From the NCBI RefSeq assembly GCF_026210795.1, contig NC_089429.1, positions 310,001-374,000 on the forward strand: a stretch of DNA of 64,000 nt, given 5' to 3'. The stretch is from Rhizophagus irregularis (lineage: Eukaryota). The translations under genes were made by a program, and so were the position numbers. The notes beneath the pieces were generated by a model, which was given only the letters and a program-made list of their open reading frames with translations, did not search any database and was not told where the DNA came from. Below are positions 1-64,000 of this stretch, one piece after another; position 1 is the stretch's first letter, and each line of letters begins with the position of its first letter.

Positions 1-69
1 AAAGCTGCAGCATCCGACCAGGATGCTGAAATGGACGATGAAAACGTTTCCGACAATGAAAGCGGGTGA
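1..69 (+). CDS. C-terminal tail of an unidentified gene entering from the left (KAAASDQDAEMDDENVSDNESG*)
   Basis: Frame 1 is open to TGA at 67-69, with GC-richer coding-like composition followed by an AT-rich UTR-like stretch. Confidence 0.55.
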   Translation, partial: KAAASDQDAEMDDENVSDNESG

Positions 70-1934
70 ATACCGGGTACGATAACACATGAACTTGTAA
101 AAATTTGATTTCATTATAATATCACTAATATCACTATATCACTATATAGCCGTAATTTGTGATGCTTATAGAGACAGAATCTATATTATGACTTGTTGGT
201 AAATATTGAAATATATAAATTTATACCTATGTACGATATTCTATAAATAATTGAGCTATAGACGCGTCACAATATTGTAAAAATCGAAAGTATAGTTAAA
301 CTGATTTCTTTTAAATTTCATTGATTTGGATAAATATTTCATTTTTCTTTATGGACAAATATTTTATAAAAAAAAGCCTTGGTTGCAAAGCCACTAATCA
401 ACTGCTAAGCCATTGTTGTCGCAGAAAATTTGTTGTTTACAAATCGGAAAGGGAAGGTAAATCATGACTTTTTAATTTTTACCGGAATTAAAATGGCTAA
501 TCTAATAAACCTAAAAAAAGTGTTCTTTGTTTAAAAAAATGTTTTTGATGTTTACATTAAAAAAAAAAAAATTAGCAAATAAAAATTTCCATCTTTATAA
601 TAATAATTTCCGATTTCCGAGTTCAATTCATATTGCTAATAAAATAAAATAATATTTATTGAGTAGCTTTACAATCAAATAATTTATTAGATAATAATTA
701 TCTTGTAATAAAATAATTTGATAATATTACTTATTTTTACTTAATAATTTGAAAATAAATGTTTTGAATATGTGGGGTTATATTATTATTTATTATTATT
801 AAATTCTTAAAAAAAAATGAAATTTTACTTAATTTTTAATGATTTTGCAAGTTTTACCCTAAAATGAAAAATATTTTATATTTTAATATTACTTTTTTTT
901 GAATAATCTATTGATTTATATTCAAAAGTATATATTGTATAAATTTTAAGACCTTTAATTAATATTTTTATCTGAAGTGATTTGCTAATTATTTGCAAAA
1001 TATTAAGCTTTATAATAATTATTTTTTAAATATTTAAATATAAATTTGATTTGGTCAAAAATTGATGTATTTACCTGCTTTAATTACTATATAAATTACA
1101 ATTGATTTTTTAAAAAATAAAACTAATTAATTATAAAAAAATTTTGGAAATAAAAATAAAAAAAATGATAATTTTATAGGATAATTCAAATTATTTTAGA
1201 ATTTTAGTATAAATATAAATATTTATGTTAAAAAGTATAATTTTATATCAAAAAAATTAATTAACTTTAATATTGTATTAATTAAATAAACTAAAATAAG
1301 TACTTTTTAACTAATATTATAATATAAAAAGATTATCTATTATCTTATTAAATAAAATATCTAAACTTGAAAATTTTTAAAAAAGTTATTTTATATTATT
1401 TATAGAATAATAATCTGACAAAAACTTTATTTTTTAGAAGTTTATTATAATTTTATATTAATATTATTAATTTATATAAATTTAAACTGTAAATTTATTA
1501 TATATTCTAATATTTTATAAATTTTATACAAATTTTTATATAAAACTGCAATATAATTATTAAATTTATAAATAAATAATTATATTATTACTTAGTAATA
1601 AAAAAATTTACATATATTATATAATTATTAAAGTAGTAATTTGAAAAAAAACTTTCTTGTATTTATAAAGAAAAAAAATATTACCAAAAAGAAAATAATA
1701 ATAAAAATTTATAATATATATGATTAAAGGTAGGTTTCAATAAAAATGTCAATCTGGTTATCTAGTTAAATTACATGATTTATATTAGTAAAATTTATTT
1801 ATATTTTTTGTGAAATGGTATTGCTAAAAAGAAAATGATTTGCATACTATATGTAATCAAATAAATAATAGATTAAATGGATAATTAGATCTTATTTCTA
1901 TATATATAATAATTACATATATATATATATATAA

Positions 1935-2111
1935 AGATCAATCAAAAGAATCAAGCATATAATTGAAAAATTTTTGAATCCTATTAGAAGAAAACGTATT
2001 ACAGTGGGACATATTGCATATCTTATTAATCATGTTCTTATCCCAAGAGTGGTATATGTGGCCTAATTAATGACATTATCAGAAAATGAATGGAATCTTT
2101 TGTTTACTCCA
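1935..2111 (+). pseudogene. Decayed fragment, probably of a non-LTR retrotransposon ORF
   Basis: Translates as IKRIKHIIEKFLNPIRRKRITVGHIAYLINHVLIPRVVYVA*LMTLSENEWNLLFTP with an internal stop. It resembles the region just downstream of the RT domain in fungal LINEs (from memory) and is interrupted by the palindromic MITE. Confidence 0.5.
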
Positions 2112-2633
2112 CATCAGGAAATTTGTTTAGGCATAATTTAGTGTAATATTTCGAAGGTGGTGTAAAATTTCGAAATATTACACTAAAAACGTAATATTAC
2201 AAAAGTTTACGCTCTTAAATTTGAATAATTATAGTAATTTAAGAATATCTCGCTATCTACTGATCCAATCAAGACGATCTATAGCTCATTGGAATCAGCT
2301 CATCAAGACGAATCGAATGGTAGTAAAATCTTATCTTTACGTTCGATAGATGATTTTCTATTAATTTAAAACTTTACTGCATACTATAGAGCGTTCTATC
2401 AACTGTAGAAATGCGATTTTACTACCATTCGATCCGTCTTGATGAGCTGATTCCAATGAGCTATAGATCGTCTTGATTGGATCAGTAGATAGCGAGATAT
2501 TCTTAAATTACTATAATTATTCAAATTTAAGAGCGTAAACTTTTGTAATATTACGTTTTTAGTGTAATATTTCGAAATTTTACACCACCTTCGAAATATT
2601 ACACTAAATTATGCCTAAACAAATTTCCTGATG
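2112..2633. mobile_element. Foldback MITE with ~220-bp near-perfect TIRs (CATCAGGAAATTTG...CAAATTTCCTGATG)
   Basis: 2112-~2330 is the reverse complement of ~2415-2633. Flanks CA/TA fit a 2-bp TSD with one change. Shares CATCAG termini with the 14228-19223 element. Confidence 0.9.
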
Positions 2634-3314
2634 TAGTTAGTATATTATATGAAATTATAAACAATATATTATTATTAGTCAAATTTTTTTACTAATTACT
2701 TAGATATTTATCAGTTGATAGTAAAATAAAACCATTTTACAGTTCTAATAATTCATCTACTATCAGTATAAAATAATAATTGATTTAATACAATTTTACA
2801 TAATATAACTTTAACAACAGATCTAATATTAGTATATTTTTTTTTAAACCTTATTTTATTACAGAGTAAATTGTAAATAATTCCACATATTTCAAATAAG
2901 ATAGATATACTTTATATCATCTTACTGATCATTTATTGATCATATAATAACAATTTATTATCAAAAATGATGAATTTCTTTATAGGATAGTAATATAGAG
3001 TATTTTTTTTAAGTGATCTTCATATAGTAAAATATTTAAAAAAAATTTTGTAATACTAATTTTAGTATAATATAAGCTTTTGTAATATTTAATATATAAA
3101 AAAAGACTTATATAATTAAAAAGCTATAATTTTAACTTTATATTTTTTGACTTAAAATATTCTTTTTATTTAAAATTTTTAGTTTGAAACTTTTATATAA
3201 AGTTTTAAAACTTTTGCAAATGTTTATTTATTTCTGGTAAATGTAAAATAAAGAATATTGTTGGTTTTCATTTTATTGGTTTAATTTTGAGTCAATAATA
3301 GCCAAAACAGAACT

Positions 3315-3537
3315 AGGACCCTAAGCTATATATATAGAGGTAAGGTGCAGCTAAAAAAAAATTACTATTAGCTCTATGCATTTTTTCAGGGCCGGAATTA
3401 TGATAATGCCAGTCAGCGTCTAAAAAAGGAAATAAAATTCAGGCGGAATTATCTATAAAAGAAAAGATTTACATGATTATTTTAGTCAATTCTACACAAA
3501 CCCTTACCCTACATTTTTATGTATAGCTCAGGGTTCT
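3315..3537. mobile_element. Degenerate AGGACCC-type MITE
   Basis: TIR AGGACCCTAAGCTATA / TATAGCTCAGGGTTCT; TSD not clean. Confidence 0.6.
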
Positions 3538-3767
3538 AGAACCTTACTTACTTATAATAAAAGTTATCATAAAAAATTATCCCTTTTTTTAGAAAGTTTT
3601 GAATAAGCATATAATGTGTTGAATAACACTATGTGTTGCTTAACACTTTTTGGTGTTAAGCAATTATATATACTACTTAAATTATTTTAGAATGCCATAA
3701 TTATAATTTGAAATGCTGTAATTTATTTAGTTTATATGTAATTTACTATAGGCAATTTCTATTTGTA

Positions 3768-4136
3768 GGCGGGGTGTTTTGAGCACAGGTCGTATGATTA
3801 TTGCCATTTTGACTAATAGTATAAACTTCAAAATTAGTAGATAAATGGATTTTTGCCTGCTCTATAAGTTTATCTAAGGAATCAAAGGTGCTTTTGAATG
3901 TCAGTTTTGACTTTACCTATAAATAATTGATTTTGCCGATCGCTCTTGAAAAAATTTAGGAAATGATCGGCAAAGACAGTTTTTTATATATTAGTCAAAA
4001 ACGGCATTCAAAACCCCTTTCGATGCCTTAAGTAAACTTGCAGAGCAGTTAAAAATACATATATTGCATAAAAAAGTAAAAGGGTGTGACATTGGTGTCA
4101 TTATATTTCACATGACCCGTGTTCAAACACCCCGCG
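3768..4136. mobile_element. MITE with TA target site (Tc1/mariner-like)
   Basis: TIR GCGGGGTGTTTTGAGCACAGGTC / GACCCGTGTTCAAACACCCCGC, flanked by TA on both sides. Confidence 0.75.
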
Positions 4137-4343
4137 TAAACTTTTGAAATTTTCTTTACTATATATACCACCCAAATTATTTTGGGCTGCCATAATTATA
4201 AGTAAAATCCTAAATTCAATTATGACATTTCAAATTATTTTGGCACTTTACATAGTAAATTATATATAAACTGAATGAATTATGGCATTCCAAATTATAA
4301 TTATGGCATCCCAAAATAATTTGGATAGCATGTATATAATTTA

Positions 4344-4627
4344 GGCCGCACCAATTCAATGTTTCGTTTAACATAACCCCCCCCCCCTGTTTTTGGATTT
4401 TTTATGTAAAAAAAATACATGTAATTTAGGCCAGAATTAGACAAATCTTTAAGTTTTAGCCGGAATTATCATCCAAAATTTTTGCTCACTCTTTTGGTCA
4501 AAATTTTGGCTAAAATTAATGGTAATTCTGGCCATGTATTTTATTTTATGTATTATTTTTTGTTTCCCCCCCCCCCTAGATTGGGACCCCTATGTTATGT
4601 TAAACAAAGAATTGGCTTGGAGCGGCC
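4344..4627. mobile_element. PIF/Harbinger-like MITE
   Basis: GGCCGC...GCGGCC termini flanked by TTA on both sides. Confidence 0.7.
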
Positions 4628-4928
4628 TTACTATGTAAAATACTAAAATAATTTGGGATACCGTAATTGAATTTGGAATTTTACTTATAATTATGGCAAT
4701 CCAAAATAATTTGGGCAACATGTATATGAATAATAAACCTTTTGACTTTTGTTAATTGATGCCATTTGAAAATATGTAAAACAATACAAATTTAAGCATA
4801 AAGCAACACATACAGTATAGTAAAATGATACTATTTAATAACATATAATACAATATATTTTAAGTATAAAAAAATGCATAAATTAATATAATTTTTAATT
4901 ATTGTATTATTATTTTATATTATTACTA

Positions 4929-5640
4929 TTTTTTTTTTTTTTTAAAAAAACTTTATTATAGATGCGATCGTGTCTTATTATAATCACGCTTACTTACATA
5001 TATAAACTTACAAATATAAGATAAACAAATACATATAAGAATTAAGCATTATGAAACAGAAAGCACTTTTCATAAAGAACAAGTCGATCTGTCACCTAAA
5101 CGATCACATCATTGTTAAAAACTATGATGCAACCTCAAATTCAAAGGTGACTGTCATGATTTACCTAAAAATTTGCCCAATGACCACCTCGATGAAATGC
5201 CAAATCATTCCATTTATTCCAATTACTTTCTAACATATTACAGTCAACATCTTTGGCACCCACATCAGTGCATTTTTTACTATGTGACTTAGCTTTTTTA
5301 TCTTTACCGCTAATATGGCATCGCTAAGGTTGCTTGTCTAAACCTCTTCAAAATCCTACGATTAGTTTCGTCAAAATTTTACTATAGATTTATTATAGTT
5401 TCGGCAGAGTTTCGGCAGTTTCGGCATTTATAATAAGTTTCGGCAGTTTCGCCTTTCTCCAAAGTTTCGCCAGTTTTTTAATATAACTTCAATATAGTTT
5501 CAGCAGAATTTCGCTTTTCGGCGAAACGCCATCTTGCCTAAACCCCTAGGTTTCGGCAAGCAACCTTAGGCATCGCTTTTCTTCCTTTATCTACACATTA
5601 TTAATAACATGCATGTATAATTCTTTCTTTATTAATAAAA
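4929..5640 (-). mobile_element. Probable 3' end of a LINE (ORF end, UTR, poly(A))
   Basis: The minus strand reads ...ESNWNKWNDLAFHRGGHWANF*, then AATAAA and a poly(A) run (T run at 4929-4943). Interrupted by the MITE at 5325-5568. Confidence 0.45.
5325..5568. mobile_element. hAT-type MITE
   Basis: TIR TAAGGTTGCTTG / CAAGCAACCTTA, perfect 8-bp TSD GGCATCGC and many GTTTCGGC subterminal repeats. Confidence 0.92.
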
Positions 5641-5909
5641 GCTGTATGTACATACTATCGAATACAGAATGATGAATAAACGAAAAGAAAAATTTCTAAA
5701 TAATTCGTTAAAACTACTAAAAGAAGTTTATATATTTTTCTTTCAAACATAGTTTGCCATATATAAATATAATCAAATATAGAATGGTGTAAACACTATA
5801 ACAAAATTCAATAGATAAATTATCTATATATTTTTCTTTCTAACTAAATAGTTCTATGTAAATATTATCAAATAGGGAATGTTATTTTATATTATTACTA
5901 TAACTAATA

Positions 5910-8177
5910 TAGGGTGTTCAGGATAAAGCGATCACACTTTTTTCGCATTTTTTGCCATTTTTTTCACATTTTTGGTGTGACCACATTTTTTGGCAAAATT
6001 TCACATTTTTCACACTTTCTGCAGTAAATTAGATTTGATTGGCTGTAGATCTTATAAATCGATCTATTTTTTTTTCGTACAATATAATCAACTTTTTACA
6101 AAGATGGTTAGCGCTCATGTACATTTATCTCAAAGTTCCATATATCGAGAAAATTATATTCTTCAAGGCAGTATATTGTGGTGTCGATTTTGTAATATAA
6201 AAGTTGACCATAAAATAAAATCCATTATCGATAAACATCTTCAAACTTTAAAACATGAAAATAATAAAAAAAATGCAAATAATTCTAATCATTTAATTCA
6301 AAGAACCATACCTTCATTAACTGGAAATACTTTGAATGAAAAAGAAAAAATTAATATTGAAGTTGTTGAAGCATTCACTTTTACAGATATTCCATTAGAA
6401 AAGATTGAAAAACTCAAACCATTTTTGATGAAATATTGTAAAAATGGTATGTAATTTTTTAATTTATGTAATATTTTAATTTAATAATTAATTAATGAAT
6501 TAATTATATTTTTAGGAGGGTTAATTACTAGAGCAAATCAGCTTCGTGAGAAATATCTTCCATTATCATATGAAATAGAACTTCAGAACTTAAAGAATAG
6601 TATTATTGATAAGATTATTTGTATAACAATTGACGAAACAACAGATCATTGTGGTCGTCATGCTGTTAATCTTTTATTTAGTTTTGATAATCAAACTAAA
6701 TTGGCCGGGACTGAATTTTTATCTATTGTAAATGCTTCATCTATTTCCCAATTTGTCATGGATACACTTCATTTTTACAAAATTCCTTACAAAAATATTA
6801 TTTTTTTTATATCTGATAATGCTTCTTATATGAAATTGGCATATTCACATTTATCTCCTTTTTTACCAAGAATGAAACATAATTGCTTAGCACATATTCT
6901 TAATTTGATTGGGTTAAACATGGGTTGATTTTAAAAAATTTGAATTAGTTAATAGATTGGTTGCGAATTTTAAAACAATATTTGTTTATAATTCACAAAG
7001 AAAAATTGTTAAGGAACATTATCAGCGAAATAATATCAATCTCCTACTTTAGCACCATTACCAGTAAAGACACGATGGAATTCATGATTCTCATTTTTAC
7101 ATTGGATTAAACCTTTATATCCTTATGTTATTACATTTATTAATGCAAAATATTCTATTAATCATGATTCAAAAGCTATTCAATACCTTAATACTTTTTG
7201 TCAACACCAAAATCATATTTTATATATTAGAATTTTTATTTGTTTTATTACATATAATTGTGGCAGGTAAGAGAAAATTATCAAAGTAATTATACAATTG
7301 ATAATGTTACTAATCATTTATTGAATTTAATTAGATTGGTTAATGATTTGGAATTCTTTAAAATACGAAATAAAGCAATAGCTTTATTTGTTTATTCAAG
7401 AATAGTTGGCCTTCAAGCTTTTCTTTCATCAGGAAGAAGCACTCCTCCAATTTCAAATGAATTAAATCAAATATTAGCTGAAGCAAATTGTAATGAGGAA
7501 TCATTTGCCATGATATTTTCTCAGGCTTTTTCTTTGGCATATGAAAAATGCGAAAAACACTTATCTCATCATCTAGCTTTATCATTATTTAGAGCAAAAC
7601 AATGCTTTGATCCAAGATTTATTCAATCTAATATAGCACATCATAATATGACAGATTATGGAATTATTGAAGTACTTCATTCTCCTACTGATAATTTAAT
7701 TCAAGAATGGGCTATTTATTGTGGGCTTAATGAATCAGTTGAGGAATTAATAGATTTAGATGTATATTGGCGAGGTAAAACACATTTATTACTAGAACTT
7801 AGTGCTTTAGCTTTAGTATATATTTGGTTACCAGTATCTGGGGTAGATGTTAAACGTAGTTTTTCTAGCTATAAAAGCATTTTATCAGATAAAAGGATTG
7901 CACTTAAAGAAGAAAGTATTCAGATGCTCAATTTTCTTTATTTTAATTTAGGTGGTAATGTTAATTATGATTTATTAGATAGCGAATAATTAAATTTACT
8001 GTATATGTTAATAAATAAAATAAATAAAATAATAAAATTTGCGCTATTATAATATTATTAACTCCGGCCAAAATTACACTAAATCTGGCCAGAATTAAAA
8101 TCACACCAAATCACACTTTTTGTCTAAATCACACCATACTTTTTGGGTCATCGTACCATGAAATCCTGGATATCCTA
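5910..8177 (+). mobile_element. hAT DNA transposon (decayed)
   Basis: TIR TAGGGTGTTCAGG / CCTGGATATCCTA, perfect 8-bp TSD AACTAATA and an internal transposase remnant. Confidence 0.92.
6104..7989 (+). pseudogene. hAT transposase pseudogene (CGGBP1/ZNF862-like N-terminal Zn finger, DDE core, dimerisation domain)
   Basis: Motifs LWCRFC...KHLQTLKH, IDETTD, SDNASYM, CLAHILNL, TRWNS* and VDVKRSFS. Intron at 6447-6515. Contains frameshifts and a premature stop. Confidence 0.85.
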
Positions 8178-9174
8178 AACTAATATAAATTTTATATAAA
8201 ATTAATAAAATAAAATAAAAAATTTATTTAATAAAATTTCATATAAAGAGTTATTCAAAAATTTATAAAATAAAAATGAATTATTAATAAATGTTTTATT
8301 ATATATGTTTTATTATATATATTGAATTCTCTTTAGTCGTATCATCTCAAAGAGAATTTCTATAAAAAATAATCAAAAAAAAACATTAATAAATATTTCC
8401 TGAAAAAAAATTAAAAAAAGGTAAGTTTTCTAATGAACAAAACTTACCAATTCAAGTTTTTGGCCAATTCAAAACTTCTGAAAAGAAAAAAAAAATGTCA
8501 GTAAATATTATTTCCTAATTTAAAAAATAAAAAAAATGGAAATTTCATGATAAAATATATAAAACTTACTATTTTTCCAATATTTTAAATTTCAGAAGTT
8601 GGCTGCTTACAAAAAAGAAAGGAAATATTAGTAAATATATTTTAAAAAAAAGTTAAAAAAAAATAAAGTTTCACAATAGATGTTGTAAAACTCATCATTA
8701 TATCTGAAGTTTGATATCTACAAAAAGAAAAAAAAAAGAAATGTTAGTATTGTTTTTTTAACAATAAAAAATTAAAGTTTCACAACAGATGATTTTAAAG
8801 TTTTATCTTTAAAATTCCATTTAGAAAATGTTTAGGAATCTGCAGATCTAAAAAAAAAAAAATGAAACATTAGTCACATTTAGTTAAAATAAATTAAAGA
8901 AAAATTATTTTAAAAATTTCATTTACCTTCAAAATTCTATCTATTAATTATTTAAGAAGCTGCAGACTTAAAAAAAATAAAAAATTAAAACATTAGATAT
9001 GTTTTATTAAAAACAAACAATTAAAAAAATTTTGAAGTTTACCTTCAAAAGTCTGTTTCATATAAGAATGGATCTGCAAATAATTTTCAAATTCTGCAAT
9101 ATTGCAGATTTTGGAGTTGAATTGCGGTTAGTAGCCCGCAATTCTTGCTGACCATAACTGTCAGTTTCATACAT

Positions 9175-9925
9175 TTATAAAAACGCTGGAACTATAGGTT
9201 CCGGCATTTCCTTTTAATTTTTTACGCTTTTTTTTTTTTAAAAACCACGCAAGAACTATGGGTTCTGGTATTTTCTTTGATTTTTTTTTACATAAAAATA
9301 CTAATACTATAGGTTCTGGCATTTTCTTTTGATTTTTTTTACATAAAAATGCCAGAATTATGGTTCCAGCGTTTTTTTGATTTTTTTTATATAAAAATGC
9401 CGGAACTATAGTTTCAGCGTTTTTTTTTGATTTTTTTTTACATAAAAACGCCAGAACTATGGTTCCAGCGTTTTCATTTGATTTTTTTTACATAAAAACG
9501 CCAGAACTATAGTTTTGGCATTTTTTTAATTTTTTTTTATGTAAAAACGCTGGAACTATAGGTTCTGGCATTTTTTTAATTATTTTTTATATAAAAATGC
9601 CAGGATAATAGGTTCTAGCATTTTTTTTTAATTTTTTTTTATATAACAATGCCAGAACTATAAATCTCGATGTTTTTATAAATTTTTTATATAAAAATGC
9701 TGGAACTATAAATTCCAACATTTTTTTTAGACTTTTTTTTATTAAAAATGCCAGAACTATTAGTTCTGGCATTTCAATTTTTATTTTTTTATATAAAAAT
9801 GCCAGAACTATTGATTTCGGCATTTTTTTTTAATTTTTATAAAAATGCTGGAACTATTATTTCTGGCATTTTTTTTATTTTTTTATTAAAATTGCCGGAA
9901 CTATTAGTTCTGGCATTTTTTTTTG
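9175..9925. repeat. Tandem array of about 15 hairpin units, ~50 bp each
   Basis: Unit is approximately ATAAAAAYGCCAGAACTATRGTTCTGGCRTTTTT followed by a T-rich spacer. Confidence 0.9.
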
Positions 9926-10283
9926 CGGTTATAATAAGAGAAAATACTGTTTCTGGTAGTTTTTCCAATTACCGATCTATCTTTTTCTAAAAAAATAAAA
10001 TCATTTTTTTTTCAAATTTTATTAATGAAAAATGATTTTTTTTTTATGATTAATAATAAGAGAAATATATTTTTTAGTAGTTAAATAAAAAAAATTATAC
10101 TTCATTAAAAAAAAATTAGTTTTTTTTGCAAACATTCTGCAAATCTGAAACTATTTCGCAATCCTGCAAATATTCCGCAATTGAATTTGAATTGTGATAC
10201 TTTGGATATTTGCGGATTTGCAGAATATTTGTAGGATTGCAGATCTGCAGATCTGCAGATTTTAGATTTAAAAATCCGCAATG

Positions 10284-10580
10284 AGGACCCCGGATATCTC
10301 CAAAACAGGTCATAAGTCACACTTTCGGCAGATTGGCCCATTTTTCAGGGGTTCAAAAAATCGTTTTTTGTAAATATCTCGGCATCCAGTGGTCCAATTT
10401 TGATGAACTTTTTTTTAAATTGTAGAGCTAAATGAGGGCTACAAAATAAAAAAATGTTCATTAAAATTGAATTACTGGATGCTGAGATATTTACAAAAAA
10501 CGATTTTTTGAGCTTTTAGCAAAAAGGGTGTTTTTGGCCAAAAGTCCATTATGACCTTTATATTAGATATCCAGGGTCCT
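10284..10580. mobile_element. 297-bp AGGACCC MITE (copy 1)
   Basis: TIR AGGACCCCGGATATCT / AGATATCCAGGGTCCT, 8-bp TSD CCGCAATG/CTGCAATG. A near-identical inverted copy lies at 60005-60301. Confidence 0.92.
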
Positions 10581-13500
10581 CTGCAATGTTTTGCAATACC
10601 GTAAATTGCAATTATTCTGCAATTACATATTTGTAGCACCATCCTTAGTTTCATATACACATTTTTTGTGAACTTCTAAATAGGTTTACAATTATCTAAA
10701 AGTATTATGCATGCATTATCTACAGAAATACTTTTAACAAATCTTGATTTAAATTGTTTATTGTTAAATGATATACATTCCAATTCTCAAGCCAATACTC
10801 TGATTCTACAAAAAGAATAAAGAAGATGTTAACAAACATCTCTTAATAAAAAATTGATTTTAAGTTTTAAAAAGAAAGTGAAACTCTTTAAAACTTACCA
10901 TATCTACTACCATATTTAAGATCTAAAGTCAAATATTATAAAAAAAAATTATAGGAAATATTAATAATGTTTTCTAAAAAAAACTAATTAGAAAAATTTT
11001 TTTTAAAAAATTTTTAAAATAAATGTCTTAAAATTTACCTTTTATTTTCCAAATCAAATATGTTAAGTCTTAAAAAAAAATTATAAGAAGCATTAATTTC
11101 CTAAAAAAAAAATAAAATAATATTTTTTTAAATATTTCAAAATATAGCATCACTTTAAAACTTACCATTTTTAATATTCTGGAATGAAAATAAGCTAAAA
11201 GATCTAAAAAAAAAAGGGAAATGTTAAAAACATTTTTTTATAAAAAAATAAAAATTTTTTTTAAAAGTTTGAAGTAAAATACTTCAAAATTTACCTTTTA
11301 CATTTTTTTGAAAGATCTATAAAAAATATAAAGAAAATGTTAAAATCGTTTTTTTATAAAAAAAAAATTTTTGTTTCAAAGTAAAATACTTTAAAATTTA
11401 TCTTTTGCATTTCCCATTTTCCAAAAAAAAGCCTATAGTTGGGGACACAACAAATCATCAAGTTGTTTCAAATTGAGATTTTAAAAAATCACGTGATATA
11501 CATAATACTAATTTGCGATTAGTTAAAAATCAAACTATATCGGGAAATGTTTTACTTTATTAATCATCAATATTTTCAAAAATAAAATCTGGAACAAATT
11601 TTTCACTGCTTTTTTCTTTTTTTAGCTATTTTTTGACAGTGTTGTGTTTGTCTCTTTAGTCGTATCATGGGAAAAAATTTTATGATCTGCATTACCTCTC
11701 AGCCAGTCATAGTTCTGGCCTAAATTATAGAATTTTGTCAAATTCTGGCCAGAATTAGATGTTTCAAATCCTACCGTTTATTAAGAAAATACCAAACTTT
11801 ATAGGCTAATAACTTTTGATCTAGATCACCAATCAGGATAATCTCAACTAAACATGGGGCCCGAAACCTCTATGAGGATTTCTGAAAGTTTCGGGTTTCA
11901 GAATATACGAATTGAAACTTCATCTGAAACCCTAAACTATTTCCAAAACCCGAAATGAAACCCGAAACCTGAAACTAGTTTCGGTTATCCCAAAACTAAT
12001 CCCGATACTCCGAAACTAATTCCGATTTCCGAAACTAATTCCGATTTCCGAAACTCTTTTTTATAAATTGATTGGATCAATTGGATCATCAATTCGTCAT
12101 TGTAGCTAAAAAAAGAGATTGATCATATTTGATAATCTTTTTTTTATAAGAATCAAGTCTTAAAAAAATGACGGATTGTACACCTTCAAATTCAAAAAAA
12201 AATAAGATTGCAATCTATGGCGGACGCCCAAAAAAGCCTATATGGAGATTTTTTGAACAAGGAGAGGAGATAGATAAAGGGCATTATATTGCAATATGTT
12301 TGGCTTGTAGGCAGACTTTCCGACCTGGAAAGACAACAGCTATGGAAAAACATATAATTAGTAATTGTTTAAAAGTAGACCATTCAATTTGTGAGGCCGT
12401 CATATATATGGTAGAAGCACGTGAACGTGAAATCTCTTCTGGTGCTAATATTAAACGCCAAAATAATGATCAAACTATTTTGGAAGATTTTTATGAAAGT
12501 TCAGATTTAAGTAAGGAACGAAAAGAAGATATTGATACAGCACTTATTAAGGCATTTGTATGTTGTGGTTTACCGTGGCATCTAGTTGAGCATCCATTTA
12601 TCATTGAATTATTTAAGCAACTTAGATCAAATTATAGTCTACCAGATAGGAAGACACTTGCTGATACTATGTTAACACAGGAAATCCTACGCGTTAATGT
12701 AAAGCTATATAGGTTGCTTGAAGAAGAGAGTAATTTAACACTAGGCAAGTATATTTATGCAAAAGTTATACAAAACTTAAAAATTTTAATATTAGAAATT
12801 TTTTTTTGAACTTTAATTAAGCCTTGGATGGCTGGACAAGCCCATCAGGGAAATCTCTCTGGAATTTTATTATTCATCTTGGCAATGGACGGGATATTCT
12901 TTGGAAAATTAGAGATTTTTCGGATGAAAGTCATACTGCTGAGTTTCTTGCTCAACAAATACAGTTAATTATTGAAGAAATTGGCATCCAAAAATTTGCG
13001 GGTATTGTAACAGATGCTGGATCAAATGTTCATTCTGCACGAAATTTAATTTCTGGAAAATTTCCACATATTCTTAACATTCGATGCATAGCGCATTCAT
13101 TGAATCTTATTACAAAAGATTTGATTAAACACACATTTGCAAAAAAAATTATTCAATGGTATTCAGTTATTGTGACATATTTTAAAAAGTCACATAGGCC
13201 TAAAGAACTATTAGAATTAAAAATTTTAGAAAAACAAATTGATGGGGGAGGATTAAAAACATATTTGGATACAAGATGGACAACTGTTTATGAAATGTTA
13301 AATTCAATTTCACGACTGGAATTGTGTCTCAAAGAAGTTGCACAACTTTTACTATTTGATTTTTTATTTTATAATAAACAAATTACATTGTTATTAATTT
13401 TAATTTTTTTTTTTATTAAATATTCTTATAGGTTATTAATGAAAACTCTACTATTATTACAAGTGAGGCAGTCAAAACTATTATTAATCGGAAACGTGGG

Positions 13501-14533
13501 TTTTTTAATGATGTCTATGATTTATCAAATGTTATGAAGCCTATTAGAGATGCTATTCTTAGTCTTGAAAGCAGTAATTCAACGCTAGCAGATTGCTATT
13601 TTTCTTTGGCGTGTCTTGGTCAATCAATTAACAAAATTTCTGAAAATGAAAATGTTAACTTTCGTCAGCATGCAATAAAATCTTTTAATGAACGTTTTAA
13701 AATGTATGATTTTGATGAATATCTCTTATCATATTATATTCACCCTGGTTATAGAGGTAAAAAAATTAATATTTATTATTTTAATAATGATAATATAGAT
13801 AGAAAATTAACAATTTTCATAATTAATAAATAGGTTCTGGTGTGAAAGCATGCCAATATCAAAGAATTCAAAGTGCAGCTGCACGTATTTGGCAACAAAT
13901 GTTAAAGATTTCTAACATTGCTGCTTACCTCAAAAAATTTAATTACACCAAAAAACAATCAGCAGAAATTCTTTTGGCGTAAATTGGTGAATTCTACTTA
14001 CAATCAGTACCATATAATACACCATATAATTCACAGGTAAATATACCACTTAGCTGATGGAAGATGTGTACACCTGTTCCGCCTTATTTACAACTGCTCG
14101 CAATCAAATTATTCTCAATTATTCCACATGCAGCTAGTTGTGAGAGGGTTTGGTCGATTTGTGGATGGGTGGTTGGAAAAAGGAGAACGCGATTATTAAC
14201 TGATAATTTAGAAGCTATAGCAAAAATCATCAGCAAGTTTTAAACAGGCGTATAAAGTGTTGAAAAATGCCATGTGTTGCTCAACGCCAAAAAACGTAGG
14301 GAAACGAAACGAACCCTTTGTCAATCAACGCTACTTAAAAACGTTTAAAACCGCATAAAACAACACCAATTTAAATGTAAAGCTACACGTAGTAAAACAA
14401 CAATAGTTTAAAAACGCGTATACAATGTATAAAAACGCGTATATTGATATTAAAAATGCGTCAAGCAATGGTTTTTTAGTCATCGTACAATAGTTAACAT
14501 TGTAGTATTAATTTATAAACATATATTTTATTG

Positions 14534-15389
14534 CAGTGTTCGGAAATGACCTGGTCATTTGACCATTTTTCGGATTAGGAGTCATTTGGTCAAATGACAC
14601 CCCATCATTTGGCATTTGGCATTTGAATTATTCGCGAAATGACAAATGCCAAATGATTGGGTATCATTTGACTGTCATTTGCGTCCTTTGTCATTTGGTC
14701 ATTTGTCATTAAAATATTTAAAGATTATTGGACAATTTATAATCACGTGATGTACAAAAAAGGAAGGACGTAATCAAAATAATCACAAACAGAAAAAATT
14801 TCACCGAATTATTTATTTTTTACTGTAATCTGAAAATAATAAATAACACAACCATAATTATTAAAGTGATAATATCTGATATGTTATTTATTATATATAA
14901 TTTTATTATATAATTATATGCATAAATAAATATTATGGCCATCTTATGATTAAATAAAGACAACAATTATATGTAAAAATGGGGAAAAATGGGATCCACT
15001 ACATGTGTTACAATTAAATATTTTATTGCAAAATTATTAACTTTTATCTGTGTGGATAAAATGATCATTGGTGAAATAATTACAAGTGAAATAATCCTGT
15101 CTATAATAATATTATTAACAAATAATAACCTGTAAAAATAATACCAAAATCACGTGATTAAAAATCTTTACTACTATTGGAACTTTTTTGATTATATATA
15201 TTAAACCAATTTTGTTTTAATATTTTTGTTTTCTTAATTAAAATAAACAAAATAATTAATAAAAATTCTCAGAATATTTAATATTTTTCAAATGACTTAA
15301 ATGACAGGTCATTTGAGTTGCAAATGACAAATGACAAATGACTTGTCATTTGAGTCATTTGTTCATTACAAGTCATTTGCTGAACACTG
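14534..15389. mobile_element. hAT-type MITE nested in the 5-kb element
   Basis: TIR CAGTGTTCGGAAATGAC / GTCATTTGCTGAACACTG, perfect 8-bp TSD TTTTATTG and GTCATTT subterminal repeats. Confidence 0.93.
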
Positions 15390-17179
15390 TTTTATTGTAT
15401 ATTATTAATATATATATTATATAAAATGTGTAAATTTATTTATGATAAAATACGGATATCGAATACTGAATATATTATCAATGTAAATTACTCTTGTTAT
15501 AATTGGATTGCCGCGGATTTTTAAGCGATCAATGTCTAAATTTCCGTTGACAAAGCGCACAGTGGCTTAGCGGAATATGAGGTGGGATGTGATTTTAACA
15601 ATCAACTAATTGATCTTTCTACGCGATAATTATATTAATATATATTGTCTAATGTAAATCTATATAATTAAATAAAAAAAAAAGTTTTCGAATATTCGAA
15701 AACAATTATTCCTAAAAAATGAAAGAAATGTTTAATTAGTAAAAAAATAAAAAAAGATGGTAAAGTTTCGCAATGAAACTTACCATTTTAAATTCTAACG
15801 CTCCTAATCGACACCTCGGAAGCCCTGAACCTATAAAAATAAAAAAAAACATTAGACAATGTTTTAAACTAAAAAAAATAAAGTTTCGTAATACGAAACT
15901 TACAATCCAATCAATCCAATTATCCCAAGTACCCGAAGCCTACAAAAATAAAAAAGAAAACATTAGTAATAATATTAAAAAATTGATAAAGTATCGCAAC
16001 ATTTTGTTGCGAAACTTACCTATCACCATCCGGAATTCAAAATATCCTGAAGCCTAAATAAAAAAATAAAGATAATGGAATGTTAATAACCTTAATTAAA
16101 AAAAATAAAAAAATGGAAGTTTCGTAACGAAAAAATGTTACGAAACCTACCATTTTATATTTCCAGAAACCAAACCTGCAAAAAAAGAAATGAAACGTTT
16201 AGTTAAACGTTTCTTAAAGAAAGAATTAAAAAAAAACTTACCGTTTTCCAAAATTCCAAATCCGGAAATCGAACCTACAAAAAATAAAAGAAACGTTCGG
16301 TTAGAACGTTTCTTAAAGAAAAAAAGATAAAAACGAAAGTTTCTTACGAAACTTACCGTTTAAAGTCCCTCTTCTTAAATTTCCCGAAACCTAAAAAAGA
16401 ATAAAGGAAACGTTAGTAAGAGTTTTCTAATAAAATAAAAAAAATATTATTAAGTTTCGTAACGAAACGAAACGTTACAAAACTTACCCAACAGTTCGTC
16501 CATTTTGAACTCTCCGATCCTACAAAATGGATAAAGGAAACGTTTAGTAAACGTTTCCTAATAAAAAATTAAAAAAAAAATTAAAAAATTACCCTTCGAA
16601 ACTTACAATATCCAAGATCCGAAGTTGAACACGCCGAAGGTCCTACACAAAGAAAATATAGGAAACGTTAGAAACGTTTCCTTATAAAAAAAAATGAAAA
16701 TTTTTTTTTTAAAAAGTTTCAAAGCAAAATGCTTCGAAACTTACCCTTTTCCCGGCCGTTTCCCAAAAAGAGACCTACAAAAAAAAATAAGATAAACATT
16801 AGAAACGTTTTCTTATAAAAAAAAATGAAAACAATTTTTTTTTAAAAGTTTCAAAGCGTAAAATTACGCTTTGAAACTTACTCTTTTTCCCGTTTCCCAA
16901 AAAAAAGACCTACAAAAAGAATTTAAAGAAACGTTAGTAAACGTTTCTTAAAAAAAAAATATTAAAGAATAAAGTTTCGCAACGTTTCGTTGCGAAACTC
17001 ACCATTTCGTCTACCCGAAAAACCCGTAGACCTACAAAAATAAGAAGAGGAGAAACGTTAGTAAAGCGTTTCTTAAAAAAAAAATTAAAACAATAAAGTT
17101 TCGCAACGGACTCACCTATTCTACCCAAAGTCGAAATCCCGTTTAGAAAACGTCTAGGAATTCGCAGACCTAAAAAAGA

Positions 17180-18190
17180 AAGAAAAATGAAACGTTAGTC
17201 ACGTTTCGTTAAAAAAAAATGAAAAGACAAATAATAACTCAAAAGCGTTAAAAAGCGTTTCGTTAAAAAAAAGAAAAAATAAAAAAATTGGAACGTTAAC
17301 CAGCGTTCCATTAAAAAAATAAAAAAAATTATATTACGAAACGTTAAAAAGCGTTTAGATTAAAAAAGAAAATCGGAGCGTTAGCGGCGTTTGATTAAAA
17401 AAATGAAAAAAAGTTAATACTTGAAAACGTTAAAAAAAGCGTTGAACAAAAAAAAATGTAAGCTAGAAACGTTGTAAGCGTTATTAAAAATGAAAAAAAG
17501 TTATTAGCGAAAGCGTTAAAAAAAGCGTTTCGTTAAAAAAAATGAAATAAAAAAAACAATCGGAGCGTTATCCACGTTAGATTAAAATTTTTTAAAAAAA
17601 CAATATTTGAACGTTTTTTAAGCGTTCCGATTAAAAATGAAATAAAAAAATTAAGAAAATGGAGCGTTAGCCGAACGTTCGATTAAAAAACAATATTTCA
17701 AGAGCGTTTTTCGCGTTCGATTAAAAATTAAAAAAATAATAAATCGGAGCGTTAGCAAAAGCGTTCCGATTAAAGAAATTTTTTTTAAAAAAAAACAATA
17801 TTTGAACATTTTTCAACGTTCGATTAAAAATGAAATAAAAAAATTAATCGGAACGTTAACGTCATTAAAAAAAACAATATTTCGTTAACGTTTTCAACGC
17901 CTGATCAAAAAAAAATAAAAATAATAAATTTCGAACGTTTTCAAACGCCTCGATTAAAGAATAAAAAAAACAATATTTCTTAAAAAATGAAATAAAAAAA
18001 TTAATCGAACGTTAGCTAACGCTCCGATTAAAGAAATCAATATTTGAACGTTTTAACGCTTAACGATTGATGAAATAAAAAAATTAATCGAACGTTAGCC
18101 AACGTTCCGTTAAAGAATTAAAAAAATAATATTTCGAACGTTAACGTTCATTAAAAATGAAAGAAAAATAATCAGAAAGTAGCCCGTTCC

Positions 18191-18244
<54 letters not shown>

Positions 18245-18400
18245 AAAAAAATAAAAAATAATCAACGCTTCGCAGACGAAATTTAAAAAATTTAAACGCA
18301 GCGTTACCGATTAAAAAAATTAAAAAAAAGAATAATATTTGAAACGTTACTAAAAAAGCGTTTCGTTAAAAAATGAAAGAGTAGTTTCGCAATGTTTCGT
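17180..18400. repeat. Degenerate tandem hairpin repeats (AACGTT/AGCGTT cores between A tracts), including a 49-nt A run at 18194-18242
   Basis: Repeated GGARCGTTAG..AACGTTC units fill predicted intron 1. Confidence 0.8.
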
Positions 18401-18529
18401 TGCGAAACTTACCAGAAGTTTGATACCTTCCAACTTTTTTCCGTATAAGGCTCATATCTCAGGAATTAATAACCTTATATTACGGAATTTACAGAGTTTT
18501 TACATGAATAACGGATAAAACTTTTTATA

Positions 18530-18780
18530 GGATGAAGGGGAAAACGAAAGGGTTATGGGAAAATGAAAGGGAAGGAGAGAACGAAGGGGAGAACGAAAGT
18601 GTAATAGGAAAACGAAAGGGAAGGGGAGAATGAAAGGGTTATGGGAAAACGAATGGGAAGGGGATAACGAAAGTGTAATAGGAAAACGAAAGGGAAGGGG
18701 AGAATGAAAGGGTTATGGGAAAACGAATGGGAAGGGGATAACGAAAGGTAATGGGAAAAACGAAAGAGAAAAAGCAAAAA
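18530..18780. repeat. Purine-rich repeat containing two tandem 74-bp units
   Basis: Units start at 18592 and 18666 (AACGAAAGTGTAATAGGAAAACGAAAGGGAAGGGGAG...). Confidence 0.85.
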
Positions 18781-18859
18781 AAATTAAGCTTTGCTAAAAA
18801 AAGCTTAATTTTTTTTTTGCTATACCACAGTGGCGCAGTGGTAATTATTAATCCAGTAT

Positions 18860-18874
18860 CACGTGACACACGTG
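18860..18874. promoter_or_regulatory. Paired CACGTG E-boxes; candidate promoter of the microexon transcript
   Basis: TCACGTGACACACGTGA lies upstream of the first donor on the minus strand. The same motif occurs upstream of several host genes here (22011, 22051, 25249, 41563, 55477, 56423). Confidence 0.45.
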
Positions 18875-20172
18875 ATATATCATTACATAAAATACGTAAT
18901 GCTTAATATTAATTTTAATAAATATTTATAATTGTACAATGGTTAGATCGTGAGATTTGATATATTAATAGTGTAATTGAGGTGAATCCGGTTCGGTTCC
19001 TAAGGTGAGTAAAAATAAATAAATTAATGTAATTTATTTAGTTGTGTTAATATACAGTGCGTTGAACTACACATTAGAGTTGAACGACGCGTATATTAAC
19101 ATTATGTGTTGGTATACTCCAGTATACGGGTGTTGATTAATATTGTAAAATGCGTTGAACAACTAGCTGGTGTTGATCAATGCGTATACTGGTGTGAATC
19201 AACACTTTTCAAACTTGCTGATGATACATTCTTATTATATTGCCAATAGTAGATCTGAATTACCTAATTATAGTAAAGATCGAACTGCTGATGAACTTTG
19301 CGCAATTTTAAATGATGCTAATCTTTGTGATGATGATGAATATGTTGATGATTATAACGAAGAGAAAATGATAAAGTTGGTGTCAAGTCCACCTGTTGAT
19401 GATGATCGTGAACAAGTTCCATCTCAGAATTTGGAAATTTTACAAGTGCTAGATCTGGATTTAATGTTTAGAGATAATTTAACCGATAAGCAATTAGAAT
19501 TAGATGGGATTGGATTTTATTCAAGAGTAAGAGTAACAAGACGATTTTGATCCAGATTTATTGGTTCAAAATTTTAATTCATAATTAATATAATTTTATG
19601 TAAATATGTAATAACGTTTAAATTAGTATAGTATTCATATATAATATAATTTTAGTTATAAATATTAATAAAATTTAGTAAAATAACATAAAGTTTCGGT
19701 TATATTTCGGTATATAAGTTTCGGGATAGTTTTGGGATAGTTTCGGGTTTCAGATTTCGGAAAATAAATGCATATTCTGAAACTAAGTTTCGGTATATAC
19801 CTAAACCTAAAGGGTTTCAGGGAGTTTCGGTTTCATATCCCATGTTTAATTTCAACGCCATTTTGTAGTTTAAGTTAGTAACAATTAAACTATGTTGAGT
19901 TATTTTAAATATATGCATTCAAAATATTTTTATTAAATTTCTAATTTGGACAATTTTATTTGATGAATTGTTATGTCTCAAACCATACAAAAAAAATATA
20001 AAGGAAATATTAAAAGTATTTCCTTATAAAAATAAGAAATTTTTTTCAAAGCGAAATATTTCAAAACTTATTTTTTGTTATTTTTCTAAAAAAATTATAA
20101 AAAATATAAAAAAAAACGTTAGAATCATTTTCTTATAAAAAAAATGAAAATTTTTTTTTTTTGAAGTAAAAT

Positions 20173-20398
20173 AAGACCCCGTCTACTATTAAAATAGGTT
20201 ACTTTATGGTCTAAAGTAAGGTTTACATATAAAACTCTTTGAAGATCTTACTATAAAAAGAAATTTTATGTTACATTGTTATGATTTTTTTTCCTTTTTA
20301 GTCAATTAACCAATAGAATTTAAGCAAATCCTAAGGTAAGATTTCATATGAAAGTGAAATTTCTACTGGTAACATATCTTAGTAGTAGGTGGGGTCCT
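20173..20398. mobile_element. Degenerate AGGACCC-type MITE
   Basis: AAGACCCCGTCTACTA / TAGTAGGTGGGGTCCT with imperfect 8-bp TSD AGTAAAAT/AATAGAAT. Confidence 0.65.
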
Positions 20399-22010
20399 AA
20401 TAGAATACTTTAAATTTATAATTTAAGAAATGAAAAAAATAAAACTCTAGAACTATTTACAGAAAATGTAAATAATTTGATAAATTTTGTGATATAATGT
20501 TAATTCTAAAAATATGAGCCTTTTGCAGAAAAAAATGGAATATAAAAAATGAAAAAATAAAAAGTAAAGGACAAAACAAAAAGATAAGAAGAGGAGAGAA
20601 TGAAAAGAGAAGAATGAAATGAAAAGAAAAGAAAGAATAAAAAAAATTAAGATTTGTTAAAAAAAGCTTAATTTTTTTTGCTATACTGCAATCCACCTTG
20701 GTAATTATTAATCTAGTATCATGTAATACATGTGATATAGAGTACATTATATAAAACACATAATGCTTAATATTAATTTTAATAAATATATATATACTTA
20801 AATTAAATAGTACAGTGATTAGATTGTAAAATACGATATTGTAAGTTAAGATAACTAGCTCAATTTTTAAGGTGAGTAAAACAAATATTATATAAATACA
20901 TATATATATTGTATATAAAAATAAATAAAATAAATACTGGTAATATTGTAAATTATGTTGAATATACCCAATCAGCATAATTTTACTAAATGATTTTAAA
21001 GGGACAATTTTTTGTATAACAATTAGCATAAGTTAAATTTTTATCAAAAGACTAAACAAATTTTATTTAATAATCAGTATTAGTTAATTTGTGATTATTG
21101 ATTTTACCAATTTTTGCCATTGATTAAAAAATCTAATAATTTACATAACCAATCAACAAAAATCATTTTATAAGTTTTTAATAATTAATTCACATAACCA
21201 ATTGGCAAAAATCATGCTAAAAGCTCTTAATGGTTAAAAGTTTTGATTTTGACTAGTGAAAATATGAAAGAATGTCTAGTTATAATATAGGATTTACTCT
21301 AAAAGTAAATAATATTTTTGATTTTTAATAAAGTTACTGATTTTTAAAGAAACAAATTTAGTTTGTACAAAGAACGAATTTATTTTAAACTAGAAATTCA
21401 AGTTTTTTATTTTAAATCCCTTACTGTATATAAATAAGTTTTTTCAGAATATTATTATATAATTAATAGAGTTGTGCAACTCAACAAATTTTCTATTCCA
21501 TATGATCTAAAAGTATTTATCACTGGTATTACATCTTACTGCATTTTCACTGTTTATATTTATTTAAACTTTAAAGGACTTAGTTTTTTTTTTTACCACC
21601 AAAATTATTTTTTTCATATCCTTTTAAATGTTACCAGTTAATACATCAAATAAATTTTAATTATAAAAAGACAAATTTATTCTAAACTAGAAATCCAGCT
21701 TTTTTATCCTAAACCCCCTATATAAATAAGTTTTTTCAGAATAACCATTATGTAATTAATACAGTATAGAATAAGAACCCAGTCAAGCCGGTTAAATGAT
21801 ATTGAGTATGATATATATATATCATACTCAATAACTATATTAAGTCTATTTTAAGGACACTTTTTTATATAAATAATTAGTTTAAATAATTTCTATTAAA
21901 TTTAATATTTTATTGGTTGACTGGTAATACGGGTTACCAATGACTTTTTCCCTTATATCATATAGCTTTTAAAACAACTTTTTTAAGCCGCAAAAAAAGT
22001 CGACCCAAAT

Positions 22011-22096
22011 CACGTGTACATACTACATAAATCGCGTTTATTTATTTAAACACGTGATAAAAGATATACCGCGTTATTTCCTTTTATAATACGCGT
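22011..22096. promoter_or_regulatory. Cluster of CACGTG and MCB-like CGCGT motifs
   Basis: CACGTG at 22011 and 22051, CGCGT at 22033 and 22070, and ACGCGT at 22091, in otherwise CpG-poor DNA 80-160 bp before the ATG. Confidence 0.5.
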
Positions 22097-22172
22097 TATT
22101 TACGTATAAAAAAAAATATTTAAATACACTTATCTTATTTCTTATTGATTAGATAGTTTTAAAGTTTGCAGA

Positions 22173-23840
22173 ATGATTCCTATTCCTTCTATTCCTTCAA
22201 ACACACCTTCTAGAGTTCATATTACAATTTACCAAGACGATGCTCCATCTTCACGCAAAAGTAACAAACGTATCCTCAGTGATGAAATGGATGTTACACC
22301 TCATAGTAGAAAAACTATGCGTAATCGCAGTCCCTCTCAAAGTCGAACTCCAATGAATTCACTTCGTATTTCTGGCAAACCTAGAGTTCCATTTTATGAT
22401 AAAGTAAATTTAACACCTTATAATCCACACAAAGCCTTAATAAACAAGTCAAAGTCTACTTCTACGCCGAAAACTGCTAAAACCGTTACATTTAGCGATT
22501 CTCATACTACTTATGAAAACGAGGTTACTTCAGCAAATAAAAAATTCAAGAATGAGTCTGGTCAAGTCGTTAATATAGACTCTTATAGGAGAAGAATCGA
22601 ACAACTTGAAGCCGAATTGAGGAACCAAATAGATGAAAATCAGAAACAAACCGAAGAAGTTCAGAAATACCGCCAAGAAATCGAGAGAGCGCTCGAAAGA
22701 GCTAAGTGTAGGTATTTGTTCATTAAGTGTTATTTGCTATTTAAACACCTCAATAATGTATTGTTTTTTGTTTGTAAGATGTGGCTTTAGGTTATAAAAA
22801 CGAATTATATGGACCTGTTTATATCGATGGTGATCATAATTCTATTAATAAGTTATTGAGACACTTAGCCAAAGTTGTAGGTCAAGACGTCATTAATAGA
22901 TTTAGAGAAGAAACTTTGGTTGATGATGAATTACCTGCACTTAATCAGATTATTGCATGGTTTGAAGAATCAGGTAATTTTTCGCTAATAAAATTAACTT
23001 TTCAATATATATTCATGACACAAGAAAAATTCTTATATAGGTTTCTTGAAGTATGAGGTTCTTAAAGAATTTCGTGCTGCAAAGATGATCTTGTCACTGG
23101 ATCTAACTTATACGTTCGAAAACGTTAAGCGGGATAACAACAATATTTTCATTAAAAATAACTTGAAACCAATCGAAATCGAACCTCAAAAATTAAATCA
23201 CCATATGCAGAATGCTAATCGATTGGTATCTGTGTTTGGCTTACCAAACGGCTTTAGATACTTAAAAGCATTGAAATTGAGCAATATGCCAATTAAGGAT
23301 TCTTACTTTAACAATTTCCGGGGTCTAAGCCTGAATGAATTGGTTATTGACAATACTGGAATCGGGGACGAGGCATTGGCTTATCTTGTAGCACTAAAAG
23401 ATAATTTGTGCCTTTTGAATATCACTGGAAATATGAAAATTACTGATGATTCTATATTTATTCTAGTTCTTTTCGAAAAATTGATGGTATTGCTCCTGGA
23501 TGATACTTCTATTTCTATGGATGGAGTTCGCAAATTTGTTTCTATGACAGCCAGCATTGAGTTATCACAAATTTCTATCCCCTCATCATGCCGTAAATAT
23601 CTTAATAAACGAAAAGAAATCTATTGTGTTGAACATAAACAAGGAATGAAAGTTGATCCATTAGAAGTTAAATTTATGAGTCTTTCAGAGATTCGTCGAC
23701 AACTAATGTTCCATTATGAGGTTAATTCTAATATTAACATTGTTGGCTCTAAAGAAGAATTAGAAGAATTGTTGAGAGAGATTTTGAAACGGCGACGTGA
23801 CGATGGAAAGGCTATGTTGTTGACTGGTGGGCGTGATTAA
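22173..23840 (+). CDS. LRR (RNI-like) protein with disordered N-terminus and coiled coil; join(22173-22707,22779-22973,23041-23840)
   Basis: Three ORFs join in frame through GT-AG introns. LxxLxLxxTxIxD repeats occur in the last exon. Confidence 0.8.
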
Positions 23841-24224
23841 TACACCAACGATACATTATAAAGAAATTATAATTCTAATGAATTTATTTGATCTAATAAG
23901 CACAAATGGATGTTATGTATGAGTTTTTAATGATGGTCTGTAAAATTGATGAAGATTATATGTAAAGTATCCGCCATTATCTTTTATCAATATCAAAAGT
24001 TAATTTACAAATTTCGATCTAGCTACATTATATACTACATTATTTTTTTTATTTTTTTTTTAACGAAATATAATTTTAATAATTCTCAAAATTACTTATT
24101 AATCCAGATAATGTATGAAAAGTTGTTCTTTATGATTATTATAATACAAATAAAGTTTAAACAAGAGATGGATGCATGCATTAATTTCTTGAAACTATAA
24201 ACTATTTAAACCGAACTTTACTAC

Positions 24225-25157
24225 TTATTCATTATCGACCCATGAACTAGCCAAATCACCAAAAAATGGCATCTCAAACCGTTCCAAAGAATCTCCATCC
24301 TTATAGGCTTGATAACTAGCAATATAATAAATAATATTTTAATAATCTTGTTTAATGAGTAAATAATAGTTAAACATGACAACCAACCCAAGGAAACAAA
24401 TTAGTCCTATCTCTGTAAACAAAAGGGCCCAGCTTAGAACATTGGAAATAAGAATTATAATTAAATGGAAAAACTAAATAGAAAAACAAATAAAAATTAT
24501 AAAATAATAAATCAATGAAATAAGAGGAAAAATACTACTAACAATTTTTACTTACAAAGATGGTTGCAAATAATATTGAAGACTATATAAGAGAGAAATC
24601 ATTTAGATCAAACATCGTATTATTACTTAGAATAAACTGATTAAATTTTAATAAATATGAATACTTTACCTGCCACGCGTGAAATCGAACATAATCATTC
24701 TTTTGTTCTAAAATTAAGAGAAGAACACCTAAAAAACAAATCCATGAATTATTGTTTAAATTCATTGTTTCTTATAAATTACAGTTAAAATGCAAAAAGT
24801 TTTACCAGTTACGCAACCAAAAGCATAAGCCATAGCCGCTTCGATATCAACTCTAAAATAAAGAACAATAAATAACGAATAAGCATACTGTAATTTCATA
24901 AAGTAGTAATAGTGGAGTTACAACTTTGTATTACAATAAATTTCCTACCTTATTGGCAAATCTGTCTCATATTTATTAATTTTCATTTGGCCGTCGGGCA
25001 ACTGTTCTGTTTGTCGATAAACTCCAGCAAAAGGGTTTGCAGAAGCAGAAGTTGACGCTGTTGTACTGCTAGCATATCGAACAGAATTACGGTTCAATTT
25101 TTGTTCATCGGGAGGTGGAGTATAAGGTGAGAAGGTAGACGGATTTTGATATGACAT
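24225..25157 (-). CDS. Small multi-exon membrane protein, UPF0132/DUF4870-like
   Basis: Spliced reading: KYETDLPIR-VDIEAAMAYAFGCVTG-VLLLILEQKNDYVRFHAWQ-...-AYKDGDSLERFEMPFFGDLASSWVDNE*. Confidence 0.8.
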
Positions 25158-25700
25158 TGCCTCTTAAAAACTTGCAACTCGAAAAGGAAAAAAATATTTG
25201 TCTTGCGTTTAGAATAGATTCTGTTATTCTGCTTCTATTTATGGTGTATCACGTGTCATGACTCATGGCCGGTAATTTTTTAATGATTTAGTCCTCAGGC
25301 ATTTACGTACAAGTTTGGAGATAAAACGATCGAAACTGCTATAGTTCATGAACTGGGTTAAAAATAGGATAGAATTTGTAGTTGATACTCAATTATAATT
25401 GGTTACCGAAGTATTACTATTAATCATTCCATTGTTGAACTAATAATTTAGATACTTTGAAAGTTGTTTTCATCGAAAGATTATCTATCGTCTTGATGAT
25501 CTTACAAAGTCCTTTGGTTTGTATCACTTTCATCAAGGGGGACAACAAATTGATATAATCGAAAGACTATCACAAAAAAATATCGTTTAAAATTAAAAAT
25601 GAAAGAAGAAATTTGATAATACATTTCATTAAGCATTTTATTGATTCAAATCTACACAGTGACTTGTGTCACGTGTGAAATTGACTTTATTATACAGTAG

Positions 25701-26648
25701 TTATTTTGTTCCATAATAAGTATGATATACATCCACCAAATTCTTTCCTCTAGATTTCGCAATTTCTGACGGTAATTTTTGACTATTCAAAGCTTCGAAA
25801 GTACATTTTATAACATTCATTCCATTGCACGAACCAAAAACTTTTGCGGAAAGATCTTGGATACCGATACATTTAGCAATTTCATGTATATAATGGTTAC
25901 ATCTTATACCAAACCCTAAAAAAAGAATAAAAACAGTAAATAAAAGAAAATTTCAATTCTTATTCTTATCTAACTTACCAGGAGGTCTGACCCATAATTT
26001 TATTGTTGTTCCATGAAATTTATGCTCTATATCATGATATAAAGTTCTATCATCATACCTTTCAAAATATCTTAAGCTTTTTATAGCCTTGTTAGTAGCT
26101 TTTTTGATAGCAGTTGGAACCTCATCATGTTTACCCTCTCCAAAACCGGCAACACCTTTACCATTGCCCACAACTACTAAAACATACATGCTAGGAATCC
26201 TGCCCTTCTCTGTTTGATTTATAACACGCTTTATAATAAGAGTTTTTTTCTGTAAATCACGAATTTCAGAAGGGGAAAGCCCAGTGACTGCTGATAATGC
26301 GTCAGTGTCATCGCTTTCGGTTTCCGGAGCAGTTATTACTACGGAAGGACGGGTTACTGGAAATGAAGGATCAATTATTGTTCCCGACACATCTAAAATT
26401 GGATCAAGTTTTGATATATCAGAAAGTCTGAATATGTCAAGTCCTCCTACACGAGGACGAAGCGGTCTACTAAATTTATCATTTTTATCTTTGTTAGTGT
26501 CTGTAGAAGTTGAAGTTGTTGAAAAAGCGCGTAGGTGATGAAGTATTAGATGTTTCTTGGGACTGTATTCATTAAATACAAAAGCATTATTTGCGACATT
26601 GATAAATGATTTACGTAAAGGAATTGGAAATTTTGCAACTAAGTTCAT
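25701..26648 (-). CDS. MRPS5: Mitochondrial small-subunit ribosomal protein uS5m (2 exons)
   Basis: KRVINQTEKGRIPSMYVLVVVGNGKGVAGFGEGK and RYDDRTLYHDI..KFHGT..RPPG/FGIRCNHYIHEIAKCIGIQDLSAKV, with a presequence-like N-terminus. Confidence 0.92.
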
Positions 26649-26809
26649 AGTATAGTAAGTGATCTTTAAAATGGTAAAATGTGGCTGATTTAATTTCTAT
26701 GCATGATGACTTTTGTTTATACTATATGCGGGAATAGATATAAATAATTTTTTAGTATAGGAAGATCTCTTTTTACAGAGACTCAAGCTTTGTAAATCAA
26801 CGCAATATA

Positions 26810-27898
26810 ATGAATTTTATATCCGGAAAAACTGAAGACAGCATTTCTCTTCCAAAACTTCGAGATACGCTTATTCGTCTTGAGGATACTATAATTTTTG
26901 GTAAATTACTAAAATATCATGGTTGTTGATATATATTATGGTTTTTAAATTTTTATTATTGATATCCGAGTAGCTTTGATTGAGAGAGCACAGTTTTCTG
27001 TTAATGACAACATTTATAAACCTGGAATGTATAAATATGATGGCTTTGAAGGAACTTTCCTAGAATATTTTTTGTCCGAAGTTGAAAAAGTACATGGTAA
27101 TTTTATTTAAATTGTTAAAATTTTTTTTTTTACAGAAATTTTTCACGATACTTACCAAATTTTAAATACTTTTAATTTTATAGCAAAAGTAAGAAGATAT
27201 CAAAGGTAAAAAAGAAACTTATTCTTTTTAGAAATTCTCAAATGGGTTCATTATTTATTTTATATCATCTTTAAAGTCCCGATGAGTATCCATTCACGGG
27301 AACTCTTCCAGATCCAATTATTCCTCCTCTTGATTATCCACAAATCCTTAAACCTAATAACATTAATATTAATAAAAAAATAATGAAATTTTATCTCGAG
27401 AACATTGTTCCTTCGCTATGCGTGCCGGGAGATGATCAAAATTATGGTTCCGCGGCAACTAAAGATGTAGAGTGTCTTCAAGCTTTATCTCAAAGAATTC
27501 ATTATGGTAAACATATTTAATTATTTCATTAGTAGCAATTACAACATTAACTTATTGATTTCATTTTTAAAGGGAAATTTGTTGCTGAGGCAAAATTTCT
27601 CGATCCAAAACTTCAACCTAAATACATTGAACATATCAAAAATCGGGATGTTAAGGAACTTGAAAATTTGTTAACTGACAAACGTGTTGAGGAAGCTTTA
27701 TTAAAAAGACTTAGACGTAAAGCTTTAATATATGGTCAAGATATTTCAGAACATGGTGGATTAAATTTGGATAATATGCAAACTACAGAGCAATTAAAAA
27801 TTAATGTAGATGTAGTTGTTGAATTGTATGAAAAATGGGTCATCCCTTTAACAAAAGAAGTTGAAATTGAGTATTTATTGATAAGACTTGACGAGTGA
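26810..27898 (+). CDS. ARO7: Chorismate mutase (eukaryotic AroQ type), multi-exon
   Basis: LRDTLIRLEDTIIF/ALIERAQF, RRYQ/SPDEYPF, NYGSAATKDVECLQALSQRIHY/GKFVAEAKF and WVIPLTKEVEIEYLL. Confidence 0.95.
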
Positions 27899-29121
27899 AA
27901 TTTTGTAAATTTCATTGATTTTGATAGTAAGAACTTGATTTAACTAAAAAATGCCACTTCTATTTATTTTATGACAAAGATTTGTTTAAAATAAGTTAGT
28001 ATCTTTGGGAATAATTTAGAATAGTTAGATTACAAATTTTATTAGATTTCTGCGTACTATTATTTGATATTGTATTTAGAATTTGTTTAAAGTGGTATTT
28101 TGTGATCTCTTAATTATTATTAGTTTCTAAGATTATTTAAACATTATATTTGATCAAAAAATCAAAAGTGCAAGTGTGGTTATTCTGTCTTCTACTCAAT
28201 ATATTTAATTTTTGCCAGTATTATACTTTTGCAATAATTCAGTTTATCTTACTTTACTAATTCAACTTTTAATTTATTACAGAATCATTTAATTATTATT
28301 ATAAAAAGCAAAGTAATTATATTTAATATTAGAATAAATATTTTGAACAAATAAAATTAATCTATTATAATTAATAAATAGTTGTAATAATATTTCTTTA
28401 ATATAATTATATAAATTTATACTATAGCTATAATTTATTATCTAAATATATTTGACAATTTGTAAAAACAAATTATACTTTTTAAAATTGAATTACTAGA
28501 TGCTAAGAAATTTATATAATTTTAACTTTTTAAAAAAAAATGAAAAAAATGGGTTAATTTGTGATTTATAACTTATTTTAATTATTTCTATAAGCATCAG
28601 GATTTTTGATTTAAAATAATATTAAATAGTTTTATAACTTATTTTATTAAAAAATTTTAGATTTTTATAAGATTCTGAATAAATTATAATATACTTTTGG
28701 CCAAAATTACTCATTTTCATAAAACTCAATATATATATATGTGTATATATATATATGTATATACTGTATTTTTTGTTTTTTGCAAATATCTCAATATTCA
28801 ATAATTTAAATTTGATGAACTTTTTTTAAATTATAAAACTTAATTAAGGATTATGATATTTATTTAGAAAGATTTTTTCGTAAAGCATGATTATAATAAG
28901 AGTACAGGTTTGATTTCTAATAGCTTAAATTTGTAAAAATTATACTATATGCATAGCTATGGTATCTACTGTATTAAACTAATTTAGACCAATATAATTA
29001 ATCCAAATTGGTTAGTAGTTTTAGCTAATAGTATTAATTAGTTTTATTTACAACCTAAATGATAGAAATATTTATAATAATTACTTTTAAGTAGGGTTCT
29101 ATCTACTACTAATAGATATTT

Positions 29122-29493
29122 TTTACAGAAACTTTAAATTTTCAAGTGATATCATTTTGATATTATTTTAATATTGATTCAATATCAATTTAATATCAAT
29201 ACGATATCAAAATAAAATATTGTCACTTTAATATTAAAATGATATCGAAATAGTATCAAAATGAGATCAAAATGATAATAGAAATGACATTGAAACAACA
29301 TATTTAAGTTTAACTTAAAGATGTCATTTCGATATCATTTTAATTATCATTTCTTAATATCAGTATGATATTGAAATGATAATACTTCATTTCGATATTA
29401 TATCGATATTAAATTGATATTGAAAACAATACCGTTAACATAAACTTAACAATATCAATTTTATATTAATTAAAAATATTAAGTTTCTGTAAA
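29122..29493. mobile_element. MITE-like element rich in GATATC repeats
   Basis: TIR TTTACAGAAACTT / AAGTTTCTGTAAA; TSD unclear. Confidence 0.55.
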
Positions 29494-30375
29494 GTAGGTA
29501 GCATATATTTTTTTAAAAAAAAATCTTTTTTTAATTAATATTAATTAAAATTTTTGTAATTTTAATTTACTTTATAATGGTTAAATTTATTACATATTTA
29601 ATAAAATATCTGATTTTATAATTTATATAATTAAACTTAATAAATATATTAAGAGAAAAATATACTATCATATAACAAATAATAGTTTAAACTATTATTT
29701 AATAAAAAACTTATTTAAAATAGTTTATTTATTAATATTTTAATTCTTTTAAAATTATATGACTAAAAGTAATAACTTTAAACTATTTGTACTATAATAG
29801 TAGTCTTCCCTTTGTATTGATATGTAGCGATTCCTTTGAGTATAATAAATAAAAATATATATATATATATATGCTAAGTTACCAATTATTAAAAATAAAA
29901 TGCTTTTAAAATCTTATAATGATAATTTGCAACTGCTAATATTACTGCCCAAAACTTATTTAATAATAAAATTCAAAAATCTGAAACTCAAAAACTTTAT
30001 TTTTAATAAAAAATTGGTAAATCTAAAACTTTTTTAAATTATAATTAGTTTCAGAAAAACATAAAAACAGTTTTGGCAATTAAGTTTATTATAAAAAATA
30101 GTTTCAGATTAAATTTTGATTAAACTAAAATTTTGAAAAAAAATAGTTTTAGCAAGTAATATCTTTAGTAAAAAAATTAAAAAATAATAAAAAATATATT
30201 TTTTCACACCTGTGATATGTTGCATTTTCCTTTTTTAGTAATTTTTATATATTAATTATGTCAATCATTTTGATCACGTGACTTCATTAAGATTTTTCAT
30301 TTTTTAGTATTTACTATATATTATAAGAAACTTTATACTATATGTATTTTTAATTGCTTTACAAGTTTTCTTAAT

Positions 30376-31568
30376 AGGACCCCAGACATCACATATATAA
30401 CTCATAACTGATCTGCATGAATTTAAGTACTTTTTGCTCCTGCTAAAATAGACCTAATTTGCTAAAAATCAAATTATCACATTTCAAATCTATACTAATT
30501 TGCTAAAACTCAAAATATGAGTTAATAATTTTTTCTTTTTTCTTTTTTTTTTTTTTAAATGTTGAATTATGTACCATTTTATTAGAATATATTTGGACTA
30601 CATAATAATCACAAATATTCTATGAATCGATACTTCCAGCTCCAGACATCAAAGTCCGATCAACCATTAGATATTATATTACCAATAAAATTAAAATTAA
30701 GAATAAAAGTAACCAAAAAGCATAGCAAAATAATATACCATAATCTAAAAGTATAAACAAAAATAAAACATTAAAAGAAAAACAAAAACAAAATTAAAAA
30801 TAAAAATAAAATTAACAATAATTAATAAATTATATGTCTAAAATTATAAATAAATATAAATATAAATAAGAAAAGAATAAAAATATTATTTTTGTATCTA
30901 TTAATCCAATAATTTTTTGCTTACATGATAATAACGTAATCTTATCAACTTTCTTTTTTATTGGAATCCAATTCTCATATATGTATTTCCTTACAAAGGT
31001 GTCCAGCATTTCTTTACCAAAGAGACTGATTTTTGTAATCGATCTACTTTTCCCATTTGTAAATCTTTAACTTTATTTGTAAGTTGATTTGAATTGTCCT
31101 TTACTTTGAATTCTGAAAGTTGATTTGAATTGTCTTTTGCTTTGGATTCTGAAGTAATTTTTTCTTTTATTATCAATAAAAAAATAAATGATTAATATAA
31201 ATTAAACTGCCAATTTTTATAATTAAAATATGTAGATTATAGATAAATAATTATTAAAAAATAAAATGTTGCGAAACTAAACAGACGGGTTTTGGCCCGC
31301 ATTATGCTTAATTTTGGCCGGAATTATACTTAATTTTGGCCAAAATATAACCCAGACCCAGAAATTAATATTTTTAAAAATATTATTTATAAAGTTAAAA
31401 AAAAAGGATAAGTTAAATTTTAAAAAAAGTACCAATTTGCTCAAATATAAAATATGACTTTGTAAATTTTCAATCAATTTACTCTATCTAAAATTATGAG
31501 TTTAACCTAATTTTGATTGAATTTGCTAAAACTCAAATGTGAGTTATATATGTGATGTCTGGGATCCT
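30376..31568. mobile_element. Non-autonomous AGGACCC-type element
   Basis: TIR AGGACCCCAGACATCACATATATAACTC / GAGTTATATATGTGATGTCTGGGATCCT with perfect 8-bp TSD TTCTTAAT. Confidence 0.92.
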
Positions 31569-33665
31569 TTCTTAATATATCAAAAAGGATTTAGAATGCT
31601 ATTTTTGACTTTTATATGTAACATATTATAGGAGTGCAATATAAAGCAGGTGTAATAAAAAACAAACCCTTTTAAAATAATAATATTTAAATAAAAAAAA
31701 ATAAATAAAATTATGCTATTTGTATTTGATTTTATAAATTAAAAATGCAAGAAATCTTACTATTTTTAGCAATACATAGTTATTAATTTATCATGAAAAT
31801 TCTAATTAAACTAAAAGATAAAAAAAACAACTATAAAAATAGTGAATAAAAATTTTATTAATATTACCAAATATTTTAATAATTTAATATTAATTTATAG
31901 TAAATATTACAGCTAATAATTCAATTAATTTTGAAAAAATAAAAAATAATAGAAAAAGAAAAGTTTAATTAGTATTATTAAAAAAATTAAATATATTAAT
32001 TAAAAATAAATTATTAGCTTTTTATTCTTCTTTATTTTATAAAGTTAAAAGGGTTAATTGTCAACAAATAGAAAATTATAATATGATATAAATATAAGTA
32101 AACTTTGCTTCTTTTTTTATTTTTTATTTTTTATTTTTTTTTTCCACAGTACATTTGCAGTTTTATTAAAGTAAAAAAATAAAGAAAATATGTACAAGTT
32201 GCTTCTTTTTTTATTATTATAGTAATAATTTAAAAATATGTATAAAAATCATGATAATATATAAATATTTATAAAAAAAGTACTGTATTATTTTGAAATT
32301 AAACAACTATTTTTTAAATTTAATTCTATTTAGCAAATTAATTATTTTTTAATTAGCTTTTAAGTTAAAATATTATATAATGCAAAATTATTGATTACTA
32401 TACAAAATTACATCAATAATATCATTGCAGATATTCATATAAAAATTTTATAATAGATTATATAATATGTTATAAGTTACAATTTTTCATTAGCTTAATG
32501 AATAATGTAGTTAAAAAAAGGCATTTTTATTTAAAACTGAAAAAATTAAATTTGTCAAAAATTTTTATATTATATAATTAATTAAAAGGTTTTTCTTTAG
32601 TAATACTAGATTTCAATTTTAATTAAAAATATATATTATATAATTATAAAAAGTATAAAAATATACTAATTATAAAATTAATATTTTTTATTAAATAATA
32701 TTTATACAATAAATAATTTGTTTTAAAATGTATAGTTAATGAAAAAATAGGGAGAAATTTTTACTGCTAATTGCATAAATTATTTTTTCTGAGAAAATTT
32801 TTAGCAATAAAATATAAGAAATATGGCTTCTATTGCTAATAAAACTTTAAATATTGGCCTTATAAAGGCAGAAAAACTAGTAAAATCACTAGAAAGTATA
32901 GAATTTTTTAACCTTATTGAAGCAAGATTATTAAACCTTTAAAATATTAATGCAACTGATATATACTAAATTTTTGAGTATTTTTCTAAAAATACCTTTA
33001 ACAAATTTGCAGAATTTAAAAGAAGTTATGAAAAAAAAACTGGAAAAACTTGGAATGAATAAACAACAAATATTTTATATACTTAATATATGTACTTTTT
33101 TTAAAAAAAAATGCTTATTAATCAGCTAATAAGAATGTATCAACAAATTTATCTAATAGCACATTTGCTATCTCAATTACTGGTCAAATCTATTATAATA
33201 CAAATAAATTTCTAAATGCAATAGCTGAATTATATATCTTAAAAAGTAAAAATTGGAAAGTAATTTATGCAGAAATGGTTATCACAGAATTCAGGTAGTA
33301 ATGATAGCAGATTAATATTACACACATCATTTAAAAGTAAATAGCAGAAATAATCTACTTTAAAAAGTAAAAGCTCTAGTAAAAATTTATATAATAAAGT
33401 GAAAAAGTAACTGTATATTATATTAAAAAAAAAAATTAGCCTAATTATGATTAAATATAAAACTTCTTTTAAGAACATATGATATTTCCTTTATATGGTT
33501 CTAACTTGATATTTTAAATTACTTTAAGATTTGAAATAATGTGATTATGATGAAGTTAAAAATGCAAAAAAATATATCATATTGATCATATCTATAGATT
33601 TTAATAAGATAGTTTTAAAATAATAGAATAAAAAAGTTTGGACAATTCTTTTAGAAAACTGCCAG

Positions 33666-34305
33666 AGGATCCCGGACATTACATATATAACTCACATTTG
33701 AGTTTTAGCAAATTCAATCAAAATTAGGTTAAACTCATAATTTTAGAAAAAGCAAATTGATTGAAAATTAATTAATAGTCATAATTATGAGTTTTAGCAA
33801 ATTGTATTGATTTTACAAAGTCATATTTTATATTTGAGCAAATTGGTACTTTTTTTTAAATTTAACTTATCTTTTTTTTTTAACTTTATAAATAATATTT
33901 TTAAAAATATTAGTTTCGGGGTCTGGGTCATATTTTGGCCAAAATTAAGTATAATTCCGGCCAAAATTAAGCATAATGCAGGCCAAAAACCGTCCGTTTA
34001 GTTTCGCAACATTTATTTTTTAATAATTATTTATTTAATTTATTATTTTTATTAATTATTATTTTATCTATAATCTACATATTTTAATTATAAAAATTGG
34101 CAGTTTAATTTATATTAATCATTTATTTTTTTATTGATAATAAAAAAAAAGATTATTAACTTATATTTTGAGTTTTAGCAAATTAGTATCGATTTGAAAT
34201 GTGATAATTTGATTTTTAGCAAATTAGGTCTATTTTGGCAGGAGCAAAAAGTACTTAAATTCATGCAGATCAGTTATGAGTTATATATGTGATGTTCGGG
34301 ATCCT
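33666..34305. mobile_element. Shorter, inverted copy of the 30376-31568 element
   Basis: Same TIR, perfect 8-bp TSD ACTGCCAG. Both arms match the other copy in reverse complement and the middle is absent. Confidence 0.92.
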
Positions 34306-34416
34306 ACTGCCAGTAAGAAGCATGTCAGAAATTACATGATTATGCTCAATTAGAGACCTGACCCCCTATCCATATGTGATTGAATTCTGATTGGCTAAAA
34401 AAATACATATAATATA

Positions 34417-35523
34417 CAGTCAACTCCCTCTATAGTCACTCCCGTTATAGTCACATTCTACTATATAGTCACACCAGTTGAATGTTCAAAACACTTTATT
34501 ATTAAAAACTATCCTATATAGTCACAATCTATCTATAGTCACTATCACACCTATCCTCAAAAATCTTATATTAAAAAGAACCGTTTATAATCACAGTTAT
34601 ATAAAGAATATATTAAATAACTTGGCATCTAATAATCGTACAAAGATGTATCATAGCTTGTTAGAATCGTCTCACTGAGACGAATCGAATGGTGGTAGTT
34701 ATATCCTTTTCCGATCACTGGCTGATGAGTTATTCAACAAAATGTTAAGCATCAGCATTATTATATTTCTTAATTTATGTTTATTGCGCCATTTAACATT
34801 TTGCTAAATTACTCGGTACCTAGTGATTGTAAAAATACGATTAATAACTCGTTGGAATCGCCTCATCAAGACGAATCGAATGGTGGTAAGCTCATCTCTC
34901 TGTGATCAATATTGACGGAGTTACTACTTAAAAACCATTTAATATTTTTTAATTTCGGAAATTGATCTAGTGATTGGATTTCGATGTATCTTATACCATT
35001 AGATTCGTCGCATTAAGACGAATCGAATGGTAGTAAGATTGTCACTTTAGGATCAATATTGGCAGAGTTATTACACAAAAACCATTAATATTTTTTTAAT
35101 TTCGGAAATTAATCTAGTGATTGAATTTCGATGTATTTTATACCATTAGAACCGTCTCATCAAGACGAATCGAATGGCGGTAAGATCGTCTCTCTAAAAT
35201 CAATATTGGCAGAGTTATTACACAAAACCATTAATATTTTTTTAATTTCGGAAATTAATCTAGTGATTGGATTTCGATGTATTTTATACCATTAGAACCG
35301 TCTCATCAAGACGAATCGAATGGCGGTAAGATCATCTCTCTAAGATTAATATTGGCGGAGTTACGATACAATAAAGTTTTGAGTATAATTTTGGCTAAAA
35401 TTATGTTAATTTTTGGCCGGAATTATGATATACTTATATAAGAAATTTTTTATATAGTCACATCTCTTTATAATCACCAAATATGGACTGTCCCAAATGT
35501 GTGACTATAAAGAGAGTTGACTG
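34417..35523. mobile_element. pogo/Tc1-like non-autonomous element with internal ~147-bp repeats
   Basis: TA|CAGTCAACTC...GAGTTGACTG|TA, TATAGTCAC subterminal repeats and five palindromic-motif units. Confidence 0.9.
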
Positions 35524-35569
35524 TATAATATATTATATTAATATATATATTATAATATAATTAGTTTGC

Positions 35570-36240
35570 TATTTAATAATCCAATTTGCATAAACTTTTT
35601 TTTGTTTTGTAGCTCCATTTATGCTTTATAAAATAAATAAATAAAATTCATTGAAATTAGATTGCTAGATAGTGAAATAATTGCAAAAAGCTTATTAATA
35701 AATAAATTACCATATATTATATACAGTCAACCCTTATTATAATGAACCCTAAGGTCCAGACCTCAACTTCGCTATAAGACTATAGTGAAGATTTTAAGAG
35801 ATTTGATTGGTTAATTCATTATAGCGAGGGGAAATTTACTATAATTGTCTGAAAAATTCACTATATTAAGAGTTCGCTATATTAAAGTTTGACTGTATAT
35901 ATTATAATACAATTATTTCACTATCCAATAATCCAATTTGCATAACTTTTTTTTTGTTTTGTAAAACTCTTTATGCTTTGCAAAACAAAAAAAAAATCAT
36001 TAAAATTGAACTGCTAGATAGTAAGTTAATTGCAAAAAAACTTCTTAATAAATAAATTACTATATATTACATATATATTATAATACAATTATTTTATTAT
36101 CCAATAATTCAATTTGCATAAACTTTTTTTTATTTTGTAGTTCTCTTTATACTTTATAAAACAAAAAAATTTATTGAAATTGGACTTTTAGATGGTGAAA
36201 TAATTGCAGAAAAAGTTTCTTAATAAACAAATTATATATT
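35570..36240. repeat. Three degenerate ~180-bp tandem units
   Basis: AATAATCCAATTTGCATAAAC...GCTAGATAGTGAAATAATTGC recurs near 35575, 35927 and 36104. The first unit is interrupted by a MITE. Confidence 0.75.
35724..35895. mobile_element. Short pogo/Tc1-like MITE
   Basis: TA|CAGTCAA...TTGACTG|TA. Confidence 0.8.
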
Positions 36241-36438
36241 ATTTACTATAAAAGATATACTATTACCCAGTGTTATCATAAGGATGTGACATATCCATGG
36301 ACAGAATGTGATGGGACAGTTCAGGACACATCTCCAAAGATTTAGTAATATCCAGGACATTGGAACATTAAAAATCACGTAATTTTAAATTTGTTATTTT
36401 TTTATTACTAATTCAATTTTAATAAATTATAGCCCATT

Positions 36439-37307
36439 TAAAGCTCTGAATAATTCAGATTAAACCAGGGAACCAATTCAAAACTGGCTCAAAATTCGGT
36501 TTAGTTCAGTTTGGATAATAGAACTGAAAAACTGGCAGTTCAGTTCGATTTAATCTGATTTTTATAAAAATGCAAAAAATCAAATAGTTGTCTATATAGT
36601 AATCGTAAAAAGTCAAACTATATATCATTGGATTCGTCTTGACAAGATGCATCGAATGATGGTAAGATTATGTCTTTAGCATTGATAAATAACAAGTTAA
36701 TTCATGCTAAATGATTTATAAATAATTGGAATTAGCAAGCTATCTAATGGTGCTAAAGACATGATCTTAGCACCATTTGACATATCTCAGTGAGACAAAT
36801 CCAATAAATATTAATTTGTCCATGTACGATTACTGGATGGTAAATAATGTTAAGTTTCGCATTTTTTTAAAATTTTTAAGCGTTAAAAATTAAAAATTCT
36901 GATACATGAATTTATTCATCATTTAATGGTTGTACAAATATGAATTAAGACTCATTGGATTCATCTCAATAAGATAAGTCAAATGGTGGTAAGATCATGT
37001 CTCTAGCACTGATAGATAGCTTAATAATGCCAATTTTTTATAAATTATTTAGCGTGGATTAACTTATGATTTATTGATGCTAAAGATGTGATTTTATTAC
37101 CATTTGACGTGTCTGATTAAGATGAATCCAATGATATATGACGGATTTCAGATGACATTGATAGACAACTATTTGATTTTTCACATTTTTATAAAAAATC
37201 AGATTAAACTGAACCAAACTGCCAGTTTTTCGGTTTAGTTCTTATGGATTTTAGCTCTAATCTGAACTGTCTATAATCTGGACTAAACCAATCCATTTGG
37301 AGTTTTA
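36439..37307. mobile_element. hAT-type MITE with internal foldback (36522-37235)
   Basis: 8-bp TSD AGCCCATT, ends TAAAGCTC / GAGTTTTA, long internal inverted repeats and four palindromic motifs. Confidence 0.8.
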
Positions 37308-37744
37308 AGCCCATTAGATGTGTCTTAATAAGACAAATTAAATAGTGGTAATTTTGTATTTATAGTATTAATATTAACAAAGATATGAAAGTTTAAAAGT
37401 TTTAGATATTTTATTATTTATAAAGCTTGGACGAATTTTGGACGAGGATATGGATGGAGCATGATCCAGGACGAATGTCCTGACATTAAAATTTTGGCAG
37501 GACGTATACCTATATACAATCTTATTATTACGTAAAAGATATATTGTGATATCTGAATGTAGAAGCTACTCCATACATTCACAAATTATGTAATTTCTGA
37601 CATGCCCCTAAGATGATTTTCTGTAATTTGGAATTTGAAGTAATATAAAAAAATATGAGAGATTTTAGGCTATTATAATTATAAATGTATTATATCTTGC
37701 AGAAAACTTAATTCACTTATCGCTTTTATTTTTAGACTATGATA

Positions 37745-37917
37745 CGTCAAATGACCAAAAACAGGCAAAAAAAATGGTGTGAATTGCATAAACTATTCAC
37801 AAATTTATATAAACTATTTACAAATAGTATAGGTTAATTCGCAAATAGCCAAAATAGCCAAAAATAGCCACTGCTTTTCACGCCATTTTTTTTGCCGATT
37901 TTTAGCATTTTGACTTA
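37745..37917. mobile_element. Small degenerate MITE-like inverted repeat
   Basis: GTCAAATG..GGCAAAAAAAATGGTGTGAA versus TTCACGCCATTTTTTTTGCC..CATTTTGAC. Confidence 0.55.
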
Positions 37918-38057
37918 TGATATATATAAAGCTTTCAAAATTATATAAAATAAAGGACATTGTAAATTAATTACATATTACAACTTGTAAGTGGATTTGA
38001 ATAAAATTATTAATACAAAATTACATTTGTAAAAATTTTCAGGTATTTAGATAAGAT

Positions 38058-38278
38058 AGGACTCTATTTACTATTAATAGAAATCTTCAGAAAAATTTTA
38101 AATTTACTAGTAATTTTACCAGTAATCCTATTGGTTAATTGATCTAAAAAGAAAAAAATTATAAAAATTTAGTGTAATATAGATGTAATTTATTTATATA
38201 TAATAGGATTTTCAAAAATTCTTAATTATAAATTTTACCTTAAGTTTCTGATAATTTATCTTATAAGTAAGCGGTCCT
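38058..38278. mobile_element. Degenerate AGGACCC-type MITE related to 20173-20398
   Basis: AGGACTCTATTTACT / AGTAAGCGGTCCT ends, same size as 20173-20398, weak TSD. Confidence 0.5.
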
Positions 38279-38992
38279 GATAGCATTTTCTTTGAATTAA
38301 CCTATAAAAGAAGAACTCACTCTAAAAGCAAAATCAAGATGTGGATTCTAAAGTTGTGCAGAATATTAATTTAAAGTTAAGTAAGAATCAGAAGGTAGCT
38401 AGAAAATGAACAAGACTTTGGACAGTATTAATAAATTAATTGTAACTAATGACAATTTAGAAGATTAGTTTTTGCAAGAAATAAGTAGTTTTAATGAATG
38501 GATTCATTTCTAACTTTTACCTTTTTTTTATATTTATTTTTTGTTGTTTTCCTTTTTTTCTTTATTTGGGTTTTAGCAAATTCATGGAATATATCTGATT
38601 ATTGTATTTTGATAAACAGAATACTATTTAAAGTTTATATATAGGTGATTGATTTATATAATTGCTTATTAGAACTATTTGTATTATTTATTTTAAGTAT
38701 AATAATAATAAAAAAAAAAGGTATAATTAATTCTTTATAAATACATCCTTTATAAATAAATTTATATATATCTTTTTAAATATACTTTTTAGTTTAAACT
38801 TAAATTTAAATGATCTTTAATTATTTATTTTCTATAAATGCATGCTTTTTTTAAATACATTATTACAAAAATTATATATATAATTCTAAAAGAATACATT
38901 TATAAGAAATTGATTATATAAATAAAAAAAAAATAAATAAAATATTAAAGTTATTTATTTTTATTAATTATGAGCTTTATATTTTACTTATA

Positions 38993-39511
38993 CAGTCAAA
39001 TTTCTATGTAACGATAAGGTTGTTTTAGGAAAAAAGTATTGGTATATTGAATTATCAGTACATAATTACTGTATATCATATTGTAAATTACGTTTATTAT
39101 TAGATTAGCGGACAGTCAGACATTGATATCGATGCTTTTAATTGGAAACAATATCAATATATTGAATATATTACAGGTAATATAATGTGAAGCAAATACC
39201 ACCCAATTAAAGGCTTAAAATAATTAAATTTTGGTAAAATAAATCACAAAAGAGTTCAAATTAAATCTTTTACTTGGACTAACTTTATAATGCTAGCTCA
39301 AATTAATACTAATATAGCTAAAATATCAGTATATCTTAATATATATTATTATAAAGGATTAAGAAAAAGTATTGGTATACGTTACATTGCGAAATTATAT
39401 GCAATATCAATGCAACGCAATTTTTTTATTATACGTAAAATGAAACAATGAAAATTTATCAGTACAGGAAATTATCGATACACTGGGAATTGATACATAG
39501 AGGTTTGACTA
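38993..39511. mobile_element. pogo/Tc1-like MITE
   Basis: TA|CAGTCAAATTTCTATGTA...TACATAGAGGTTTGACTA|TA. Confidence 0.75.
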
Positions 39512-42481
39512 TATTAACAGTATATTTAATTTTAAATGGTAAATATTTTGGAATATTTAAATTAAAGATAGATTATGAATTAATGAAATTAAATAAAAAA
39601 GTTTTATTTTAAATTTAAAATATAAAAATTTTAAAAAGAATTGATTTTTTTTTAAATAAATAAGATTTAAATTTTAAATAAATAAGTTTGATTTTAAAAC
39701 TTAAAAATTATTTTTATTTTATTTTAAGTATTTATTATTTTTAATTTTAGAAATAAGTATTAAAATTTTATTATTGGCCAACTAATAACAGAAGAACTGG
39801 CCAACTGGACCAAATAGAAAAAATATGTAATGTGTGAAATACTTATTATTTTTTTTTTATTCTGATTTTTTTATTAAAATCCTTTTTTTATATATATATT
39901 TTCTTTTAATATTCAGTTTTTACTATATATAGTTGATCTTGCTGAATTATCGAAATGAATATTAATTAAGAGGAAGATTCTCTTTTAAGAAAAATTATAT
40001 TTTACACAGAATTTACTTTCATAATCCAAAAATTCGTCTGACAATTCATATGTGGAATCCTTTTTAAAATGACAAGTAGTTTAATAATTAATAATATTAA
40101 TTTTTATTTGTATTTGATTATTGTATGTGTATTAATACTTTTTTGAAAAAATTAATAAATTATTAAATGTATTGCAGTAAAAAAAAAAGTATTAAAATTT
40201 TTTAAATAAATAAATTTTAAAAAAATTAATTATTTTTTTGTTAAATTTGAAATTTTATTTTTGATTATTAAGTTAATTTTTTGGATAAGTTTTATTAAAT
40301 TTTACTTTTTATTATTTATTTATTTATTTCGTATAAATTTTTAAAATATATTTTATTTTGAATTTTTTAAATTATTTTTTGGTTTTTTTTTTTGGTAAAA
40401 GTATTCAAATACCTTAAAATTAAAAAATAACTTATAAAAAGTCAGATTTTTAATAATAAATAAACTTACAATTAACTTAAAGTTTAAATGTAAAATACTA
40501 TTTAAAACTGTTTTTTTTTGTTGCAAATATCTTTAATAAAATTTTAACTTTTTAACCAAATAATTATGGTAAAATAAATGTCAAAAATCAACTTTTTGAT
40601 TATAAAATAGTTTATATTTCAAAAATCAGAAAGATTGAATTAGTAATTATTAAGAAATCTGCTTTTATAAATCACAAAATTTAAGACAATTATAATAAAT
40701 CAAAAATTGCTTATTTTAAAGGTATTTTTCAAGAATTAACTACATACTCCTGTTTTTACTAACTAATAGTCCAAATTTAATAAAACTTATCCATTGAGTT
40801 CATTTTAATGAGAGAAATCTAATGATAATAATTTTATTTTTCTTAACTTTAATATTTATTAAGATATAATACAGAGTGATTTTTTATCTGATATAAATAG
40901 GATTCTATTAATATTCTTTAGTGAATCCTTTATAAATATTCCTAATCTAATTAGATTTATTAGATTTTTAAGAAGTAAAAGCTTGGAATAGAGAATGAAA
41001 AGTAAAAGGGTTGGAGTGAAGTTAATTATCTTTAAGTCCAGAAACTTACTTTCGATTTAGTAGAAACAAAATATTGTATTTTATTTATTTTGAGGATACT
41101 TATCAATAAAGTATGAAGAAATCATCAGAATTTTGTTCATTAGAGAAATTATGAAAGAGTTGATTCTTTGATATTGCAACGTAATTTTTATATCATATGA
41201 TTATCATATATTCCTATAATTCATAAATGTTATCGTGAAAAAAATAATAGTATATGATTAAGGAATACTATAGTAGTACTAAGTTAAATGATAATAATAT
41301 TCTTAGAAAGAAATCAAGAATTTTCCAAGGAAAATTGAAATACATAAATATTTTTTTTTTTAACAATATAATAGGAATACTATACTAGACGGTGTTATAC
41401 GATAAAAGTCGGAATCTAGTAAATTGGATAACATATTTTATATTTCATGATTCATTTATAGATAATGATAATGTAACAGATATTTAAGGTTTATTTAATT
41501 TTTGCTTAAAAAGTCTTAAATGATTCTTTTAAGGAACGGTCGATAACAATTTAATTATAAATCACGTGTATATTTCAGGTGCAATATTTGGAAGCTGCAT
41601 GATAATCTACAAGAAAATTCTAGTAAATTGCTTCACCGCCCTTCCCGCAGAATAATAAAAGGCGGCGATGCAATGTGACTTGTCGGAACTCGTTATATAT
41701 AGTAGTAAATAATCACCATGAATACCTTTATTTGAAGCATCATATCTTTAACATACACATGTCACAAATTATAAACGTTACACAGATCATATCCAATATA
41801 AAAAAATCGAAGTAATCCTGATTGTTGACTGTGTTACTTGACATTCCGATCTGAAAAATACTGACCGTTATAACGATTATAGTGCTTCTATTGTGAATTT
41901 TTTTATCGGTATTACCAAAGAAATAAGAATACCGTTTATTTATAGCCGCGATGTTTATTTATGGGTTATTGTAAAAATTTCAATCGATTTCGTCATCTTA
42001 TCGGACATGAAACAGGTTTTTTATGCAAAATACATAGTAGTCACTAGGTCAACATCGGTCCGAGATTTTGAGATTTTAAGATGACGTTTTAACTTTTGAT
42101 TGACCGTATTACATATATTTATATAAATAATTCCTTGTGATTAAATAGCAGCCTCTTTCGTAAGCTGGGTTGGTACCTAAGTTCCAAAAAAAATATAAAA
42201 ACTGCCAAAAAAGCCAAGACGCAATCCAAACCACTTGTAGAGATCAACTATTCAGCGAAAATATAAAAGCTAATAAATTTACTGATTCAACTTTCCGTAA
42301 TTGTAAGCAGCCTAATCTTTACCTATTAGTAGTAATGTTGCTATTAGTTCTGCTAGTACAAATCATTTTGCTCTTTTCGAAATTTTTAACATCTTAATGA
42401 GAATGTTTTTTTTTTCAAAGTCCTATTAATAACCAGAATTTAGCAAAGAGTAGGACGCCATACTAAAACATAACGGCAATT

Positions 42482-45400
42482 ATGATGGCGACCTCACATA
42501 CTTTTCCACCTGAAGAAAGTTTACCCCATCCACCCCCAAATTTTCAACCACAACAAATAAATACAAAACAAGTAATTTATAATAAGTCGGGCACAAAGTG
42601 TATGAATATCGTAAAAGATCCGTCTGGAATGCCTTTATCTCCGACTTCACCGTCTACGAGAGACCAAAATGATAGTTCACCCTCTCATAATCCTCAAAAT
42701 AATAACGTGCCAACTAAAAAGAAAAAGAAAAAGAAGGGTAAAAGAAAATCTACTGTTGACCATGTAGAGGAAGCTGATATTCAAGTTAATGGAACACATA
42801 ATAATCATATAAAGACAAATTATAACAGTGAAAATGAAGAGGAAGCATTGGACGTGGATTTAGAAGACGAAGATGAATTCTTTTCTGATGATGACGGATA
42901 TGATCCGGAAGCACCTGAAATACCCTTTCCACGAAAGGATTCTATCGCAAATCATGATGGTGATAATAATCATGCTCCTACTACTCCTTCAAAGAAAAAA
43001 AAGAAGAAAAAGAAAAATAAGAATGGTCTTAGTATGAATCAAATTTCAGATATCCATCATAACCATCCCCACCATAACCATAATCACAAATCTCGTAAAG
43101 ATGGTATCTGGAATACCAATAATAACGAAGAACGACAGCGAATAAGGGAATTCTGGTTACAATTGGGTGAAGAGGAAAGAAGAAGTTTAGTAAAAGTTGA
43201 GAAAGAAGCTGTGCTAAAAAAAATGAAAGAACAGCAAAAGCATTCATGCTCTTGTTCTGTATGTGGCAAAAAGAGGTTAGTAGCCTTGAGTATTATTTTA
43301 TTTCTCTTATTCCTCTAGTATTATTAGTACCAATCATTACCTCTCGATTTAATAATTGCTTATTAAAAAGCAGTCTACGATAATATAATTTATTTTAAAT
43401 TCATTAATAAAAATAAATATATATGGTATCTATATAAGATACTATAATACTACTGTATATAACATTTATACATAAAAATTTGGAAATATGATATAGGACC
43501 GCTATTGAAGCAGAGTTAGAAACCCTCTATGATGCTTACTATGAAGAACTTGAATCTTATGCGAATCATCAGCAGCAATTTGGCTCTTCAAATATTGAAT
43601 ATCGAAACGATGCAGAGTTTGATGACGATGATGATGATGAAGAATACGAAGATGATGAGGACGAAGACGATGAAGATTATGAAGGCAGTGAACATGATAG
43701 TGATACGCGGAAAGAATTCTTCAACAACTTTGGTAATAGTTTAACTGTGAAAGGTGCGTTATGACCACCTAGCAGGGTTAAAGTTCTTTTAGGAGAAATG
43801 CCTTCTTGATGGTCGATAATTTCAAGTTATTAATGATCAATTTCAAATACTAATGTGTATATACTGACTCAGGAGGCATTTTGACCGTAGCTGACGATCT
43901 ATTAAAAAATGACGGCAAGAAGTTTCTCGAAATGATGGAACGACTTGCTGAACGAAGGATGCAACGAGAAGAAGATGAGTCAGCAATGGATCGTGGTGAA
44001 TATTATGATGAAGATGAGGATGAAGATGAGGATGAATATGAAGAGGATGGGGAAGAAGTAAAGAACTATTTTTTTTATAGTTACGAAAATTTTTACTTGC
44101 AAATGAAGTATATTAATTAATTTTTGTTTATAGGATAACCAAACAGAAGAACAACGTATGGAAGAAGGTCGACGAATGTTTCAGATATTCGCTGCAAGAA
44201 TGTTTGAACAGCGAGTGTTAAATGCATATCGAGAAAAGGTTTGTATAAATCAAATTTTTTTTTTATTTAAAATTAGAAAAAAGTTTTTTTCCTAAATCGG
44301 AAGTTATTTGTATAGGTTGCTCAAGAACGACAACAAAAGTTATTAGAAGAGTTAGAGGAAGAAAATCGGCTGAAAGAGGAGCGTGAACTTAAAAAATTAA
44401 AAGAGAAAGAAAGAAAGAAGGCTAAAAATAGGTTGGATTTTTTTTTTAAAAAAAAAATATGGATAGTTGATTCATGGAAGAATTCACCCAGTTAATATTT
44501 TGTGATTTTACATGTTAGGGCCTTGAAACAACAAAAAGAGGAAGAACGTGCAAGAAGAGAGGCAGAAAGGCTAGCTGAAGAAAAAGCTCAACGAGCAGAG
44601 CGTGAAAAAAAATTAGAGGAAGAACGTAAAAGACGTGAGGAAGAACGTCTAAAAAAGGAGGCAGAAAGGAGGCAAAGGGAAGAAGAACGACAAAGGAAAG
44701 AAGAAGAAAAAAGGCGAAAAGCAAGAGAAGAGAGAGAGCGAGAGGAACGTAGGAAAAAAGAGCAGGAAGCAAAAGAACGTAAAGAGAAAGAAAAAGAGGA
44801 GAGAGAACGTAAAGAAAGAGAAGAAAAGGCTCGAAAAGAAAAGGAAGAACGTCGACAGCGTGAAGAACGAGAGCGTAAACAACGTGAATTAAAGGAGAAG
44901 GAACGTAAAGAAAAAGAAGAACAAGAGCGTAAAGAACGCGAAAAGAAAGAACGTGAAGCGAAAGAACGAGAACGAAAAGAAAAGGAGGATCAGGAACGTA
45001 AAGATCGCGAGGAAAAAGAACGAAAAGAGAGGGAAGAGAAACAAAAAGCTGTCACACTGAGGCAGCAACAACATCATGAACGAAAACGAACTATTACACC
45101 AATCGGTCAACCTTCTGCTCAACCACCACCCCCACCGTCAATAAGTACACCGGTAATACAGAATAAACCTGTCGTATCAATGCCTAATGGAATGAATTGG
45201 ATTAATTATTCATCACATGAACAACACCAACCTCTTCCGCAGCATTCTATAAATCCACAACATGTTATAAATTCTCATTTACCACCCCCTCCCAATCACC
45301 CTAACCATCCACCGCCACATCCATTGTTTAACCCTGGTGGACCACAACCACAATTTGGAGGACAGCCTGTTGGAATAATGAATGGTCCTGCGGGAATGAC

Positions 45401-46609
45401 AAATGAAGTTGCTAATGAAGTTTTTACGAACACTAAAAAAGCAATAAATCCACCACCACAAGGAACGAACACTTTACAGGGAATAAATCCTACATCTTCC
45501 TTATTTGCAACTGGATTAGGTCCGATTGGTATGGGTGTTCATCCACACCATGGAGGTCCTCCAGTACCCATACATGCTCATCAAGTAATGAGACAACAAA
45601 TGCCACCTCCTAGAGGTTTTAATCCAATTGCTCCAACACCACATTTACCTGGTCCCTCTGGAGTTCCACCATCTGTAGCATCTACAAATTTATCATTACT
45701 TAATGAAGCTGCTGTAATGAGTGGAAATGGAAATATTGGTGCAGGAGTAACAGGAAATCCGCAAAATGGTGCATTTGGTGGGTTACCTATATGTGGACAA
45801 GGACCATTAGGTCCACAGACATTTAATTTAGGGACACAAGTACCCGCATCGTCTCATATAGGACCTAGTGTTGTTGTTCCAAATACTCCGTTAGCTCCTA
45901 TTGGACATCGTCGTATGTCCCAACATCCAGAGGATTCCCATGTAAAAGCTGTACAAAGACCACAACCGATACAGCGTCCAAGAAGAAATTCTGGTACAGG
46001 ACAGTCACTGGAAATACGTACAAGGTCGCCACCACCAGGTTTTGGTAATATGGTTGGCTCTGGTGCTTTGCTTGGTGATGATAAAACTAATTCAATGACA
46101 AACAGGAGACAGAGTTTAGCTGCTGGTGAAAGTTCATATTTCTCTAATTCATTATTTTCTACAGCAATGCCTGGAGGTTAGGGAATAATTTTAAATTATT
46201 TATTTCTTTTTATTTTTTGGTCCTTGAGAAGAGTATTATTATAGTTATTTAAAGAATTTGTAAATAAATAAATAAATATGTTAAAACAAATTTTGTAGAG
46301 TCAAATCCACCTCAACCATCACCATCACAGAACCAACAACAGCAACAACACGGAACAAATCGGGTGTCACATCGACCTGTTGTAGGTGATAATGAATGGC
46401 CTCCAATACGCGGAAGACAAAATGTGACTGATAATCTCCTAGGAGAGTCTGTATCTATTGGTAGTAATAATAATGGTAATAATAATATAGGAACAAACGA
46501 CATTTGGGCATCAAATTTTGCTGGTGGACAGTCATTGTGGTATTCAGAAGGTAATAATAATCCTACAAATCGTAGAGTGATGGGTTCAAGAGACTTTGGC
46601 ATACCATAA
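42482..46609 (+). CDS. NST1: Stress response protein NST1 (about 7 exons)
   Basis: [92 protein letters not shown] and [25 protein letters not shown], then a long E/R/K coiled coil and a Pro-rich tail. Confidence 0.93.
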
Positions 46610-47225
46610 TAACAAAAAACGAAAGAAACTTAAAATATAATTAGTGCAAATTTTCTATTATTTCCTGTTTTCCTTATTACCTTGTAACCATAAATACTAT
46701 ATATATACACATATTACTATTATATTTTTAGTCCTCGATTTGGCGTAAAATTAAGAACGTGTTTATCTATATATACATATATATTGCAAAAAGAAAAAAA
46801 AGGACGAGTGATGATGTATTAATGATGTATTAAAAAAAAAACAAATTCTATTACTATAATTTTACTATTACAATTAGCATTTTGGAAGAATCATTTACCA
46901 TTTGAAAAAAAAAAAAGAAAAATATTTTATTTTCATCGTGTAATAATAAACCTGTTTAATTACTGAAAAATCAAAAAGTAAATAATAGACATATTATTTA
47001 TTATTATATAATATATTTACACGCGCTTTTATATACTCTTCGTATAAACACGCAAAAGATTAACCATCATGTACATTAGTTTTCTAGAACAAATATTACA
47101 TACATTAATTACATGTTGATTTATACAAAAATGAATATATAAAAGAACAAAGAAAATGAACTATTTAATTTATTTGTTTAAATACTTCAAAAAAAAGGGG
47201 GGGGGGGTATTCAAATAAGAAAAGA

Positions 47226-48764
47226 TCAAATATGCTCAATACAATAAAGTCTTGAAGCGTGAATTATCCGACAATCTACCAATTCTGTTTCAGCTATTGC
47301 GATAATATCAGGAGTTACCAAGGGACAATTTGCGACATCAAGATGTTTAAGATTACCGGCCAAATATTTACAAATTGATTTTATGCAATTATCGTTAACA
47401 TTACGACAATATCTAAGAAACAATTTACTTAACTTACGGCAATCTCTCACCAACTCTATTACAGCTTGTTCACTAACTCCCCATTCACGCAAATCGAGCA
47501 TTGTTATAGAATGACCAATATTAGACCTAATATTTCCCATTAATTCATCTAGTAAAAAATCCTCATTATTTATATCAACCCCACCAAGAACTAAAACTTG
47601 CATTCCTTTACATGATTTAATCAGATCCATGATGGCTTTAATTTCTACACGAATTACATCTAATCTGAATTCAATAATATTTGGACAATGAGTCGCTAGA
47701 GCTTTGATACCTTGTTCAACAGAATCAGCAGCACCACAAGGTAACATGATCAATTTCTTGAGATTTTGTTTACAATGAGTAGCGAGTGAAATAATTGCTT
47801 CTTCTGATACTTTAGTCTCTGAGAGATTAATTTCAGTTAACATATTACCAAATTCCACTAAATTAAAAGTCTTATCTTCAACACTATAACAATCACTAAG
47901 ATCCAAAGATTTTAATCTTTTAAATATAAGACCATCCAATGCATGATCAATATGAAGACCATTAATTCGAAGATCAGTAATTTTAGAGATAACAGAAGGT
48001 GATAATCCTGCTAATAATTGTTTTGGAGAAGCAGTAATCCTAATACAAAGTTCATCAAGATAATCTTTTTGTGTTTCTACAAGATTTGATAAAAGTGCTG
48101 GATTACAATTACGTACAGAAAATTTAAAAACGCGAAGTCTTTTACAATTTTTAGTGATAAATCTCAAGTCATCATCAGTATTTTCATATTGTAAAAGATC
48201 TAAATGAGCAATATTAGGAAATTTTTGAATAATTGGAGAAAAGATATCAGACGTAGTTTGCAGACAAGTTTCTAAAGAATCAATAGAGATACAACGATCA
48301 TTAAATGCCTTTGATAAAGCCAAAAAAGCTTCTTGAATGATACGAGGTTTATCAGCATTTGTAGATGTAGATGTAATCATAGCTTCAAGAAATCGATACA
48401 TTGTAGGTACACTAATATGACGTGTAAAAGAAATATAGTCAAGTGATGCCCTAGATTGAATTAATATAAAATTTTCTCCTAAAGAGGGGAATTCCAAAGA
48501 AAAATCATTTTCCAAACAACTTAAATATGTTCTAATTAATAAAGCTCCTTTTGGGTTAATTTCTCTTTTGACAAGTTCACTTTCTTCCTCTTCAATAAGA
48601 AAATATTTCCAAGGATTTTTGTAAAGAAGTGTAGCAGAAAGTCGCGCAAATAAACGATTAGTACGTATACAGTTGTTAAGAGCTTTCGAGTCGTGAACCA
48701 AATGTGAAATTATTTCGTGAATACACTCAGTAGGAAGAGCTTTTTCAAGCGATTGAGTTGACAT
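47226..48764 (-). CDS. F-box/LRR protein, single exon, 512 aa
   Basis: N-terminal LPTECIHEIISHL F-box-like motif followed by cysteine-containing LRRs. Confidence 0.88.
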   Translation of the reverse strand: MSTQSLEKALPTECIHEIISHLVHDSKALNNCIRTNRLFARLSATLLYKNPWKYFLIEEEESELVKREINPKGALLIRTYLSCLENDFSLEFPSLGENFILIQSRASLDYISFTRHISVPTMYRFLEAMITSTSTNADKPRIIQEAFLALSKAFNDRCISIDSLETCLQTTSDIFSPIIQKFPNIAHLDLLQYENTDDDLRFITKNCKRLRVFKFSVRNCNPALLSNLVETQKDYLDELCIRITASPKQLLAGLSPSVISKITDLRINGLHIDHALDGLIFKRLKSLDLSDCYSVEDKTFNLVEFGNMLTEINLSETKVSEEAIISLATHCKQNLKKLIMLPCGAADSVEQGIKALATHCPNIIEFRLDVIRVEIKAIMDLIKSCKGMQVLVLGGVDINNEDFLLDELMGNIRSNIGHSITMLDLREWGVSEQAVIELVRDCRKLSKLFLRYCRNVNDNCIKSICKYLAGNLKHLDVANCPLVTPDIIAIAETELVDCRIIHASRLYCIEHI

Positions 48765-49097
48765 TGTTATAAAGTATTTCTTAAATAAAAAGACACGGAA
48801 GGACGCAAGTCTCAGTTATAACTCTAAACCTCTTTTTTTTTCTTTTTTTTTTATGATTTGAAAAAAAAAATACTATTTACAAGAAGGGTTATTTTTTTTC
48901 CCTCTTTTGAAGTTGATCAAAAAAAATAAATAAGGATATATTTTTACAGTTTATTATATTATAGAACAACAATTTTATCATGCACGACAGCACGAGATCC
49001 TTAATGACGTGACTAACGTTACATTTATAATAATTTTAGTGTTACAAAAAAAAAGGTACAATCTTATCTTATAAATTCGAATGGAAATTAAAAATAA

Positions 49098-50273
49098 TTA
49101 AATAGTTTTTAATACAGGAATTAAATCATATTCGCATGATTCATCTTTTTCTTCAATAAATTGATCCTTAATTTTTTCTAGAATTTTTTCAGCTTTATAA
49201 TCAGGATTTATACCAGATAATTTCATTTTAATAAAAACTTTTCTTATAGAATTAAAATCATTAATTCTCATAAATGCTTCAATAATTAAAGTGAAATCAT
49301 TTGAATAAATTTTTGATAATCCAAATTCCGTATTTAAATATGGAGAAAGTAATTTCCAAGCCAATTGAGGATAATCATTTTTAGCCAAAGGATGAATAAC
49401 AGAAATTACAAAATCCCTTTGAATAGGTTGAATTCCTTCATTTTCCATTATATAAAGTAATTCAATAACTTCATCTAATTTATCATTTTCACAAAGGAAT
49501 TTAACATAATTTATATAAGTTATCTTATTTGGTTTAAAATCTATAATTTTTAATCTAAACATTTCTTTCATTTCTTTCCATAAAGATTGAGCTCCTTGAA
49601 AATCCTTTTTTGAAATATAATAATTTAATAATATATAAAAATGATTTTTTGTAATAAATTTTAATCCTAAATCTTTAATTTCTTTAATATAATAATCAGA
49701 TTTATTTGTACCCATAGTTTCTTTAATAAGTGTTGTTAAACAAGACATTGAAGGTATAATACCATTATTACGCATATCTTCATAAATTTTTTTTGATAAT
49801 TCAATATCATTTTTTATAAAACAAAATATGAATTGTTTATAAACTAATTCATTTGAAATTTCTAATTTTTTAAAATCTTGATATAATTCTTTTAATTTAA
49901 TAAAATTTTTATTTTTTTTTGCTAAATTAATATTTAATAATAATTTTTTTATATCATTAATTTTAAATATTTCATTAATTGGATTATTTGATTTTTTAAT
50001 TATAATATTTGATGTTAATAATATTGAATTTTTAATTATATTATCATAAAAATATTCAGGTTTATTCTTATTATTTGTCTTTAATTTTTCTCGAAATGCT
50101 TCTGTTAATCTAAGATAAAGTTCCTTCTCTTCTTTAGTTTGATCAAATTTTATATTATTGGTGGAAAATTTTGATGAAAGAAATTTTTCTTTCAATTTAA
50201 ATCGAACGAATAAAAAATCAATCGTTCGAGGAAAAAGAAATTTTAAAGATTTTTTTGCGGTAGTTATTGTCAT
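49098..50273 (-). CDS. Pentatricopeptide-repeat protein, probably mitochondrial
   Basis: PPR-like motifs such as IYEDMRNNGIIPS, KPNKITYINYV and MKLSGINPD. Confidence 0.85.
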   Translation of the reverse strand: MTITTAKKSLKFLFPRTIDFLFVRFKLKEKFLSSKFSTNNIKFDQTKEEKELYLRLTEAFREKLKTNNKNKPEYFYDNIIKNSILLTSNIIIKKSNNPINEIFKINDIKKLLLNINLAKKNKNFIKLKELYQDFKKLEISNELVYKQFIFCFIKNDIELSKKIYEDMRNNGIIPSMSCLTTLIKETMGTNKSDYYIKEIKDLGLKFITKNHFYILLNYYISKKDFQGAQSLWKEMKEMFRLKIIDFKPNKITYINYVKFLCENDKLDEVIELLYIMENEGIQPIQRDFVISVIHPLAKNDYPQLAWKLLSPYLNTEFGLSKIYSNDFTLIIEAFMRINDFNSIRKVFIKMKLSGINPDYKAEKILEKIKDQFIEEKDESCEYDLIPVLKTI

Positions 50274-51577
50274 TTTTTCTTTAAAAAGAAAAAGAAAAAA
50301 GAAAAAGGGGATAAAAGAAAATAAAAAAAATATTTCTTTTTTTAGTTTAAAAAAAAAAGTCAGCTGATGTTTGGATCAACAGTTGTATGATACATCGACA
50401 GTTACATTATGACATCCATCTATCAACATAAAATCATTATATTGTATATTCTACCAAATCTATTATAATTAGCCATATTTGATTATTCCAATATAATATT
50501 CTCTGAAATTGTTTTTAGTACAGCGGGCAGGTTAAAACCGAACTGCTTAACTCATAAACCCATATACTGTATATATAAACTTTCATGATCTTCATACAAT
50601 ATTTATATATATAATGTATATGCTAATTTAAGTAAAAGTAATCATCGCTTTTTAAAAATCTTTGGAGAATAGAGTTAAAGCGGAATCAGGTGAAGAATCG
50701 CAAATCATTGTCATGTTTATCGAAAAAGATTATTAAATAAATATAAATTATATTACTTACCTATAAATCCAGCTTACACCAATGATTTTTAAAATCGAAC
50801 TTTCCGAACATTCGAGTTACTTGATTATTCATCCAATTTTTCCTATATCATAATAAAGGATATATTTATTACTCATAGTTGTATTTATTTTTTTTTTCGA
50901 ATTAAAAATAAAATAAAATAAATAATAAAATAATAATAAATAATTAAAATTATACATGTGATAAATGGTGTTTCGGTATCTAAGTTTAGCTTAATGCTTT
51001 ACAGTATATCATGATGCAAGGTTGGCATGTTTTATTGAAATTTTTTAATAATTTACGCGTAATTAAAGTTCCTATGATGATTTAATGTACATTAAAATGA
51101 ACTCTAATAAAATTTGAGAAAGACTTTTATTAAAACATATTACAATTTTCATATAACAATCATTAAGTGATTAAGCTTTTTTTCACTAAAGGTAAATTCT
51201 AATACTATATATATAGCAAAACATTTAAAACATTTACAATATTTACAAACTTACTTTTGTAACTTACTTTTGTGATTAGTTAAATAAATCTTCGTTAATT
51301 TTCTTTAAAATTTAGCTGTTCTTCGCCAGGACTTAGGTTATCAATACCATCCTGCGCACCGTGTTGAGGTGACAGCTAAATCGCTCAGGTACACGTACAG
51401 GAGGAGATTTCTTCCTGCACGCGGGTTATAAGGTTTTCCTTCCTAATTTTTTTTAATAAATTTTTTTTTGTTGCCATGGGTTGTCCACCAGACCAATCCA
51501 TCCTGTTGGTTGGTTTAAAAAAAATTTTTGCTTATTTTGTTTTTTTGATTGTTTTTTCTTAAAAAAAAAAAAAGGAA

Positions 51578-54500
51578 TTAAGCCTTAGGACTCTTTTGAG
51601 GAACTTGTACGTCATCATCATCACGTTTCCTTTTCTTTTCCTCGGCCCTTTTCTCTGTTAGAGTTACAGCCTTCTGCATATAGTCGATGACGCTCTCCTT
51701 TATGTGCGCTCTCATATTTTCTGTTACCATATAAGCAGCTGCACCAACCCATTTATCACGACGTAGTTCTTTCTTTTGAATTGACTTGCCAATCTATAAA
51801 TTATTATCATACGAATACAATTAATAAAATATTATGTTAAGATTTATCGTATTTTGCGGTTAGTAAGCACTCCCCGAAAATAAGCACCATAGCCAGAATT
51901 ATGGCGATTTTGGCCAGAATTGTGAGGATATTGGCCGGCATTAAGTGCAAAAAAGGGTGCTTATATACCACAAAATACGGTAATATATATTTTCTTCATT
52001 TACTTACTTCTCGACTAAACCCTTTGAAATCTACTTCATTGAAATGACTCTTGAATCTACTACAATAATTAATCACTAACTTATAAATCTAGAATTGATC
52101 AAAGAAGTAAAAATTAGTCATACATACATATACATATATATATATAAAACATAAAATATTAATATTAAATAAATGATTAATTACCGCCATTTTAAATTCT
52201 TTTTCGTTCATTGGAGTGTTCAATGGTACTCCATGTGCAGCTTCAAGCGCTGCCTTCTCCTCAGCCTCAGCCTTCTCTCTTGCAGCTCGCTCTCTCTGTT
52301 TTTCTGCTTCACGTGCCATTGCCTCGGCACGTTCAATTATAGCCTGCAGAGCAGCTTGGCTAAATCCATCGTAACTCTTGACATCATCCTTCACAACCGG
52401 TCGCTCCCAGGAAGCTTGTAATGTGTACTTATTGTAGTAGTAAACTTTTCCATATTCATCTTTAGTTTCATACCAATTGGGCGCAAGTGGCTCCAATTGT
52501 TCTTGTGGCGGTTGCTGTGACTGATCTTTTTGTTCTTCTGTAGATGTAGTCTTTGTGGCCATAGAATGATTCCTTGGTTTTACAAAGCGTCTATTATTAA
52601 TACCGCTTAATCGTGAACGAGAATTGCTAACGTAATTCATATTAAAAGTCGGACGAGGGGCGTACGTGCAACCATATGGATTATCAGGTCTCATTTTCAC
52701 AATACCGTCATAATAATCTGGAGAGGGAACTTTACAGCCTAATGTTTTGCACCAATATTCAAATTGAGATATAGATTGGAATATTGCATTGCTATCCATG
52801 TAACGATTGTAAAAGTCATGACTTGACTCGTATCGATTGGGATTGAGGTCTTGAGGCGTTCTGCCTTTATCGCTTGAATTATTTGCAAGTCCTGAAATAT
52901 TATTTGTATAATTTGTGTGACCCAAATTGTTACGTTCAATTGGCTTTCCTTTGAGATCATCTTTATTTTGATTGAAACTTTCTCTATCTCTATTTGTTTT
53001 TACAGAAGGTGTTTCAATCTGAACCTCATCATCATCAGCCAGATCCTAATTTTTTTGAAAAAAAAAAAAAATTTCATTCATATTAAATTATTATCAAATC
53101 AAAGCTATTTAGTTAACGAAAAATACTTACCAAGGTATGATTAACATCTTGTTTTTGTAATTCATTCAATTCAGGGCCACATGAAGGAAGCTTATCCCAT
53201 TTGTCAATTAAATCTCTTGCTTTTGCACCAATGCGATCATTACGACTTTCAAATTTTGAAACCCATTCTTTAAGATGTGAAGTTTCAACACGTCTATCTC
53301 TATACTTGAAAGGTATCTTATCCGCAATGTTTAATGTCTATAAATGTAGAGGATAAATAATGAAAGAAGTCGATAATTTGGATAAAAAATAGGACATTGA
53401 CGAACAGGTGAATGATCAAAGAATAATAATTTACCTTGAAAACAATTTCATCGTCATTTCTGAATTCGTAAAGGTAGGATTTAAGCATAATTCCTCCGAA
53501 AAGTTTCATAAACATCCTTAGAATAGCGACATCTTCTGTTAACTTTTTAAATGAAATCAAAAAAATGAAAGTCAAAATATATATAATTGAATAAAATTAA
53601 ATAAAATAAATAAATAAATAAATAAAAACAATTCGTGAAAACGCTTACTTTCAGCCTATATAATATCGGTCGCACCATGCTTGGTTGTTCAAGAGATTTG
53701 TACATCAAATTAATAAATTGTTTGACCTCATCAATGCTTCGAATGGGTTCTGTTAATTCAGCTTCAATTTCGGCCTCGTCTTTGATATTAAGATTAGTTT
53801 CTTTAGTACCACCAATGACACCACGACAATTTGATTCACCGCAATGACATTTCTGAGCTTGAGAACTAGTAATATCCAATGAGAATATATTTACATTAGT
53901 TGACAAGAAAAGATATACATGTGCGACAAAAATATGACTTACCCATATCGGTCAGCATTATAATCAAAGGTTAACTCCTCATTTTCTCTGACGTTCCGTA
54001 ATGCGAAAATACCTATACGGTATCGATCACCAATCATCCATTTTTGAATGTAGCAGTTAGGATTGCACGAGTGATTCATAAATCTGGCTATACATCCGAA
54101 CTTTGTTGCGTCGATTATCTAAGAAAGAAATATAAAATGAGACACAATAAATCGATGATGATGACTTGATATACATGTACATACTTCACCAGCCTGTAAG
54201 GACATAAAGTAGAAATGTTTCAGTCCTTGCTTGTTATAAGTTATCATGCGCTTAAAGAACGCACTATTCTTAATCACTTCACCAACGTATTCCATAATAA
54301 ACTGATTACTAAATAAAAACGTAACAAAATAAATCAGAATAAGTTAGAACAATTGCAATAAAATATGAATCAAAAGTAATTGATATGATTAAAGAAGCTT
54401 ACGGTCGTAATGGTTCCATTGCTCTTAGACCGTAGCCTTTGAGTGCAAAATGGATCACATCGACTTTTGCATTTTCAGCTCTTTGAAATCTATGTGAATG

Positions 54501-55233
54501 AGAAATATTACATGAAATGAGGAATAAAATTGAACAAAACAAAACTTATACGGACGAACGAAAAAAAAAAATCACAAAAGAAGGAGAAGTTATAAATTAA
54601 AATGAGGAAAGGACGAACAAAATATAAAAACATTTCGTCTATCCATTCATTCCTTAAACGGACTATCCGTCAGGAAAAGTTGTAGCTTAAGATTTTAACA
54701 TTTAAAAATTAATCTTTTTGTTGAATAAGCACAAATTCCTTTAGACCCAATTTTGATGAATAAATATCATAACGACAAGTTCAAATGTAACTTATTTATA
54801 AGAATATCATACCTTCTATTTTGACAAAATTTGCCAGTTGCACAATCCCCATCTCGACATTCCATGAAGAGTTCACGGTTGACGCAACCTGCAAATTCTC
54901 CACAAGCTTGACTTGCAGCATCTTTACCTAAATACATACATGAGAATTAAAAAGAATTAAAAGAATTAAAAGATGAATCAGTATACATAAATGTCACATG
55001 AGATAAAAGAATAATTATAATCAATTCATCTTATAAAATAGATATCTCTATCACCATTTTCCCTGAATAGAAATATAAACTTTACCTTGTTCATACTTGC
55101 AACAACATCTATAATCCGTATCCTGTTTTCCAACAAGACCAACATTTCCTTTGTAAATGTTTTCTTTAATTTCTTCAAATAGTCTTTTTGCTTTATCGTC
55201 GCAAGATGGGTAGTCATTATATAATTTGACCAT
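51578..55233 (-). CDS. SET2: Histone H3K36 methyltransferase Set2 (AWS-SET-postSET, WW, SRI-like), many exons
   Basis: [78 protein letters not shown] and the WW domain [24 protein letters not shown]. Stop at 51578-51580. Confidence 0.93.
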
Positions 55234-56597
55234 TTTGTTATATTAAGGAGAGAGGATAAAAAAATATGTAAAGTATGTAAAGTATTATCTATAAAGTAAA
55301 AAAGGAACTTTCACCAAAGTAAAAAAAGACAAGAAAATTTTTCAAAGGAATCTATAGAATATAAAGCAAAAAGTTCAAAGGAAAAGGGAAGATAAGTTTT
55401 TTTTAAAGGAAAAAAAAAAAAAAAAAAAAATTTTCGAATCTCAATTTAATCTTAAGCAGGAGAGTTAACCATTATGCACGTGAGGAGAATCGGAAAGAAT
55501 AAAAAAAGCAAATTATTGGAGGTATACTTAAACACCCCTGGTGACATAAGAACACAAAAATTGGAATAGTATAAATCTTGCTAAAGTTAGCAGGGAATTC
55601 GGCCGAAAAAATGGATCGGAAAAATGGATCAGCTAAATGTCAACAGTAAATATTCACCGGGTTAAACAAATTCTGTAGTTTAACAACACGATAATTGATT
55701 CCGAAATGGGAAAAGATTTAAAAAAAAACGCTTTATAATACAAATTTCTAAAAATATAAACCATGTGCTATTCTGTTTCTAGTCTTTACACAATAAAGAA
55801 TTCTTATTAATAGTAAAAAAATGGAAAAAAAAAATACAAAATTGGAAATAAAAGAATGAAATTTACCAAAGAGAAAATAGTGGAAAAACAAGATAACCGC
55901 TATAGAAATTCTTTGGATTTTCTTCTGTGATAAAAGGAAAAAAAAAAAATTTTCCTTCGTATAGATAATTATGGCGTCCGAATTGCATTTGACACTGCCT
56001 CATGATTATCACTTTAGCATTGATCACATAAATTATCACCCGAAATTTCCTAAAACGGAACTCATTGACATCAACTCAAAAAAAAAACTCCGAAAATTGG
56101 GAAGTGATTGACAAGAAATGACGCCTGAGGCGTAACCTCCATTATTCATTTTTAATTACATGCAGAAATATGATGTAAAATATTTAAAATACGATTGATT
56201 TTTTCTCATTAATTGATATAAGAAAATAAATGTTACACACGAATTGTCATTAATAATTTCCATATTTTTTTGTTAAAATTCGAATTAATAATCTTTTTTT
56301 ATGAATTTATAAATTTGCCTATTTTATAAATTGAAAATGTTCCAATCAAAATTTATTTTAAGGCTAGAAATGTTCCAATCAAAATTCAAAACTGAGGGAT
56401 AAATTCAAATATGTAAAATTTACACGTGCACGTATTGGACAGTGTTTGGACAAAGGTAAGACAAGTCACTGGAGTAAGCATAACAATTGATCACCAGATT
56501 CCAGATTTAAGAAAAATTTTTTTTTTTTTTTGATTTTCGATTATCAAAATTTATCTACGAAATTTTTTTTCAGGGATAAAGTTTAAAAAAAAAAATA

Positions 56598-58631
56598 ATG
56601 TTTAATGGACCAATAAAAGCAACGATTTCTACGAAAGTGTTGTTTCAATCTGTAATGAAAAAATGTTGTTGGAAAATTCTTAAACGTTCATTAATAATAT
56701 GTGATTCACCATGTAATAATAAGTTTGGACTTTGTAGAAATGAAATTATAGTTGGTAAAAGAACATACAATAATGGTATTATTTATGAAAATTTTATTAC
56801 AACTAATAGAGATGAAATTAAAAGTTTGGTAGTAACAAATAACAAAACACGAGCAATGGTTTCGATAATTAACTTACAAGAAGAATTTTATGAATATAGT
56901 AACGGTTGCAAACCCCATAATATTAATGAATTATGGAATTATTACATGGAACAAAAACGTAACTTTTTAAATAATATACCAATATATCTTCATTTAACAT
57001 TATTGAAAACTTTATATGAAAAGAGAGAAATAGAAAAAGTATTAACCATAATAAAATATTTAAGGGGAAGAGAAAATTTGGTCAAATGGTTTAATAATAA
57101 TTTAATGATATTAGAATATATAGTTAAATTAAATATAGAAGAGATAATTAAAAATTTTAATTTTTTAAATACAAAAGGAAATTTACCAATTCCTACGATC
57201 GTCGATTTAATAAAATCTTTAGTTAAGGAGAAAGAAATTATCACGGCTGAAGAATTATTTGGAAAATTGGGAAAAGAATATTATGATGTTGAGATATATA
57301 ATAGTATGATGGATGGATATATTAAATGTGTTAGAGAAAATAAATTGGAAAAATCATTATATATATTAGAAATGATGCAAAGAAATAGAATTAAACCAAA
57401 TATAAAAACTTATAATATTTTATTAAATTTATTTAGTAAAGTAAAAGCTCAATCTGAAGCAGAAAGATTATTTGGAGATATAATTGAAAATGGAATTGAA
57501 CCTGATGAAAGAGGTTATCAAGGAGTAATCTTATCTTGTGCAAAAAATAATGATATTGAAAAATGTTTTCATTATTTTGATCGTATGATCGATAAAGGAA
57601 TAAGTCCAACCATTTATCATTATTCTACTTTAATGTCAGCATGCGTTAAATCTGGATACCCGGAAATTGCAATCGATTTATATACGGAAATGGTTTATAC
57701 TACAAATATTAGACCTAATGGTGTAATTTTAACAACTTTAATGTGCGCTTGGACTCGACTTAGAAGAAAAAGATCCTATAAAAAAAAAGATTTAGATCAA
57801 ATATTTGAGGATATAAAAAAATATGATGAACCGGATTTAATCGCTTATACAACTTTAATTAATGCAAAATCAAAACAATTGAAATTGGATGAAGCTATTC
57901 AAGTTTATCAACAAATGCTTATGCATAATATTAAACCTAATGTTTACACTTATACCACTCTAATTGATGCTTCTGCTAAGTTGAGAAATTTATCTACTGC
58001 TTTGAGATTATTTGATGATATGAAAAGAATGAATGTTTCTCCTAATCAATTCACTTATTGTTCTATAATGAGTGCTTATATTAATAATGGTCAATTAGAA
58101 AACGCGTTTCGAACTTTTGAGGAAATGAAACAAAATGGATTAAATCCTGATATTGCTTGTGTCAATTGCTTATTGGATGCTTGTAATCGTTCTGGATCAA
58201 TGAAATCATTCTTTGAATTATATTCTGATACAATAAAAAAATATCATTTAATCCCGGATAATGCCACTGTAACAATTTATATTGATGCTTGTACTTATAA
58301 TAATTATTTTAATGCTGGAAAAAAATTTTATGGACAAATAATTAAAAATAATTTTCCTTTTTCTGTTATTAGATTAAATAATCAAAATATTTTAGCTATA
58401 ATTAATTTTATAATTAAAAGTGGTAATTTGGGTGAATTTGCTAATTTATTAAACTTTATGAAACAAAAATTATTTCATCCAAGTCCTTTTATTAAATTAG
58501 TTATTTACAATCATTTAAATGAATTAAATAATGACAAGGAAATTGAAGCTGTAAATCGTGTTTTACATGGTTGGTCTGATATTCCAACAAAAAGAGATTT
58601 AATTAAATTTAAAAAAAAATATAGTAGATAA
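56598..58631 (+). CDS. Pentatricopeptide-repeat protein, 677 aa, single exon
   Basis: Multiple canonical 35-aa PPR motifs such as KPNVYTYTTLIDASAK and SPNQFTYCSIMSAY. Confidence 0.93.
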   Translation: MFNGPIKATISTKVLFQSVMKKCCWKILKRSLIICDSPCNNKFGLCRNEIIVGKRTYNNGIIYENFITTNRDEIKSLVVTNNKTRAMVSIINLQEEFYEYSNGCKPHNINELWNYYMEQKRNFLNNIPIYLHLTLLKTLYEKREIEKVLTIIKYLRGRENLVKWFNNNLMILEYIVKLNIEEIIKNFNFLNTKGNLPIPTIVDLIKSLVKEKEIITAEELFGKLGKEYYDVEIYNSMMDGYIKCVRENKLEKSLYILEMMQRNRIKPNIKTYNILLNLFSKVKAQSEAERLFGDIIENGIEPDERGYQGVILSCAKNNDIEKCFHYFDRMIDKGISPTIYHYSTLMSACVKSGYPEIAIDLYTEMVYTTNIRPNGVILTTLMCAWTRLRRKRSYKKKDLDQIFEDIKKYDEPDLIAYTTLINAKSKQLKLDEAIQVYQQMLMHNIKPNVYTYTTLIDASAKLRNLSTALRLFDDMKRMNVSPNQFTYCSIMSAYINNGQLENAFRTFEEMKQNGLNPDIACVNCLLDACNRSGSMKSFFELYSDTIKKYHLIPDNATVTIYIDACTYNNYFNAGKKFYGQIIKNNFPFSVIRLNNQNILAIINFIIKSGNLGEFANLLNFMKQKLFHPSPFIKLVIYNHLNELNNDKEIEAVNRVLHGWSDIPTKRDLIKFKKKYSR

Positions 58632-60004
58632 CATGTACAGTAATCTTTGTAATTTCAGTTTTTAAATTTGAATTTAAGTAATAATATAAATATTATTAGT
58701 ATTCCAAATTACCCGAAAGTCATTTGAGAGTCTTGCCTCAGAAATGTAATAAATTATTAACCAATCAAATGACTTAAATGTTTTATGACATTCATATATA
58801 ATTTTATCTATTTAAATATTTGATCTTTAAAAACTGGTCTCTATTTAAAAGATTATTCTTATACTTTACTATCATCATCTAGTATTTTTTAAATGATAAC
58901 TTCTTAGTTATATAAAATTATTTATTATATATAAATCATTAAATAATAGAAATGTTTCTAAGACTGCAAGAACTGTCATTATCTAAGATGATACAGAAAA
59001 AAGGGCTAATTAACAGTGTACATATAGGATCTATTTAATAAATAATAAATGGTTTATAAGTCAATTATATTAATTTTTCATATACAGTATTAATAAGTTT
59101 ATAAATATACTGCAATTAAAAAATAATAATAATAATAGAAAATATGTAAATATCTACTTATTTATATAATTTAAATATAGATTTTCCAAATTTTAATAAC
59201 AAATTAAATAAAAGAATTTAGTAAATATAATCTATTTTATCCAATATGTATATATTTATAAAAAGCTTCTGAATTTTATTAATTTATATTTATATAAAAT
59301 ATTAACTAACTATTTACATTATATATTTTAGCTATTTTTTCTAATAAATTCTACTTTTATATTTTTTTTATAATTATTTTTATTTAATTTAATAAGTTAT
59401 TAATACAATTAATAGTTTTTTTTTTTAATAATAATTTCTTATAAATAAATTTTAAGAAGCATATTAATATTATTTTAAAAAATTATTACTATTCTACTTT
59501 TATTTTTTTTTTTAATTTATCCAATTTTTTAAAAAATTAATAATTTTTTTTTAATCACAATATATTTATAAGTTTATTAATAAAGATGGCAAGAGATGTA
59601 CAATTATGAAGGTTTAACTATAAATGAAATTTAAAATTATTATATAAATGTAAATTTAATTATTAATTTTTTTTGGATTTTCCACTATTTACAAACTGCA
59701 AGAACTGTTTGTTATATTTATAATGATTTATTTTAATACATATAATATACTTGTATAGGAAAAATAACTAATTAATAGGATTTATTTATTAAATAATGGA
59801 TGGTATATATATAAATTAATTATATTAATATAGTTTTAGTTTTTTTATATACTTTGTATTTGGTCTTTTATTTGAGACCATACTATACATAATTTTCAAA
59901 ATAGTGCATTTAAAGAGGGTGTACATTTATAAAGATGAAATAATTAAAGATCATATAAGCTTAAAACTGAACCAGAAGGTGCATTTAGAGAGGATATATA
60001 TAAT

Positions 60005-60301
60005 AGGACCCCGGATATCTAATATAAAGGTCATAATGGACTTTTGGCCAAAAACACCCCTTTTTGCTAAAACTTAAAAAATCGTTTTTTGTAAATATCT
60101 CAGCATCCAGTAATTCAATTTTAATGAACTTTTTTTTATTTTGTAGCCCTCATTTAGCTCTACAATTTAAAAAAAAGTTCATCAAAATTGGACCACTGGA
60201 TGCCGAGATATTTACAAAAAACGATTTTTTGAGCCCCTGAAAAATGGGCCAATCTGCCGAAAGTGTGACTTATGACCTGTTTTGGAGATATCCGGGGTCC
60301 T
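60005..60301. mobile_element. 297-bp AGGACCC MITE (copy 2)
   Basis: Reverse complement of 10284-10580 with few differences; perfect 8-bp TSD TATATAAT. Confidence 0.93.
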
Positions 60302-60973
60302 TATATAATGGATGCAATTATGGAGAGTGCAATTATAAAGGTCTGACTGTAATAAAAAATTATTGTATAGAAATTTTCTAAAATAAAATTTATTTTTATA
60401 AATTTAAAAATTAAATAATAAATTTAAATATTAAATATTAAATATAAATTATTATTAAAATTATTAAATATATATAAAAATATTAAATTAATTTGTAATT
60501 TAAAAATTAATTACAAAAAATAAAATTTAATATAATATTAATTAACAATAAAAATAAAATAAAAAATTATTTTAAAAATAATAAATATTTGAACTTTAAA
60601 ATATTGATCAAAAAATAATTGATTTAACAAATATTAAAAGATTGATAAATATAATGTAAAAGATTGTTAAAAAGAATTAATAATTAAGTTTTTTTTTATA
60701 ATTTTTTTTAATTTGTAGCTAATTTCAATTATGCTTAAAGAAAATATAATAATTGATACTAATATTTCAAAAATCTTTACAAGTGGGTTAAAAAATAGTA
60801 GATATCAACAGTAGAAAAGAAAAAAACTTACAAGGAAAAGGAAATAGAATAATTTAATACATTTTTAATAATATATATATATTAAATAAATTTTAATTAT
60901 TTTAATTATATAAAAAATATTATTTAAAAATAAAAGATTAGATATCGGAAAAAAAAAATTTTTAAAAAATATG

Positions 60974-61550
60974 GTTTTATAACTGAATTTTTTTAGTTTA
61001 ATAATTTTTAATGCAAATAAAAATCCAGTTAAAATTTCTAATTTTTTTAAAAAGAGTATTGCTAAATAATAAATATGAACTACTAAATTTTATTAGGATT
61101 CTAAATAATACTGATATAACTTATATTATACTTTCTAGTAAAATTAATGTCATAAGCAAAATCAATTATATTAGTAATTATTAAATTTTAATTAGGATTA
61201 AATGATATCTTAATATGCGAATTATTGCAAATTATAATATTATATTACATTAAAATTAATAAATTATAGTTTTATAATTGAATTTTTTTAGTTTAATAAT
61301 TTTTAATGCAAATAAAATCAGTTAAAATTTCTAATTTTTTTAAAAAGAATATTACTAAATAATAAATATGAACTACTAAATTTTAATAGGATTCTATATA
61401 ATACTGATATTATACTTTTATAACTTATATTATACTTGCCAGTAAAATTAATGCTATAAGCATAATCAATTATATCAGTTATAATTATTATTAATAAAAC
61501 ATATGAATTATGGTGAATTATAGCATTATATTACATCTGTAATAATTTAA
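60974..61550. repeat. Tandem duplication of a ~295-bp AT-rich unit
   Basis: GTTTTATAAYTGAATTTTTTTAGTTTAATAAT... starts at both 60974 and 61269. Confidence 0.8.
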
Positions 61551-62764
61551 AAAATCAATTTACATAGAGTTTATAAAAAAAATATTTTTTAAACTAGTAA
61601 TTTGAATTTGCCAAAATAGAATTTTGTGTAGAATTAAAACATCATAAAACTTTACTTATTAATATTTGCTAATACTAGTGTAGTAAAAATTAAGTAAAAA
61701 TTGGAGTAGCAAGTTTCAAGGTAGGAATAAAACTATATTCTTCCAGCCCATAATATTCCTTTTACTTAATAAGAATGGCAACTCAACTACATATTATTAT
61801 TTAAATATTATTATTTTTACCATTTTTCCATAAACCAATTACATCTAATATACTAATATACCCATTCTTCTTAATATTTTTCCTATACTAAGCACAAGTT
61901 TCCATTCTGGAATAAATCTTATTTTAATTTATTAAACGTGGTTAAGATATTATTTATTATAATATTCTCTTTATGTGAGTAAAATTAGTATTCATTATTA
62001 TATGATTATTGTCATTTAATTAAATAAATGTAACAGTTCCTTTCTTTGTATTTTATAATGGATATTACAAAAAGGTTACAAGGATTGTTTTCTAATAATT
62101 CTAAAAATAATCATTGTATTTGTTACAGCATATTCAAAAATTGTAAAATATAAAACTTTCTTTTGTAATAATTTTTGTTACAGGTTTCGGAAAAGATTAA
62201 GTGTAGGGATTACTAAATTTGGTCAATGATTATGCGAAACCTGAATGAATTTTATCTATATGTAAAACAAGTAGTTATTAATCTATATAATACATATAAT
62301 AATTTTTTTTTGAAACCTTATTTGTTTAACATACGGGTTATGAGTTAACAAAATTGTCAATAAAATCATCAAGGACGTTTCAATAACAACAAATTGTTTA
62401 TTTTTAATGTAGTCTACGAAAAATATGAAATTAATTAAATTAGAATTAATAATTACGATTTCTGAGATTTTATATAAGTTGGTTCCTATTTGTTATCAAT
62501 ATACTACCAATAAAATTTTCTGGATTTTTTGGACGCGCAAATATTTTTTTTTTTTATTATCAATAGCTTTTAATTTACTACGATTTTTTGATTGCAAATC
62601 TAATAATAATCTAGGTATTCCATGTAAAATTTTATCATAATTTTAAAGAAAATAATTGAAAAAAATCGGAAAATTCTTATTAATTAATTAATTATTCTAT
62701 TTATTTTTTAATAACTAAATTACATTCATATACATGATATCACTAATATTATATATATAATTTA

Positions 62765-64000
62765 TTAAAGTGTACACACGCTACATGATGCAGGAACGGA
62801 CGTAAATTGATTTGTATGTAGGTCACAAAATGAATATTTCTGTTGACAGATACCATTCGGTATAAGACCAGTCAACCCATTAATAGCCAATCTCCTAAAA
62901 AAAATTAAATTAATTAGTATATATATATACAAATATAATAATAATAATAATAATAATAACTTACAATCTGTTTAACTTTATATCACCGATTGTTGCAGGA
63001 ATTTCTCCAGATAATTTATTATCTGATAATAGTAAATCGAATAATTGTAATTTAGACAATTCAGCTGGAATTTGACCCGTAAAAGAATTGCTTTCTAAAT
63101 TTATAGTTTTCAAATTTTCACATTGAACTATAGATGGAGGTATAATACCACTAAAGTTGTTTGAATTTAAATCCAAAAATACTAAACTTTTCGCAAATTT
63201 TGATGTTATAATCGAAGGAAATTCACCGGACAAAAGGTTAAATGCTACACTAAGTGTCTTCAAATTTTTTAAATTCATTATTGAATCAGGTATACCTCCA
63301 GTATACAGATTACTACTTAAATCCAACATTATCAGACTTTGTTGTAGTGTAGGACTATTACCAATGAAATCAGGTATTACGCCAGTAATATTTTGCATAG
63401 CATAGACCAAAATCTCCAAAGAGGTTTTTGCTATAGAATCCGGAATAGGATCAGATAATTGACGATTATTAGTTAATCGTAAAGTTTTTAATGAAGTCAT
63501 CTTATCAAAAGTATTTGGAATCTTGCCAGTTAAACCGGTAGATGTTATAAATAATTCTCGTAAATTTTCCAATTGAAATAAAGAAGTGGACATTAAATTA
63601 TTTGGTAATTTATTGCCTCCAATTAAAGTAAATTTTTGTAACGTCTTTAATTGTCCTATTCTAGTATCAAGAAATCTTGGAATAATCGGAAATTCTAATA
63701 ATAATTCAACAACATTATTGGAATCATCACATTTAACTCCAACCCATTTACAATAATTAATATCTTCCATCCAATTATTCAGTTCAAACATTGTTCGATT
63801 TATAGCATTTATATATACTGATTTTAACATACAGAATTGTGTAACATTGTAAAATGAGTTATCATCCCAGCAAAATTCACAATTGAAATTTAATGGTGGA
63901 GTTGTTCCTAATAACGTTGAACATATTGTTGATTTTAGGTTTTGTTCTTGCGCTGGGGTGAAATCATTTACTAAGTTCGTTATATTTGATATTGGTGAAT
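62765..64000 (-). CDS. Plant-type extracellular LRR protein, 5' end outside the window; intron 62895-62964
   Basis: The frame is open from the window edge. It has the cap motif YCKWVGVKC and LxxLxLxxNxLSGxIP repeats. The last exon ends ...CDLHTNQFTSVPASCSVCTL* with no transmembrane or kinase domain. Confidence 0.88.

Follow-up and report, generated by a model that had tools for sequence, protein, structure and literature searches.

What can a transposon use thirteen introns for when only microexons lie between them? This question is raised by one locus in the window, by which we mean the whole 64,000-nucleotide stretch of Rhizophagus irregularis DNA that was analysed. The window has a GC content of 26%, and the Pfam domains found in it are NST1, PPR, F-box/LRR and hAT; the Atlas clusters of its F-box protein are mostly from Mucoromycota. 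A host gene at 22149-24000 (+) is expressed and spliced and has no Pfam family at the curated cutoff, and a 147-bp tandem repeat (3.5 copies, 88% identity) lies at 34855-35363. An earlier note, made from the sequence alone, described the locus as a mobile splicing cassette. The core of that description stands: the array is mobile (it recurs in 19 of 24 metagenome loci) and non-coding, and its splice signals are what persists. The peptide and repeat-spacer readings that accompanied it are not supported.

On the minus strand, a check of the sequence found all 13 donors and all 13 acceptors where the earlier note had placed its canonical-looking introns (Table 1). The donors (18412, 17115, 17002, 16881, 16744, 16606, 16487, 16356, 16241, 16150, 16019, 15903 and 15783) all read GTRAGT or GTAGGT, the acceptors (17170 ... 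15712) are all YAG behind a T-rich tract, and all 26 splice ends are intact in the carrier, which we call element A. Intron 1 is 1,243 nt long and the other twelve are 66-107 nt, matching in size the spliced host introns nearby (67-87 nt). The exons between them measure 54, 29, 28, 30, 36, 32, 34, 33, 25, 34, 36 and 47 nt; each of the twelve begins with G, seven have lengths that are not multiples of three, and the spliced core amounts to 418 nt, exactly as had been claimed. A GT donor, a branch point, a pyrimidine tract, a YAG acceptor and host-like spacing are marks of a U2 intron, and the array has them all. The region at 18758-18930 is 82% identical to an old copy of the cassette, copy B, which also has the same lone outward-facing donor on the other strand. 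This donor suggests that the putative promoter may work in both directions.

Table 1. Features of the cassette, its carrier and the surrounding insertions (window positions)
Feature	Position	Strand	Remarks
Element A, non-autonomous DNA transposon, 4,996 bp	14228..19223	.	PlavakaB-type ends; 13-bp perfect TIR; 2-bp target duplication (AT)
Left TIR (3' end relative to cassette)	14228..14244	+	
Right TIR	19207..19223	-	
Host hAT element, transposase gene interrupted by element A	11849..19848	+	zf-BED, DUF659; TIR and 8-bp duplication, one mismatch
hAT-type MITE, 856 bp, later insertion in element A, outside cassette	14534..15389	.	8-bp target duplication
Copy B, old decayed cassette copy in three pieces (~20900-19850, 11450-10800, 9100-8360)	8360..20900	-	~12 units
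Lone outward-facing splice donor GTGAGT	19004..19009	+	same donor in copy B; putative function
Promoter-like block, pyrimidine-rich 37/74-bp tandem repeats and hairpin	18534..18840	-	putative promoter
TATA box (predicted)	18522..18529	-	from sequence only; ~115 nt before first donor
Exon 1, holds hairpin	18413..18500	-	5' end placed from TATA box
Intron 1, T runs and CpG-centred hairpins in an array; contains 7 CTAAC	17170..18412	-	CpG o/e 4.39
12 microexons and 12 hairpin introns (66-107 nt)	15712..17169	-	
Microexons 1-6	17169-17116, 17031-17003, 16909-16882, 16774-16745, 16642-16607, 16519-16488	-	
Microexons 7-12	16390-16357, 16274-16242, 16175-16151, 16053-16020, 15939-15904, 15830-15784	-	
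Last exon with AT-rich 3' region, lacking any long ORF	15391..15711	-	putative 3' end

The earlier note had placed the array, as principal cargo, in a non-autonomous TIR element, and this carrier proved to be real. The accessible part of PMC12730594 defines PlavakaB transposons by CATCA..TGATG ends and target site duplications of 2 or 3 bp. The perfect 13-bp TIR of element A starts with CATCA, which gives the element 5'-CATCA..TGATG-3' termini, and AT stands on both sides as a duplication of the expected size. If element A is removed together with one AT, the interrupted hAT gene regains its reading frame, whereas the other three of four offsets fail; thus, the target duplication is 2 bp. The shell of element A is another member of known transposon kinds, and its termini match PlavakaB. 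Its left arm is 67-73% identical to the arms behind the arrays in metagenome loci L015, L016 and L017. Two other candidate boundaries were rejected: the CACAGTGG sites at 15558 and 18826 have the same orientation and no duplication, and copies A and B share sequence past a putative Helitron end near 18855. The region at 8360-20900 is a four-level nest made up of copy B, then the hAT element, then element A, then the hAT-type MITE, so that element A is younger than copy B, which is split by the hAT element and by other insertions. Between the pieces of copy B sits an array in which a 51-bp unit of hairpin plus T run is repeated 14 times in tandem (9230-9925); it lacks splice ends, and its hairpin resembles exons of locus L001.

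The intron unit recurs far outside the window, in other transposons that come from soil samples. An HMM built from the 12 short window introns only was run on 24 metagenome loci that came from one exact-pattern scan. It found the same intron array in 19 of the 24 (18 contigs, with L016 and L017 on one contig), giving 186 units, 86 of them non-redundant, with E values down to ~4e-14. Matches of this kind on independent metagenome contigs confirm that the intron unit is non-random. Four of the remaining loci are GC-rich and without any unit, and L018 has one weak match. All strong full-length units of the window fall within the arrays of elements A and B, and in the 19 loci the units likewise form arrays. 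No arrays were found in the 15 loci of a viral scan or in the prokaryote genomes scanned. In one further run (X21) from the organism of the window, 712 contigs match the stretch, which points to many relatives and gives no copy number. Loci L012 and L017 have CATCAG ends; L002, L022, L023 and L024 have hAT-type ends, and L003 belongs to the same family by eye. Thus, one intron type occurs in the shells of two superfamilies. The last exon of the hAT-type family enters a hAT C-terminal stub in frame, with the final transposase codons (E 0.019, below the curated cutoff). In the oriented loci that were read through, no long ORF lies directly behind the array.

Two of these loci have features of their own. 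L017 carries at 8200-9050 (+) a second, divergent array with another intron type (T-rich, with weak hairpins) that faces away from the main array; in the hAT-type family this second intron type precedes the hairpin introns. As read from the sequence, the opposed arrays suggest two-way promoters. A TET/JBP dioxygenase ORF (PF12851, E 1.7e-9) lies at 711-2189 (-) of L017, just outside the PlavakaB-type end at 2821. L001 changes gradually along 450-2880 (+): hairpin repeats whose splice ends are weak or absent give way to full intron units, a transition that may record the origin of the unit. It also has a second type of donor hairpin with the donor in the loop.

Mean column identity among the units is 58%, and when positions were compared across these diverged units, as the earlier note had proposed, GT, AG and the branch A were found to outlast nearby G/C bases. 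In 17 of the 19 array loci (L015 and L017, near-duplicates of L016, were left out), the acceptor is preserved in 93 of 96 distinct units, as counted from read-outs that extend past the HMM match. Donors counted in such read-outs have GT at a fixed offset in 84 of 95 cases; inspection by eye finds GT at a different offset in 10 of the remaining 11 (~94/95). All 34 aligned introns carry GT and branch AA without change. In the HMM alignment, where local matching trims mismatched ends, the GT and AG columns reach 100% as against 0.71-0.89 in most other G/C columns. HMM matches are biased towards intact units, and the array in the window had been chosen for its intact look. With anchors blind to splice sites, some of which fall outside arrays, the first AG follows 78 of 93 branch hairpins at 12-34 nt, and 54 donor hairpins have G in 43 and T in 49 at the donor positions. 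The distal units of element A and of L008 have a decayed branch hairpin, and GT, branch A and AG remain. Copy B serves as the decay control: read by eye, its 12 donors include at least 3 that have become AT, and of its 12 acceptors at least 2 are gone, G>A and C>T being the prevailing changes; its CpG o/e is 0-0.48, compared with 1.6-4.4 in the array and intron 1 of element A. Broken units that several copies have in common (donors or acceptors are deleted in L012/L013/L020 and in L017) indicate that in some families the constraint on splice sites is not absolute.

The exons are non-coding. Lengths divisible by three occur in 34 of 106 non-redundant exons (P 0.64), in a set that contains a few overlapping or mis-called rows, and 12 equal-length homologous exon pairs displayed no consistent codon-position bias. 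The frame-preserving lengths and codon-position bias by which a microexon protein gene is recognized are missing, and the idea of a peptide generator that works through exon skipping is not supported. It had also been claimed that the spliced core gives only short ORFs. This overlooked a 101-codon stop-free run across most exons, rich in Phe-Gly and Lys-Arg. We rejected this run as a protein, the P value being 0.052 with dinucleotide shuffles and 0.24 with shuffled exon order. A 73-codon ATG frame begins in exon 1. The comparison of the layout with repeats and spacers fared no better. When the window exons were searched against the rest of the window (61 kb), the longest matches were 10-13 nt, within the range of shuffles, and for 44 of the 93 locus exons a relative exists in some other element family. 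The exons are therefore better read as diverged tandem copies than as captured spacers; exons 4 and 5 of the window form a tandem pair.

Eleven of the 12 short introns fold at z <= -2.3, with near-equal values on the opposite strand, whereas 1 of 6 spliced host introns does so; among the exons, 2 of 12 have hairpins at z below -2. Hairpin 1 pairs donor position +3 to about +15, and hairpin 2 surrounds the branch point. Positions +3 to +8 of the donor are paired, and the branch A often is. In a test set of 34 hand-picked introns (10 of the 12 in the window and 24 from the loci), 87% of cells pair, and 94% in the donor helix. Double changes number 53, against 18.6 in shuffles, and slid controls reach at most 54% pairing; these controls are lenient, because the structure was drawn from the same related sequences and some branch-helix rows are out of register. 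Compensatory changes are present in the donor hairpin. Those in the branch helix are less reliable, and a mutation process that corrects palindromes could also yield double changes. In sum, the introns have the stable secondary structure that is characteristic of introners. Rfam gave no match to the introns at the gathering score and 14 weak matches far below threshold, and no known small RNA, the mark of a snoRNA or miRNA host gene, was found inside them. In the arrays of L008 and L017, 13 donor hairpins have a 3' arm that reaches ACTTAC and pairs with the whole donor; we take this arm to mimic the 5' end of U1.

Splicing of the array is predicted. Of 24 runs identified, all of them contigs, six are on record as RNA, and five of these were compared with the window. 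In these five RNA runs (assembled contigs from mixed samples at low depth), none of the joints listed (15 of 43 in one comparison and 2, both unrelated, in the other) matches any of the 13 array introns, and missing cover in such contig-only RNA is no proof of absence. Host introns at 22.7-24.8 kb, at a distance of 4-6 kb, had been spliced in all three runs compared there. The RNA matches within the array are few short pieces from relatives that contain intron sequence, and one contig from a polyA run (X19), too short for interpretation, has a related intron with exon-like loose ends.

Based on these observations, we have proposed a model in which a spliced non-coding transcript mimics a gene and helps the element to evade silencing, and to which we give somewhat less than an even chance. 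We favour it because the ability to be spliced has been retained while the exons yield no product and the introns hold no known small RNA. The model is also consistent with splice ends that are kept at 58% unit identity and lost alongside CpG in copy B, with introns of host-like size, and with the lack of a coding signal and of long ORFs behind the arrays. We propose that a single intron-plus-exon unit multiplied head to tail and that internal capture, in the course of gap repair, may have carried the cassette from one element family to another. RNA polymerase II would start at the predicted TATA promoter, and removal of the 13 introns would leave the mature RNA free of their hairpins. Dense co-transcriptional splicing may shield the nascent RNA from silencing and methylation guided by small RNAs. 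The element would then pass as a host gene, unmethylated and accessible to transposase from autonomous copies, and master copies with working splice sites would keep their ends open and leave more descendants.

The accessible parts of two reports describe how introns hinder nuclear RNAi in the worm, as the Aquarius/EMB-4 barrier (PMC5554785), and how they hinder HUSH silencing in human cells (PMC8770142). In the arbuscular mycorrhizal fungus R. irregularis, CpG methylation is bimodal and small RNAs are made at transposons, according to the available portion of PMC8647823. That protection by introns carries over from worm and human cells to these fungi is something that we infer by analogy. Several points weigh against gene mimicry. 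No array joint is among those listed for the five contig-only RNA runs, and host introns were spliced in three. Pairing at the donor and, often, at the branch A might delay splicing and instead promote silencing, the hairpins fold equally on both strands and may thus act as DNA, and the high CpG of element A compared with copy B may reflect age only. A bolder version, in which non-autonomous DNA transposons of at least two superfamilies in mycorrhizal fungi share a purpose-built module of intron camouflage, an empty gene grown to a dozen or more introns that has splicing as its only product and shields them from RNA-guided methylation, is conceivable but rather doubtful.

Other explanations make different use of the same evidence. 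The TATA box, exon 1 and array are arranged like the 5' end of a gene, and the last exon of the hAT-type family stands in frame with the final hAT transposase codons. The array could therefore belong to autonomous elements, either as their multi-exon 5' UTR or as a side transcript with a regulatory role, with splice sites selected for the transposase mRNA and inherited by non-autonomous copies. We consider this unlikely, because no array precedes the transposase of the host hAT element (left end at 11849, first ORF starting at 12150), the HMM has no match at the second hAT ORFs (5981-7989), no long ORF lies directly behind the array in the loci read, and the same leader would be needed in two transposase superfamilies. 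It is also possible to place selection on the DNA. CpG-centred palindromes and T runs might be binding sites for transposase or for a demethylating or anti-silencing protein, or might aid the pairing of ends, while the intron signals ride along or only clear hairpins from stray transcripts. VANDAL/VANC motif arrays are an analogue. Such a role would fit hairpins that fold as well on either strand, and also intron 1, the 5' region of L008 and the 51-bp array at 9230-9925, all of which are hairpin-plus-T-run arrays without splice ends. The TET/JBP gene that adjoins the L017 element counts in its favour too, as does the statement, in the part of PMC12730594 at hand, that TET-bearing Plavaka families are all PlavakaB. 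Yet the branch hairpin has decayed in distal units of element A and in L008 that keep GT, branch A and AG, and the T runs and splice ends are all on one strand, which makes selection on the DNA quite improbable.

The hairpins over the donor and branch point could instead work against their carriers, by stalling spliceosomes or by being diced, so that the array would trigger silencing or supply small RNAs and restrain the family. In Cryptococcus, stalled spliceosomes are a route to silencing. Donor positions +3 to +8 lie in a helix that is 94% paired and has compensatory changes, folding is far commoner than in host introns (11 of 12 versus 1 of 6 at z <= -2.3), and the RNA matches contained intron sequence. 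We give this explanation a small chance, since it would be costly for a multi-copy mobile family, the intact copy is CpG-rich, stems of ~10-14 bp are short for dicing, and no Rfam family reached threshold. The chance is slighter still that the array is a protein gene of microexons, decayed or combinatorial, which the element captured. The Phe-Gly- and Lys-Arg-rich stop-free run speaks for such a gene; the shuffles in which this run is not significant, the exon lengths and the homologous pairs largely refute it.

Gene mimicry by an intron array has partial counterparts among known systems. Pack-type TIR elements are non-autonomous shells with captured gene pieces, and their cargo can be shared between families; the cargo of element A is internally amplified and contains no recognizable piece of a host gene. 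Host genes of snoRNAs and miRNAs such as GAS5 have short non-coding exons, with selection on introns and splice sites. The array differs from them in that it has no Rfam snoRNA or miRNA at threshold, its introns are copies of one unit, and it is mobile. PlavakaB (CMCT clade) resembles element A in its termini, its 2-bp target duplication and its fungal host, but element A has no transposase or TET/JBP gene inside, and the accessible description of PlavakaB includes no intron array and draws its Plavaka families from Agaricomycotina (PMC12730594). Plavaka transposases are recognized by C(2)C and H(3-4)H motifs. Introner-like elements and sister (stw)introns of fungi are proliferating introns and have in common with the array that many spliceosomal introns resemble each other in sequence and contain internal inverted repeats. 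As far as the available text of PMC8469720 goes, introner-like elements stand singly at new positions in host coding genes, whereas the units of element A stand head to tail between non-coding microexons in transposons and probably multiplied by tandem duplication. Aquarius/EMB-4 (PMC5554785) and HUSH (PMC8770142) concern introns that mark RNA as self or hinder co-transcriptional silencing; in the portions at hand, both belong to the host side in animals, and no transposon-borne intron array is described. Glomhopper has introns in a coding Crypton gene, unlike the array, in the accessible part of PMC13465315, and the corresponding part of PMC10234402 has no description of such an array. Nor did the literature searched describe a transposon-borne intron array, although Repbase records or supplements could hold such elements unannotated. 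The intron-array cargo is thus apparently undescribed.

Unclassified repeats make up 24% of the R. irregularis genome, as given in the accessible part of PMC8647823, and among such repeats in these genomes the arrays recur as a component that has apparently escaped description. They could give rise to spurious orphan gene models and provide a ready stock of splice signals. As public methylomes, small-RNA data and long-read data exist for this fungus, the camouflage idea is directly testable. If the idea is true, a mobile element whose dozen empty introns are maintained by selection would be a parasite that exploits the blunting of silencing by introns, and transposons would possess an anti-silencing system that is built from splice signals and uses no protein.

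What the first reader, a model, noticed from the sequence alone, without database searches (positions are those of the whole stretch)
15750..18412. Array introns carry two covarying hairpins over the 5' splice site and the branch point
Seen on the minus strand, donors begin stem-loops: GTAAGTTTCAAAGCGTAATTTTACGCTTTGAAACTT (16846-16881), GTGAGTTTCGCAACGAAACGTTGCGAAACTT (16972-17002) and GTAAGTTTCGAAGCATTTTGCTTTGAAACTT (16714-16744). The last needs a G-U pair that works only on the minus-strand RNA. Inner stem sequences differ between introns while pairing is kept. A second hairpin, AAGAAACGTT-TACT-AACGTTTCTT (~16926-16949, variants at ~16535 and ~16660), contains the full TACTAAC branch consensus. 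A few introns, such as 16176-16241, lack the donor hairpin. Inference: these are structure-regulated splice sites, or structured introner-like introns that could yield stable intron RNAs or hairpin small RNAs.
Basis: partly seen in the sequence, partly recalled or inferred. Interest (0 to 1): 0.82.

Follow-up and report, generated by a model that had tools for sequence, protein, structure and literature searches.

The report
Transposon-borne palindromic intron array, mycorrhizal fungus
A 5-kb transposase-less Plavaka-type DNA transposon in a mycorrhizal fungus carries a run of 13 intron-like units with paired CpG-rich hairpins that fold about equally well on both strands, so they likely act as DNA palindromes that may help the element avoid silencing rather than as RNA splice switches, and splicing itself remains untested.

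Summary
The hairpins are real: 10 of 13 donors and 8 of 13 branch regions fold at z<-2, against 1 and 0 of 14 control introns. Inner stems covary across related arrays. G·U and A·C pairs are balanced, both strands fold alike, and about 17 extra copies in intron 1 favour the opposite strand. The array lies inside a 4,996-bp element (14228-19223) with 13-bp inverted ends (CATCA..TGATG) and a 2-bp target duplication, inserted in a hAT transposase gene. These are PlavakaB features (PMC12730594), and no transposase is encoded. Similar arrays occur in 57 soil-metagenome loci: five carry such an end, one lies beside a Plavaka transposase fragment. Splice signals are strand-specific and kept while exons diverge; exons appear non-coding. 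CpG o/e is 3.0, against 0-0.4 in three decayed copies. Best reading: a tandemly amplified, probably spliced non-coding cassette whose palindromes likely work at DNA level. Splicing was not shown. No earlier scan finding matched.

The parts
14228..19223 (.). Non-autonomous PlavakaB-type (CMC/EnSpm-related) DNA transposon, 4,996 bp including a nested MITE
   Evidence: 13-bp perfect TIR, CATCA..TGATG ends, 2-bp target duplication; features as in PMC12730594; no Plavaka transposase hit inside
14228..14240 (+). Left terminal inverted repeat (3' end relative to the array), followed by an AACG-rich subterminal region to about 14530
   Evidence: homologous ends in L063/L064; same terminus in L009
19211..19223 (-). 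Right terminal inverted repeat (5' end relative to the array)
12150..14227 (+). Host hAT transposase gene, part before the insertion; it continues at 19224-19550
   Evidence: DUF659 hit; the frame runs across the insertion only with a 2-bp duplication
14534..15389 (.). Nested MITE with 8-bp TIR match and 8-bp target duplication (hAT-like), inserted later into the element
17170..18412 (-). Unit 1: 1,243-nt intron-like segment with a donor hairpin and about 17 tandem AACG-core palindromes, AG-poor (13 vs 34.7 expected)
17032..17115 (-). Unit 2: donor hairpin partly missing, branch hairpin present
16910..17002 (-). Unit 3: both hairpins, full TACTAAC
16775..16881 (-). Unit 4: 15-bp donor stem, weaker branch stem
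16643..16744 (-). Unit 5: both hairpins; tandem duplicate of unit 4 (period about 131)
16520..16606 (-). Unit 6: branch hairpin only
16391..16487 (-). Unit 7: donor hairpin only
16275..16356 (-). Unit 8: short donor stem, branch hairpin
16176..16241 (-). Unit 9: branch hairpin only
16054..16150 (-). Unit 10: donor hairpin only (GTAGGT donor)
15940..16019 (-). Unit 11: donor hairpin only
15831..15903 (-). Unit 12: donor hairpin, weak branch stem
15712..15783 (-). Unit 13: short donor stem
18534..18875 (-). Predicted promoter region: pyrimidine-rich 37-nt tandem repeats (18534-18770), palindrome (18773-18821), two CACGTG boxes (18860, 18869)
   Evidence: promoter role inferred
8350..9060 (-). 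Decayed, CpG-free copy of the array (6 units)
10800..11430 (-). Decayed copy of the array (5 units)
19950..20900 (-). Decayed copy of part of the array plus the upstream palindrome region

Best explanation
The array is the interior of a non-autonomous PlavakaB-type DNA transposon: tandemly duplicated intron-plus-short-exon units that are likely spliced from a non-coding transcript, and whose CpG-centred hairpins likely work as strand-symmetric DNA palindromes, possibly binding sites for a protein of the autonomous partner that would keep the element unmethylated. Shown: element ends and target duplication, tandem origin, covariation, strand symmetry, one-strand splice signals, no conserved frame, and CpG excess lost in decayed copies. 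Inferred: transcription from the 18534-18875 region, splicing, protein binding and the anti-silencing role (by analogy with VANDAL/VANC motif arrays and TET/JBP-carrying PlavakaB elements).
For: Element: 13-bp TIR, 2-bp TSD, host hAT frame open across the site only with a 2-bp duplication; PlavakaB termini and TSD per PMC12730594 passages. 5 of 57 array loci (L009, L056/L076, L063/L064; about 3 independent) carry a matching 13-nt end. L076 has a Plavaka transposase fragment about 0.7 kb upstream of an array on the same strand. Strand symmetry: G·U vs A·C 13:9 and 9:9 in 149 clustered metagenome units, 3:0 and 0:1 in the window; anchored counts 26:18 (p=0.29) and 24:23; sense vs antisense better in 22 vs 18 of 96 donor hairpins and 12 vs 55 of 94 branch hairpins; the short array's sense-antisense energy gap (-66) is within shuffles (-77±9). 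Intron 1: 17 palindromes without splice sites, A·C 20 vs G·U 3, p=0.0005. The AACG core occurs at 29/kb in the left subterminal region, 30-60/kb in the array and 2.8/kb in the rest of the window. CpG o/e 3.0 vs 0.0, 0.26 and 0.42 in decayed copies. Splice signals: GT at 73 of 85 palindromes on the sense side vs 9 on the mirror side; YTA loop end 111 vs 27 of 135; downstream YAG 124 vs 21 of 135. All 26 GT/YAG are intact here, while 7 of 22 are lost in two decayed copies (by eye; p=0.002).
Against: The hairpins sit exactly over the donor +3 onward and the branch A, which a DNA-site model explains only by descent from one founding intron. Inner donor stems show a small non-significant G·U excess in three overlapping counts (9:3; 17:8, p=0.11, and 26:18). 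CpG richness may only reflect youth. 52 of 57 array loci show no such terminus, though most contigs are short. In L063 the TET/JBP gene lies outside the element's end. The right subterminal region is only modestly AACG-rich (11/kb). No binding, methylation or splicing data exist for this copy.
Confidence: 0.5

Rival explanations
1. RNA-structure control of splicing: stems hide the U1 and U2 sites, slow or stall splicing of the element's non-coding RNA, and could feed RNAi as stalled spliceosomes do in Cryptococcus, or yield stable intron RNAs.
For: Stems of -10 to -19 kcal/mol overlap both signals; covariation above all 500 shuffles for score and cells paired in both alignments; splice signals kept on one strand; slight G·U excess in inner donor stems.
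Against: No significant G·U preference, and about 1% G·U in X-drop stems; antisense folds as well or better; 5 of 13 units lack a strong branch stem and 3 of 13 lack a donor stem; only 11 of 96 donor stems extend over the GT.
Confidence: 0.22
2. Neutral by-product: one intron-exon unit with two short palindromes was amplified by tandem duplication, and arm-to-arm copying (template switching) keeps the arms matched without function.
For: Strand symmetry; double changes at CpG on both arms seen (5 CA/TG and 2 TG/CA); tandem periods; units with lost hairpins and acceptor-only units in L020 and L039.
Against: Units are 66% identical on average with exons near shuffle level (0.51 vs 0.47), yet all 26 GT/YAG are kept here; the architecture recurs in several sub-families with different ends.
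Confidence: 0.2
3. Introner-like mobile introns that inserted one by one into a pre-existing sequence.
For: Related introns between mostly unrelated exons; fungal introner-like elements are symmetrical (PMC8469720 passages).
Against: Two local hairpins instead of end-to-end symmetry; neighbouring exon-intron units are co-duplicated; 13 of 14 control introns in the window lack a donor stem at z<-2.
Confidence: 0.05
4. A micro-exon protein-coding gene.
For: The predicted spliced product has a 101-codon stop-free run; 11 of 2000 base shuffles reach it.
Against: 464 of 2000 exon-order shuffles reach it; exon lengths are 3n in only 5 of 12 here and 38 of 88 in relatives; paralogous exons differ by 1-2 nt; stops are rare in all frames because exons are A-poor.
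Confidence: 0.03

Closest known systems
PlavakaB DNA transposons, CMCT clade (PMC12730594, passages read); Plavaka reported as prevalent in R. irregularis (PMC11075540, passages read)
   Same: CATCA..TGATG termini, 2-bp target duplication, short TIRs; a Plavaka transposase fragment lies beside one related array
   Different: Non-autonomous; the interior is an intron-like palindrome array. Passages read mention no such array, and three 10-nt motifs of it were absent from the one supplementary file held (long runs in that file were cut).
VANDAL/VANC anti-silencing motif arrays in Arabidopsis (PMC10398659, passages read)
   Same: Fast-evolving tandem repeats with a short motif in non-coding parts of a DNA transposon
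   Different: Different superfamily; here the motifs are CpG-centred palindromes tied to splice signals, and no binding protein or demethylation has been shown
Fungal introner-like elements and symmetrical sister stwintrons (PMC8469720, passages read)
   Same: Sequence-related U2 introns with inverted repeats; splice signals on one strand only
   Different: Those are scattered in exons of host genes with terminal symmetry; these are tandem units with two local stems inside a transposon
Stalled-spliceosome-triggered RNAi of transposons in Cryptococcus (as cited in PMC6643885, passages read)
   Same: Transposon RNA whose introns might splice poorly in a fungus with active RNAi
   Different: No small RNA or splicing-efficiency data here

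Membership tests
PlavakaB transposon | 5'-CATCA..TGATG-3' termini with TIRs | tested here: met
   13-bp perfect TIR at 14228 and 19223; definition
PlavakaB transposon | 2- or 3-bp target site duplication | tested here: met
   AT on both sides; of 0-4 bp tested, only 2 bp gives an open host frame
PlavakaB transposon | Encodes a Plavaka (PF18759) transposase | tested here: not met
   tblastn of 49 Plavaka-like proteins hit only L076, not the window; hence a non-autonomous derivative
PlavakaB transposon | Dispersed copies with the same ends in the genome | tested here: inconclusive
   No genome held; matching ends in L009 and L063/L064, related end in L056/L076; decayed internal copies in the window
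U2 spliceosomal introns | GT donor, YTRAY branch, pyrimidine tract and YAG on one strand | tested here: met
   13 of 13 GT and YAG, 12 of 13 YTAAY; strand asymmetry in relatives
U2 spliceosomal introns | Removed from RNA | tested here: inconclusive
   None of 15 listed joints (6 more not shown) matches a unit; reads were mostly from other copies, and 25-54-nt exons are hard to bridge
RNA-selected structure | Compensatory covariation | tested here: met
   related rows can inflate these controls
RNA-selected structure | Preference for the transcribed strand (G·U over A·C) | tested here: not met
Introner-like elements | Copies inserted at unrelated sites in host genes | tested here: not met
   Window only: 14 control introns; genome-wide test not possible
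Mirtron or snoRNA host introns | Donor-to-acceptor hairpin, or match to a known small-RNA family | tested here: not met
   Folds give two short local stems; 0 of 23 weak Rfam matches reach the gathering score
VANDAL/VANC-like anti-silencing array | Element-encoded protein binds the motif and removes methylation | not testable with these tools
   Only indirect: CpG o/e, motif shared with the left end, TET/JBP genes near 2 arrays

The most novel reading that the evidence does not exclude
Glomeromycotan Plavaka transposons carry a purpose-built anti-silencing cassette: a non-coding transcript packed with a dozen or more real introns that makes the element look like a host gene, with CpG palindromes placed over each splice signal so that methylation state, binding of an element-encoded protein (transposase or TET/JBP helper) and splicing are coupled.
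Probability: 0.2. Interest if true: 0.78.

Novelty: new variant of a known kind. Interest (0 to 1): 0.48.

Why it matters
About two-thirds of R. irregularis repeats are unclassified (PMC11075540 abstract), and this assigns a conspicuous repeat type to Plavaka elements. If the introns are spliced and the palindromes bound or hypomethylated, it would be a fungal case of a transposon using a non-coding intron and motif array against methylation or RNAi, testable with existing nanopore methylome, small-RNA and long-read RNA data. It also shows that covarying hairpins over splice sites need a strand test before being read as RNA structure.

Tried and rejected
No whole genome is held, so copy number and host-gene introns were checked in the window only. 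Rfam: 0 of 23 weak matches reach gathering. The viral-contig scan gave 1 chance match in a coding region. The run search listed no RNA holder, which is no evidence either way. Four raw-read runs of the same species label laid 574, 668, 456 and 657 reads, 88-95% running on into unlike sequence; reads cover intronic positions on both strands; none of 15 listed joints is a splice of a unit. This is inconclusive. Contig-level RNA evidence could not be obtained, so splicing stays open. Coding rejected. Exon hairpins are not beyond composition (mean z -0.59 sense, -0.54 antisense). The 5-nt end motif alone is too short to be informative. Scan look-ups found nothing near, nothing by words, and one unrelated archaeal note sharing 3 of 109 words. 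One search stopped on a script error and was rerun. Of 84 metagenome stretches, 80 were fetched; 57 of 81 loci passed the array filter, 24 were dropped; many kept loci overlap or are near-identical.

Full report
Observation. On the minus strand, 13 units begin with GT(A/G)(A/G)GT and end in a pyrimidine tract plus YAG. One is 1,243 nt (17170-18412) and twelve are 66-107 nt, separated by 25-54-nt spacers. The quoted hairpins are at the stated places and beat all 200 shuffles. By energy z-score, 10 of 13 donor regions and 8 of 13 branch regions are below -2, against 1 and 0 of 14 intron-like controls from the rest of the window. A cruder stem score did not separate branch regions from controls. 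The full TACTAAC occurs in 3 of 13 units (by eye). A window protein is identical to one labelled Rhizophagus irregularis, so the host is an arbuscular mycorrhizal fungus.

Relatives. A pattern scan of metagenome contigs gave 84 stretches, 80 fetched. 57 of 81 held loci passed an array filter and gave 206 distinct units, or 149 clusters at 90% identity. Many loci overlap, and the pattern itself selects for an outer donor stem. Covariation is real. The first three inner positions pair 2.40 of 3 within a hairpin against 1.52 between hairpins (0 of 5000 shuffles, 47 segments). In ungapped alignments of all 20 30-nt hairpins and 13 31-nt hairpins, 91% and 90% of cells pair, 6 and 4 of 12 pairs change on both sides, and 0 of 500 shuffles reach the covariation score. 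Relatedness can inflate these controls.

Strand test. G·U against A·C was 13:9 (donor) and 9:9 (branch) in the clusters and 3:0 and 0:1 in the window. Anchored counts gave 26:18 (p=0.29) and 24:23, and 17:8 (p=0.11) in the two alignments; inner positions alone gave 9:3. Folding favoured sense in 22 and antisense in 18 of 96 donor hairpins, and sense in 12 and antisense in 55 of 94 branch hairpins. The short array folds better on the minus strand by 66 kcal/mol, but unit-wise shuffles give 77±9, so that gap is composition. Intron 1 holds 17 further AACG-core palindromes without splice sites; they show 20 A·C against 3 G·U on the minus strand (p=0.0005) and fold better on the plus strand (+33 vs -5±9). 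The stems therefore behave like DNA palindromes. A weak RNA contribution at donor stems is not excluded.

Splice signals, in contrast, are one-sided. Palindromes found without using the GT have GT at the donor position in 73 of 85 cases against 9 at the mirror position; branch loops end in YTA in 111 against 27 of 135; a YAG follows in 124 against 21. Window introns average 66% identity and exons 51% (shuffled 47%), yet all 26 GT/YAG are intact, whereas two decayed copies in the window have lost 7 of 22 (by eye; p=0.002). This suggests selection for splicing during the family's history (inference). Raw RNA reads of the same species label gave no splice joint among 15 listed, were mostly from other copies, and covered intronic positions. 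Splicing is not shown. The exons appear non-coding: a 101-codon run is matched by 464 of 2000 exon-order shuffles, though by only 11 of 2000 base shuffles, and exon lengths are not frame-preserving.

Context. Similarity to L063 downstream of the array led to the element's ends. 14228-19223 has perfect 13-bp inverted repeats beginning CATCAG, flanked by a duplicated AT, inside a hAT transposase gene whose frame is open across the site only with a 2-bp duplication. PMC12730594 (passages) defines PlavakaB by CATCA..TGATG termini and 2-3-bp duplications. No transposase lies inside; an 856-bp MITE with an 8-bp duplication is nested at 14534-15389. Five of 57 array loci, about three independent, carry a matching 13-nt end on the expected side. 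L076 has a Plavaka transposase C-terminal fragment upstream of an array on the same strand. TET/JBP genes lie downstream of arrays in L033 (just under the Pfam cut-off) and L063 (above it, but outside the element end). The array has CpG o/e 3.0; the decayed copies have 0.0-0.42 and the host hAT gene 0.68. The AACG core is about tenfold enriched both in the array and in the left subterminal region, and less at the right end. R. irregularis methylates most transposon loci at CG (PMC8647823 passages).

Mechanism. Shown: a non-autonomous PlavakaB-type element; tandem amplification of intron-exon units; covarying, strand-symmetric CpG palindromes; one-strand splice signals. Inferred, about 0.5: the element makes a spliced non-coding RNA and the palindromes are DNA-level sites, in the manner of VANC-bound tandem motifs in VANDAL elements (PMC10398659 passages), helping intact copies stay unmethylated. 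Rivals: RNA stems that slow splicing, perhaps feeding RNAi as in Cryptococcus (PMC6643885 passages), 0.22; neutral amplification with arm-to-arm copying, 0.2; introners, 0.05 (PMC8469720 passages); coding, 0.03.

Novelty. Ten literature searches (listings only, plus the passages named above and PMC11075540) showed no description of such an array. The library lacks most subscription papers and Repbase. The one supplement searched has long cells cut, so an existing entry cannot be excluded. Verdict: new variant of a known kind, interest 0.48.

Noticed in passing
window 2112-2633: A 522-bp element with 199-bp perfect inverted repeats beginning CATCAGGAAATTT, the same start as the terminus upstream of the array in L056/L076; a second likely PlavakaB-type miniature element.
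   Followed up: partly
window 3591-3663: Decayed match (80% over 54 nt) to the element's left end hairpin region, without the array.
   Followed up: no
window 8350-9060 and 10800-11430: Decayed copies have lost almost all CpG and also show many non-CpG G-to-A changes on the array strand, suggesting a strand-biased or RIP-like decay (read by eye).
   Followed up: no
window 9230-9925: 14 copies of a 51-nt tandem unit with an internal palindrome, next to a decayed array copy.
   Followed up: no
window 19003-19056 (+): A plus-strand GT..AG intron-like segment near the element's right end, also present in the decayed copy near 20870; possibly a divergent transcript.
   Followed up: no
L020, L039 (array flanks): Long runs of units reduced to pyrimidine tract, AG and exon, with no donor or branch hairpin.
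   Followed up: no
L076 800-6000: Two diverged arrays tail to tail as a large inverted arrangement, the second downstream of a Plavaka transposase fragment.
   Followed up: partly
window 5981-7989 and 12150-14227: Two hAT-type transposase genes; the region 2-21 kb is a nest of DNA transposons.
   Followed up: partly
window 34855-35363: 3.5 copies of a 147-nt tandem repeat, 88% alike.
   Followed up: no
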